Part shown: positions 1 to 10,679 of the stretch, piece by piece | Position numbering within the stretch: position 1 is the first letter of the stretch | Layout of the letters: each line of letters opens with the position of its first letter | Source: a virus | Lineage: Duplodnaviria > Heunggongvirae > Uroviricota > Caudoviricetes | Virus record (IMG/VR): IMGVR_UViG_2648501186_000016 | Length of the DNA stretch: 10,679 nucleotides | Reading direction: 5' to 3' (one strand) | Program-made: the position numbers and the translations under genes | The notes under the pieces: model-generated | What the model saw: only the letters and a program-made list of their open reading frames with translations | Database searches by the model: none | Told to the model about the DNA's origin: nothing

Positions 1-777
1 AGGGAATCGGGATTCGAAGAAATGCGGCTGCGTCTCGCGCGGATTTGCGGGACTGGTGATGTTCTTGCCGAACATGCAGCCTTTCGCTGTCAGCGACCAG
101 AATTTTTTGATGTTGTTAATCGCGGTACGGCTGTATCGTTCGCGTTGTTCAACGATCCCCAGCTTCGCCATCTGGTGATATGCCTGATTAGCCGTCAGGC
201 GGATACCATACTGTTTCAGCAGTGCACTCAGCGACAGCGTAGGGCGACTTGAGCCATCAGGCGCGTCAGCAGGAGCATCAATGGCATAGCGCGGTGCCAG
301 ATTCGGTAAGCCAACAGCCTCCTGGAGTTTCTGACAGGCACCAAGCACTGAAGAGTTAGACAGGTTTAACTCCCTGCGCATAAAGTCCAGCAGAATCACT
401 CCAGCCTGCATCTTGTCAGCAGCCTGCCCGGATAATTTTTCCGGTGCGCTGGTTACCATATCGAAAGTACGGATCACCTTCAGATGGAATGACGGGCTGA
501 TCCACATTGCATAGGCATACACCAGTTCTTTGCAGACATACGTCCCCTGGTTATTTCCGCCATTAATGACGCTAACTGGTTGATTTTGTTCCAGAGGCGG
601 AATTCCACCCTCGGTGAAAAGTTGTTCAATCAATTCACAGGTTTGCTTATTGGAGAGCCAGTATTTCGGGCGGTTTTTTTGTTCTCCCCCGGCTGCCCTG
701 TGCAGATCGTTCAGGCTGTAACGCCCATAAGCATCACGACGAACTTCAATACCATCAATAACCATCAGATTATTCAT
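1..777 (-). CDS. KilA-N domain protein (antirepressor-like), 3'-truncated by window start
   Basis: Not in the ORF track because its stop lies outside the window. Minus-strand ATG at 777..775 preceded by AAGAGGAG; frame stays open for 259 codons to position 1. Translation begins MNNLMVIDGIEVRRDAYGRYSLNDLHRAAGG...GTYVCKELVYAYAMWISPSFHLKVIRTF, matching the KilA-N pattern recalled from memory. Confidence 0.75.
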   Translation of the reverse strand, partial: MNNLMVIDGIEVRRDAYGRYSLNDLHRAAGGEQKNRPKYWLSNKQTCELIEQLFTEGGIPPLEQNQPVSVINGGNNQGTYVCKELVYAYAMWISPSFHLKVIRTFDMVTSAPEKLSGQAADKMQAGVILLDFMRRELNLSNSSVLGACQKLQEAVGLPNLAPRYAIDAPADAPDGSSRPTLSLSALLKQYGIRLTANQAYHQMAKLGIVEQRERYSRTAINNIKKFWSLTAKGCMFGKNITSPANPRETQPHFFESRFP

Positions 778-796
778 ACTTCGTTTCTCCTCTTAA

Positions 797-1624
797 TCAG
801 GCGGCTGCACCCGCCGGTTTCTCATACTTACTGATAGTGATCTCGACCTTCCCTTTCGGGATAACCGGTCCCCACTCCACCAGCATTCTTTTCACCTGTC
901 TGTCGTCTTCCCACACACCCGCGTGGGTCAGGGCGTCAAACAGCGCCTTGTTATAGTTGTCCAGATCGCGGATCCGGTTACCCATCGCAGATACCCAGCC
1001 CGCATAGCGTTTCACACCTTCCAGCATGGTTTCGGGGTTTACCCCCTCATTCAAACGGGCTTTCCAGGCTTTGAAGGCTGCAGATTTTGAATTGCCACCA
1101 GCACGTTTGGGATATGCCAGCCATGCCTGCTCAAACTCCGGAGAGTATTCCGGTCGGTTTGAACGAACTCGCACAGACTCATCAGCAGATGCACCAACAG
1201 CTATTGGTTCATTGACTGGTTCTTTGACTGGTTCAAAAGAGTGACTGGTTCTGGGTGAATCTCCTGCATTACCCCCTGGTGCAACTCCTGCACTACCTGG
1301 TGAATTTGCTGCACCAGATAGTGAATTATTTGCACTACCCCCTAGTGAATCTCCTGCACCATCCAGATGAAGGAGATAGATATTACTTGAGTTACCTTTT
1401 TCACCTTTCCGGGTGACTTTTTTTACCAGCCCGGACTCACAAAGGGCCGCAATATGATTCATCACAGAACGTTTGCTAATCTCGCACTGGTCAGCAATAT
1501 GCTGGTAGCTGGGCCAGCACTCACCCTGATCGCTGGCATTATCAGCCAGCTTGATCAGAACCAGTTTTCGCAATGGATTACCCACTCGAATTTTCATCGC
1601 TTTAACCATCAGCGCCATACTCAT
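797..1624 (-). CDS. Phage replication initiator-like protein (N-terminal winged-helix DNA-binding domain, low-complexity linker, C-terminal domain), lambda O-like architecture
   Basis: 275-aa ORF, ATG at 1624 with GGAGG 6 nt upstream and ATGA overlap with the preceding ORF. N-terminus LRKLVLIKLADNASDQGECWPSYQHIADQCEISKRSVMNHIAALCESGLVKK looks like a wHTH replication-protein domain; the middle is a Gly/Ser/Ala/Pro-rich linker. Product assignment is by pattern recall, not search. Confidence 0.65.
   Translation of the reverse strand: MSMALMVKAMKIRVGNPLRKLVLIKLADNASDQGECWPSYQHIADQCEISKRSVMNHIAALCESGLVKKVTRKGEKGNSSNIYLLHLDGAGDSLGGSANNSLSGAANSPGSAGVAPGGNAGDSPRTSHSFEPVKEPVNEPIAVGASADESVRVRSNRPEYSPEFEQAWLAYPKRAGGNSKSAAFKAWKARLNEGVNPETMLEGVKRYAGWVSAMGNRIRDLDNYNKALFDALTHAGVWEDDRQVKRMLVEWGPVIPKGKVEITISKYEKPAGAAA
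1203..1349. repeat. Iteron-like direct repeats inside the linker-coding part of the O-like gene (candidate ori)
   Basis: TGACTGGTTC at 1213-1222, 1225-1234 and 1242-1251; GTGAATCTCCTGCA at 1255-1268 and 1335-1348; related GTGAAT...TGCAC units at about 1299-1314 and 1320-1335, giving a roughly 21-23 bp period. Confidence 0.5.
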
Positions 1625-1845
1625 GCTGCACCTCCGAGATGCTTCATGTTTTTTCCGGAGCGAAAGGTTATAAGCGGCATACTGACGCGGTAATTACGGC
1701 CCAGCGGTTCACAAATCACCTTCTGACATTCACGGTCCACCAGGCTAACACGTAGAACATGTCCTGCAGGTGTGGTGTACCACTGACCCGGACGAGGACA
1801 ACGGAAAGTCTGATTGGTAAACCGTTTGAAAATATTCCGGATCAT
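1621..1845 (-). CDS. Hypothetical small protein (74 aa), translationally coupled within the replication operon
   Basis: ATG at 1845 overlaps the upstream stop (ATGA) and is preceded by AAGGGGG; its stop overlaps the O-like start (ATGA at 1621-1624). No recognisable domain. Confidence 0.5.
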   Translation of the reverse strand: MIRNIFKRFTNQTFRCPRPGQWYTTPAGHVLRVSLVDRECQKVICEPLGRNYRVSMPLITFRSGKNMKHLGGAA

Positions 1846-2993
1846 TTGCGCCCCCTTACCTCTGAAGGGTTCAGCGACAAATTTATGAGGCAGGCCAGTG
1901 CCGAAGCATCATTAATATAGTCATACAAGCTAACAGCCAGCGGAGATTCGGCTTTTGCCAACATAGGATAAAGCTGCTGCAGCCAGACCTGATGAATTGA
2001 TGAAATGTAGGAACAGAGAACGCTGGCGTTATGTGCAACGTCGCTCGGTACAGCGGGCTTTGAAAGCTGTTTCTCCATCTGGTTAAAGGCATTGATGTAT
2101 GCCTCTTTGAACTGGGCAGCACGTTTACCCGTGAAACCCATAGCAAGAAACGCAAAGCCGTCGCGGGTTATTTGATAGCAAGGTAGTTTGCGGCCTGTGC
2201 AATCGGTGTAATCACTCACCGAAAAATTGCGGGCAGTGAATGATGCGGAACATTCAAGCGTGCGGATCTTTTTCAGTACATCGTCATGACGTTTGGAGAA
2301 GAAGTTGGCAACAGCCAGGGATGAAGTAACAGCCTGACCATCAACGATGGCAATTTCAGGTTGAGTGAGGGTTGGGATCGTAGCCATGATGGCAGCCTCT
2401 TTGGTGATTTTTAATAACTCACCACCAAGGCTTTCCACGACCTTATTGGTGGTGAGACGTACAGGGGTGGAAATACCGGTCACCAAAGAACCCGGCCCAA
2501 CCGAAGTTGGCCCTGCACGCCCCACCATAATTTGGGCGTAATGCTGCTCATGACACAAAAAAACCGCAAGAGCGCGGTTGTGCGCTTTGGTGAATTCCGG
2601 GTTTCCACGCCCGGCACCCGCTTTATAAGGTGCCTGAACAGTGTAACGTCCCGGAATGGCAGAATCAATGTGCTGGTGGTCCTTCACACTCAACAAAATC
2701 ACGCCTGAATTTCCACAAAGGACTAAAGCATTCATGCGGGTAGTCTTTGCGAAGATAGATAACGCGCTGTGTTTCTGGCTCCCAACGAATAACATGAACA
2801 TAAAGTCCTCTTCCGTCACGAAACCAGCGGTTAAGTTCCTGCACAACTCGCCCCCCACAGTCAGGTAAAGTTCTCTGTGGTTACTAACAGCCAGGTGATT
2901 TGGTAATCTGCATTCATGCCGTAACAACAGGTGTGCAGCGACACTGACCACCAGCTGTTGCGACAAACGGTTATTTGCCGTTAAACTGTTCAT
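1842..2993 (-). CDS. Rha-family phage regulatory protein with about 200-aa N-terminal extension of unknown function (alternative start at 2387 would give a 181-aa Rha-only protein)
   Basis: 383-aa ORF, ATG at 2993 overlapping the upstream TGA (ATGA). Residues about 215-300 (IVDGQAVTSSLAVANFFSKRHDDVLKKIRTL...ITRDGFAFLAMGFTGKRAAQFKEAYINAFNQMEKQL) match the Phage_pRha pattern. Internal ATG at 2387..2385 has AAAGAGG 8 nt upstream. Confidence 0.55.
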   Translation of the reverse strand: MNSLTANNRLSQQLVVSVAAHLLLRHECRLPNHLAVSNHRELYLTVGGELCRNLTAGFVTEEDFMFMLFVGSQKHSALSIFAKTTRMNALVLCGNSGVILLSVKDHQHIDSAIPGRYTVQAPYKAGAGRGNPEFTKAHNRALAVFLCHEQHYAQIMVGRAGPTSVGPGSLVTGISTPVRLTTNKVVESLGGELLKITKEAAIMATIPTLTQPEIAIVDGQAVTSSLAVANFFSKRHDDVLKKIRTLECSASFTARNFSVSDYTDCTGRKLPCYQITRDGFAFLAMGFTGKRAAQFKEAYINAFNQMEKQLSKPAVPSDVAHNASVLCSYISSIHQVWLQQLYPMLAKAESPLAVSLYDYINDASALACLINLSLNPSEVRGRK

Positions 2994-3541
2994 GCGTTAG
3001 TTTCTCCACAGACACAAAACGCCACGACGCCCGGAGCTGCACACTCGCGGGCGTCACTCTTTTCTGGAGCGCAGAAAATTTTGTAGACCAGTGCCGCATG
3101 CTCCTGGAGCTTCGAAATTGACAGATACAATTCATCATTAATTGCTGTCTGCTCGTGTGGCTCCACTACCCCATCTTCGATTGCCGAACGAATCTGCTTT
3201 GAGTAACTCCCGATCTGTTCGATGACTTCCAGCAGGCGCTGGTTTATATCTGCGTTCTCTACTTCCTCAATTTCAGGAAGCGATACAAACACCCCACCAG
3301 CAGACTGTGCGACAGCATCCGCAATGTAGTGAGTGCCAGCAGCACGCTGTAAAATCATTGCCCATCCCAGCGGGAAAATCTGATCGCCATCTGCACGAAG
3401 GCGGTTGAATAAAGCGTTCTCTGTAACATCCAGCCACTCAGCAGCTTCAGCGTAACCCCCCGGCAACGCCGCGATAGTTTTTCTGACAGCTTTCACGTAC
3501 CACTCAGGCTGTTTTTCCACTTTCCAGTGATGATTACCCAC
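2990..3541 (-). CDS. YdaT-like / CII-analogue regulatory protein (putative)
   Basis: 183-aa ORF directly downstream of the Cro-like gene, overlapping its end by 8 nt. Start is GTG at 3541..3539 with AGGAGG 6 nt upstream. Position and size fit the ydaS-ydaT type pair of Rac-like prophages; family assignment is from memory. Confidence 0.55.
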   Translation of the reverse strand: MGNHHWKVEKQPEWYVKAVRKTIAALPGGYAEAAEWLDVTENALFNRLRADGDQIFPLGWAMILQRAAGTHYIADAVAQSAGGVFVSLPEIEEVENADINQRLLEVIEQIGSYSKQIRSAIEDGVVEPHEQTAINDELYLSISKLQEHAALVYKIFCAPEKSDARECAAPGVVAFCVCGETNA

Positions 3542-3794
3542 GGCTTACCTCCTGTTCCTGTGGTTTAAACCCATTCTGGTTTTGGCTAGATTGAAAACGT
3601 GCCGGATAAAGAATCTGCATTTCGCTGATTTCACCCTTAAAAAAATTGGCCAGACGTTCTGCAAGATCGATAGATGGAATTTGTTCCAGTCTTTCAATAC
3701 GACTCAGCGTCGCTGGATTGACCTGAACGCCAGCAGCAACATGCTGCAAAGTAAATCCGTGCGCCTTACGCACATTCCGTAATGGTGATTGCAT
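3534..3794 (-). CDS. Cro-like XRE-family HTH regulator
   Basis: 86-aa ORF divergent from the repressor gene; HTH segment FTLQHVAAGVQVNPATLSRIERLE; ATG at 3794 with GGAGG just upstream. Confidence 0.7.
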   Translation of the reverse strand: MQSPLRNVRKAHGFTLQHVAAGVQVNPATLSRIERLEQIPSIDLAERLANFFKGEISEMQILYPARFQSSQNQNGFKPQEQEVSRG

Positions 3795-3805
3795 ATGACC
3801 TCCAC

Positions 3806-3885
3806 ATATTGCGTGATGAGCATATTATTTCACGCAAATATTTTGCGCAAGTTGATTTGCTTAACGCGCAATAAAGAAATGTAAT
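3806..3885. promoter_or_regulatory. Divergent PR-like / PRM-like promoters with operator palindromes (OR-like region)
   Basis: Minus strand: -35 TTGCGC (plus 3850..3845), 17-bp spacer, -10 TAATAT (plus 3827..3822). Plus strand: -35 TTGCTT 3857-3862, 17-bp spacer, -10 TGTAAT 3880-3885, placing the start about at A3892 of the repressor ATG (leaderless). Operator-like motifs: TTGC-N7-GCAA at 3857-3871, variant at 3809-3823, palindrome TTGCGCAA at 3843-3850, inverted repeat 3806-3841. Confidence 0.5.
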
Positions 3886-3891
3886 AAACGC

Positions 3892-4584
3892 ATGAACATA
3901 GGAAACCGAGTCAGACAACTTCGCCAGGCGAAGAACATGAAAATCGCCGATCTCGCTGAAGCAATAGGAGTGGATGCGGCGAATATCTCACGCCTGGAAA
4001 CAGGTAAGCAGAAACAATTCACTGAACAAGCCCTGAGTAATATTGCCAAGAGCTTAGGTGTTGATATTGCTGATCTCTTTACCTCAGACTTCAAAAGTAA
4101 TACTGTATGTAAAAACAGTATTAGTGAGGATGTTGCGCAGGTGAAGGATGTATTCCGTATTGAAATGCTGGATGTCAGTGCCAGTGCGGGAAATGGCCTT
4201 ATCCAGGGCGGTGATGTCATTGATGTGATTCATGCCATTGAATACAGAACTGATAATGCTGTATCGATGTTTGGTGGACGGCCAGCCAATCACATTAAAG
4301 TTATCAACGTTCGTGGGGACAGTATGTGTCCAACCATTGAGCCAGGAGATCTCATCTTCGTTGATGTCAGTATCAATCAGTTTGATGGAGATGGTATCTA
4401 TGTATTTGGTTTTGATGATAAAATTTATGTCAAACGACTGCAAATGATACCTGACAAACTACTGGTGATTTCTGATAACCAGATTTACCGTGAATGGGGA
4501 ATTACCAGCGAAAATGAACACCGGTTTATGGTCTTTGGAAAGGTCTTAATCAGCCAGTCACAAACCCTTAAGCGACACAATTAA
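3892..4584 (+). CDS. cI/LexA-type prophage repressor (N-terminal XRE HTH, C-terminal S24 peptidase autocleavage domain)
   Basis: 230-aa ORF. N-terminus NRVRQLRQAKNMKIADLAEAIGVDAANISRLETGK is an HTH; C-terminus has the Ser-Lys dyad context VRGDSMCPTIEPGDLIFVD ... YVKRLQ typical of S24 peptidases. No SD before the ATG, consistent with a leaderless transcript. Confidence 0.85.
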   Translation: MNIGNRVRQLRQAKNMKIADLAEAIGVDAANISRLETGKQKQFTEQALSNIAKSLGVDIADLFTSDFKSNTVCKNSISEDVAQVKDVFRIEMLDVSASAGNGLIQGGDVIDVIHAIEYRTDNAVSMFGGRPANHIKVINVRGDSMCPTIEPGDLIFVDVSINQFDGDGIYVFGFDDKIYVKRLQMIPDKLLVISDNQIYREWGITSENEHRFMVFGKVLISQSQTLKRHN

Positions 4585-4604
4585 CCCTTACCTCCTCATC
4601 AATT

Positions 4605-4626
4605 AGCCACCCAAAGGTGGCTTTTC
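4605..4626 (+). terminator. Intrinsic terminator downstream of the repressor gene
   Basis: Perfect 7-bp stem AGCCACC (4605-4611) / GGTGGCT (4616-4622) with CAAA loop, followed by TTTT, 21 nt after the repressor stop. Confidence 0.6.
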
Positions 4627-4639
4627 ATTACCCTTTAAA

Positions 4640-4692
4640 TTGCATATCTCGCAACAAAAACACTTGCATAATGCGCAACTTCATTTTATCTT
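4640..4692 (+). promoter_or_regulatory. PL-like promoter with two operator sites (OL-like)
   Basis: Two 15-bp palindromes TTGCATATCTCGCAA (4640-4654) and TTGCATAATGCGCAA (4664-4678) share the TTGC-N7-GCAA pattern seen in the OR region. Candidate -35 TTGCAT (4664-4669), 17-bp spacer, -10 TATCTT (4687-4692), reading toward the yfdP-like operon. Confidence 0.45.
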
Positions 4693-5102
4693 TCTTTCCA
4701 GACAAACAAACAAGGTACTAACAAAATTTGGTTGTAACACGGCGTATGGCACATGCGTCGTTAGCGGTCTGGGGACGTTAAAGGGGACAATCCACTCCTT
4801 GCTCGGGCAAACAAACCAGGTAGCCGGAATGTGCAAGTCAATGATGATGCTGATAAGACGCCTAACCAGCGTGGCGATTCGGTTTGACGCCTGGGAAGAG
4901 ACCAGGGTGCAACGATGAGGGCATTTATGGAGCCGCGACAAAGTGTGGTGCCGTAACTGGCTAAGTGCTCTCAGCGTTGTGGTAATCCGCGAAATGGCGC
5001 GGCGGTAAGTATGGCGGGGTTACTCTTTCCCCGTTGAGGACACCGGATTGTCAGGTTGACCATACGCCTGAGTGACAACCCCACCACAACAGCCACTGCT
5101 TT

Positions 5103-5152
5103 GGCGGTACCAGTTTGTACCCTTGCTTCCGGCTGGTACCGCTCTTTTTACA
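5103..5152 (+). terminator. Hairpin plus T-run in the early-left leader (terminator-like; 3' flank is boxA-like)
   Basis: 10-bp stem GCGGTACCAG (5104-5113) / CTGGTACCGC (5133-5142), 19-nt loop, followed by TCTTTTTA. The segment CGCTCTTTTTACAA (5140-5153) resembles the boxA consensus of nut sites and rrn antiterminators. Confidence 0.4.
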
Positions 5153-5286
5153 AAACAGAGAAGAGCATCACCGGACGACGGGCTCATAACCCAATCCATC
5201 CGGGCGGCTGCCACCGCAGGTGTTCTTCTCCGTTTTGTGGAGAAACCAACCGACCTTGCAGGGTCGATATGATGAGGAGCAGCAAA

Positions 5287-5649
5287 ATGGCTAGCGAACG
5301 CAGTACTGATGTGCAGGCATTTATTGGGGAGCTGGACGGCGGCGTATTTGAAACCAAAATCGGCGCAGTTCTCAGTGAAGTCGCTTCCGGTGTGATGAAC
5401 ACGAAAACCAAAGGTAAGGTCTCGCTCAACCTGGAAATCGAACCGTTTGATGAGAATCGTGTGAAAATCAAACACAAACTCTCGTATGTTCGCCCGACTA
5501 ACCGCGGGAAAATTTCCGAAGAAGACACCACCGAAACGCCGATGTATGTCAATCGCGGTGGTCGCCTGACTATTCTGCAGGAAGACCAGGGACAATTACT
5601 GACTCTTGCTGGTGAACCTGACGGAAAACTCCGCGCAGCAGGTCATTAA
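5287..5649 (+). CDS. yfdP: YfdP-like hypothetical protein (120 aa)
   Basis: ATG at 5287 with AGGAG at 5275-5279; the track's longer 5056 frame starts at TTG and lacks an RBS. Length and position before the YfdQ/YfdR-like genes match K-12 CPS-53 yfdP from memory; symbol is tentative. Confidence 0.55.
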   Translation: MASERSTDVQAFIGELDGGVFETKIGAVLSEVASGVMNTKTKGKVSLNLEIEPFDENRVKIKHKLSYVRPTNRGKISEEDTTETPMYVNRGGRLTILQEDQGQLLTLAGEPDGKLRAAGH

Positions 5650-5714
5650 TATCGTTCTTAATTAACTGATTATTTATCTCATCACTGAATATCTTTATAT
5701 AGTGAGGACTTATT

Positions 5715-6539
5715 ATGTCTCAGAACTTAGACGCAACCGCAATTAATCAAATCCATGCCCTTATTTCTGCTCAGGGTGTTAATGAAATTATCAGTAAGAT
5801 TGGTGCCGATGCTGTGGCATTGCCTGAGAATTTCCGCATTCATGATCTGGAAAAATTTAATTTAAATCGCTTCCGTTTCCGTGGTGCGCTTTCCACTGCC
5901 AGCATCGATGACTTTACCCGTTATTCTAAAGATCTTGCAGATGAAGGCACCCGCTGCTTTATCGATGCTGATAATATGCGTGCCGTCAGTGTGCTTAACC
6001 TGGGTACTATTGATGAACCAGGTCACGCAGATAACACCGCCACTCTCAAACTGAAAAAGACAGCACCGTTCTCTGCTCTGTTGTCTGTTAATGGCGAGCG
6101 TAACTCCCAGAAATCACTGGCAGAATGGATTGAAGACTGGGCCGACTACCTTGTGGGCTTTGATGCTAATGGTGACACCATTCAGGCAACAAAAGCGGCT
6201 GCGGCGGTCCGTAAAATCACGATTGAAGCAAACCAGACCGCTGATTTTGAAGATAATGACTTCAGCGGCAAACGCTCCCTGATGGAGTCTGTCGAAGCGA
6301 AGACTAAAGACATTATGCCAGTGGCATTTGAATTTAAATGCGTTCCGTTTGAAGGCCTTAAAGAACGTCCGTTTAAATTACGCCTCAGCATTATCACTGG
6401 CGATCGTCCTGTACTGGTTCTGCGCATTATTCAGCTGGAAGCGGTGCAGGAAGAAATGGCTAACGAATTTCGTGATCTGCTTGTTGAGAAATTTAAAGAC
6501 AGCAAAGTAGAAACCTTTATTGGTACTTTCACCGCCTGA
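5715..6539 (+). CDS. yfdQ: YfdQ-like protein (DUF2303 family, 274 aa)
   Basis: ATG at 5715 with GTGAGGA upstream; 274 aa, same length as K-12 YfdQ and in the same gene order. Assignment by recall, not search. Confidence 0.7.
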
Positions 6540-6551
6540 TTTCATTACTGC

Positions 6552-6573
6552 AAATGCCCCTGCGGGGGCATTT
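6552..6573 (+). terminator. GC-rich hairpin between yfdQ-like and yfdR-like genes (possible terminator or attenuator)
   Basis: Stem AAATGCCCC (6552-6560) / GGGGCATTT (6565-6573) with TGCG loop; the downstream U-tract is short, so termination efficiency is uncertain. Confidence 0.35.
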
Positions 6574-6666
6574 ATGGAAACATAATTTACTCAATAATCG
6601 CCGGATGGTGATGGCTTCCTTTTACCAGAATTCAGCGCGGTGCAGCGCATATACGTGGAGAACGAA

Positions 6667-7203
6667 ATGTCATTTATTAAAACTTTTTCCGGGAAGCATT
6701 TTTATTATGACAAGATAAATAAAAATGACATCGTTATTAACGATATCGCGGTTTCCCTTTCAAATATCTGTCGCTTTGCTGGTCATCTTTCACACTTCTA
6801 CAGCGTTGCCCAACATGCGGTGCTTTGCAGCCAGCTGGTACCACAGGAATTTGCTTTTGAAGCGTTAATGCATGATGCAACAGAAGCGTATTGTCAAGAC
6901 ATCCCCGCGCCACTGAAACACATTCTTCCTGACTATAAACGGATGGAAGAAAAAATAGACGCCGTAATCCGTGAGAAATACGGGTTACCCCCGGTTATGA
7001 GCACGCCTGTGAAATATCCCGATCTCATCATGCTCGCAACCGAACGCCGTGATCTCGGGCTTGATGATGGCTCTTTCTGGCCTGTACTGGAAGGTATCCC
7101 GGCAACAGAGATGTTCAAAGTTATTCCACAGTCGCCAGGCCATGCCTACGGGATGTTTATGGAACGCTTTAACGAGTTATCGGAGTTACGCAAATGCGCA
7201 TGA
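6667..7203 (+). CDS. yfdR: YfdR-like HD-domain phosphohydrolase (putative 5'-deoxynucleotidase family, 178 aa)
   Basis: ATG at 6667 with GGAG 6 nt upstream (the track's 6640 start is GTG without an RBS). HD signature: ...SVAQHAVLCSQ... and ...ALMHDATEAY.... Length matches K-12 YfdR. Confidence 0.75.
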   Translation: MSFIKTFSGKHFYYDKINKNDIVINDIAVSLSNICRFAGHLSHFYSVAQHAVLCSQLVPQEFAFEALMHDATEAYCQDIPAPLKHILPDYKRMEEKIDAVIREKYGLPPVMSTPVKYPDLIMLATERRDLGLDDGSFWPVLEGIPATEMFKVIPQSPGHAYGMFMERFNELSELRKCA

Positions 7204-7237
7204 GTCTTTCAACTGCACAACCATTGGAGGGGTAGCA

Positions 7238-7432
7238 ATGAACAACTTAATGACAACTAAACAGGTCGCCGACTTCTGTGGTGTTTCAATATCAACAGTG
7301 CTTCGCTGGAACAGCATAAACCATAGAACAGGTAAGAAATATAGACCAGACTTTCCTGATCCTGATATAAAATCCTGTCCCAATAAATGGGCATCACACA
7401 AGATTTATAGGTTTGCGGGTATTATCGAATAA
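7238..7432 (+). CDS. AlpA/excisionase-family small HTH DNA-binding protein (64 aa)
   Basis: Internal ATG at 7238 of track ORF 7049..7432, with GGAGG at 7226-7230. MTTKQVADFCGVSISTVLRW...RPDFPDP resembles the AlpA/Xis HTH pattern (compare AlpA ...ATIYDWL...ATFPKK). Confidence 0.65.
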   Translation: MNNLMTTKQVADFCGVSISTVLRWNSINHRTGKKYRPDFPDPDIKSCPNKWASHKIYRFAGIIE

Positions 7433-8164
7433 CATTTATTTGTTTCGATGTTAGCTGACACATCTATGGCACAGAGCAAAACCGAATATGATTGTCCACT
7501 CTGTGCTAGTAGAAAACATAGATATCAACTATCCGTACCAATCTATGAGTATAGAATAAATTAATCTGCTCGCAACTAATAGCCTCTAACAGCCAATACA
7601 GTGCCACCGATGATACAAAAAACAATACTCCAAAAAGCGTCTGGTATTGGATTGTCATTACTAGCTTCCGAGGTGAGATATGCATTAAGCCAGGTGCGCT
7701 GGAAAAGTTATGTTTCCCTAATGGAATTGCCCATGACTCAACATATTTTTTCTCTGTTGCTAGCGAATAGACCTAAAATGATAAGCACCATTAACATCAA
7801 CAGCGCCCCCTTGAGCTCTTCTTTTCGGTGAAAAGCCCATCATCAACGGCGCATTGCCTAACCCGAATTCTAGCCACCTTAGCCAGTATTTACCCCCTAG
7901 ATACCAAATGCTTACCCCTCTATTTGCTCTGATAATACTTTATTGCATAATCCCTCACTACATTAGACACTGCGTCAATCCTGCCTTCTATAGCTTGTTT
8001 TAACGCTTTCGGCACATTCCTCTGAACCAGCCCAAGATATGGCTGTTAAATTTTTACTTACATTCAAAAAAACTTTAACTTTTGCAATCAGATCATATGA
8101 TGTTGTTAATGGTAATATTCTGAATCTAAAATGACTTAAGAGTTCGTAGGTTAGAGGGACATGT

Positions 8165-9184
8165 ATGACTTCTGAAAGCAACAGAATTGGGAAGATGGGT
8201 GTAAACTACATAGAAGGTGTATTGACAAGATGGGGATGGGGATATCAATCAATTTCGCAAGAAAATGATGATGGGTTTGATGGCTTAATATATATAAGAT
8301 CTAAACGATTTGAGGCGAAAGATAAAGAAAACCGGAGTAAACAATCTTGGGAGTTCACTGGTGGGTTGATTCATGTACAAGTAAAAAGTGGAGATACATA
8401 CATTAGTAGTCGTAATAAAGATGAAATAAGGATCAAAATAAAAAACCTCAATGAAAAGAAGAAAATATGGTCTAGATCGTCTATTCCATGCATACTTGTA
8501 TTTGTTTTTTGGGATCATAATGAAGTTGAGTATTCCTACTGGGCTGATCTTAAATCTGAATTAACTTATTGTGATAACAGTAGTACGCTAATAAAAATCC
8601 CCTTAAAAAATAGATTTATGAGATCCCAAGAGTGTAAGGGGCCTTTAAGACGACTTGCAAGGGTATCGGCCAACTATGCAGATAAGCCGCTGATAGATTT
8701 ATCAAAATTTGACTCATTAAGTGGTAAGCTACCTACAAGTCTAAACAGTAACCTAAATTGTTCTTTGAAAAAGAAAGGTATTGAATTCTATCAGAAATGG
8801 CGATTAATTGGGGCTACAAACCCTTATTTTGGTCCTGTTCTAATAAACAGAACTGGTTGGAGTCATATAACTCGACGAAATCGCCCAATAGCAAGAATTG
8901 AAGCAAGCTTTAATTTGTTACCTTTAGCAGCAAGAATTATAAATGATGTATCTACATGGCGAATGTTAACACCCGTACGACGGTATGATAATAGAAAGGA
9001 TGGTTATGTTTGCTTTATAGATTTCGTTGGGTTAACAGCCAAAGTGAATTTAAAGAATCGCAACTCATCAGAAGTTATGGTTGTGTTAAAAAGGGAGAGG
9101 AGGTATAAACAGGGTGAAGACTGTTCCTCTGCGAAAACAAGATTATGGTTTTACACTGTTTATGAACCTGGAAGAGGAAAATAA
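8165..9184 (+). CDS. Cargo protein with N-terminal Mrr/DUF4365-like PD-(D/E)xK nuclease-fold domain and uncharacterised C-terminal domain; candidate anti-phage defense or Abi effector
   Basis: 339-aa ORF, ATG at 8165 with AGAGGG 6 nt upstream. N-terminus IGKMGVNYIEGVLTRWGWGYQSISQENDDGFDGLIYI...GGLIHVQVKSGDTYI...IPCILVFVFWDHNEVEYSYWADL fits the DUF4365/Mrr pattern (G-rich start, GW, D-x-GxDG, QxK, hydrophobic strand plus YW). Gene is about 32% GC in two hand-counted 60-bp samples versus about 50% in flanks. Confidence 0.75.
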   Translation: MTSESNRIGKMGVNYIEGVLTRWGWGYQSISQENDDGFDGLIYIRSKRFEAKDKENRSKQSWEFTGGLIHVQVKSGDTYISSRNKDEIRIKIKNLNEKKKIWSRSSIPCILVFVFWDHNEVEYSYWADLKSELTYCDNSSTLIKIPLKNRFMRSQECKGPLRRLARVSANYADKPLIDLSKFDSLSGKLPTSLNSNLNCSLKKKGIEFYQKWRLIGATNPYFGPVLINRTGWSHITRRNRPIARIEASFNLLPLAARIINDVSTWRMLTPVRRYDNRKDGYVCFIDFVGLTAKVNLKNRNSSEVMVVLKRERRYKQGEDCSSAKTRLWFYTVYEPGRGK

Positions 9185-9393
9185 ATTGAGGCGGTACAAT
9201 CGCGCTCAGGCTGTCCCAGACGTGATGCATAACACCACCGGTTCCAGAATTTAAGGATCTGGACCTTCAATTATGCGTGTACCGCCTTATGCAACAATAC
9301 TATAAAATTATTAAACGTCAAGATGTTCAATAAGATTTGGGCTTTCATGCCACAACACGAAAGTTCATTTTATAACGTCTAAAGCTTTCACAA

Positions 9394-9422
9394 TGTCCGC
9401 TTTTCGCAGCTCAAAGCGGACA
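9394..9422. terminator. Inverted repeat between convergent cargo and integrase genes (possible bidirectional terminator)
   Basis: 10-bp stem TGTCCGCTTT (9394-9403) / AAAGCGGACA (9413-9422) with 9-nt loop; flanks are only moderately U-rich on either strand. Confidence 0.3.
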
Positions 9423-9455
9423 GTCATATTTGATTGTATTCTGGCTACTGGAGCC

Positions 9456-10679
9456 TCAGTTAGAGTCTGAGATAGTACAAGTAATGATCGATTCAACTCT
9501 CTCCCACCATGCCTGGTAGGCTTTACGCTGTTCTTCTAGATAATCGCTCTTATCATAAACTTGCCATACCCCTGGCAGTTTATGGCCGAGCATTATTTCT
9601 GCAATATGAGGCGCAGTAAGATCAGAAAAGTTTGTTCGTGCTGTTCGCCTCAAATCATGAAGAGACCAATGAGGGAATTGATACCCCAAACGCCGCCATG
9701 CGTACTGCATTAAATTGTAAGGCAGCGACTGCAATGATGTTCGTCCAACGGGTTCCCTGCTTCCTTCCTTAGTAAAAAGCATATCGGAACCATTGTTCAT
9801 AGAGATAACGTACTTTATAAGCTCTTCAACCGGTTCAATAATGGGGCGCTTTAGCGGTTCGCCTGTTATATCCCCTGTCTTATGTCGTTCTGGCGGTACA
9901 GTCCATACCTTATTAATGAAATCAAAATCATCCACCCTAGCGGTAATTAGCTCTGAACTACGGCAGCCAAAATGCAGCAATAGTTTAATGAAGGCCCGGT
10001 ATTTAGGAACCATTCGAGAACCATCGATCGCAGCATAAAGGATTTTAATTTCATCATGTGTCAGAAACCGTTTCTTCTGACCTTTACGGATATCCATATC
10101 TTTACCCGTGATATCCGACAGCGGGCGGGTTTCAATGAGCTTTCTCTTATAGGCCCAGACATGGGCCTGCTTTGCGTTAATTAGCAATCGGTCTGCTATT
10201 GCTGGAGTCTTAGTGCTAAGAGGCTCTAAGACTTCTAACCAATCATGCAATGTAGCTGCATCGTGAGGGATACTCCCGATTTTAGAGAACAGGTGCAGCT
10301 CAAACGAGCGGAGTATCTGTTCAGAACCTTTTTTATTTTTTACACAATATGCTTCATACCAGGCACGGATCACAGACTCTACCGTCATGGCTTCAGTAGC
10401 TTTTCGTTTTTCAGCCTGCTTGACCAATCGTGGATTACGGTTTGACTCGAGTTCACCACGAAGACGGAGAACTTCTTCTCTGGCCTCTTTTAATCCAGTT
10501 GCCGGGTAAGTTCCGATATCAAGACGCTCACCTTTCCCTGCCCATTGATAACGATATTGGAACACTACGCGACCTTTCGGTGATACTCTGACAGACAGAC
10601 CATCACGATCGGATTTAACCAAAACCTTATCACGTTCCTTTCCAACGACTGAACGCAACCACGCATCAGACAGCGCCAT
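9456..10679 (-). CDS. Tyrosine-type site-specific integrase, P4/CP4-57-like family
   Basis: 407-aa ORF whose ATG is the last three bases of the window. N-terminus MALSDAWLRSVVGKERDKVLVKSDRDGLSVRVSPKGRVVFQYRYQWAGKGERLDIGTYP resembles the arm-binding domain of P4-type integrases; C-terminus carries the recombinase signature (R in GCRSSEL, HDLRRTART, LGHK, Y in VYDKSDY). Confidence 0.9.
   Translation of the reverse strand: MALSDAWLRSVVGKERDKVLVKSDRDGLSVRVSPKGRVVFQYRYQWAGKGERLDIGTYPATGLKEAREEVLRLRGELESNRNPRLVKQAEKRKATEAMTVESVIRAWYEAYCVKNKKGSEQILRSFELHLFSKIGSIPHDAATLHDWLEVLEPLSTKTPAIADRLLINAKQAHVWAYKRKLIETRPLSDITGKDMDIRKGQKKRFLTHDEIKILYAAIDGSRMVPKYRAFIKLLLHFGCRSSELITARVDDFDFINKVWTVPPERHKTGDITGEPLKRPIIEPVEELIKYVISMNNGSDMLFTKEGSREPVGRTSLQSLPYNLMQYAWRRLGYQFPHWSLHDLRRTARTNFSDLTAPHIAEIMLGHKLPGVWQVYDKSDYLEEQRKAYQAWWERVESIITCTISDSN

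What the first reader, a model, noticed from the sequence alone, without database searches (positions are those of the whole stretch)
1203..1349. Iteron-like repeat array embedded in the linker of the O-like initiator gene (candidate ori)
TGACTGGTTC occurs three times within 40 bp and GTGAATCTCCTGCA twice, with related units at about 21-23 bp spacing. All lie in the Gly/Ser/Pro-rich interdomain linker (protein shows EPVKEPVNEP and SLGGSANNSLSGAANSPGSAG). In phage lambda the origin iterons sit inside the O gene between its two domains, so this arrangement suggests the prophage origin lies here.
Basis: partly seen in the sequence, partly recalled or inferred. Interest (0 to 1): 0.6.

Follow-up and report, generated by a model that had tools for sequence, protein, structure and literature searches.

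The report
Replication origin inside a phage initiator gene
The repeats are real and look like the protein-binding sites of a prophage replication origin buried inside the phage's own (here truncated) initiator gene, next to a 37-base DNA element that is frozen letter-for-letter in related prophages of many bacterial genera.

Summary
On the minus strand, gene 797-1624 encodes a winged-helix (Pfam HTH_36) phage replication initiator. Its linker-coding part holds five 15-bp sites (GTGCA-N5-TTCAC, window 1255-1359), spaced 24/21/21/24 bp. Three copies of GAACCAGTCA follow (1213-1251).

Comparison with about 200 homologous genes shows DNA-level function, not a protein repeat. Every lineage has 3-8 such dyad-symmetric sites of its own sequence. 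Perfect dyads number 48 against 6 expected under synonymous recoding. Arm sequences track the predicted recognition helix. Copy number changes by whole units.

The GAACCAGTCA copies belong to a separate 37-nt element (1218-1254). It is conserved at synonymous sites (91% codon identity against 37% in the N-terminal domain). It occurs in hosts whose copy of this gene has third-codon-position GC (GC3) from 0.30 to 0.75.

The gene sits where lambda O sits, upstream of lambda-P, DnaC-like or DnaB-like genes in relatives. The best reading is a lambda-style origin (iterons plus a conserved core), in an initiator family with no sequence similarity to lambda O in its N-terminal domain.

In this window a deletion fused the initiator to rusA after residue 216, so the origin is probably a relic that could fire only in trans. 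No binding or origin activity has been tested. I found no description of this origin in the searchable literature.

The parts
797..1624 (-). Initiator gene, 275 codons. It encodes an N-terminal winged-helix domain, a repeat-bearing linker and a partial C-terminal domain, then a RusA-derived tail fused in frame after residue 216.
   Evidence: ORF list. Pfam HTH_36 E=1.8e-11 at residues 17-67 and RusA E=1.8e-10 at residues 214-264. Alignment with the intact mEp460 and ST64B proteins diverges after ...SAMGN. NCBI annotates it as a pseudogene plus a rusA fragment in strain ETEC4073.
1361..1624 (-). Coding region of the N-terminal winged-helix DNA-binding domain (residues 1-88). The predicted recognition helix is residues 51-64 (about 1433-1474).
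   Evidence: AlphaFold2 model: helices 3-11, 17-29, 40-47, 51-64 and a wing at 67-85; residues 91-123 are disordered. Foldseek finds winged-helix proteins, including DnaD-N 2v79 and RepA_N initiators 4pql/5kbj. The helix residues 50-58 co-vary with the repeat arms.
1345..1359 (-). Iteron 1, first in gene orientation: GTGCAGGAGATTCAC.
1321..1335 (-). Iteron 2: GTGCAAATAATTCAC.
1300..1314 (-). Iteron 3: GTGCAGCAAATTCAC.
1279..1293 (-). Iteron 4: GTGCAGGAGTTGCAC, a perfect 5-N5-5 dyad.
1255..1269 (-). Iteron 5: ATGCAGGAGATTCAC. The first arm base is mutated G to A. Among 115 arrays of this type, the change is found only in this window and its identical genome record.
1272..1276 (.). G5/C5 tract in the 9-bp spacer before the last iteron. 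A second tract lies at 1338-1342 in the other 24-bp spacer.
   Evidence: An S4-5 tract followed by T (GGGGGT or CCCCCT; four of the representatives have only four consecutive G or C, e.g. GCCCCT, ACCCCT, CGGGGT) sits at the same distance from the constant element in 15 of 15 lineage representatives. It encodes Gly-Gly in some and Pro-Pro in others.
1218..1254 (-). Family-wide constant element, directly abutting iteron 5: CCAGAACCAGTCAC TCTTTT GAACCAGTCA AA GAACC. It encodes (P)RTSHSFEPVKEP.
   Evidence: Codon identity at identical residues is 91% (132/145) here against 37% (263/704) in the N-terminal domain, among lineages less than 80% identical. Per-nucleotide conservation. Present in 120 viral and 92 genomic loci, from genes with GC3 0.30 to 0.75.
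1213..1251 (-). Three direct copies of GAACCAGTCA (1242-1251, 1225-1234, 1213-1222), at start-to-start spacing 17 and 12 bp. The first two are family-wide. The third, and a fourth in PhiR63_1, is specific to this subtype.
973..980 (.). Deletion junction joining the initiator gene (after codon 216) to the 3' part of rusA. About 2.3 kb of the intact phage is missing: the end of the initiator gene, the yfdN/PerC-like gene, dam, a lexA-like gene and the 5' part of rusA.
   Evidence: Megablast hits split at query positions 278-281, which is window 977-980. Gene map of intact mEp460. Protein alignment.

Best explanation
Window 1213-1359 is the replication origin of an SfV/ST64B/mEp460-type lambdoid prophage (the 'Eru6' type in the Stx-phage literature), embedded in its initiator gene.

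Inferred mechanism:
1. Dimers of the initiator's N-terminal winged-helix domain bind the five 15-bp dyad-symmetric iterons (GTGCA-N5-TTCAC). The sites are phased about two helical turns apart, so they would build a lambda O-some-like nucleoprotein complex.
2. The adjoining 37-nt constant element carries two or three GAACCAGTCA direct repeats and a T-rich core. It would be the origin core where the complex acts, either by strand opening and helicase entry or as a second, invariant recognition site.
3. The C-terminal domain, which differs between family members, recruits the helicase machinery.

Shown here: the repeats exist; they are under DNA-level constraint; they co-vary with the recognition helix; and the gene occupies the initiator slot of replication modules.

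Inferred only: binding, unwinding, origin firing and the role of the constant element.

In this window the initiator lost its C-terminal end to a deletion and is fused to RusA. This origin copy is therefore most likely a relic that could fire only if a related phage supplied an intact initiator of the same specificity.
For: (1) The repeats are real and non-random.

(2) In 29 linker lineages with unrelated peptide repeats (AGDSLGGS, GGAGAAR, PPMPPDGT, SDKMSPP, VTESH and others), the DNA always carries 5-N5-5 dyads at a 21-24 bp period. There are 48 distinct perfect dyads against 6.0 +/- 2.4 expected under synonymous recoding that keeps the protein (z about 18; 0 of 2000 recodings reach the observed total).

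(3) Arm changes are compensatory, and each arm class goes with one recognition-helix motif without exception in 43 helix/arm combinations:
- GTGCA/TGCAC with S[KRE]RSV[MQI]NHI
- GGGCA/TGCCC with [SG]RSTVKxHI
- TGCCA/TGGCA with SK[ST]AVRxHI
- GTGAC/GTCAC with RT[AF]MR
These residues open the predicted recognition helix 51-64.

(4) Copy number varies by whole units. This subtype has 5, 6, 7 or 8 units, and the F403 group has 1 to 7.

(5) Among 115 arrays of the window's type, variable positions concentrate in the spacers (10 of 30) rather than the arms (6 of 50) or site centres (1 of 25).

(6) The constant element is frozen at synonymous sites, at 91% against 37% codon identity. This holds even in Pseudomonas genes with GC3 of 0.75 and in Ca. 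Phlomobacter genes with GC3 of 0.30. mEp013 carries AACCAGTCA in a different reading frame. The G5/C5 tract is conserved in position while it encodes Gly-Gly or Pro-Pro.

(7) The iterons sit after the DNA-binding domain, as in lambda O, where the annotated iterons lie at codons 117-145.

(8) Module context. Downstream genes in relatives are lambda P (E=1.8e-58), DnaC/IstB-like loaders or a DnaB helicase. One lineage joins this N-terminal module to a lambda-O-type C-terminal domain (34% identity, E=3e-23). PHROGs families are 'replication initiation protein / O-like'.
Against: - There are no experimental data for binding or origin activity in any member. Two papers state that replication of these phage types is unstudied (PMC12315714; PMC8951638).
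- There is no strongly AT-rich unwinding tract. The 30-bp maximum after the repeats is 60% AT here, against 77% in lambda.
- Lineages are phylogenetically related, so the helix/arm association and the dyad statistics are not fully independent observations.
- The constant element was always found in one frame in one gene family. A combined peptide plus nucleotide constraint therefore cannot be separated by context, and its role is conjecture.
- The window's own initiator is truncated and one iteron arm is mutated.
Confidence: 0.75

Rival explanations
1. The repeats are only a low-complexity, flexible Gly/Ser/Pro linker that grew by replication slippage. On this view the DNA repeats are a by-product of recent duplication and have no DNA-level function.
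For: The region is predicted to be disordered (pLDDT below 50 for residues 91-123). Peptide repeats are visible, and unit number varies as slippage would produce.
Against: - Synonymous recoding that keeps the peptide repeats destroys the dyads: 48 observed against 6 expected.
- Conservation is out of codon phase. The T of codon 1 and the C of codon 6 are kept while the residues vary.
- Unrelated peptide repeats in other lineages share the same DNA geometry.
- The G5/C5 tract is conserved across a Gly-Gly to Pro-Pro change.
- The arms co-vary with the recognition helix.
Confidence: 0.05
2. The sites are bound by the winged-helix domain but serve regulation rather than initiation. They could be an intragenic operator or roadblock for autoregulation of the early right operon, with the true origin lying elsewhere.
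For: Iteron-binding initiators of plasmids commonly autoregulate. Nothing here shows strand opening. No strongly AT-rich tract adjoins the sites.
Against: - Five phased sites plus a conserved adjoining core in the middle of the initiator gene match the architecture of the origins of lambda, P22, SPP1 oriL and RepA_N plasmids (established knowledge; lambda checked).
- No promoter-like site lies nearby.
- No other cluster of sites exists in the window.
- The arrangement persists whatever helicase system follows.
Confidence: 0.1
3. The constant 37-nt element is conserved for a reason other than origin function. It could be a mosaic joint kept alike by frequent recombination between N-terminal and C-terminal modules, or an mRNA or translation signal such as a pause or recoding site.
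For: - Sequence divergence between close relatives starts immediately after the element, so it is a module boundary.
- C-terminal domains of many kinds follow it.
- It contains the rare AGA codon.
Against: - Both flanks are saturated at synonymous sites while the element is not, so it is an island and not the edge of a recently transferred block.
- There is no canonical slippery heptamer (my reading of the sequence).
- The RNA fold of the region is no better than shuffles (z = -0.09), and no Rfam family matches.
- mEp013 keeps AACCAGTCA in another frame.
Confidence: 0.1

Closest known systems
Phage lambda ori and O protein (also P22 gene 18, phi80, 933W-type Stx phages)
   Same: - The origin lies inside the initiator gene, just after the N-terminal DNA-binding domain.
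- It has 4-6 repeats of 15-19 bp with internal dyad symmetry, spaced 20-24 bp apart (lambda checked).
- The N-terminal domain plus iterons form a specificity module joined to a C-terminal helicase-recruitment domain.
- One family member even carries a lambda-O-type C-terminal domain, and another is followed by a lambda P homolog.
   Different: - The N-terminal domain is Pfam HTH_36, not Phage_rep_O, with no detectable similarity to lambda O.
- There is no 77%-AT tract. Instead a 37-nt sequence-specific constant element is shared across genera.
- The window's subtype has no helicase loader or helicase gene next to it (PMC12315714).
RepA_N-family plasmid initiators of Gram-positive bacteria (pSK41, pTZ2162) and the SPP1 G38P/oriL arrangement
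   Same: A winged-helix N-terminal domain binds iterons located centrally within its own coding sequence, and a host- or partner-specific C-terminal domain follows. That description is established knowledge. RepA_N structures 4pql, 4pt7 and 5kbj appear among the fold matches.
   Different: There is no sequence relationship. The hosts and replicon types differ. Fold similarity is at the generic winged-helix level only (E about 1e-2, TM 0.4-0.5).
Iteron-containing theta plasmid origins (RK2, pPS10, F, R6K), with repeated elements in the unwinding region bound by Rep as single-stranded DNA
   Same: A phased iteron array is bound by a winged-helix initiator, next to a region with short direct repeats. 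That part is from general knowledge of these plasmids. This is only the analogy I propose for the GAACCAGTCA repeats.
   Different: The origin here is intragenic. No DnaA boxes are visible (my reading). The role of the direct repeats is untested.
'Eru5/Eru6' replication regions of Stx phages, and 'O-only' lambdoid phages (LLS, ST64B group)
   Same: These are the same genes. Stx2a_WGPS2 (Eru6) matches the window at 98.6%, and Stx2a_F403 (Eru5) is a family member. The window has the same Rha-plus-HTH_36 gene order.
   Different: Those papers classify the proteins and state that nothing is known about replication of these phages. In the passages retrieved, 'iteron' has no occurrence in PMC12315714, and 'origin of replication' and 'repeats' have none in PMC8951638.

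Membership tests
Lambda-type intragenic origin (iterons inside the initiator gene) | Three or more direct repeats of about 15-20 bp, phased about two helical turns apart | tested here: met
   There are five units with start-to-start spacing 24, 21, 21, 24 bp. Lambda has spacing 20, 24, 23 bp.
Lambda-type intragenic origin (iterons inside the initiator gene) | Each repeat has internal dyad symmetry, giving a binding site for a dimer | tested here: met
   The site is GTGCA-N5-TKCAC. One unit has a perfect 5/5 dyad, three have 4/5 and the mutated fifth has 3/5. Family-wide excess over the recoding null is z about 18.
Lambda-type intragenic origin (iterons inside the initiator gene) | Repeats lie between the coding regions of the N-terminal DNA-binding domain and the C-terminal domain | tested here: met
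   The repeats cover codons 89-124, and the winged-helix domain ends at about residue 88. In lambda the iterons lie at codons 117-145.
Lambda-type intragenic origin (iterons inside the initiator gene) | An adjacent strongly AT-rich unwinding tract of about 40 bp | tested here: not met
   The maximum in 30-bp windows after the repeats is 60% AT here, against 77% in lambda. Some relatives reach 70-73%.
Lambda-type intragenic origin (iterons inside the initiator gene) | The initiator N-terminal domain binds the repeats, and the fragment supports initiator-dependent replication | not testable with these tools
   There is indirect support only: the recognition helix co-varies with the arms and the gene sits in replication-module context.
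Lambda O protein family (Pfam Phage_rep_O, PF04492) | Sequence membership of the N-terminal origin-binding domain | tested here: not met
   Pfam gives HTH_36 and a sub-threshold DnaD_N hit, with no Phage_rep_O at E <= 0.01. BLASTP against lambda O finds nothing meaningful.
HTH_36 phage replication initiators (PHROGs 270, 8540, 391 'replication initiation protein / O-like') | An HTH_36 winged-helix domain at the N-terminus, with a match to the PHROG profiles | tested here: met
   HTH_36 scores E=1.8e-11, 44 bits against a cutoff of 25. The intact homolog matches phrog_270 at 1.7e-88 and phrog_8540 at 7.8e-62. At least 2046 protein clusters are related.
HTH_36 phage replication initiators (PHROGs 270, 8540, 391 'replication initiation protein / O-like') | A complete protein with an intact C-terminal domain | tested here: not met
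   The protein is truncated after residue 216 of 272 and fused to the last ~60 residues (59 by the gene length, 275 - 216) of RusA. NCBI annotates it as a pseudogene.
Known structured RNA (Rfam) | A match to any Rfam family, or unusual folding energy, in 1195-1375 | tested here: not met
   There is no Rfam hit in the region, and the fold z-score is -0.09.

The most novel reading that the evidence does not exclude
The 37-nt constant element (CCAGAACCAGTCACTCTTTTGAACCAGTCAnnGAACC) would be a previously unrecognised, sequence-specific origin core. The G5/C5 tract and the fixed 24-bp last spacing would belong to it. The core would be shared by thousands of prophages across Gammaproteobacteria.

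On this reading it is recognised by the near-invariant first 45 residues of the initiator or by a conserved host factor, possibly in single-stranded form. That recognition would be independent of which iteron specificity and which helicase-recruitment domain the initiator carries. The result would be a universal 'socket' that lets origin-specificity modules and helicase-recruitment modules be exchanged.
Probability: 0.35. Interest if true: 0.7.

Novelty: new variant of a known kind. Interest (0 to 1): 0.55.

Why it matters
Phages with this initiator include serotype-converting Shigella phages (SfV), Salmonella ST64B, cdt and Stx2 converting phages ('Eru5/Eru6') and cryptic prophages in over 40% of complete E. 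coli genomes. Two recent papers say their replication is not understood.

Placing the origin at defined sites makes the question directly testable, in three ways:
- It gives a readable helix-to-iteron specificity code.
- It gives a candidate invariant core element.
- It predicts which co-resident prophages can cross-activate or titrate each other's origins, which bears on toxin-phage induction and on escape replication of defective prophages.

The general principle, an origin inside the initiator gene, is classical. This is therefore an extension rather than a new kind of system.

Tried and rejected
- Known RNA element: no Rfam family matches in the region, and the RNA folding energy equals that of shuffles.
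- Internal promoter: none is found in 1000-1700. By eye I found no DnaA box (TTATCCACA) or IHF consensus in the constant element.
- Programmed frameshift at TCT TTT GAA: there is no canonical slippery heptamer. The -1 frame TGA follows trivially from xxT GAA and is absent in the TTA GAA variants (my reading).
- Solved-structure relatives by sequence: none. Fold search gives only generic winged-helix matches.
- The first related-loci scan returned only near-identical copies. It served for microvariation but not for diversity. A consensus-led query fixed this.
- The SfV and ST64B genome papers (PMC134923, PMC219385) are not held. I cannot exclude that they mention repeats in orf39/sb42. Searches for the motif strings found only unrelated primer sequences.
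- K-12 CPS-53 yfdO proved to be the remnant of a different subfamily, with other repeats and a lambda-O-like C-terminus. It holds no copy of these iterons.
Full report
**What is in the window.**

The window is an E. coli prophage of the SfV/ST64B/mEp460 type, 100% identical to a stretch of the strain ETEC4073 chromosome. Its early right operon runs on the minus strand, in this order:
- cro-like gene, 3534-3794
- CII/YmfL-like gene, 2990-3541
- Rha/Ash gene, 1842-2993
- a 74-codon ORF, 1621-1845
- the gene of interest, 797-1624

The gene of interest encodes an N-terminal HTH_36 domain (E=1.8e-11). Unexpectedly, it ends in the last part of RusA (E=1.8e-10). Alignment with the intact 272-residue proteins of mEp460 and ST64B shows identity up to ...SAMGN (residue 216), after which the RusA tail begins. 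Megablast hits split at window 977-980.

Compared with intact mEp460, a deletion removed about 2.3 kb: the end of the initiator gene, the yfdN/PerC-like gene, dam, a lexA-like gene and the 5' part of rusA. Fourteen complete E. coli genomes match more than 80% of the 1.2-kb query that spans this junction, and so appear to share the deletion. The intact gene type is found in a large share of the 2321 genomes with a match.

**The observation.**

TGACTGGTTC occurs three times, at 1213, 1225 and 1242, and GTGAATCTCCTGCA occurs twice.

The array is in fact five units. On the gene strand they read GTGCAGGAGATTCAC, GTGCAAATAATTCAC, GTGCAGCAAATTCAC, GTGCAGGAGTTGCAC and ATGCAGGAGATTCAC. These lie at 1345-1359, 1321-1335, 1300-1314, 1279-1293 and 1255-1269, with spacing 24/21/21/24 bp. 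The degenerate pattern gives 8 matches in the window against 1.66 expected, and five of them form this cluster.

**Protein repeat or DNA element?**

I collected homologous genes in three ways:
- By protein, from annotated phages (loci).
- By protein pattern, from IMG/VR viral contigs.
- By the DNA of the GAACCAGTCA region, from viral contigs and from one genome per species.

All share one layout:
- a winged-helix domain of about 88 residues;
- a repetitive linker that differs from lineage to lineage;
- the peptide (P/T)RTSHSFEPVxEP;
- one of many unrelated C-terminal domains.

The linker peptides are unrelated across lineages: AGDSLGGS, GGAGAAR, GIAGDGI, PPMPPDGT, PVPPKSTA, SDKMSPP, VTESH, GVVSQSH. 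Yet the DNA always contains 3-8 sites of 5-nt arm, 5-nt centre, 5-nt complementary arm, at a 21-24 bp period.

The null model redraws every codon synonymously from the family's own codon usage, which keeps the peptide repeats. The 29 lineages hold 48 distinct perfect dyads against 6.0 +/- 2.4 expected, and 112 distinct dyads of at least 4/5 against 67.6 +/- 7.4.

Within the window's units, conservation is out of codon phase. The pattern is xGT GCA xxx xxT TCA Cxx. Ser is always TCA and Ala always GCA, while the flanking residues vary.

**Covariation with the protein.**

Arm classes differ by changes mirrored in both arms: GTGCA/TGCAC, GTGAA/TTCAC, GGGCA/TGCCC, TGCCA/TGGCA, GTGAC/GTCAC. Each class goes with one motif at residues 50-58:
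- S[KRE]RSV[MQI]NHI
- [SG]RSTVKxHI
- DRSTVR[KR]HI
- SK[ST]AVRxHI
- [KE]RT[AF]MR

There are no exceptions among 43 helix/arm combinations.

An AlphaFold2 model (N-terminal domain pLDDT about 70-85) places these residues at the start of helix 51-64. That is the recognition helix of a winged helix, with a wing at 67-85, and the linker is disordered. Fold matches are winged-helix DNA binders, including DnaD-N and RepA_N plasmid initiators.

The classes largely follow clades, so this is not a set of independent events. One case is informative, though. D67 is 68% identical to the window's domain, while D96a is a far more divergent homolog. Both share RT.MR and GTGAC-N5-GTCAC.

**Microvariation.**

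Among 119 arrays of the window's type, the modal form has five units, and variants with six, seven and eight units differ by whole units. The F403 group ranges from one to seven.

Point differences among the 115 five-unit arrays fall mostly in the spacers: 10 of 30 positions, against 6 of 50 in the arms and 1 of 25 in the site centres. The window's G-to-A change in the first arm base of unit 5 is private to this defective prophage. That fits relaxed constraint, but it is a single case.

**The constant element.**

The three TGACTGGTTC copies are not part of the variable array. They lie in a block that directly abuts the last iteron: CCAGAACCAGTCAC TCTTTT GAACCAGTCA nn GAACC (window 1254 to 1218).

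In the protein-selected sample, six lineages are less than 80% identical in the N-terminal domain. Among them:
- Identical residues in the N-terminal domain use the same codon in only 37% of comparisons (263/704), so synonymous sites there are saturated.
- In the twelve codons of this block the figure is 91% (132/145).
- AGA, ACC, CAC, TCT and GAA are invariant.

The block stands out as an island in a per-nucleotide profile of 15 lineages.

The DNA pattern occurs in 92 loci of the one-genome-per-species collection. The hosts include Enterobacterales, Pseudomonas, Haemophilus, Shewanella, Photobacterium and others. It is always in this gene and frame, in genes whose GC3 ranges from 0.30 to 0.75.

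Two further signs point to DNA rather than peptide:
- mEp013 lacks the peptide but carries AACCAGTCA, then AACCAGTAA, in another frame.
- The spacer before the last iteron is GGGGGT or CCCCCT in most of 15 lineage representatives, or a four-base version such as GCCCCT, ACCCCT or CGGGGT in the rest. It sits at a fixed distance and encodes Gly-Gly in some and Pro-Pro in others.

The last spacing is 24 bp in essentially every lineage. So the geometry is fixed: iteron, G/C tract, iteron, constant block.

**Is the gene an initiator?**

PHROGs profiles call the family 'replication initiation protein / O-like'. The gene immediately downstream differs between relatives:

| Phage or locus | Downstream gene |
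|---|---|
| Klebsiella phage ST15-VIM1phi2.1 | lambda P homolog (E=1.8e-58) |
| Aeromonas AsXd-1 | DnaC/IstB-like loader |
| IMG/VR locus L022 | DnaC/IstB-like loader |
| Vibrio phiV039C | DnaB helicase (Pfam) |
| Pectobacterium ZF40 | DnaB-like helicase as annotated in its record |
| The window's subtype | PerC-like protein only |

The L022 lineage joins the same N-terminal module to a C-terminal domain homologous to that of lambda O (34% identity over 145 residues, E=3e-23). This is a natural domain swap. It places the HTH_36, iteron and constant-block module in the role of lambda O's origin-binding half.

The window-type protein itself has no detectable similarity to lambda O. 'O-like' is therefore functional analogy, not family membership.

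**Comparison with lambda.**

In lambda the four annotated iterons, each an inverted repeat, lie at O codons 117-145 with spacing 20/24/23 bp. A tract reaching 77% AT follows them. Here the position, number, size, dyad symmetry and phasing all match. The AT-rich tract does not: it reaches only 60% in this subtype, although some relatives reach 70-73%. The sequence-specific constant block takes its place.

**Mechanism, and what is shown versus inferred.**

Shown:
- The elements exist, and their geometry is fixed.
- They are under DNA-level constraint.
- They co-vary with the recognition helix.
- The gene sits in the context of a replication module.

Inferred by analogy with lambda O, RepA_N plasmids and SPP1 G38P (established knowledge):
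- Initiator dimers bind the iterons.
- A higher-order complex forms.
- Strands open, or helicase enters, at or next to the constant block.
- The C-terminal domain recruits the helicase.

One conjecture goes further. The constant block might be recognised by the near-invariant first 45 residues of the initiator or by a host factor, possibly as single-stranded DNA as in RK2-type unwinding elements.

For this window, the initiator lacks the end of its C-terminal domain. The origin is therefore probably inactive unless an intact initiator of the same specificity is supplied in trans. The retained N-terminal domain could in principle compete for such origins.

**Rivals.**

- A pure linker or slippage origin is contradicted by the recoding test, the out-of-phase conservation and the Gly-Gly/Pro-Pro tract.
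- An operator or roadblock role for the bound sites cannot be excluded without experiments. It does not explain the conserved core, or the constancy of the architecture across different helicase systems.
- The constant block could be a recombination joint. Divergence between close relatives does begin right after it. But it is an island between saturated flanks.
- It could be an mRNA signal. There is no Rfam match, no fold signal and no slippery site.

**Literature.**

Full-text searches found no description of iterons or an origin in this family. Genome Research 2025 (PMC12315714) reports that 34 of 314 lambdoid phages encode only an O homolog without a helicase or loader. It says none has been studied and their replication 'is not yet understood'. 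BMC Genomics 2022 (PMC8951638) classifies these HTH_36 proteins as Eru5/Eru6 and states there is no knowledge about replication of Eru phages. The original SfV and ST64B genome papers are not in the library, so an early passing mention of repeats cannot be excluded.

**Verdict.**

The principle is classical, so I rate it a new variant of a known kind. The unexpected part is the nucleotide-frozen constant element with fixed geometry. Interest is 0.55.

Noticed in passing
window 797-980: A deletion fuses the initiator gene in frame to the last ~60 codons (59 by the gene length) of rusA. Similar fusions exist in the protein database: HTH_36+RusA (P0056) and HTH_36+Q antiterminator (P0011). Deletions that start inside this gene therefore recur in defective prophages.
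   Followed up: partly
window 2445-2532 (-) and 2557-2633 (-): Rfam finds a C4 antisense RNA (83.6 bits) and an isrK Hfq-binding RNA (67 bits). Both lie inside the 5' third of the 383-codon 'Rha/Ash' ORF (1842-2993). The real protein probably starts further downstream, and the locus resembles a P1/P7-type c4-ant (IsrK/antirepressor) immunity module.
   Followed up: no
window 8165-9184 (+): A DUF4365 protein has a weak match to a restriction-endonuclease-like defence domain (PADLOC Aga_REase, E=9e-9). It sits in a 33-37% GC island between yfdR and the integrase gene and may be a defence moron.
   Followed up: partly
L012 (phage mEp013), initiator gene codons about 125-135: mEp013 lacks the RTSHSFEPV peptide but carries AACCAGTCA and AACCAGTAA 14 bp apart, in a different reading frame, directly after its GTGTC-N5-GTCAC repeats.
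   Followed up: partly
L389 (E. coli K-12 CPS-53, yfdO region, record 2472878-2473600): K-12 yfdO is the remnant of a different initiator subtype. It has its own repeat region (SDPSKSDASKSDPSKFDASKS) followed by a lambda-O-like C-terminal domain, and it holds no copy of the window's iterons.
   Followed up: partly
L001 3335-3823 (mEp460); deleted from the window: In intact phages of this subtype the gene after the initiator is a YfdN/PerC-like 'transcriptional activator', not a helicase loader. How these phages load a helicase is unknown.
   Followed up: partly
window 1621-1845 (-): A 74-codon ORF overlaps the start of the initiator gene and the end of the Rha gene by 4 bp each. It belongs to a PHROG of unknown function (phrog_1153) and travels with the initiator in the SfV/ST64B group.
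   Followed up: no
L005 and L013 (Vibrio phages D67 and D96a): The two phages have nearly identical initiator C-terminal halves but very divergent N-terminal domains. Both use GTGAC/GTGAT-N5-GTCAC repeats. D96a has no constant element of the usual sequence.
   Followed up: partly

What the first reader, a model, noticed from the sequence alone, without database searches (positions are those of the whole stretch)
3806..4692. Shared TTGC-N7-GCAA operator motif at both the cro/repressor intergenic region and the PL-like promoter
Perfect 15-bp palindrome-type sites occur at 3857-3871, 4640-4654 and 4664-4678, with variants at 3809-3823 and the TTGCGCAA palindrome at 3843-3850. They overlap the predicted -35 elements of the divergent promoters and of the PL-like promoter. 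That is the OR/OL logic of an intact lambda-like immunity switch. The S24 peptidase domain of the repressor implies RecA-stimulated autocleavage and SOS inducibility. The repressor transcript looks leaderless.
Basis: partly seen in the sequence, partly recalled or inferred. Interest (0 to 1): 0.5.

Follow-up and report, generated by a model that had tools for sequence, protein, structure and literature searches.

The report
Prophage repressor operators flanking cI
The repeated TTGC-N7-GCAA sites are real and are almost certainly the binding sites of this E. coli prophage's own CI/Cro repressors, so this is an ordinary lambda/434-style lysogeny switch of a common immunity type whose operators had simply not been written down.

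Summary
Observation confirmed. Exact TTGC-N7-GCAA occurs 4 times in the window (0.38 expected). Three sites lie in the two short non-coding stretches flanking the cI-like gene, at exactly the stated coordinates. The fourth (2188) is chance.

A matrix built only from distant relatives (cI under 85% identical) picks out 4664, 4640, 3809 and 3857 as the four top sites in the window. The layout is fixed across 85 distinct OR and 111 distinct OL regions. Half-sites, the promoter hexamers and the spacings are invariant, while the operator centres drift.

A heteroimmune phage (cdtI) shares both flanks but carries a different cro-cI cassette, and it has no such site.

The repressor has an HTH_3 domain plus an S24 domain, with Ala99-Gly100, Ser144 and Lys181. 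TGTAAT sits 6 nt before the cI ATG with no Shine-Dalgarno, which fits a leaderless cI mRNA.

The kind of system is known. The same cassette is in phages mEp460 and SfII and in about 1,040 of 5,426 complete E. coli genomes. I found no published description of its operators.

Nuances:
- The central OR site is only a half-site here.
- OL has two sites, not three.
- A possible fourth site lies inside cro.
- The prophage carries a replication-gene deletion.

Side lead: the PL-like promoter first transcribes an apparently undescribed structured RNA that is also present in phage P1.

The parts
3570..4719 (.). Exchangeable immunity cassette: cro, OR, cI, terminator, OL/PL
   Evidence: Phage cdtI matches the window up to 3569 (95%) and from 4720 (100%), but carries an unrelated cro-cI pair in between. 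The same two-piece pattern is seen with e14-type ymfK/ymfT loci.
3534..3794 (-). cro-like gene (86 aa, HTH_3), with Shine-Dalgarno GGAGG at 3804-3800
   Evidence: Pfam HTH_3 5.8e-10. Homologous to the CI N-terminal domain: 26% identity, E 2e-5, with a similar recognition helix. Annotated Cro in SfII and PhiR63_1.
3759..3773 (.). Candidate fourth operator inside cro codons 8-12 (GTGCGCCTTACGCAC); weak in this window
   Evidence: TTGCG-N5-CGCAA or one mismatch at the same register in the distant relatives. TGCG (3760-3763) and CGCA (3769-3772) are invariant, including the synonymous third-codon positions 3762 and 3771. The window copy scores only 6.1 bits, which is at the null median.
3809..3823 (.). 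O_R1-like operator TTGCGTGATGAGCAT; covers the PR -10 and predicted start (about 3815)
   Evidence: 16.5 bits with the matrix from distant relatives. Always TTGC-N7-GCAT at -83 from the cI ATG. The terminal T doubles as a base of the PR -10.
3822..3827 (-). Predicted PR -10 (TAATAT on the minus strand)
   Evidence: TAATAT, TAACAT or TAAAAT in the relatives, 17 nt from the -35 in 74 of 82 scored. Conserved columns. Not called by the simple scanner.
3836..3850 (.). O_R2-like position: only the right half-site (CGCAA 3846-3850) is kept here. It is embedded in the invariant TTGCGCAAGT (3843-3852), which also supplies the PR -35 (TTGCGC, minus strand 3850-3845)
   Evidence: In distant relatives the 15-mer at this register reads T[T/A/G][G/A]C-N7-GCAA. 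TTGCGCAAGT is invariant in all 85 distinct ORs. Centre distances of 27 bp to O_R1 and 21 bp to O_R3 hold in 84 of 84. The left half in the window is AAAT, four mismatches.
3857..3871 (.). O_R3-like operator TTGCTTAACGCGCAA; its first 6 nt are the predicted PRM -35
   Evidence: Exact motif at -35/-36 from the cI ATG in every relative, with varying centres. 15.5 bits. 17-nt spacer to TGTAAT in 85 of 85.
3880..3885 (+). Predicted PRM -10 (TGTAAT), placing +1 on the A of the cI ATG (3892)
   Evidence: Invariant in 85 distinct ORs. Gap to the ATG is 6 nt in 82 and 7 nt in 3. No SD-like tetramer in 0 of 85.
3892..4584 (+). cI-like repressor, 230 aa: HTH_3 domain (residues about 3-64), linker with Ala99-Gly100, S24 peptidase domain with Ser144 and Lys181
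   Evidence: Pfam Peptidase_S24 6.5e-19 and HTH_3 9.3e-11. Motif positions and family conservation. Annotated cI in SfII and PhiR63_1. Residues 1-15 are conserved as protein, so ATG 3892 is the start rather than the Met16 used in the mEp460 record.
4605..4630 (+). Intrinsic terminator ending the cI transcript
   Evidence: 7-bp G+C stem plus T run. An equivalent hairpin precedes OL in the relatives. Annotated as a terminator in SfII.
4640..4654 (.). O_L2-like operator TTGCATATCTCGCAA (promoter-distal)
   Evidence: Exact motif. 18.0-18.5 bits. 111 of 116 distinct downstream regions have two sites, with centres 22-24 bp apart.
4664..4678 (.). O_L1-like operator TTGCATAATGCGCAA; its first 6 nt are the predicted PL -35
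   Evidence: Best hit in the window, 20.5 bits. Conserved position.
4687..4692 (+). Predicted PL -10 (TATCTT), start near 4699
   Evidence: TATCTT lies 17 nt after the TTGCNN of O_L1 in 95 of 111 distinct regions; the rest read TATTGT, TATTTT and similar.
4741..4908 (+). First conserved element of the PL transcript: a structured RNA. It lies outside the exchangeable cassette and is listed because PL/OL would control it
   Evidence: Four helices, 97.6% of cells paired against 30-48% when slid, 10 pairs with compensatory change. No Rfam match.

Best explanation
The sites are the cognate operators of the prophage's CI repressor, and probably also of its homologous Cro. The family consensus is the 15-bp palindrome TTGCGTA-A-TACGCAA, and TTGC-N7-GCAA is its invariant core.

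Inferred mechanism:
- In the lysogen, CI dimers occupy O_R1 (3809-3823, over the PR -10 and start) and the O_R2 position (half-site at 3846-3850, over the PR -35). This shuts off cro, the cII-like gene, the Rha-like gene and the replication genes.
- CI also occupies O_L1 and O_L2 (4664-4678 and 4640-4654). This shuts off the leftward PL-like promoter, whose -35 is the TTGC arm of O_L1.
- O_R3 (3857-3871) overlaps the -35 and spacer of the cI promoter, so CI or Cro bound there would limit cI synthesis.
- cI mRNA starts at or next to its AUG, as with lambda PRM.
- After DNA damage, RecA* would stimulate self-cleavage at Ala99-Gly100 by the Ser144/Lys181 dyad. That separates the DNA-binding domain from the dimerisation domain and releases PR and PL.

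Shown here: the sites, their enrichment, their conservation and fixed geometry, their co-inheritance with the cI/cro cassette, and the domain and catalytic-motif content. Inferred: promoter assignments, occupancy order, cooperativity, autoregulation and SOS induction.
For: - Enrichment: 4 exact sites against 0.38 expected, three of them in the two cI-flanking intergenic regions.
- A matrix from distant relatives only recovers exactly 4664, 4640, 3809 and 3857 as the window's top four sites at 15.5-20.5 bits. The next best scores 6.1.
- The motif sits at -35 from the cI ATG in all relatives down to 66% protein identity, with different central bases.
- The information profile shows invariant half-sites and promoter hexamers against variable centres and spacers.
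- Two OL sites occur in 111 of 116 distinct downstream regions.
- Spacings are fixed: PRM spacer 17 nt, site centres 27 and 21 bp apart, OL centres 22-24 bp apart.
- Natural swap control: cdtI has the same flanks and a different cro-cI, and contains no site with one mismatch or fewer.
- CI has HTH_3 plus S24, with an invariant AG, GDSM and VKRL and a highly conserved helix-turn-helix.
- Cro is a homologue of the CI N-terminal domain.
- The same cassette is carried by the isolated temperate phages mEp460 and SfII.
Against: - There is no binding, footprint, reporter or induction data for this repressor type in the searched literature, and no close solved structure.
- The consensus promoter scanner did not report PR, PRM or PL. 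It reported a different plus-strand candidate instead, TCCACA-16-TATTAT at 3801-3828.
- The central OR site is only a half-site in this window.
- The best consensus match in OR lies over the cI promoter and not over PR. This is the reverse of lambda's affinity order, if match to consensus tracks affinity.
- Null simulations show that a single hit of 16 bits or more arises in about 5% of random 10.7-kb sequences. The case therefore rests on the cluster and the conservation, not on any one site.
Confidence: 0.85

Rival explanations
1. The switch uses the same operators but is not wired like lambda. O_R3 would be the tightest site, giving strong negative autoregulation of a constitutively decent PRM (TTGCTT/TGTAAT) with no OR2-type activation. 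The intragenic site in cro (3759-3773), together with the two OL sites, would act through higher-order or looped complexes, as with the TP901-1 O_D site or 186-type looping.
For: O_R3 is the only exact core match in OR, and it covers -35 to -21 of PRM. The O_R2 position is centred near -49 from the cI start, whereas lambda OR2 is near -42 (the lambda figure is from my own knowledge). Its left half is degenerate here. The site inside cro keeps invariant TGCG/CGCA, including two synonymous positions, and is an exact motif in some relatives. OL has two sites rather than three.
Against: Match to consensus is not affinity. The cro site is weak in this window at 6.1 bits, the null median, and lies on conserved Cro residues (L/V-R-x-S/A-H/Q).
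Confidence: 0.3
2. The conserved TTGC blocks are conserved mainly as -35 promoter elements, or as sites for Cro or another factor, and CI recognises something else.
For: In all three predicted promoters the -35 hexamer begins with TTGC. Cro is an HTH_3 homologue of the CI N-terminal domain and could be the main reader.
Against: The GCAA/CGCAA arm is equally invariant at a fixed 7-nt distance, although it falls in promoter spacers or upstream DNA where a promoter imposes no constraint. O_L2 and O_R1 are not -35 elements. The motif disappears when the cI/cro pair is swapped, even though the promoter positions are retained. No other repeated motif is conserved in OR or OL.
Confidence: 0.07
3. The repeats are a chance feature of AT-rich intergenic DNA.
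For: The one-mismatch pattern is not enriched in the window. One exact match (2188) is evidently chance.
Against: 0 of 200 shuffles reach 4 exact matches. Register and geometry are identical in 85 distinct ORs and 111 distinct OLs.
Confidence: 0.01

Closest known systems
Phage lambda immunity region (cI-PRM/OR/PR-cro plus OL/PL)
   Same: Divergent cI and cro genes. Inverted-repeat operators overlap PR and PRM. A second operator cluster lies over a leftward early promoter downstream of cI and in the same orientation. The repressor carries a LexA-like S24 autocleavage domain with Ala-Gly, Ser and Lys. The cI start codon sits at the predicted transcription start.
   Different: Operators are 15 bp (TTGCGTA-N-TACGCAA) rather than 17 bp. 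OL has two sites, not three. The central OR site is degenerate and is spaced 27 and 21 bp from its neighbours rather than 24 and 23 (lambda values from my own knowledge). Cro is a homologue of the CI N-terminal domain, which is not so in lambda. A terminator follows cI directly, with no rex genes. There is no N gene: PL first transcribes a structured RNA, and SfII-type phages are reported to lack N, cII and cIII homologues (PMC3851460).
Phage 434 and P22 immunity regions (established knowledge, not tested here)
   Same: The CI N-terminal domain and Cro are both of the HTH_3 (Cro/C1) type and are related to each other. Operators have conserved 4-bp outer arms around a variable centre (434: ACAA-N6-TTGT). 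A designed 434-derived domain (1sq8) is among the weak PDB hits.
   Different: Different half-site sequence and length. Sequence similarity to 434 is marginal (E 5.7e-4).
Phages mEp460, SfII, PhiR63_1, Stx2a_1447 and 1720a-02: the same immunity type
   Same: The cro-OR-cI-OL cassette is 91-98.6% identical in DNA. The same sites are present in SfII and mEp460. It covers at least 80% of the query in 1,040 of 5,426 complete E. coli genomes.
   Different: None in kind. Those records annotate the genes and one terminator but no operators or promoters. The mEp460 record starts cI at Met16.
TP901-1 CI with its O_D site inside the first lytic gene (established knowledge)
   Same: A conserved operator-like site lies about 50 bp downstream of the lytic promoter start, inside the cro-type gene.
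   Different: TP901-1 CI lacks an S24 domain and forms hexamers. The site here is weak in this window and is unproven.

Membership tests
Lambdoid CI/Cro immunity switch | Divergently transcribed HTH repressor and cro genes separated by a short regulatory region | tested here: met
   cI is 3892-4584 (+) and cro is 3794-3534 (-), with 97 bp between the start codons.
Lambdoid CI/Cro immunity switch | Repeated inverted-repeat operators in that region, overlapping both divergent promoters | tested here: met
   Sites at 3809-3823 and 3857-3871, plus a half-site at 3846-3850, coincide with the conserved hexamers TAATAT, TTGCGC, TTGCTT and TGTAAT. The promoters are predicted, not mapped.
Lambdoid CI/Cro immunity switch | A second operator cluster (OL) over an early promoter on the far side of cI | tested here: met
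   4640-4654 and 4664-4678 follow the cI terminator, with TTGCAT-17-TATCTT. The pair is conserved in 111 of 116 distinct relatives.
Lambdoid CI/Cro immunity switch | Operators are specific to the repressor: a heteroimmune relative carries different sites | tested here: met
   cdtI has the same flanks and a different cro-cI, and contains no TTGC-N7-GCAA site even with one mismatch allowed.
Lambdoid CI/Cro immunity switch | Three OR sites with graded affinity and pairwise cooperativity, giving bistability | tested here: inconclusive
   Two full sites plus one invariant half-site at fixed 27 and 21 bp centre spacing. Affinities and cooperativity cannot be computed.
Lambdoid CI/Cro immunity switch | The repressor binds the sites, represses PR and PL, and confers immunity | not testable with these tools
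   Needs EMSA or footprinting, reporter fusions and superinfection tests. None was found in the literature searched.
LexA/CI-type S24 self-cleaving repressors | S24 domain with the Ser-Lys dyad and an Ala-Gly (or Cys-Gly) cleavage site in the linker | tested here: met
   PF00717 at 68.2 bits. Ala99-Gly100 in SASAGNG, Ser144 in GDSM and Lys181 in VKRL are all invariant in 75 distinct family proteins.
LexA/CI-type S24 self-cleaving repressors | RecA*-stimulated cleavage and SOS induction | not testable with these tools
   Inference from the motifs only.
Leaderless cI mRNA (lambda PRM type) | The -10 element is placed so that +1 is the A of AUG, with no Shine-Dalgarno | tested here: met
   TGTAAT-N6-ATG in 82 of 85 and N7 in 3. 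An SD-like tetramer is present in 0 of 85. Residues 1-15 are conserved as protein. The transcription start itself is not mapped.

The most novel reading that the evidence does not exclude
The left arm of this switch (O_L1/O_L2 and the PL-like promoter) does not begin with a protein gene. It begins with a structured RNA of about 170 nt (window 4741-4908), possibly part of a transcript of about 450 nt that ends at the long hairpin and U-run at 5104-5150. This RNA belongs to a family that is absent from Rfam 15 and from the literature I could search. Copies are widespread in temperate enterobacterial phages, including P1 and P7 (between trnI and ban), phiV10, SPN1S, cdtI and Stx2c phages. In phages that lack N, it could be a cis-acting antiterminator needed to read through the 5104-5150 terminator, or a trans-acting RNA released on induction.
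Probability: 0.45. Interest if true: 0.6.

Novelty: new member of a known kind. Interest (0 to 1): 0.2.

Why it matters
This immunity type is common. The cassette covers at least 80% of the query in 1,040 of 5,426 complete E. coli genomes, and it is carried by Stx2a-converting and Shigella serotype-converting phages. Knowing its operator (TTGCGTA-N-TACGCAA), its promoter layout and the cassette boundaries (3570-4719) has practical uses:
- predicting cross-immunity among these prophages;
- correcting the cI start used in the mEp460 record;
- designing reporters or induction-proof mutants (changes at Ala99/Gly100, Ser144 or Lys181).

Conceptually it adds nothing to the lambda/434 paradigm. The open points are the degenerate middle site, the possible intragenic site in cro, and the structured RNA at the head of the PL transcript.

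Tried and rejected
- One-mismatch scan of the window: not enriched (11 found, 7.3 expected), so it cannot support the variant site on its own.
- The exact match at 2188-2202: rejected as an operator. It scores 1.5 bits with the family matrix, has a G+C-rich centre and lies inside an ORF.
- The scanner's plus-strand promoter TCCACA-16-TATTAT (3801-3828): kept only as an unexcluded alternative cI promoter. Its hexamers coincide with the cro SD and the PR -10, which explains their conservation.
- A viral-contig scan with the window's CI returned only 99-100% identical copies. A scan with the Klebsiella homologue was needed to obtain diversity.
- PDB sequence search: only marginal hits to UmuD, ClgR and a 434-derived design. 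NCBIfam gave no specific family for CI or Cro.
- Literature: nothing on operators of mEp460- or SfII-type immunity, and no hits for the operator strings.
- Leader RNA:
  - Rfam gave nothing at the gathering or E-value thresholds.
  - The 29-codon ORF starting at 4829 (MCKS...) is not kept in frame in relatives, and no consistent ORF follows the element.
  - There is no similarity to the HK022 nun-cI segment, where putL should lie.
  - Resemblances to RNase P conserved motifs were noticed by eye but are not supported by Rfam.
  - Whole-region MFE z-score is only -1.68.
Full report
**What is in the window**

The window is part of an SfV/SfII/mEp460-type prophage of E. coli. On the plus strand lies a 230-aa repressor gene (3892-4584) with HTH_3 and Peptidase_S24 domains. 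An 86-aa HTH_3 cro-like gene diverges from it (3794-3534). Downstream of cro come a YmfL/CP76 'cII-like' gene, a Rha-like gene and a replication gene. A G+C hairpin plus T run ends the cI transcript at 4605-4630.

Window 3400-4800 is 97-98.6% identical to phages PhiR63_1 and mEp460, 96% to Stx2a-converting phages and 91% to Shigella phage SfII. It is covered at 80% or more in 1,040 of 5,426 complete E. coli genomes. The SfII and mEp460 records inspected annotate cI, cro and, in SfII, a terminator, but no operators or promoters.

**Checking the observation**

Exact TTGC-N7-GCAA occurs four times against 0.38 expected, and none of 200 shuffles reaches four. Three matches sit in the two short non-coding stretches on either side of cI. 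With one mismatch allowed the pattern is no longer enriched (11 against 7.3). The 'variant' at 3809 therefore could not be justified from the window alone.

**Independent test by comparison**

I collected cI relatives from three sources:
- genomes, at 66-97% protein identity, from Citrobacter, Klebsiella, Trabulsiella, Buttiauxella and Pseudescherichia;
- 80 near-identical viral contigs;
- 80 diverse viral contigs, found with the Klebsiella homologue.

An exact TTGC-N7-GCAA lies 35-36 nt before the cI ATG in all of the first ten relatives, with different central bases. The 85 distinct OR sequences share one architecture. A weighted information profile projected on the window shows invariant columns at:
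- 3809-3813 and 3820-3823 (TTGCG...GCAT);
- 3843-3852 (TTGCGCAAGT);
- 3856-3860 and 3867-3871 (TTGC...CGCAA);
- 3880-3885 (TGTAAT);
- 3760-3763 and 3769-3772, inside cro.

The operator centres and the stretch 3828-3842 are free to vary.

Downstream of cI, 111 of 116 distinct sequences have two sites with one mismatch or fewer just after the terminator. A position weight matrix built only from relatives whose CI is under 85% identical to the window's gives the palindromic consensus TTGCGTA-A-TACGCAA. It ranks 4664, 4640, 3809 and 3857 as the four best sites in the whole window, at 15.5-20.5 bits. The next is 3759 at 6.1 bits, and the stray exact match at 2188 drops to 1.5. The null maximum per random 10.7-kb sequence has a median of 7.1 and a 95th percentile of 16.1. 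The argument therefore rests on four clustered, position-conserved hits and not on any single score.

**A natural swap control**

Phage cdtI matches the window up to 3569 (95%) and again from 4720 (100%). Between these points it carries an unrelated cro-cI pair. Its 2.5-kb locus has no TTGC-N7-GCAA site even with one mismatch allowed, and it shows different repeats. The motif therefore travels with the cI/cro cassette (3570-4719). This is what is expected of cognate operators, and it is how lambdoid immunity regions are known to be exchanged.

**Promoters and geometry (inferred)**

The conserved hexamers fit three sigma-70 promoters, each with a 17-nt spacer:
- PRM: TTGCTT 3857-3862 and TGTAAT 3880-3885.
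- PR (minus strand): TTGCGC 3850-3845 and TAATAT 3827-3822.
- PL: TTGCAT 4664-4669 and TATCTT 4687-4692.

Across relatives the PRM spacer is 17 nt in 85 of 85. The PR -10 reads TAATAT, TAACAT or TAAAAT. TATCTT follows O_L1 at the right distance in 95 of 111.

The simple scanner did not call these promoters. It proposed TCCACA-16-TATTAT (3801-3828, plus strand) instead. I regard that as a by-product of the cro SD and the PR -10, but I cannot exclude it.

Relative to a PR start near 3815, O_R1 covers -8 to +7 and the O_R2 position covers -35 to -21. Relative to the cI start, O_R3 covers -35 to -21. Site centres are 27 and 21 bp apart in 84 of 84 distinct ORs, and the OL centres are 22-24 bp apart. 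The terminal T of O_R1 (GCAT rather than GCAA) is explained by its overlap with the PR -10.

**Leaderless cI**

TGTAAT is followed by 6 nt and then ATG in 82 of 85 distinct relatives, and by 7 nt in the other 3. None has GGAG, GAGG, AGGA or AAGG in the 15 nt before the ATG. Residues 1-15 are conserved as protein, and the HTH_3 profile starts at residue 7. ATG 3892 is therefore the start, not the Met16 used in the mEp460 record. This places +1 on the A of AUG, as for lambda PRM (the lambda comparison is from established knowledge).

**The repressor**

Ala99-Gly100 (SASAGNG), Ser144 (GDSM) and Lys181 (VKRL) are present and invariant in 75 distinct family proteins. The helix-turn-helix segment (about residues 17-42) is the best conserved part of the N-terminal domain, and the linker is the least conserved region. 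RecA-stimulated self-cleavage is a reasonable inference, but it is not shown.

Cro is a detectable homologue of the CI N-terminal domain (26% identity, E 2e-5; AANISRLE against PATLSRIE). In this respect the system resembles 434 and P22 more than lambda.

**Where it departs from the textbook**

1. In this window the middle OR site keeps only its right arm (CGCAA 3846-3850). The left arm reads AAAT. In distant relatives the same register reads T[T/A/G][G/A]C-N7-GCAA.
2. The only exact core match in OR lies over the cI promoter and not over PR.
3. OL has two sites, not three.
4. A site-like element sits inside cro codons 8-12 (3759-3773). It is an exact motif in some relatives, and its two synonymous third-codon positions (3762 and 3771) are invariant while neighbouring ones vary. 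The window copy is weak.

These points leave room for wiring that differs from lambda, such as strong autorepression, or looping as with the TP901-1 O_D site. I rate that at about 0.3.

**Comparison and novelty**

The kind of system is known, and the same DNA is in sequenced phages. I found no description of these operators in the searchable literature. That covered mEp460, SfII and serotype-converting phage papers, and literal operator strings. There is no close solved structure. I file it as a new member of a known kind, of low interest.

**Noticed beyond the finding**

The PL-like promoter does not lead into a gene. In distant relatives a conserved element begins a few bases after the predicted start. 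In the window it lies at 4741-4908.

- Its 18-mer GTAGCCGGAATGTGCAAG hits more than 120 viral contigs.
- An alignment of 34 copies, each under 93% identical to the others, supports four helices. 97.6% of cells are paired, against 30-48% when partners are slid. Ten pairs show compensatory changes, in 74 cells.
- Invariant U-G pairs indicate the plus strand, which is the PL direction.
- Rfam 15 has no match.
- No ORF is conserved in or after it.
- The element also follows other immunity regions, and it lies unannotated between trnI and ban in phages P1 and P7.
- In the window it is followed by a 12-bp hairpin plus U run (5104-5150) ahead of the first ORF at 5287.
- SfII-type phages are reported to lack N (PMC3851460), which makes a cis-acting antiterminator one hypothesis. 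There is no similarity to the HK022 nun-cI segment, where putL should lie.

Two further observations:
- Rfam finds C4 antisense RNA and isrK at 2445-2633 (minus strand), inside the 383-codon 'Rha' ORF. The Pfam Phage_ASH match covers those same RNAs.
- The replication gene (1624-797) is a deletion fusion. Residues 1-216 match the mEp460 replication protein at 99%, and residues 216-275 match the last 60 residues of SfII RusA at 95%. The prophage is therefore probably defective, even though its switch looks intact.

Noticed in passing
window 4741-4908 (+); also L291 (phage P1 NC_005856) about 1522-1700, and loci L171-L290: A conserved structured RNA of about 170 nt lies immediately downstream of the PL-like promoter. 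Four helices are supported by covariation (97.6% of cells paired against 30-48% when slid; 10 pairs with compensatory changes). It is absent from Rfam 15 and from the searched literature. It is present in more than 120 viral contigs, and lies unannotated between trnI and ban in P1 and P7. Function unknown.
   Followed up: partly
window 4913-5150 (+): The non-coding stretch continues. A helix pairs GAGGGCATT (4915-4923) with AGTGCTCTC (4981-4989) around a variable insert. The conserved GTTGTGGTAAT (4993-5003) follows, and then a 12-bp hairpin plus U run at 5104-5150, before the first ORF at 5287. A terminator inside the PL leader implies regulated read-through.
   Followed up: partly
window 3759-3773: An operator-like GTGCGCCTTACGCAC lies inside cro codons 8-12. 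It is an exact TTGCG-N5-CGCAA in some distant relatives, and two synonymous codon positions are invariant. It may be a fourth, intragenic operator.
   Followed up: partly
window 2445-2532 (-) and 2557-2633 (-): Rfam C4 antisense RNA (83.6 bits) and isrK (67 bits) lie inside the 383-codon ORF 1842-2993, which phage records annotate as Rha or antirepressor. The Pfam Phage_ASH match (residues 117-213) falls on these RNA genes, so the real Rha protein probably starts near Met214. This looks like a P1/Gifsy-type antisense-controlled antirepressor module in the PR operon.
   Followed up: no
window 797-1624 (-): The replication gene is a deletion fusion. Residues 1-216 are 99% identical to the mEp460 replication protein (272 aa), and residues 216-275 are 95% identical to the C-terminal 60 residues of SfII RusA. 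The genes that lie between them in mEp460 and SfII (dam and others) are missing, so the prophage is probably replication-defective.
   Followed up: yes
window about 7200-9400: An AT-rich island (33-42% G+C against about 50% elsewhere) holds a DUF4365 protein gene (8165-9184). It lies between the early-left genes (YfdQ-like DUF2303, YfdR-like HD) and an integrase gene (10679-9456) that is transcribed towards the immunity region, opposite to the int orientation in SfII. It is probably cargo.
   Followed up: no
L002 (mEp460) 4538-5185: The mEp460 GenBank record starts the repressor at Met16, which would delete helix 1 of the HTH domain. Conservation of residues 1-15 and the Pfam alignment favour the upstream ATG (window 3892).
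   Followed up: yes

What the first reader, a model, noticed from the sequence alone, without database searches (positions are those of the whole stretch)
4627..5286. Long structured leader before the yfdP-like operon with a boxA-like sequence on a terminator-like hairpin
About 650 bp separate the repressor terminator from the first early-left gene, with no convincing ORF. The segment 4930-5280 is GC-rich and contains several short inverted repeats, including a 10-bp stem (5104-5142) followed by CGCTCTTTTTACAA, which resembles boxA of nut sites. This could be a terminator overridden by antitermination, a nut-like or put-like RNA element, or a small RNA. No Arg-rich N-like protein is evident.
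Basis: partly seen in the sequence, partly recalled or inferred. Interest (0 to 1): 0.5.

Follow-up and report, generated by a model that had tools for sequence, protein, structure and literature searches.

The report
Modular structured phage leader RNA
The 660-base gap in front of the yfdP operon is not a nut/boxA site but a chain of conserved, folded RNA modules ending in a terminator hairpin that sits exactly where the known prophage small RNA DicF sits in E. coli K-12, and none of these modules is annotated or in Rfam although one of them occurs in about four out of five E. coli genomes.

Summary
660 nt of non-coding DNA separate the repressor terminator from yfdP (ATG 5287), and an 11-bp stem (5103-5113/5133-5143) precedes a U5 run.

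The boxA reading fails. It is an 8-mer at chance frequency, half buried in the stem, and replaced in relatives that keep the hairpin.

The leader is a mosaic of conserved RNA modules on the + strand:
- Module A (4737-4913) has five helices with compensatory changes. It also occurs in P1/P7 and epsilon15-like phages.
- Module B (4976-5090) is a four-way junction, about 90% identical to the K-12 Qin sequence just upstream of dicF. It occupies the slot that holds tRNA-Arg(UCU) in sibling phages.
- Hairpin T shares its base with the DicF terminator but lacks the DicF 5' seed, and fails the Rfam DicF model.
- Module D (5150-5238) is a long helix.

72 of 73 distinct module-B loci are followed by such a hairpin plus U run, of at least 12 types. 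Models of A and B do not hit HK022 put.

Most likely this is a processed early-left leader whose terminator yields a DicF-like RNA, with read-through expressing yfdPQR. The functions of A and B are unknown.

The parts
4605..4626 (+). Intrinsic terminator of the cI-like repressor gene (3892-4584)
   Evidence: Terminator scan: 7-bp stem AGCCACC/GGTGGCT followed by a T run.
4640..4678 (+). Two perfect operator-like dyads TTGC-N7-GCAA (4640-4654 and 4664-4678). I take these as putative OL sites, with the early-left promoter (PL) in or just after them.
   Evidence: The same dyad occurs at 3857 (perfect) and 3809 (1 mismatch) between the cI-like and cro-like genes. The promoter itself is inferred and was not found by the consensus scan.
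4737..4913 (+). Module A, a conserved promoter-proximal structured RNA. Helices: H1 4740-4748/4752-4760; H3 base 4769-4772/4816-4819 with a variable apex; an invariant strand 4819-4837; H4 4837-4839/4873-4875; H5 4858-4861/4869-4872 with a CUAACCA loop; H6 4890-4894/4902-4906 with a GAAGAGA loop.
   Evidence: Covariance model R2 scores 149.8 bits at 4737-4913. On a plain MAFFT alignment of 24 diverse copies, 95.5% of cells pair against 85.8% when shuffled. Ten pairs change on both sides, and 51 cells do so against 14.4 shuffled (0/500); slid controls give 1-4. There is no Rfam match.
4917..4972 (+). Connector helix P0 (GAGGGCA 4917-4923 with UGCUCUC 4966-4972) with a variable apical insert
   Evidence: Present in the MFE fold. 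The same flanks, GAGAGCAUU..AGUGCUCUC, enclose unrelated inserts in other phages, for example T-arm-like hairpins in SPN1S, Erwinia and Izhakiella. This was judged by eye and no formal covariation count was made.
4976..5090 (+). Module B, a four-way-junction RNA in the 'tRNA slot'. Helices: P1 4976-4983/5083-5090; P2 CCGCG/CGCGG; P3 CGGU..ACCG with apex GGCGGGG/CCCCGUU; P4 UUGUCAGG..CC..UGACAA.
   Evidence: About 90% identical to K-12 Qin DNA immediately 5' of dicF. Model R1 scores 151 bits at 4971-5101. 93.9% of cells pair, and 13 pairs change on both sides against 6.6+-1.6 shuffled (0/500); slid controls give 2-5 (on an alignment fitted to the model). P1 begins exactly where the acceptor stem of tRNA-Arg(UCU) begins in phiV10, SPN1S and BUCT711.
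5091..5102 (+). Single-stranded linker AGCCACUGCUUU. It replaces the 5' seed of DicF, which is missing here through a 19-nt gap relative to Qin.
   Evidence: Pairwise and multiple alignments.
5103..5149 (+). Hairpin T plus U5, an intrinsic-terminator-like stem-loop.
   Evidence: Free energy -21.5 kcal/mol, z = -3.2. UUUGGCGGUA.CAGUUU and the ..CCGC.CUUUUUA base are shared with DicF. 72 of 73 distinct module-B loci carry such a hairpin plus T run downstream. The Rfam DicF model does not match.
5150..5238 (+). Module D, a long irregular helix closed by ACAAAAC (5150-5156) and GUUUUGU (5232-5238)
   Evidence: Free energy -50.2 kcal/mol for 5150-5290, z = -2.96. RNAalifold keeps the helix over 28 sequences, with two-sided changes (CAGAG/CUCUG against CACAC/GUGUG in L217) and no codon-phase bias.
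5251..5289 (+). Small hairpin (5251-5266), Shine-Dalgarno GAGGAG (5274-5279) and the yfdP start codon (5287-5289)
   Evidence: Sequence, fold, and yfdP matches phrog_204 at 1e-49.

Best explanation
Interval 4627-5286 is the untranslated leader of the prophage's repressor-controlled early-left (PL-type) operon. It is built from independently folding, evolutionarily conserved RNA modules: A, connector P0, B, hairpin T and D.

Proposed sequence of events once the cI-like repressor leaves the operators at 4640-4678:
1. RNA polymerase transcribes A, P0 and B, then meets hairpin T (5103-5143 plus U5).
2. T acts as a leaky intrinsic terminator, as shown experimentally for its homologue DicF in the Qin dicBF operon.
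3. Terminated transcripts give a stable non-coding RNA. Its 3' end (linker, T and the U tail, about 50-60 nt) is a DicF-like, probably Hfq-type small RNA with its own seed.
4. Read-through transcripts carry module D and express yfdP-yfdQ-yfdR.
5. Module B is a tRNA-sized four-way junction closed by an acceptor-like stem, placed where sibling phages carry tRNA-Arg(UCU). It most likely serves as a folding and processing module that sets the 5' end of the downstream small RNA. RNase E cuts just 3' of it in Qin.

The CGCTCTTT 'boxA' is a by-product of the stem's 3' arm plus the U tract.

Shown here: homology, architecture, RNA structure conservation and terminator-like anatomy.
Inferred: promoter position, termination and read-through, processing, and any trans-acting role.
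For: Immunity-region layout:
- cI-like repressor, terminator, repeated operator dyads, then the yfdP operon.

Relation to DicF:
- Module B is about 90% identical to the sequence 5' of dicF in K-12, and T aligns with the DicF hairpin.
- The module-B-then-hairpin-plus-U-run arrangement is found in 72 of 73 distinct loci. These include the P1/P7 Pban leader, Citrobacter, Erwinia, Trabulsiella, Izhakiella and Serratia symbiotica.
- DicF biogenesis by termination plus RNase E and RNase III processing is documented (PMC9438474 and PMC5069750, read).

RNA structure:
- Compensatory changes support modules A, B and D.
- Conserved G.U pairs fix the + strand as the transcribed strand.
- T is much more stable than shuffles.

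tRNA slot:
- Among 114 distinct module-A loci, about 33 carry tRNA-Arg(tct) in the slot, about 24 carry module B, and at least 25 carry other payloads closed by GTTGTGG..CCACAAC.

Non-coding status.
Against: - There are no transcript data. The promoter is inferred, and the sigma-70 consensus scan listed nothing at 4640-4700.
- T has a large 19-nt loop and only five U, so termination efficiency is unknown. The simple terminator scan did not list it.
- The window RNA lacks the DicF 5' seed, and its single-stranded 5' part is at most 12 nt. A trans-acting role is therefore less certain than for DicF.
- Module B is not recognised as a tRNA by ARAGORN or by the Rfam tRNA model. It has a 4-nt spacer between P4 and P1 that tRNAs lack.
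- Some copies (L005, L020, L064) lack the 5' strand of P1.
- The module B covariation count was made on an alignment fitted to the model.
Confidence: 0.6

Rival explanations
1. Module A and/or module B is a cis-acting, protein-independent processive antiterminator RNA, working like HK022 put. It would modify RNA polymerase so that it reads through hairpin T and later terminators, in a prophage that has no N-like gene.
For: - No N-like ORF lies between the operators and yfdP.
- Module A is promoter-proximal. In several phages it starts within a few nt of a predicted -10 element (by eye), as putL does (PMC9378689).
- In P1/P7, module B sits directly after Op(ban)/Pban and in front of a terminator.
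- Modules are always followed by terminators that must be passed to reach the downstream genes.
- There are short sequence resemblances to putL: ACGGCG..CAUGCGUCG..AGCG, and GCGCGGCGG.
Against: - Models R1 and R2 find nothing in the HK022 immunity region at E<=1 and E<=5.
- The architecture differs: 175-nt five-helix and 115-nt four-way-junction modules, against two stems of about 70 nt.
- Module A also occurs after tRNA-Ile, far from Pban, in P1/P7.
- In one IMG/VR phage (L209) module A lies upstream of a perfect boxA, UGCUCUUUAACAA, which suggests it coexists with N-type antitermination.
- Module B's slot is interchangeable with a tRNA.
Confidence: 0.15
2. Hairpin T plus CGCTCTTTTTACAA is a nut-like site (boxB plus boxA) for N/Nus-dependent antitermination.
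For: CGCUCUUU matches the 8-nt boxA core. BoxA is recognised as 8 nt by NusB-NusE, according to the abstract of PMC3177189 listed.
Against: - The 8-mer occurs at chance frequency: 2 observed against 1.39 expected.
- The 12-nt boxA is absent at up to 2 mismatches.
- Four of the eight bases are paired in the stem.
- The order is hairpin-then-boxA, the reverse of lambda nut, and the stem of 11 bp with a 19-nt loop is unlike boxB (my knowledge of lambda nut).
- The motif is not conserved: SfV has CCGTCC, and Citrobacter, L217 and L212 have CGCCC or CGACC, with the hairpin retained.
- There is no N-like gene.
Confidence: 0.03
3. The conserved blocks are not functional RNAs. They are recombination 'linker' sequences and decayed tRNA-island remnants, carried along by mosaic exchange among temperate phages. 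T would be simply a terminator or insulator.
For: - Sharp mosaic boundaries: different phages share different sub-blocks.
- Some copies are truncated inside module B (L005, L020, L064).
- T-arm-like fragments appear in some inserts.
Against: - Compensatory base changes preserve helices in A, B and D across genera.
- Loops and junction strands are invariant while helices vary.
- Module B is retained in 4261 of 5426 complete E. coli genomes, with up to 8 copies per genome.
Confidence: 0.12
4. A small protein or leader peptide is encoded across T and module D (ORF 5072-5272, phrog_33599). Its translation would control termination or yfdP expression.
For: - PHROG hit at 4.7e-15.
- In the Erwinia, Izhakiella, Trabulsiella and S. 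symbiotica variants the hairpin apex carries AGGAG plus AUG UUC UAC CG, in the same frame.
Against: - No ATG and no SD for this frame in the window.
- The frame and stop positions differ among the four variants: 11 aa, 21 aa and longer (by eye).
- There is no third-position bias, with 16/21/16 variable columns by codon phase.
- No Pfam hit.
Confidence: 0.04

Closest known systems
DicF sRNA and the dicBF operon of the Qin prophage (Rfam RF00039)
   Same: - The genomic place is the same: the early operon downstream of the immunity repressor of a lambdoid prophage.
- The upstream module B is the same, at about 90% identity.
- The hairpin base (UUUGGCGGUA.CAGUUU ... CCGC.CUUUUUA) and the U run are shared.
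- Genes downstream need read-through.
   Different: - The 19 nt carrying the DicF 5' seed (UUUCUGGUGAC) are absent.
- The apical half of the hairpin is unrelated.
- The RF00039 model gives no hit even at E<=10.
- Targets, if there are any, must differ.
HK022 putL/putR antiterminator RNAs
   Same: Both are promoter-proximal structured RNA in the early operon of an N-less lambdoid phage, upstream of terminators.
   Different: - No detectable sequence or structure homology.
- Size and helix number differ.
- Module A also occurs in non-promoter-proximal and non-lambdoid contexts.
Lambda-type nut sites (boxA-boxB)
   Same: An 8-nt CGCUCUUU string lies next to a hairpin in the early-left leader.
   Different: The order is reversed, the string is buried in the stem, the hairpin is unlike boxB, the string is not conserved, and there is no N gene.
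Phage tRNA genes and tRNA-linked non-coding RNAs. Examples are tRNA-Arg(UCU) of epsilon15-like phages and the P1 ban-operon tRNAs. From memory, GOLLD and ROOL large RNAs also sit next to phage tRNAs.
   Same: - Module B is tRNA-sized, is a four-way junction closed by an acceptor-like stem, and occupies the slot of tRNA-Arg downstream of module A.
- Modules A and B lie in the tRNA-bearing ban operon of P1/P7.
   Different: - Module B is not recognised as a tRNA.
- Its arm lengths, loops and a 4-nt spacer differ from tRNA.
- There is no Rfam match to GOLLD, ROOL or any other family.
Prophage anti-sRNAs AgvB and AsxR of EHEC
   Same: The principle is similar: families of short prophage RNAs with a conserved terminator part and a variable part, at conserved prophage positions (PMC4104026).
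   Different: Those lie downstream of PR' at the late moron site and vary in the 5' end. Here the site is the early-left leader and the hairpin apex or 5' linker varies.

Membership tests
DicF (Rfam RF00039) | Scores at or above the family gathering threshold (48 bits) with the Rfam covariance model | tested here: not met
   No DicF hit in the window at the gathering threshold, nor at E<=10 in 4550-5350. Positive controls score 76.7 bits in K-12 Qin and 76.4 bits in phage Evi.
DicF (Rfam RF00039) | 5' single-stranded seed UUUCUGGUGAC | tested here: not met
   There is a 19-nt gap in the window relative to Qin at exactly this segment.
DicF (Rfam RF00039) | Terminator stem-loop plus U run, located downstream of the conserved module B in the early operon of a lambdoid prophage | tested here: met
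   The alignment shows a shared hairpin base and U run. The context matches. 72 of 73 loci show the arrangement.
DicF (Rfam RF00039) | RNase E-generated 5' end, Hfq binding, and repression of ftsZ and other mRNAs | not testable with these tools
   This needs Northern blots, 5'-end mapping, Hfq co-immunoprecipitation and reporter assays.
Lambda-type nut site | boxA (about 8-12 nt) located 5' of a short boxB hairpin, single-stranded, and conserved among related phages | tested here: not met
   Only an 8-mer is present, at chance frequency. It lies 3' of the hairpin and inside its stem. It is replaced by CGTCC, CGCCC or CGACC in relatives.
Lambda-type nut site | A cognate N-like (Arg-rich) protein gene immediately downstream | tested here: not met
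   No such ORF exists between 4627 and 5286. YfdP is not Arg-rich and has no Pfam hit.
HK022 put RNA | Sequence and structure similarity to putL/putR (two stem-loops, about 70 nt) | tested here: not met
   Models R1 and R2 do not hit HK022 loci L007 or L008. The alignment with putL/putR shows only scattered identities. A put-based model was not built, because only two put sequences were in hand.
HK022 put RNA | Factor-independent antitermination through the beta' zinc-binding domain | not testable with these tools
   This needs in vitro transcription and rpoC mutants.
tRNA | Recognised by ARAGORN or by the Rfam tRNA model (cloverleaf with canonical D, anticodon and T arms) | tested here: not met
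   ARAGORN finds 0 genes in the window. There is no tRNA hit at E<=10.
tRNA-like element (functional analogy only) | A four-way junction closed by an acceptor-like stem, in the genomic slot of a genuine tRNA | tested here: met
   Slot equivalence with tRNA-Arg(tct) is shown.
Intrinsic (Rho-independent) terminator | A stable GC-rich stem immediately followed by a U run | tested here: met
   The stem has 11 bp, free energy -21.5 kcal/mol, z = -3.2, and is followed by C plus U5. The simple scan missed it because its loop limit is 8 nt. Actual termination was not tested.

The most novel reading that the evidence does not exclude
The leader may belong to an undescribed modular system of non-coding RNA 'cassettes' shared by lambdoid, P1-like and epsilon15-like enterobacterial phages.

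Its proposed layout is:
- a conserved structured RNA of about 175 nt (module A);
- a connector helix;
- a slot closed by GUUGUGG/CCACAAC that holds either a real tRNA-Arg(UCU) or one of several tRNA-sized structured RNAs, of which module B is one;
- a DicF-type terminator with a hypervariable apex.

On this reading DicF, studied for over 35 years, is only the variable 3' tail of a larger conserved RNA. That RNA is present in about 79% of E. coli genomes. Its tRNA-like partner (module B) and 5' domain (module A) would have functions of their own: tRNA-type processing, decoying anticodon nucleases or other defences, or modifying RNA polymerase.
Probability: 0.4. Interest if true: 0.8.

Novelty: new variant of a known kind. 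Interest (0 to 1): 0.6.

Why it matters
DicF is the textbook prophage-encoded small RNA, yet the conserved structured RNA directly upstream of it is unannotated and has no Rfam family. That RNA is module B, found in 4261 of 5426 complete E. coli genomes.

This window shows the same scaffold carrying a different, seed-less hairpin. It sits behind a second conserved RNA, module A, that is shared with P1/P7 and epsilon15-like phages. Module B occupies a slot that is interchangeable with a tRNA.

If these modules direct processing, stability or read-through, three consequences follow:
- They would explain how DicF-type RNAs are made.
- They would explain how N-less prophages express early-left genes past a terminator.
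- They would define new RNA families for annotating phages and prophages.

For the narrow finding, the result corrects a tempting mis-annotation, boxA/nut.

Tried and rejected
- Rfam: gathering threshold on the whole window, and E<=10 on 4550-5350. Nothing relevant turned up in the leader; only C4 and isrK were found, elsewhere in the window.
- tRNA search of the window: none found.
- boxA/nut reading: rejected on significance, position and conservation.
- put homology: the putL/putR sequences were taken from HK022, aligned and folded, and searched with models R1 and R2. No relation was detected. King et al. 2011 (put-like RNAs) and Faubladier & Bouche 1994 (dicF-like prophage sequences) are not held in the library. 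I therefore could not check whether they already describe module B or A.
- Protein-coding readings of the gap: rejected.
- An alternative long-range fold of module A, with GCACAU pairing AUGUGC, was proposed by RNAalifold. I set it aside because the H1 pair at columns 8/20 covaries without exception as G-C or A-U (16 and 8 of the 24 sequences; the same by eye in the 26), while the rival helix is invariant and so uninformative.
- An alternative fold of the 3' half of module B from RNAalifold is not excluded. The P7 double change U-A to C-G favours the P4 helix I used.
- Full-text searches for the module sequences, and for 'tRNA-like' together with DicF, found nothing.
- Target prediction for the hairpin RNA was not attempted.
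Full report
**Setting.** The window is an E. coli lambdoid prophage. The 706 nt around the finding are 100% identical to O55:H7 CB9615 and many other genomes.

The layout is:
- a cro-like gene (3534-3794, minus strand);
- a cI-like XRE/S24 repressor (3892-4584, plus strand), followed by a terminator-like hairpin at 4605-4622;
- yfdP (ATG 5287), yfdQ and yfdR.

RefSeq annotates nothing between the repressor and yfdP. Two perfect dyads TTGC-N7-GCAA lie at 4640 and 4664. The same dyad occurs at 3857 and, with one mismatch, at 3809 in the cI/cro intergenic region. I read 4640-4678 as OL, with the early-left promoter in or just after it. This is an inference, because the consensus promoter scan listed nothing there.

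**Checking the observation.**
- The gap of about 660 nt is real.
- The mechanical ORFs in the gap have no Pfam hit.
- The 66-aa ORF 5072-5272 matches one PHROG of unknown function. Across 28 homologous sequences the variable columns fall 16/21/16 over the three codon phases, and the region keeps a long helix instead. I therefore treat it as non-coding.
- The hairpin exists: 5103-5113 pairs with 5133-5143, the loop is 19 nt, and C plus U5 follows. Its free energy is -21.5 kcal/mol, z = -3.2, with 0 of 200 shuffles as stable.

**The boxA idea.**
- CGCTCTTT (5140-5147) is an 8-mer. Its first four bases are the end of the stem's 3' arm.
- YGCTCTTW occurs twice in the window against 1.39 expected.
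- The 12-nt boxA GCTCTTTAACAA has no match at up to 2 mismatches.
- In phage SfV the otherwise identical hairpin ends in CCGTCCTTTTT.
- In Citrobacter, L212, L217 and L245 it ends in CGCCC or CGACC.

**What the hairpin is.** BLAST showed that the leader is a mosaic.
- Window 4976-5098 is about 90% identical to a unique place in K-12, which lies between ydfC and dicB in Qin.
- Rfam places DicF at L004 4133-4184, directly after that match.
- Alignment shows that the window lacks 19 nt carrying the DicF 5' seed. It then shares UUUGGCGGUA(C/U)CAGUUU. It diverges in the apical half with compensating arms, and shares ..CCGC(U/C)CUUUUUA again.
- The hairpin is therefore the positional homologue of the DicF terminator stem-loop.
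- It is not a DicF family member. The Rfam model gives no hit even at E<=10, although it scores 76 bits on the controls.

For DicF itself, termination at this hairpin, RNase E cleavage at the 5' end and RNase III cleavage of read-through transcripts are documented (PMC9438474; PMC5069750).

**Module B.** I collected copies from three sources:
- IMG/VR, pattern CAGGTTGACCATACGC: 120 loci, of which 90 are distinct;
- species-representative genomes, using a two-block pattern: 15 loci, including Citrobacter, Trabulsiella, Erwinia tracheiphila, Izhakiella and Serratia symbiotica;
- P7/P1, where a copy lies directly after the C1 operator Op(ban) and is followed by a classical terminator.

I proposed a four-way junction (P1 closing stem, P2, P3 with an apex, P4) and built model R1. 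It scores 151 bits at 4971-5101 and about 100 bits on the P1/P7 copies.

On the resulting alignment 93.9% of cells pair. Thirteen pairs change on both sides, against 6.6+-1.6 in shuffles (0/500) and 2-5 in slid controls. The caveat is that this alignment is fitted to the model. Examples visible in the raw sequences are:
- P3 base CGGU/ACCG against CGGC/GCCG;
- P4 UUGUCA/UGACAA against UUGCCA/UGGCAA;
- apex GGCGGGG/CCCCGUU against CUGGGG/CUCCAG, CCAGGUG/CACCUG and CAGGGG/CUCCUG.

Three copies (L005, L020, L064) lack the 5' strand of P1. Of 73 distinct loci, 72 have a stable hairpin plus T run within about 150 nt downstream. Forty-five of these carry the DicF seed and 27 do not, and there are at least 12 hairpin types. 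Module B occurs in 4261 of 5426 complete E. coli genomes, with up to 8 copies per genome, and is never annotated.

**Module A.** Window 4737-4913 matches unannotated DNA in two other phage groups:
- In P1/P7 it lies between tRNA-Ile and ban.
- In epsilon15-like phages (phiV10, SPN1S, PAT1, Klebsiella BUCT711) it lies in an oppositely oriented insert between the terminase and portal genes.

A second IMG/VR scan gave 114 distinct loci. On a plain MAFFT alignment of 24 diverse copies, five helices that I specified pair in 95.5% of cells against 85.8% when shuffled. Ten pairs change on both sides, and 51 cells do so against 14.4 (0/500); slid controls give 1-4. Model R2 scores 149.8 bits at 4737-4913. 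Invariant G.U pairs show that the + strand is the RNA strand. Module A occurs in 1375 of 5426 E. coli genomes, including 255 places on plasmids.

**The tRNA slot.** In phiV10, SPN1S and BUCT711 the sequence is identical to the window through ..AGUGCUCUCAGCGUUGUGG. It then continues as tRNA-Arg(UCU), whose acceptor stem is GUGGCAU/AUGCCAC. In the window it continues as module B, whose P1 is GUUGUGGU/ACCACAAC.

The slot contents among the 114 module-A loci are:
- about 33 carry tRNA-Arg(tct);
- about 24 carry module B;
- at least 25 carry other inserts of 71-145 nt closed by GTTGTGG..CCACAAC.

SfV has one of these other payloads in front of the same hairpin as the window. A related one, closed by UUUUGUGAUG..CAUCACAAAA, follows DicF in Qin (by eye). 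Module B is not a tRNA by ARAGORN or Rfam.

**Module D.** Window 5150-5238 is a long helix (z = -2.96) that is kept through two-sided changes.

**put.** I extracted putL and putR from HK022. Short resemblances exist, but R1 and R2 find nothing in HK022. Homology is not supported. A put-like function remains possible and is my main rival, at about 0.15.

**Mechanism I commit to.** This is a processed, modular early-left leader.
- Hairpin T is a leaky terminator. It gives a DicF-like RNA with a seed of its own.
- Read-through transcripts express yfdPQR.
- Module B acts as a tRNA-like folding and processing module.
- Module A is a conserved 5' domain of unknown role.

Anatomy, homology and structure conservation are shown here. 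Transcription start, termination, processing and any trans-acting role are inferred.

**Novelty.** The flagged hairpin is a new variant of a known kind, a DicF-type terminator or small RNA. Modules A and B and the slot architecture have no Rfam family. Full-text searches for their sequences, or for a tRNA-like element together with DicF, found nothing. Two relevant older papers could not be read, so prior partial description cannot be excluded.

Noticed in passing
window 2445-2633 (- strand): There are Rfam hits to C4 antisense RNA (2445-2532, 83.6 bits) and isrK (2557-2633, 67 bits). Both lie inside the mechanical 383-aa ORF 1842-2993. This suggests a P1/P7 immI-like or Gifsy isrK-type RNA-controlled antirepressor module in this lambdoid prophage.
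   Followed up: no
L002 (phage P7) 137-300 and 2512-2694: The C1-controlled ban operon of P1/P7 has an unannotated module B copy right after Op(ban), followed by the terminator GCCCATCTTCGGGTGGGCGTTTTTT. It also has an unannotated module A copy between tRNA-Ile and ban.
   Followed up: partly
L146 about 4665-4735, L147, L144 and L137 (Erwinia, Izhakiella, Trabulsiella, Serratia symbiotica): In these genera the terminator hairpin after module B has an apex of about 60 nt containing AGGAG plus AUG UUC UAC CG. This is a mini-ORF running into the 3' arm and the U run. Its length and frame differ between species: 11 aa, 21 aa and longer.
   Followed up: partly
L004 (K-12 Qin) about 4186-4350, and L250 (SfV) 1659-1781: Another stem-closed module (GUGAAUGCGGCU.AGCGCACGCGG...) follows DicF in Qin and precedes the window-type hairpin in SfV. 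The reported RNase III-generated 72-nt DicF 3' end would fall in its closing stem. This is an inference from the coordinates.
   Followed up: no
L209, roughly 130-170 nt downstream of the match at 3234-3252: In this IMG/VR phage, module A is followed by a hairpin and a perfect boxA, TGCTCTTTAACAA. Module A can therefore coexist with an N/nut-type site.
   Followed up: no
window 5072-5272: phrog_33599 (unknown function) matches this ORF at 4.7e-15. However, the substitution pattern is non-coding and the region forms a conserved helix. The PHROG may be built from mis-called ORFs over structured RNA.
   Followed up: partly
window 797-1624 (- strand): By eye, the 275-aa ORF joins an N-terminal replication or HTH-like part to a RusA-like C-terminus. 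In CB9615 several separate genes lie between these parts (HTH protein, yfdN, methyltransferase, LexA-like, RusA). This suggests a deletion in this prophage. It was not tested.
   Followed up: no
window 7900-9250: A low-GC segment (0.30-0.37) with a 339-aa ORF (8165-9184) lies next to the integrase gene (9456-10679, minus strand). In CB9615 the equivalent position holds the defence gene dsr1, so this is probably a variable cargo or defence slot.
   Followed up: no

What the first reader, a model, noticed from the sequence alone, without database searches (positions are those of the whole stretch)
7433..9455. Compositionally distinct island inserted between the AlpA-like gene and the integrase
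Hand counts give about 25% GC at 8041-8100 and about 32% at 8281-8340 and 8761-8820, versus about 53% at 5281-5340 and about 47% in the integrase. The island holds 730 bp with no convincing ORF, then the single cargo gene, then 270 bp of structured non-coding DNA. This looks like a recently acquired variable cargo module.
Basis: seen in the sequence. Interest (0 to 1): 0.6.

Follow-up and report, generated by a model that had tools for sequence, protein, structure and literature searches.

The report
Prophage cargo: nuclease with antisense RNA
The AT-rich island is a real swappable cargo slot next to a prophage integrase, and its cargo is a rare predicted DNA-cutting enzyme always paired with a previously undescribed small structured RNA gene on the opposite strand, which looks like a toxin–antidote style anti-phage module.

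Summary
The cargo gene has GC3 of 0.28. Sister prophages carry other cargo there, including a dGTPase defence gene.

The "ORF-free" 730 bp holds a decayed gene of a ~110-aa membrane-tailed protein. The cargo (8165-9184) is a two-domain protein. Its N-terminal DUF4365 PD-(D/E)xK nuclease domain has an intact DxGxD…QxK motif. Its C-terminal domain is family-specific and has no known relative.

The main new result concerns the "structured 270 bp". It contains a ~105-nt structured small-RNA gene on the minus strand (9182-9290) with its own conserved promoter (-10 9294-9299, -35 9316-9321), convergent on the nuclease gene. The RNA accompanies the gene in every proteobacterial homolog examined (≥38% protein identity) and was found nowhere else. 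It shows strong covariation, is more conserved than the coding sequence, and matches no Rfam family.

Best reading: a mobile nuclease-toxin/RNA-antitoxin-like defence module. The mechanism is inferred, not shown.

The parts
7238..7432 (+).
   Evidence: phrog_1553 excisionase E 2.6e-34; weak HTH_17/MerR Pfam hits; about 80% DNA identity to the copy in sister prophages. Not annotated by PGAP in the source record.
7447..7507 (.). Conserved left flank of the slot; 7472-7507 is the left arm of a 36-nt imperfect inverted repeat whose partner is 9408-9443
   Evidence: Conserved in L002-L004 up to about 7483-7506. Inverted-repeat alignment 28/36 identical, score above all 2000 shuffles. An uninterrupted ~75-bp version exists in an ST131 strain (L017 5001-5076).
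7507..9408 (.).
   Evidence: Homology breakpoints against three sister prophages with other cargo (A2, A3); GC 0.373 vs 0.473 for the rest; present in 22/5426 E. coli genomes.
7579..7886 (-). Pseudogene: decayed homolog of a ~110-113-aa protein with a C-terminal transmembrane tail; remnant of earlier cargo
   Evidence: tblastn of three intact homologs (L008, L009, L010) gives two segments in different frames with in-frame stops, combined E 4e-20. DNA homology 70% over 7453-8008 to a P2-like prophage D-ogr island. Strain E1 lacks 7538-7949, so the stretch is dispensable.
8103..8159 (+). Possible promoter (TTGTTA-18-TAAAAT, 8103-8132) and ribosome-binding site GAGGGA (8154-8159) of the cargo gene
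   Evidence: Consensus scan, but promoter-like sites in the region are not above chance (4 found, 7.8 expected). Only the RBS is conserved among homologs. Weak evidence for the promoter.
8165..9184 (+). Cargo gene: 339-aa two-domain protein. N-terminal DUF4365 PD-(D/E)xK nuclease (res ~1-160); family-specific C-terminal domain (res ~190-339)
9182..9290 (-). Core of a conserved structured small RNA (~105 nt): a 12-bp closing helix enclosing three hairpins. Its 3' end and the following U-run overlap the stop codon and last codons of the cargo gene
   Evidence: Covariance model hit 97.7 bits. Fold z = -3.8 to -4.3. 23 copies: 94.8% cells paired vs 82.6% shuffled, 17/28 pairs with compensatory changes, 0/500 shuffles reach the observed covariation. 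Minus strand favoured. More conserved than the CDS in 21/21 pairs. No Rfam family.
9294..9321 (-). Promoter of the small RNA on the minus strand: -35 TTGACG (9321-9316), 16-nt spacer, -10 TATTGT (9299-9294)
   Evidence: Found by scan. Hexamers and the 16-nt spacing are conserved in 12 non-redundant copies while the spacer sequence varies. Distant copies have an extended -10 TGnTAnnnT at the same position.
9394..9422 (.). 10-bp perfect hairpin (TGTCCGCTTT / AAAGCGGACA, 9-nt loop) between the convergent cargo and integrase genes; probable bidirectional terminator. The right homology boundary falls inside it
   Evidence: Inverted repeat I23; part of the MFE structure on both strands. The 3' arm is conserved in sister prophages, the 5' arm is not.
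9408..9443 (.). Right arm of the 36-nt inverted repeat; conserved right flank of the slot
9456..10679 (-). Tyrosine integrase (P4/IntS-like architecture), right neighbour of the slot; the prophage end and yjjG lie beyond the window
   Evidence: Pfam Arm-DNA-bind_3, Phage_int_M, Phage_integrase; annotation of the source record.

Best explanation
The island is the variable cargo slot between the excisionase and the integrase of a defective CPS-53/KpLE1-like lambdoid prophage at the E. coli yjjG site. Cargo is exchanged there by recombination through the conserved flanks, and leftovers of earlier cargo remain (the pseudogene at 7579-7886). The current cargo is a self-contained mobile module of two genes. 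One is a 339-aa protein whose N-terminal DUF4365 domain is a PD-(D/E)xK DNase with an intact catalytic motif. The other is a convergent ~105-nt structured small RNA with its own consensus-like promoter. Proposed mechanism (inferred): the nuclease is a latent toxin, and the abundant, probably short-lived RNA keeps it silent. It could do so by pairing with the overlapping 3' end of the nuclease mRNA (type I-like), or, as I think somewhat more likely given the deeply conserved unpaired motifs, by binding the protein's Arg/His-rich C-terminal domain (type III-like). When an infecting phage shuts off host transcription or degrades RNA, the RNA is lost. The nuclease then becomes active, possibly by oligomerising as DREN domains do in SPARDA, and degrades DNA, which aborts the infection and protects the lysogen population. 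Shown computationally: the slot, its variability, the module's mobility, the nuclease fold and motif, and the RNA's existence as a selected, structured, minus-strand element strictly linked to the gene. Inferred: expression of the RNA, toxicity, the antitoxin role and the anti-phage function.
Confidence: 0.55

Rival explanations
1. The conserved structured element is not a separate RNA gene. It is the 3' untranslated region or terminator of the nuclease mRNA (plus strand), for example a stabiliser or a protein-binding autoregulatory site, and the apparent minus-strand promoter is fortuitous.
For: The element starts directly at the stop codon and folds well on the plus strand too (z -4.3). Most helices are Watson-Crick on both strands (83.8% of cells still pair on the plus strand). 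Promoter-like matches in the region are not more frequent than chance.
Against: 47 G-U cells on the minus strand become A-C mismatches on the plus strand, against 2 the other way. Free consensus folding favours the minus strand (-26.8 vs -19.8 kcal/mol, covariation term only on minus). The -35/-10 hexamers keep their position and 16-nt spacing across 12 lineages while the spacer varies, and distant copies keep an extended -10 at the same place.
Confidence: 0.15
2. The protein is a constitutive Mrr-like (type IV-like) restriction nuclease. The C-terminal domain reads a feature of foreign DNA, such as a modification, and the RNA merely tunes expression. There is no toxin-antitoxin or abortive-infection logic.
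Confidence: 0.15
3. The gene is a free-standing homing-type endonuclease, a selfish element that spreads between phage genomes by cutting cargo-less sites, rather than a host-beneficial defence gene.
Against: In E. coli it occupies one slot that also holds unrelated cargo, so occupancy is not driven by this gene. Homologs also sit in non-phage chromosomal defence islands. Fusions to TIR/CHAT/EAD11 and a convergent RNA gene are not features of homing endonucleases. It is absent from 50,697 sequenced phage genomes.
Confidence: 0.08
4. The island is simply decaying junk in a defective prophage, and the gene is on its way to loss and has no current function.
For: The prophage lacks structural genes within 6 kb of the window. 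Part of the island is a pseudogene and is deleted in strain E1. One strain (K_EC180) has a copy 1 nt shorter, and no DUF4365 CDS is listed for it, although one search does list one under its match.
Against: The ORF is intact in 21 of 22 copies with an identical protein accession. The protein family keeps 27 invariant residues across 37 homologs down to 34% identity. The RNA is under purifying selection.
Confidence: 0.05

Closest known systems
Prophage cargo ('moron') and defence hotspots, e.g. the P2/P4 hotspots of Rousset et al. 2022 (PMC9122126) and their 2026 follow-up (PMC13586616)
   Same: Conserved flanks bracket a variable, compositionally deviant segment. Known defence genes occupy the same slot in relatives (dGTPase). 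The same cargo gene appears in other prophage hotspots (P2-like gpS-gpV gap, lambdoid Q-holin gap).
   Different: This slot lies between the excisionase and integrase of CPS-53/KpLE1-like lambdoid prophages at yjjG, not in P2 or P4. I found no description of this particular slot, but I did not search for one exhaustively.
SPARDA (short Argonaute + DREN-APAZ; PMC10810196, PMC12205087)
   Same: The effector domain belongs to the same Pfam family (DUF4365 = DREN), has the same QxK-type PD-(D/E)xK motif, and is an RNA-associated immune nuclease.
   Different: There is no Argonaute gene nearby and no APAZ domain. The C-terminal domain is unrelated, and the family profile finds no SPARDA chain in the PDB. 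The RNA here is a dedicated, genome-encoded structured RNA rather than guides sampled from transcripts.
Divona, a single-gene DUF4365 defence from the Vibrio cholerae chromosomal integron (bioRxiv 10.1101/2024.07.02.601686)
   Same: A single protein with N-terminal DUF4365 plus an extra C-terminal domain. It is experimentally anti-phage. The authors report blastp homologs in E. coli chromosomes less than 20 kb from integrases.
   Different: Its C-terminus is described as Crr6-like (PF08847), whereas the window protein has no Pfam hit there at E<=10. No V. cholerae locus carries the C-domain motifs among species-representative genomes. Divona is an integron cassette with attC, while here the gene is prophage cargo with an sRNA gene. 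The sequence was not retrievable, so homology is untested.
RalR/RalA type I toxin-antitoxin of cryptic prophage rac (PMC4041452)
   Same: A non-specific DNase toxin controlled by a small RNA antitoxin and carried by a defective E. coli prophage.
   Different: RalR is a 64-aa protein (size from my own knowledge) with no detected relation to this family. [quoted passage not shown] Here the RNA is convergent, overlaps the 3' end, and is a larger multi-helix RNA with conserved unpaired motifs.
Type III toxin-antitoxin systems (ToxIN and relatives; review PMC4147584)
   Same: A structured RNA antitoxin proposed to bind and inhibit a nuclease toxin, and abortive infection triggered by loss of a labile RNA. 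The C-domain has a weak resemblance to RNase-toxin folds.
   Different: ToxI-type antitoxins are tandem repeats upstream of the toxin on the same strand and are processed by an endoRNase toxin. Here the RNA is a single-copy convergent gene, no tandem repeats were seen, and the recognisable catalytic domain is a DNase.

Membership tests
Prophage variable cargo / defence hotspot | Conserved flanks with variable content among related prophages | tested here: met
   Breakpoints at about 7507 and 9408; four different cargos in the same slot; segment in 22 genomes against flanks in about 4,800.
Prophage variable cargo / defence hotspot | Composition and codon usage deviating from the backbone | tested here: met
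   GC 0.373 vs 0.473; GC3 0.279 vs 0.38-0.52; largest RSCU distance.
Prophage variable cargo / defence hotspot | Recognised defence systems among the alternative cargos | tested here: met
   L002 cargo = PADLOC dGTPase, E 1.7e-104. The other alternatives have no PADLOC or Pfam match.
DUF4365 / DREN PD-(D/E)xK nucleases (PF14280) | Pfam model above the gathering score | tested here: met
   68.6 bits against a cut-off of 24.3, residues 10-153.
DUF4365 / DREN PD-(D/E)xK nucleases (PF14280) | Catalytic motif DxGxD...QxK (PMC11297309; Q/K in PMC10810196) | tested here: met
   D35 D36 G37 D39, Q72 and K74 are invariant in 37 homologs.
DUF4365 / DREN PD-(D/E)xK nucleases (PF14280) | PD-(D/E)xK fold | tested here: met
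DUF4365 / DREN PD-(D/E)xK nucleases (PF14280) | Nuclease activity | not testable with these tools
   Needs biochemistry.
SPARDA | APAZ domain fused to the nuclease | tested here: not met
   The PADLOC Aga_REase hit covers only residues 3-131. The C-domain has no Pfam hit and no PDB relative by profile.
SPARDA | Adjacent short Argonaute gene | tested here: not met
   The neighbours are a pseudogene and the integrase. No Argonaute appears in any homolog context.
Divona (integron DUF4365 defence) | N-terminal DUF4365 in a single-gene system | tested here: met
   (no conserved protein partner).
Divona (integron DUF4365 defence) | C-terminal Crr6-like (PF08847) domain | tested here: inconclusive
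   hmmscan finds nothing at E<=10, but the authors used HHpred, which is more sensitive.
Divona (integron DUF4365 defence) | Sequence homology to the V. cholerae N16961 protein | not testable with these tools
   The sequence and locus tag are not in the held text or supplement. There is no Vibrio among named homologs or among loci with the C-domain motifs.
Type I toxin-antitoxin | Antisense RNA gene with its own promoter overlapping the toxin transcript | tested here: met
   Computationally only: a conserved minus-strand promoter and structured RNA whose 3' end overlaps the stop codon.
Type I toxin-antitoxin | Small (usually <60 aa) hydrophobic toxin | tested here: not met
   The toxin candidate is a 339-aa soluble nuclease. 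RalR (a DNase) is a known exception (PMC4041452).
Type I toxin-antitoxin | Toxicity neutralised by the RNA | not testable with these tools
   Needs genetics.
Type III toxin-antitoxin | Tandem-repeat RNA antitoxin upstream of, and co-transcribed with, an endoRNase toxin | tested here: not met
   The RNA is a single-copy convergent gene, and no tandem repeats occur in 7200-9600. No Rfam ToxI-type hit.
Any Rfam RNA family | Covariance-model match | tested here: not met
   cmscan at E<=1 over 7200-9600, both strands: only a chance miRNA hit elsewhere.
Integron attC site | Single imperfect hairpin with R''/R' core sites (RYYYAAC...GTTRRRY) after the cassette ORF | tested here: not met
   By inspection of A8/A9 the element is a three-hairpin multi-branch structure without the core sites and has a conserved promoter. 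The core-site consensus is from my own knowledge.

The most novel reading that the evidence does not exclude
The module is a new kind of RNA-controlled immune nuclease. A dedicated, structured ~105-nt RNA is bound by the family-specific C-terminal domain and holds a DUF4365 DNase inactive. This would be a type III-like toxin-antitoxin with a DNase toxin, or alternatively an RNA cofactor that licenses or targets the nuclease. If so, the RNA is a new RNA family and the C-domain a new RNA-binding fold.
Probability: 0.3. Interest if true: 0.8.

Novelty: new variant of a known kind. Interest (0 to 1): 0.62.

Why it matters
The island itself is an ordinary example of a prophage cargo hotspot. The value lies in what it carries. 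DUF4365/DREN is so far understood mainly as the effector of Argonaute-based SPARDA systems. Here the same effector appears in a compact, mobile, Argonaute-free module that is invariably linked to a conserved structured RNA that is not in Rfam and was mentioned in none of the papers I read. If the RNA is the antitoxin or cofactor, this would add a DNase-toxin/RNA-antitoxin class to bacterial immunity. It would also give a simple two-part system (about 1.2 kb) for studying how DREN nucleases are kept off and switched on, and it might yield an RNA-gated nuclease tool. The slot between excisionase and integrase at the yjjG site is never empty in 1,268 records and could be mined for further unknown defence genes; three alternative cargos there have no family assignment.

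Tried and rejected
(1) Known RNA families: cmscan at E<=1 found nothing in the element.
(2) Known defence families: PADLOC gives only partial N-terminal hits, and PHROGs gives none.
(4) Divona identity: no locus tag or sequence in the paper, its held supplement or two citing papers.
(5) The element independent of the gene: 48 of 61 pattern hits looked like this at first but proved to be chance matches of a 17-base pattern.
(6) The RNA next to the ~30%-identity homologs, the stand-alone C-domain genes and the CHAT/EAD11 fusions: none found, even with filters off for the ~30%-identity homologs and the fusions.
(7) An empty slot: no E. coli record has the two flanks within about 780 bp of each other.
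(8) attC-site reading of the element: rejected on architecture, missing core sites and the conserved promoter.
(9) A hidden small ORF in the element: rejected, because loop indels are not multiples of three and substitutions are compensatory in helices.
(10) Phage genomes: the gene is absent from 50,697 deposited phages.
Full report
**What the window is.** The window is identical to E. coli ETEC4073 chromosome NZ_CP122660.1, positions 4060297-4070975. It is the regulatory and integration arm of a CPS-53/KpLE1-like lambdoid prophage. The gene order is KilA-N, Rha, ymfL, cro-like and cI-like repressors, yfdP, yfdQ, yfdR, a 64-aa excisionase, the cargo gene, and a tyrosine integrase that abuts yjjG. 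PGAP did not annotate the excisionase. It matches phrog_1553 with E 2.6e-34. No head or tail genes lie within 6 kb to the left, so the prophage looks defective.

**The observation.** A 300-nt sliding window gives GC of 0.33-0.37 across roughly 7950-9150, against 0.45-0.55 for most of the sequence. The cargo gene has GC 0.354 and GC3 0.279, while nine backbone genes have GC3 of 0.38-0.52. Its codon usage is the most deviant in the window. Smaller AT-rich dips exist near 4350-4650 and 6450-6750, but this is the deepest and longest.

**Is it a variable module?** Yes.
- The whole window matches in about 4,800 of 5,426 complete E. coli genomes, but the segment 7433-9455 occurs in only 22, always at 99.8-100% identity.
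- In all contexts inspected it lies between yfdR/xis and the integrase at the yjjG site, yet the surrounding prophages differ in immunity region and other modules. The segment has therefore moved between prophage backbones recently.
- Sister prophages at the same site carry something else between the same flanks: a dGTPase, a 413-aa protein, or a 342-aa protein. The dGTPase matches the PADLOC dGTPase defence family at E 1.7e-104.
- BLAST breakpoints and alignments put the variable part at 7507-9408.
- A flank-only query found no record among 1,268 in which the two flanks are closer than about 780 bp, so the slot is never empty in this collection.

**The 730 bp 'without ORF'.** At 65-70% DNA identity this stretch matches annotated genes elsewhere. 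The homologs encode 110-113-aa proteins with a hydrophobic C-terminal tail. They are found in a P2-like prophage D-ogr island, on a 3.7-kb plasmid next to RnlAB, and on a pO111 plasmid next to an AAA ATPase. In the window the copy (7886 to 7579, minus strand) is broken by a frameshift and in-frame stops. Strain E1 lacks 7538-7949 altogether. This part of the island is therefore the wreck of an earlier cargo, not regulatory DNA. Only the ribosome-binding site upstream of the cargo gene is conserved among homologs. The promoter-like match at 8103-8132 is weak evidence.

**The cargo protein.**
- Family: the 339-aa product has a DUF4365 domain (PF14280, 68.6 bits, residues 10-153). It belongs to a family of ~340-aa proteins in Gamma- and Betaproteobacteria, with ~30%-identity relatives in Bacteroidota.
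- Rarity: 23 loci in about 185,000 species-representative genomes, and 94 clusters among 1.84 billion representative proteins for the C-terminal domain.
- Catalytic motif: across 37 homologs D35, D36, G37, D39, Q72 and K74 are invariant. This is the DxGxD...QxK signature. Mutating it abolishes toxicity of the DUF4365 toxin EAT16 (PMC11297309), and its Q/K residues were the ones mutated to make the inactive control of the SPARDA DNase (PMC10810196).
- Architecture: the C-domain is essentially confined to this architecture. One metagenomic locus has the two domains as adjacent genes. A few members carry an extra N-terminal EAD11, CHAT or TIR domain. These are hallmark domains of prokaryotic conflict systems.

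**Context of homologs.**
- A 75%-identical copy lies alone, on the opposite strand, between Q and the holin of a Yersinia lambdoid prophage.
- A 64% copy lies between gpS and gpV of an Enterobacter P2-like prophage.
- A 59% copy lies between integrase and a 64-aa xis-like gene of a Klebsiella prophage.
- Others lie next to a type II R-M pair (Acinetobacter), between an OLD-family ATPase-nuclease and a 1,471-aa NOV_C protein (Pseudomonas), next to type I R-M plus CBASS, or next to a reverse transcriptase.
- No protein-coding neighbour is conserved.
- The gene is absent from 50,697 deposited phage genomes and nearly absent from plasmids.

**The 270 bp 'structured non-coding DNA'.** The stretch folds better than shuffled controls on both strands (z about -4.3). 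It has two parts.

The distal part is a perfect 10-bp hairpin at 9394-9422 that straddles the right homology boundary. It is probably the bidirectional terminator between the convergent cargo and integrase genes.

The proximal part is the main new result. The DNA from the stop codon to about 9321 is more conserved than the coding sequence among E. coli, Yersinia, Enterobacter, Klebsiella and Acinetobacter copies.
- Promoter and layout: read on the minus strand it shows a -35 TTGACN, a 16-nt spacer whose sequence varies freely, and a -10 TATTGT/TAATGT. These are followed by a ~105-nt structure (a 12-bp closing helix around three hairpins) and a U-rich run that overlaps the stop codon and last codons of the nuclease gene.
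- Linkage to the gene: a 20-nt pattern from the element hit 61 viral or metagenomic contigs. Exactly 13 contain the whole element, and all 13 have the nuclease gene ending 10-17 nt upstream. The other 48 are chance matches.
- Depth of the association: a covariance model built from 12 non-redundant copies finds the element on the minus strand directly after the stop codon in homologs as distant as 38-44% protein identity. These include Pseudomonas, Rahnella, Kluyvera, Methylomicrobium, a betaproteobacterium and an Acidobacteriota MAG (E 1e-9 to 3e-6).
- Covariation: on the 23-copy alignment 94.8% of cells pair, against 82.6 ± 0.8% in shuffles. 17 of 28 pairs show compensatory double changes (94 cells against 31 ± 5), no shuffle reaches the observed covariation, and sliding the partners by 1-3 columns collapses pairing to 26-45%. 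The alignment was fitted to the model, which inflates pairing somewhat, but the compensatory changes in helices 1, 3 and 4 are visible in the raw MAFFT alignment.
- Strand: the same pairs give 97.3% pairing with 47 G-U cells on the minus strand, against 83.8% with 2 G-U cells on the plus strand. Unbiased consensus folding gives -26.8 kcal/mol (minus) against -19.8 kcal/mol (plus).
- Selection: in all 21 pairwise comparisons the RNA (70-96% identity) is more conserved than the CDS (60-85%) and far more than third codon positions (38-79%).
- Distribution: in E. coli the RNA is in exactly the 22 genomes that have the gene, at 100% identity. It matches no Rfam family. It was not detected beside the ~30%-identity homologs, stand-alone C-domain genes or CHAT/EAD11 fusions.

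**How it most likely works.** The following are shown computationally: a mobile two-gene module (about 8150-9321), a DNase-type catalytic domain under selection, and a selected, structured, minus-strand RNA with its own promoter convergent on the nuclease gene. The rest is inferred. A non-specific DNase carried as lone cargo needs a safety catch. A dedicated RNA with a near-consensus promoter, while the nuclease has no conserved promoter of its own, is the arrangement expected for an RNA antitoxin made in excess.

There are two sub-models.
- (a) Type I-like. The RNA pairs with the overlapping 3' end or read-through 3' UTR of the nuclease mRNA and triggers its decay. 3'-overlapping type I pairs work this way (my own knowledge: txpA/RatA, bsrG/SR4). 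A DNase toxin with an sRNA antitoxin is known in prophage rac (RalR/RalA, PMC4041452).
- (b) Type III-like. The RNA binds the protein, plausibly through the Arg/His-rich C-domain, and blocks the oligomerisation that DREN domains need for activity (PMC12205087).

I lean slightly to (b). A purely cis-antisense RNA needs complementarity only, whereas this RNA keeps invariant unpaired motifs and a multi-helix architecture across protein divergence down to 38% identity. In either model, phage-induced transcription shut-off or RNA decay would release the nuclease and abort the infection.

My confidence is about 0.9 that this is a mobile cargo module in a hotspot, about 0.8 that the RNA is a real minus-strand gene, about 0.6 that the module functions in defence or as a toxin-antitoxin, and about 0.3-0.4 for either specific sub-model.

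**Comparison with known systems.** The module shares its effector domain with SPARDA but fails both other defining features, having no APAZ domain and no Argonaute. It resembles Divona, a validated single-gene DUF4365 defence from the V. cholerae integron whose E. coli homologs are reported near integrases. I could neither obtain that sequence nor find the Crr6-like domain described for it, so the relationship is open. It works like a type I or type III toxin-antitoxin but fits neither definition fully. The hotspot itself is a known kind of feature (PMC9122126, PMC13586616). I therefore rate the finding as a new variant of a known kind. The paired RNA is the unexpected part.

Noticed in passing
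window 7472-7507 and 9408-9443; L017 5001-5076; L008 6001-6567 and 8757-8844: The two conserved flanks of the cargo slot are 36-nt imperfect inverted repeats of each other (28/36). An uninterrupted ~75-bp version with a 10-bp hairpin exists in another prophage remnant of ST131-type strains, so the cargo lies where the hairpin loop would be. The same left and right flank sequences also bracket the whole D-ogr cargo island of a P2-like prophage (L008), including about 25 nt of integrase 3' coding sequence. This suggests the flanked unit was transferred from a lambdoid to a P2-like phage. The mechanism (terminator split by insertions or a recombination site) is unknown.
   Followed up: partly
window 7579-7886 (-); L008 6123-6452, L009 2001-2339, L010 3000-3338: The small (~110 aa) C-terminally membrane-anchored protein whose pseudogene lies in the island recurs at the edges of other defence-like cassettes: next to RnlAB on a 3.7-kb plasmid, next to an AAA ATPase on a pO111 plasmid, and next to a 655-aa unknown protein in a P2-like prophage. 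It has no Pfam match. Its function is unknown.
   Followed up: partly
window 7203-7238: A second variable slot lies between yfdR and the excisionase. It is empty here but holds a hypothetical gene plus DUF551 in strain CH4797, and a PAPS-reductase/SspD-like gene plus a hypothetical gene in strain MB30.
   Followed up: partly
window about 7433-7445: Four swine ETEC/O139 strains (W13-16, ETEC6333, ETEC6334, ETEC1701) have an IS3-family transposase annotated under their match to the window (3 pieces, 95% coverage). Their match to the island starts only at position 13 of the segment. The insertion point was not mapped.
   Followed up: no
window 797-1624 (-): The 275-aa ORF corresponds to a truncated helix-turn-helix replication-type gene run into the tail of a RusA gene. 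Sister prophages have LexA-like, PerC/yfdN and methyltransferase genes between them, so this prophage carries an internal deletion there. It lacks structural genes nearby, consistent with a defective prophage.
   Followed up: no
strain K_EC180, NZ_CP062203.1 4269657-4271678: The K_EC180 copy of the island is 1 nt shorter than the others. No DUF4365 CDS is listed for it, although one search does list one under its match. The small-RNA region is 100% identical. This may be a frameshifted nuclease with an intact RNA.
   Followed up: no
L003 13725-14966 (-), L004 11844-12872 (-), L008 6671-8638 (-), L011 9160-9999 (-): Other cargo genes in this slot or next to homologs (413 aa, 342 aa, 655 aa, 279 aa) have no PADLOC match, and the first three have no Pfam match. 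The 279-aa Yersinia gene has a sub-threshold HEPN_Cthe2314 hit. These are candidate unknown defence genes.
   Followed up: partly
NZ_OL790696.1 3667304-3668266 (listed among plasmids but 4.8 Mb): An E. coli record encodes a full-length relative at only 26% identity, with no feature listed under the match. A paper on ST131 notes an integrase plus a DUF4365 gene beside a type I R-M island (PMC9225575). E. coli therefore has at least one further, distant lineage of this architecture, possibly the 'Divona in E. coli' of the integron study.
   Followed up: no
window 9321-9380: Between the small-RNA promoter and the boundary hairpin, the minimum-free-energy fold contains another long hairpin. This stretch is not conserved with the gene in other contexts; homology ends at about 9307-9321. 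Its role, if any, is unknown.
   Followed up: no

What the first reader, a model, noticed from the sequence alone, without database searches (positions are those of the whole stretch)
8165..9184. AT-rich single-gene cargo encoding a DUF4365/Mrr-like nuclease-fold protein next to the integrase: candidate uncharacterised anti-phage defense
The 339-aa protein has a recognisable N-terminal PD-(D/E)xK-type signature (D35/D36/D39 in DDGFDG, then Q72-x-K74 in HVQVKS, then a hydrophobic strand and YW), but its C-terminal 200 aa match nothing I can name. The gene is much more AT-rich than its neighbours and sits between an AlpA-like gene and the integrase, a position where prophages and satellites commonly carry defense cargo. 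A nuclease-fold sensor/effector here would fit an abortive-infection or restriction-like role. I cannot place it in a named defense family from sequence alone.
Basis: partly seen in the sequence, partly recalled or inferred. Interest (0 to 1): 0.8.

Follow-up and report, generated by a model that had tools for sequence, protein, structure and literature searches.

The report
Prophage nuclease gene with partner RNA
A prophage cargo gene in E. coli encodes a SPARDA-type (DREN) nuclease fused to a previously undescribed basic domain, and it always travels with an unannotated, convergently transcribed structured small RNA, so it looks like a two-part RNA-controlled defence or toxin module rather than a lone gene.

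Summary
ORF 8165-9184 (+) encodes 339 aa, lies in a 33-37% GC trough, and matches Pfam DUF4365 (E 7e-19). D39, Q72 and K74 are invariant and fit the D...QxK active site of the SPARDA DREN nuclease.

The C-terminal 185 aa match no Pfam, NCBIfam, PHROG or PDB entry. They define a real domain family (295 representative clusters) that is also fused to SIR2, TIR, CHAT, EAD11 and GIY-YIG-type effectors.

The "single-gene" reading is incomplete. A ~100-nt three-stem element (window 9188-9288, minus strand) starts 4 nt after the stop codon. It has its own conserved sigma-70 promoter (9321-9294) and is more conserved than the coding sequence.
- Pairing is 96.4%, against 78% in shuffles.
- 19 of 27 pairs show compensatory changes.
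- G-U counts favour the minus strand.
- It has no Rfam match and no attC core sites.
- It is found only next to this gene family.
- A different element class follows C-domains fused to SIR2, TIR or GIY-YIG effectors, so the RNA tracks the C-domain, not the nuclease.

Best reading (about 45%): an RNA-controlled, type-III-TA-like abortive-infection nuclease carried in prophage accessory slots. No function has been shown experimentally.

The parts
8165..9184 (+). Protein gene, 339 aa (WP_021537117.1, annotated 'DUF4365 domain-containing protein')
   Evidence: ORF list. PGAP annotation in an identical E. coli locus. 98 homologs, nearly all about 340 aa with the same two-domain layout.
8192..8623 (+). 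DUF4365 / DREN-type nuclease domain (aa 10-153). Catalytic candidates: D39 (8279-8281), Q72 (8378-8380), K74 (8384-8386)
   Evidence: Pfam PF14280 E 7.3e-19. Invariant D35/D36/G37/D39/Q72/K74 in 94 sequences. Foldseek E 7e-11 to 4e-10 to SPARDA DREN-APAZ chains 9qcc and 9vx6. VQVKS aligns with XauSPARDA VQVKS. NbaSPARDA is inactivated by D41A/Q60A/K62A.
8627..9181 (+). Undescribed basic C-terminal domain (aa 155-339). Invariant residues: G223, R229, G231, W232, H234, T236, R237, R240, S248, L251, L252, G289, Y330, Y333, P335, R337
9188..9288 (-). Structured small-RNA element: closing stem P1 (9+3 bp), hairpins P2 and P3, conserved junctions ACAAUAGAG and (U)CAGUCUGAG. Its 3' end abuts the stop codon of the protein gene
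   Evidence: More conserved than the CDS. CM R1 hit at 98 bits. A model built from close homologs recovers all distant ones and an independent Salmonella plasmid copy at E 3e-9. 96.4% paired against 77.9% in shuffles, 19 of 27 pairs with double changes. 55 G-U against 3 A-C cells favour the minus strand. No Rfam match.
9294..9321 (-). Sigma-70-type promoter of the small RNA: -35 TTGACG (9321-9316), 16-nt spacer, -10 TATTGT (9299-9294). The predicted start is at about 9287, the first bases of P1
   Evidence: Promoter scan. The same TTGAC[AGT]-16-TAT[TG][GA]T is present in 10 of 10 close loci, 5-10 nt upstream of the model start. Distant loci keep a -10-like box at that distance.
8103..8159 (+). 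Possible promoter of the protein gene (TTGTTA-18-TAAAAT, 8103-8132) and Shine-Dalgarno GAGGGA (8154-8159)
   Evidence: Promoter-like sites are not more frequent here than in shuffles, and this region is not conserved in other genera. Weak evidence.
7507..9414 (.). Variable cargo segment of the prophage: 658-bp unannotated AT-rich leader, the gene, the RNA and its promoter
   Evidence: Similarity to sister prophages at the yjjG site stops at 7506 and resumes at 9415-9456. Segments 7507-8164 and 9185-9330 each occur in exactly the same 22 E. coli genomes as the gene.
7241..7432 (+). Part of the prophage backbone
   Evidence: Sub-threshold HTH_17/MerR hits. Region 7226-7506 is conserved at 80-84% in sister prophages. 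Not annotated by PGAP.
9456..10679 (-). Tyrosine integrase of the prophage (context, not part of the module)
   Evidence: Pfam Phage_integrase, Arm-DNA-bind_3 and Phage_int_M. Next to yjjG in the complete genome.

Best explanation
This is a two-part accessory module that moves between prophage 'moron' slots, plasmids and defence islands.

Part 1 is a protein with an N-terminal DREN-type (DUF4365) metal-dependent nuclease as the effector. It is fused to a very basic, previously undescribed C-terminal domain that acts as the regulatory, RNA-binding part.

Part 2 is a structured small RNA of about 100-110 nt. It is transcribed from its own promoter on the opposite strand, and it starts at the far end of the element and ends at the gene's stop codon.

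Proposed mechanism:
1. In uninfected cells the RNA binds the C-terminal domain and keeps the nuclease monomeric and inactive. It may also pair with the read-through 3' end of the mRNA.
2. When a phage shuts off host transcription or degrades or alters the RNA, the RNA is lost.
3. The protein then self-associates, the DREN domains oligomerise as they must in SPARDA, and DNA is degraded indiscriminately. This is abortive infection.

Shown here: the nuclease-domain assignment with conserved active-site residues; the existence, strand, structure, promoter and strict gene linkage of the RNA; co-variation of RNA class with C-domain clade across different effectors; and mobile or defence-type contexts.

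Inferred: RNA-protein binding, the antitoxin role, the trigger, nuclease activity and phage defence itself.
For: Nuclease domain:
- Pfam DUF4365 E 7e-19.
- D39/Q72/K74 invariant in 94 homologs.
- Foldseek E about 1e-10 to SPARDA DREN-APAZ.
- The QxK motif aligns with XauSPARDA.
- The DREN triple mutant D41A/Q60A/K62A is dead.
- Isolated DREN is monomeric and inactive, and is activated by tetramerisation (PMC12205087).

RNA element:
- The 3' flank is more conserved than the CDS in 7 genera.
- In an unbiased scan, all 8 loci with the full element also had the gene ending about 13 nt upstream, and 38 chance core matches had neither.
- In E. coli the element is in exactly the 22 genomes that have the gene.
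- A model built from close homologs recovers all distant-subfamily elements on the minus strand right after the stop, and an independent Salmonella plasmid copy.
- 96.4% of cells pair against 77.9 +/- 1.2% in shuffles (0/500) and 25-43% when partners are slid; 19 of 27 pairs have double changes.
- 55 G-U against 3 A-C cells; the minus-strand fold is more stable in 19 of 22 loci.
- A conserved promoter is present in 10 of 10 close loci.
- A closing stem of at least 7 bp within 7 nt of the stop occurs in 19 of 25 homolog genes against 7 of 211 control ORFs.

RNA linked to the C-domain:
- SIR2-C, TIR-DUF4365-C and T5orf172-C genes share one other element class directly after their stops.
- Their C-domains are mutually closest, at 44-53% identity.
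- The C-domain has pI 10.3 and net charge +21.

Defence or mobile context:
- Four different prophage slots.
- Neighbours include OLD, an XamI/Eco57I R-M system, SIR2-HerA, Septu PtuA, SspE and GmrSD.
- No conserved protein partner.

Precedents: sRNAs that bind and inhibit enzyme toxins and decay on transcription shutoff (AvcID; AbiF/RCd22).
Against: - There are no expression data, so the RNA's ends, abundance and stability are unknown.
- Only P1 plus a moderately U-rich tail would terminate the RNA, and the tail is weak in some genera.
- RNA-protein binding is not tested and cannot be modelled here.
- The link between RNA class and C-domain clade across effectors rests on three architectures only.
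- One CHAT fusion locus (L094) and three other loci (L027, L028, L031) showed no clear stem-enclosed element with my criteria.
- The Bacteroidota, Marinobacter, Bacillus and 'class II' elements are not detectably homologous to the E. coli class. A single ancestral RNA partner is therefore not proven.
- EAD11- and CHAT-containing architectures could mean that DUF4365-C as a whole is an effector recruited by other sensors.
- Known type III antitoxins are upstream, on the same strand and repetitive, unlike this RNA.
Confidence: 0.45

Rival explanations
1. Cis-antisense (type-I-like) control only. The convergent RNA acts by pairing with the read-through 3' end of the nuclease mRNA, leading to RNase III cleavage, or by transcriptional interference. 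It sets expression level, or insulates the gene from integrase-side transcription. The C-terminal domain senses phage on its own and does not contact the RNA.
For: - The arrangement is convergent and the RNA's 3' end reaches the stop codon.
- No plus-strand terminator was found between the stop codon and the element, so the mRNA probably contains the full complement of the RNA.
- The AbiF RNA RCd22 also lowers expression of its toxin gene.
Against: - Simple antisense pairing does not need a three-way junction with invariant unpaired junction sequences conserved from Enterobacteria to Acidobacteriota.
- It also does not need strand-specific G-U pairs.
- The RNA barely overlaps the coding region (offset 0-7 nt after the stop).
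- The element class follows the C-domain clade across unrelated effectors.
Confidence: 0.2
2. The RNA is a positive cofactor. It acts as a scaffold, sensor or guide that the C-terminal domain uses to detect an invader, for example by binding a phage nucleic acid or protein or by being modified or cleaved. It then nucleates oligomerisation of the effector. This would be a ribonucleoprotein immune sensor, not a toxin-antitoxin pair.
For: - The gene-RNA linkage and covariation evidence is the same as for the main explanation.
- DREN needs induced tetramerisation.
- Swappable effectors (DREN, SIR2, TIR) on a constant module mirror the effector-APAZ proteins of short Argonaute systems, which are RNA-guided.
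Against: - The unpaired junctions are invariant across phyla, which argues against guide-like recognition of variable invader sequences.
- There is no Argonaute-like or helicase partner.
- There is no variable region suited to target pairing.
Confidence: 0.12
3. The module is not an immune system. It is a selfish addiction or stabilisation cassette, a toxin plus a labile RNA antidote that maintains the prophage or plasmid. Alternatively, the 3' element is mainly a DNA-level site for cassette mobility.
For: - The cassette, from the start codon to about 140 bp past the stop, moves as a unit between unrelated prophage slots and plasmids.
- Decayed copies exist: IS-split in L034 and frameshifted on a Salmonella plasmid.
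- TA modules commonly serve both roles.
Against: - None of 21 elements has integron attC core sites.
- The conserved promoter and the G-U asymmetry indicate a transcribed RNA.
- Neighbours are enriched for defence genes, and the alternative N-terminal domains are classical immune effectors.
Confidence: 0.1
4. It is a stand-alone type IV / Mrr-like restriction enzyme. The C-terminal domain binds modified phage DNA and directs the nuclease. The 3' element is only an unusual bidirectional terminator.
For: - The nuclease domain is of the PD-(D/E)xK type.
- Conserved aromatic and basic residues in the C-domain (W232, F249, Y330, Y333, R229, R237, R240) could form a base- or phosphate-binding pocket.
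- The gene lies next to an R-M system in Acinetobacter.
Against: - There is no Mrr_cat or other restriction-enzyme profile hit.
- The same C-domain is fused to SIR2, TIR and CHAT, which are not restriction effectors.
- A terminator would not keep invariant junction sequences, a three-way junction and its own promoter.
Confidence: 0.05

Closest known systems
DREN-APAZ effector of SPARDA (short prokaryotic Argonaute, DNase/RNase-associated)
   Same: - Same nuclease domain family (DUF4365/DREN).
- Same D...QxK catalytic pattern.
- Best structural match in the PDB.
- The nuclease sits N-terminal to a regulatory C-terminal part.
- The same trio of alternative effectors (nuclease, SIR2, TIR) is found on one constant partner domain.
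   Different: - No Argonaute gene in the window or as a conserved neighbour.
- The partner here is a fixed structured RNA encoded next to the gene, not guides sampled from transcripts.
Type III toxin-antitoxin / RNA-antitoxin defence modules (ToxIN; AvcID; AbiF-RCd22)
   Same: - A toxic enzyme is paired with an adjacent non-coding RNA.
- The modules are carried on prophages and other mobile elements.
- In AvcID the sRNA binds and inhibits the enzyme and is lost on phage-induced transcription shutoff.
- RCd22 neutralises AbiF by direct RNA-protein contact and also lowers its expression.
   Different: - The RNA is downstream and on the opposite strand.
- It is single-copy and a three-way junction, not tandem repeats or an upstream leader.
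- The toxin domain is a DREN DNase, not ToxN, a deaminase or a HEPN domain.
- No binding or inhibition has been shown for this RNA.
- The RNA matches no Rfam family, including the abiF motif.
Divona (single-gene anti-phage cassette of the Vibrio cholerae chromosomal integron: DUF4365 + 'crr6' domain)
   Same: - A DUF4365 N-terminal domain is fused to an otherwise unknown C-terminal domain.
- It has experimentally shown anti-phage activity.
- Its E. coli homologs are reported within 20 kb of integrases, which fits this locus.
   Different: - None of 30 C-domains of this family hits Pfam crr6 PF08847 even at E <= 1.
- No Vibrio protein was named among the 98 homologs.
- No RNA partner is described for Divona.
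Type I toxin-antitoxin pairs with 3'-overlapping antisense RNAs
   Same: - The antisense RNA is convergent and has its own promoter at the 3' end of a toxin gene.
- The location is a prophage.
   Different: - The toxin is a 339-aa two-domain enzyme, not a small membrane peptide.
- The RNA overlaps at most the last few codons.
- The RNA has a conserved, covarying tertiary-type architecture.

Membership tests
DUF4365 / DREN nuclease domain (Pfam PF14280) | Profile match above the curated cut-off | tested here: met
   68.6 bits against a cut-off of 24.3, E 7.3e-19, aa 10-153.
DUF4365 / DREN nuclease domain (Pfam PF14280) | Catalytic D ... Q-x-K residues (NbaSPARDA D41/Q60/K62) | tested here: met
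   D39, Q72 and K74 are invariant in 94 homologs. VQVKS aligns with the XauSPARDA DREN. The mutant data come from the literature.
DUF4365 / DREN nuclease domain (Pfam PF14280) | Structural similarity to solved DREN domains | tested here: met
   Foldseek E 6.9e-11 to 4.3e-10, probability 1.00, to 9qcc and 9vx6 chains. Model pLDDT 89.
DUF4365 / DREN nuclease domain (Pfam PF14280) | Metal-dependent, oligomerisation-activated nuclease activity | not testable with these tools
   Needs biochemistry.
SPARDA system | APAZ domain C-terminal to DREN | tested here: not met
   [not shown]
SPARDA system | Adjacent short Argonaute (MID-PIWI) gene | tested here: not met
   The neighbours in the window are yfdR and the integrase. 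No neighbour family is shared by more than 3 of 21 loci.
Type III toxin-antitoxin | Non-coding RNA gene adjacent to and co-inherited with the toxin gene | tested here: met
   Strict linkage. Covariation. Promoter.
Type III toxin-antitoxin | Antitoxin RNA upstream, on the same strand, made of tandem repeats processed by the toxin | tested here: not met
   The RNA is downstream, on the opposite strand and single-copy.
Type III toxin-antitoxin | RNA binds and neutralises the toxin protein | not testable with these tools
   Indirect evidence only: a basic C-domain, and the RNA class tracking the C-domain clade.
Type I toxin-antitoxin | Small hydrophobic toxin peptide | tested here: not met
   The product is a 339-aa soluble two-domain protein.
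Type I toxin-antitoxin | Antisense RNA complementary to the toxin mRNA | tested here: inconclusive
   The RNA is complementary only to the 3' UTR and at most the last codons. The mRNA 3' end is unknown.
Integron gene cassette (attC site 3' of the ORF) | R'' (RYYYAAC) and R' (GTTRRRY) core sites at the ends of the palindrome | tested here: not met
   0 of 21 elements in either orientation. No integron integrase nearby.
Mrr / type IV restriction endonuclease | Mrr_cat-type catalytic domain | tested here: not met
   No Mrr_cat hit at E <= 0.1. The literature places DREN in a topology distinct from Mrr.
Divona | DUF4365 plus a crr6-like (PF08847) C-terminal domain | tested here: inconclusive
   DUF4365 is met. 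There is no PF08847 hit in 30 members at E <= 1. The Divona sequence was not obtainable.
HEPN RNase | Rx4-6H motif in an all-alpha four-helix fold | tested here: not met
   [not shown]
Retron | Reverse transcriptase gene next to the ncRNA | tested here: not met
   There is no RT in the window and none among the commonest neighbour families of the related loci.
Any curated RNA family (Rfam 15) | Covariance-model match | tested here: not met
   No relevant hit at E <= 10 in 9050-9460. No gathering-score hit on the elements of nine other loci.

The most novel reading that the evidence does not exclude
The C-terminal domain and its cognate structured RNA form a new, widespread ribonucleoprotein switch of bacterial immunity. 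This is a constant RNA-protein sensor or regulator module, found from Proteobacteria to Bacteroidota and Bacillota. Evolution has plugged interchangeable effectors onto it: DREN nuclease, SIR2, TIR, GIY-YIG nuclease and CHAT protease. The RNA would be an obligatory partner, either as a labile antidote or as the sensing element itself.
Probability: 0.3. Interest if true: 0.9.

Novelty: new variant of a known kind. Interest (0 to 1): 0.8.

Why it matters
DREN nucleases are so far understood only as Argonaute-dependent effectors. This family shows the same effector wired to a different control module that has no Argonaute.

If the RNA-domain pairing is functional, it defines three things:
- a new structured RNA family;
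- a new RNA-associated protein domain;
- a new way of gating nuclease, NADase and protease effectors.

It would add to the very short list of defence systems that depend on a dedicated non-coding RNA: CRISPR, retrons, DRTs and type III TAs.

It is also a practical warning. 'Single-gene' defence candidates cloned from start to stop codon would lose this RNA, and could appear simply toxic or inactive.

The hypothesis is directly testable with one Northern blot and a toxicity-rescue assay.

Tried and rejected
- **Known defence families.** PADLOC gave only weak N-terminal hits (Aga_REase 9e-9, PDC-M02A 9e-5). NCBIfam and PHROGs gave nothing.
- **Phage genomes.** There was no tblastn hit in 50,697 phage records.
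- **APAZ-like C-domain.** This was suggested by long Foldseek alignments to DREN-APAZ. I rejected it after modelling the domain alone.
- **Viral fold library.** Nothing was significant. The afdb50 library was unavailable.
- **Stand-alone C-domain proteins as a separate architecture.** I rejected this for the one case examined: P0106 is an IS-split gene. Many of the other short forms are probably fragments.
- **A conserved protein partner.** None was found.
- **attC recombination site.** Rejected.
- **Small ORF 9075-9230 (-) inside the element.** I consider coding unlikely, because loop lengths vary by non-multiples of three and the changes are compensatory in stems.
- **One RNA superfamily for all classes.** Not supported: model R2 finds only class I.
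- **IS3 insertion in four strains as a natural RNA knockout.** It lies upstream and leaves the RNA intact.
- **Divona identity.** The supplement and two further papers gave no sequence, and a profile search of the large protein database was cut by its candidate cap.
- **LPD3 (PF18798).** Two sub-threshold hits on divergent C-domains were not pursued.
Full report
**1.

Window 8165-9184 (+) is an intact 339-aa ORF. It has a GAGGGA ribosome-binding site 5 nt upstream. Its N-terminus, MTSESNR, is shared by essentially all homologs. The gene sits in the most AT-rich part of the window, at GC 0.33-0.37 against 0.44-0.55 elsewhere.

The window is E. coli chromosome and is 100% identical to porcine ETEC strains. 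PGAP already calls the product 'DUF4365 domain-containing protein'. The surrounding DNA is a lambdoid prophage (cI-like S24 repressor, CII-like, Rha/Ash, YfdP/Q/R, integrase) inserted beside yjjG.

**2. It is variable cargo**

The gene occurs in 22 of 5426 complete E. coli genomes, always at 99.8% identity or more. The flanking integrase or yfdR match hundreds to thousands of genomes.

Sister prophages at the same attachment site hold other things in this slot: an unrelated 342-aa protein, a 239-aa protein, or a CHAT-domain protein with a partner. DNA comparison puts the cargo boundaries at about 7507 and 9414.

It has only sub-threshold HTH hits and PGAP does not annotate it.

**3. The N-terminal domain is a DREN-type nuclease**

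- Pfam DUF4365 matches aa 10-153 at E 7e-19.
- In 94 homologs D35, D36, G37, D39, Q72 and K74 are invariant.
- The AlphaFold model (pLDDT 89) matches the DREN-APAZ chains of activated SPARDA filaments at E 7e-11 to 4e-10.
- A profile-to-sequence alignment places VQVKS on VQVKS of the XauSPARDA protein.

In NbaSPARDA the triple mutant D41A/Q60A/K62A abolishes nuclease activity (bioRxiv 10.1101/2023.06.08.544223). The isolated DREN domain is monomeric and inactive, and it is switched on by tetramerisation (PMC12205087).

The fold assignment and the active-site residues are therefore supported. The label 'Mrr-like' is not: there is no Mrr_cat hit, and the literature describes a different topology.

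**4. The C-terminal half is a distinct, conserved, undescribed domain**

It has no hit in Pfam, NCBIfam, PHROGs or PDB sequences, alone or as a profile. Sixteen of its positions are nevertheless invariant, among them R229, W232, H234, T236, R237, R240, S248, Y330, Y333, P335 and R337.

An exhaustive profile search found 295 representative clusters (136 at E <= 1e-10). Most have the DUF4365-C layout. The domain is also fused to other effectors:
- SIR2 (4 representatives);
- TIR, with or without DUF4365;
- CHAT-DUF4365;
- EAD11-DUF4365;
- a T5orf172/GIY-YIG-type nuclease;
- possibly HNH.

The one 'stand-alone' copy I examined was an IS-split gene.

**5. Context elsewhere**

Close homologs occupy other prophage accessory slots:
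- between Q and the holin in Yersinia lambdoid prophages;
- between gpV and gpS of a P2-like prophage in Enterobacter;
- near int/xis in Edwardsiella.

Distant homologs lie beside an OLD-family nuclease and a NOV_C giant protein (Pseudomonas), an XamI/Eco57I R-M system (Acinetobacter) and SIR2-HerA. The family also occurs on plasmids of Salmonella, Rhizobium and Bacillus.

Among 142 neighbour ORFs of 21 loci there are type I R-M, Old, PtuA, SspE, GmrSD, HEC-06, DO-GTPases, HNH, integrases and relaxases. No neighbour protein family is shared by more than three loci.

**6. The unexpected part: a partner RNA**

DNA similarity between the window and the Yersinia and Acinetobacter loci begins at the start codon but runs about 140 bp past the stop. 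That flank is more conserved than the coding sequence.

It contains an element of about 100 nt closed by a perfect stem (GGCGGTAC...GTACCGCC). Beyond it are two conserved hexamers with a variable 16-nt spacer. On the minus strand these read TTGAC[AGT]-N16-TAT[TG][GA]T and end 5-10 nt before the element. They are present in 10 of 10 close loci.

Evidence that the element is specific to this gene:
- No Rfam family matches it.
- A scan of metagenome and viral collections with its 17-base core gave 46 loci. The 8 that contain the whole element all encode a homolog ending about 13 nt upstream. The other 38 are chance matches with neither.
- In E. coli the element is in exactly the same 22 genomes, 100% identical and unannotated.

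**7. Structure, strand and significance of the RNA**

The roughly 40%-identity subfamily has the same element. Its closing stem is different (TCGGTGCG...CGCACCGA), its P2 hairpin is replaced, and its junctions are conserved.

A covariance model built only from ten close sequences recovers every distant element. Each is full-length, on the minus strand and right after the stop (E 2e-8 to 6e-3). The model also finds Acidobacteriota and Betaproteobacteria copies and an independent Salmonella plasmid copy (E 3e-9).

On the 21-sequence structural alignment:
- 96.4% of cells pair, against 77.9 +/- 1.2% in shuffles (0/500) and 25-43% for slid partners.
- 19 of 27 pairs carry compensatory double changes. 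The caveat is that the alignment was fitted to the model.
- There are 55 G-U cells and only 3 A-C cells, so the structure fits the minus strand (96.4%) better than the plus strand (86.9%).
- The minus-strand fold is more stable in 19 of 22 loci.

A closing stem of at least 7 bp within 7 nt of the stop occurs after 19 of 25 homolog genes but after only 7 of 211 neighbouring ORFs. None of 21 elements has attC core sites.

**8. The RNA follows the C-terminal domain**

Bacteroidota, Marinobacter and Bacillus homologs have stem-enclosed elements at the same place and in the same orientation. The models do not recognise them, so I treat them as separate classes.

One further class (GGGGCGUCUUUUUUU...GCAUUGCGGUAGAUG...AAGAC.UA..GC.CCC) follows the stop codons of three genes with different effectors: a SIR2-C gene, a TIR-DUF4365-C gene and a T5orf172-C gene. 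The C-domains of those three are each other's closest relatives, at 44-53% identity. The RNA class therefore tracks the C-domain clade and not the effector. This rests on three architectures. One CHAT fusion locus showed no clear element.

**9. Interpretation**

The best-supported reading is an RNA-controlled nuclease module. The basic C-domain binds the cis-encoded small RNA. The RNA keeps the DREN effector from oligomerising. Loss or alteration of the RNA during infection releases indiscriminate DNA cleavage.

The precedents are AvcID, in which an sRNA binds and inhibits an enzyme toxin and decays on transcription shutoff (PMC10511110), and AbiF/RCd22 (PMC12373285). Every functional step is inferred.

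The rivals are:
- purely antisense control of the mRNA 3' end;
- the RNA as a positive cofactor or sensor;
- an addiction or mobility cassette;
- a type IV-like restriction enzyme.

**10. Relation to known systems and novelty**

The effector domain is a member of the DREN family. The system is not SPARDA, because it has no APAZ domain and no Argonaute. It resembles type III TA systems in logic but fails their architectural features.

It may be related to Divona, the validated DUF4365 cassette of the V. cholerae integron, whose E. coli homologs are reported near integrases. I could not obtain that sequence to test this.

I found no description of the RNA, or of the C-domain as an RNA-linked module, in Rfam or in the searched literature. 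I rate it a new variant of a known kind. The interest is high because it reveals an unannotated RNA partner for a whole family of 'single-gene' candidates and gives a directly testable mechanism.

Noticed in passing
window 7507-8164: A 658-bp AT-rich, unannotated stretch lies upstream of the gene. It occurs only in the same 22 E. coli genomes (partly deleted in strain E1) and is not conserved with other genera. It holds only short minus-strand ORFs: 7506-7685 (59 aa, hydrophobic) and 7975-8181 (68 aa). Its role is unknown; it could be a regulatory leader, a remnant or a small membrane protein.
   Followed up: partly
L004 2742-4873 (E. coli 2015C-3107), L002, L003: Sister prophages at the same yjjG attachment site carry other cargo in the integrase-proximal slot: a CHAT-domain protein plus a 260-aa hypothetical protein, a 342-aa hypothetical protein, or a 239-aa hypothetical protein. 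The slot behaves like a defence or accessory hotspot.
   Followed up: partly
window 797-1624 (-): One 275-aa ORF joins an HTH_36/DnaD_N-like replication-initiator N-terminus to a RusA C-terminal fragment. PGAP annotates this as a truncated HTH pseudogene plus a short RusA gene, so the prophage replication region looks rearranged and the prophage may be defective.
   Followed up: no
L034 233-5600; L096 2501-3540; E. coli K_EC180 and ETEC1748: There are decayed copies of the gene. One is split by IS21/IS3 insertions. One on a Salmonella IncFIB plasmid is frameshifted, with its RNA element intact. Two E. coli strains have a 1-nt shorter gene match, which may be a frameshift. This would fit a costly or toxic gene.
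   Followed up: partly
L091 1552-5210: The T5orf172(GIY-YIG)-C-domain gene, with its 3' element, sits immediately upstream of a SIR2-HerA defence pair in three independent metagenomic contigs.
   Followed up: no
L098 2501-3481 (E. coli H240; listed by PLSDB as a 4.8-Mb 'plasmid', evidently a chromosome): A second, only 26%-identical member of the family exists in E. coli and is unannotated in that record. Its 3' flank contains CATCGTAC, which resembles the Bacteroidota-class core, but no clean closing stem was found.
   Followed up: no
L026 6957-7248: A group II intron (Rfam D1-D4 models, E 5e-25) lies about 3 kb upstream of the Marinobacter homolog.
   Followed up: no
P0198 aa 183-246, P0204 aa 167-214: Two divergent C-domains give sub-threshold hits to Pfam LPD3 (large polyvalent protein-associated domain 3; E 2e-4 and 3e-3). 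This is a possible remote link to phage or conjugative-element polyvalent proteins.
   Followed up: no
window 9176-9189 (-): After the closing stem the minus-strand RNA continues UCAAUUUAUUUUCC, the complement of the Lys/Arg-rich last codons and the stop codon of the protein gene. The protein's C-terminal tail and a possible terminator U-tract of the RNA may therefore constrain each other.
   Followed up: partly
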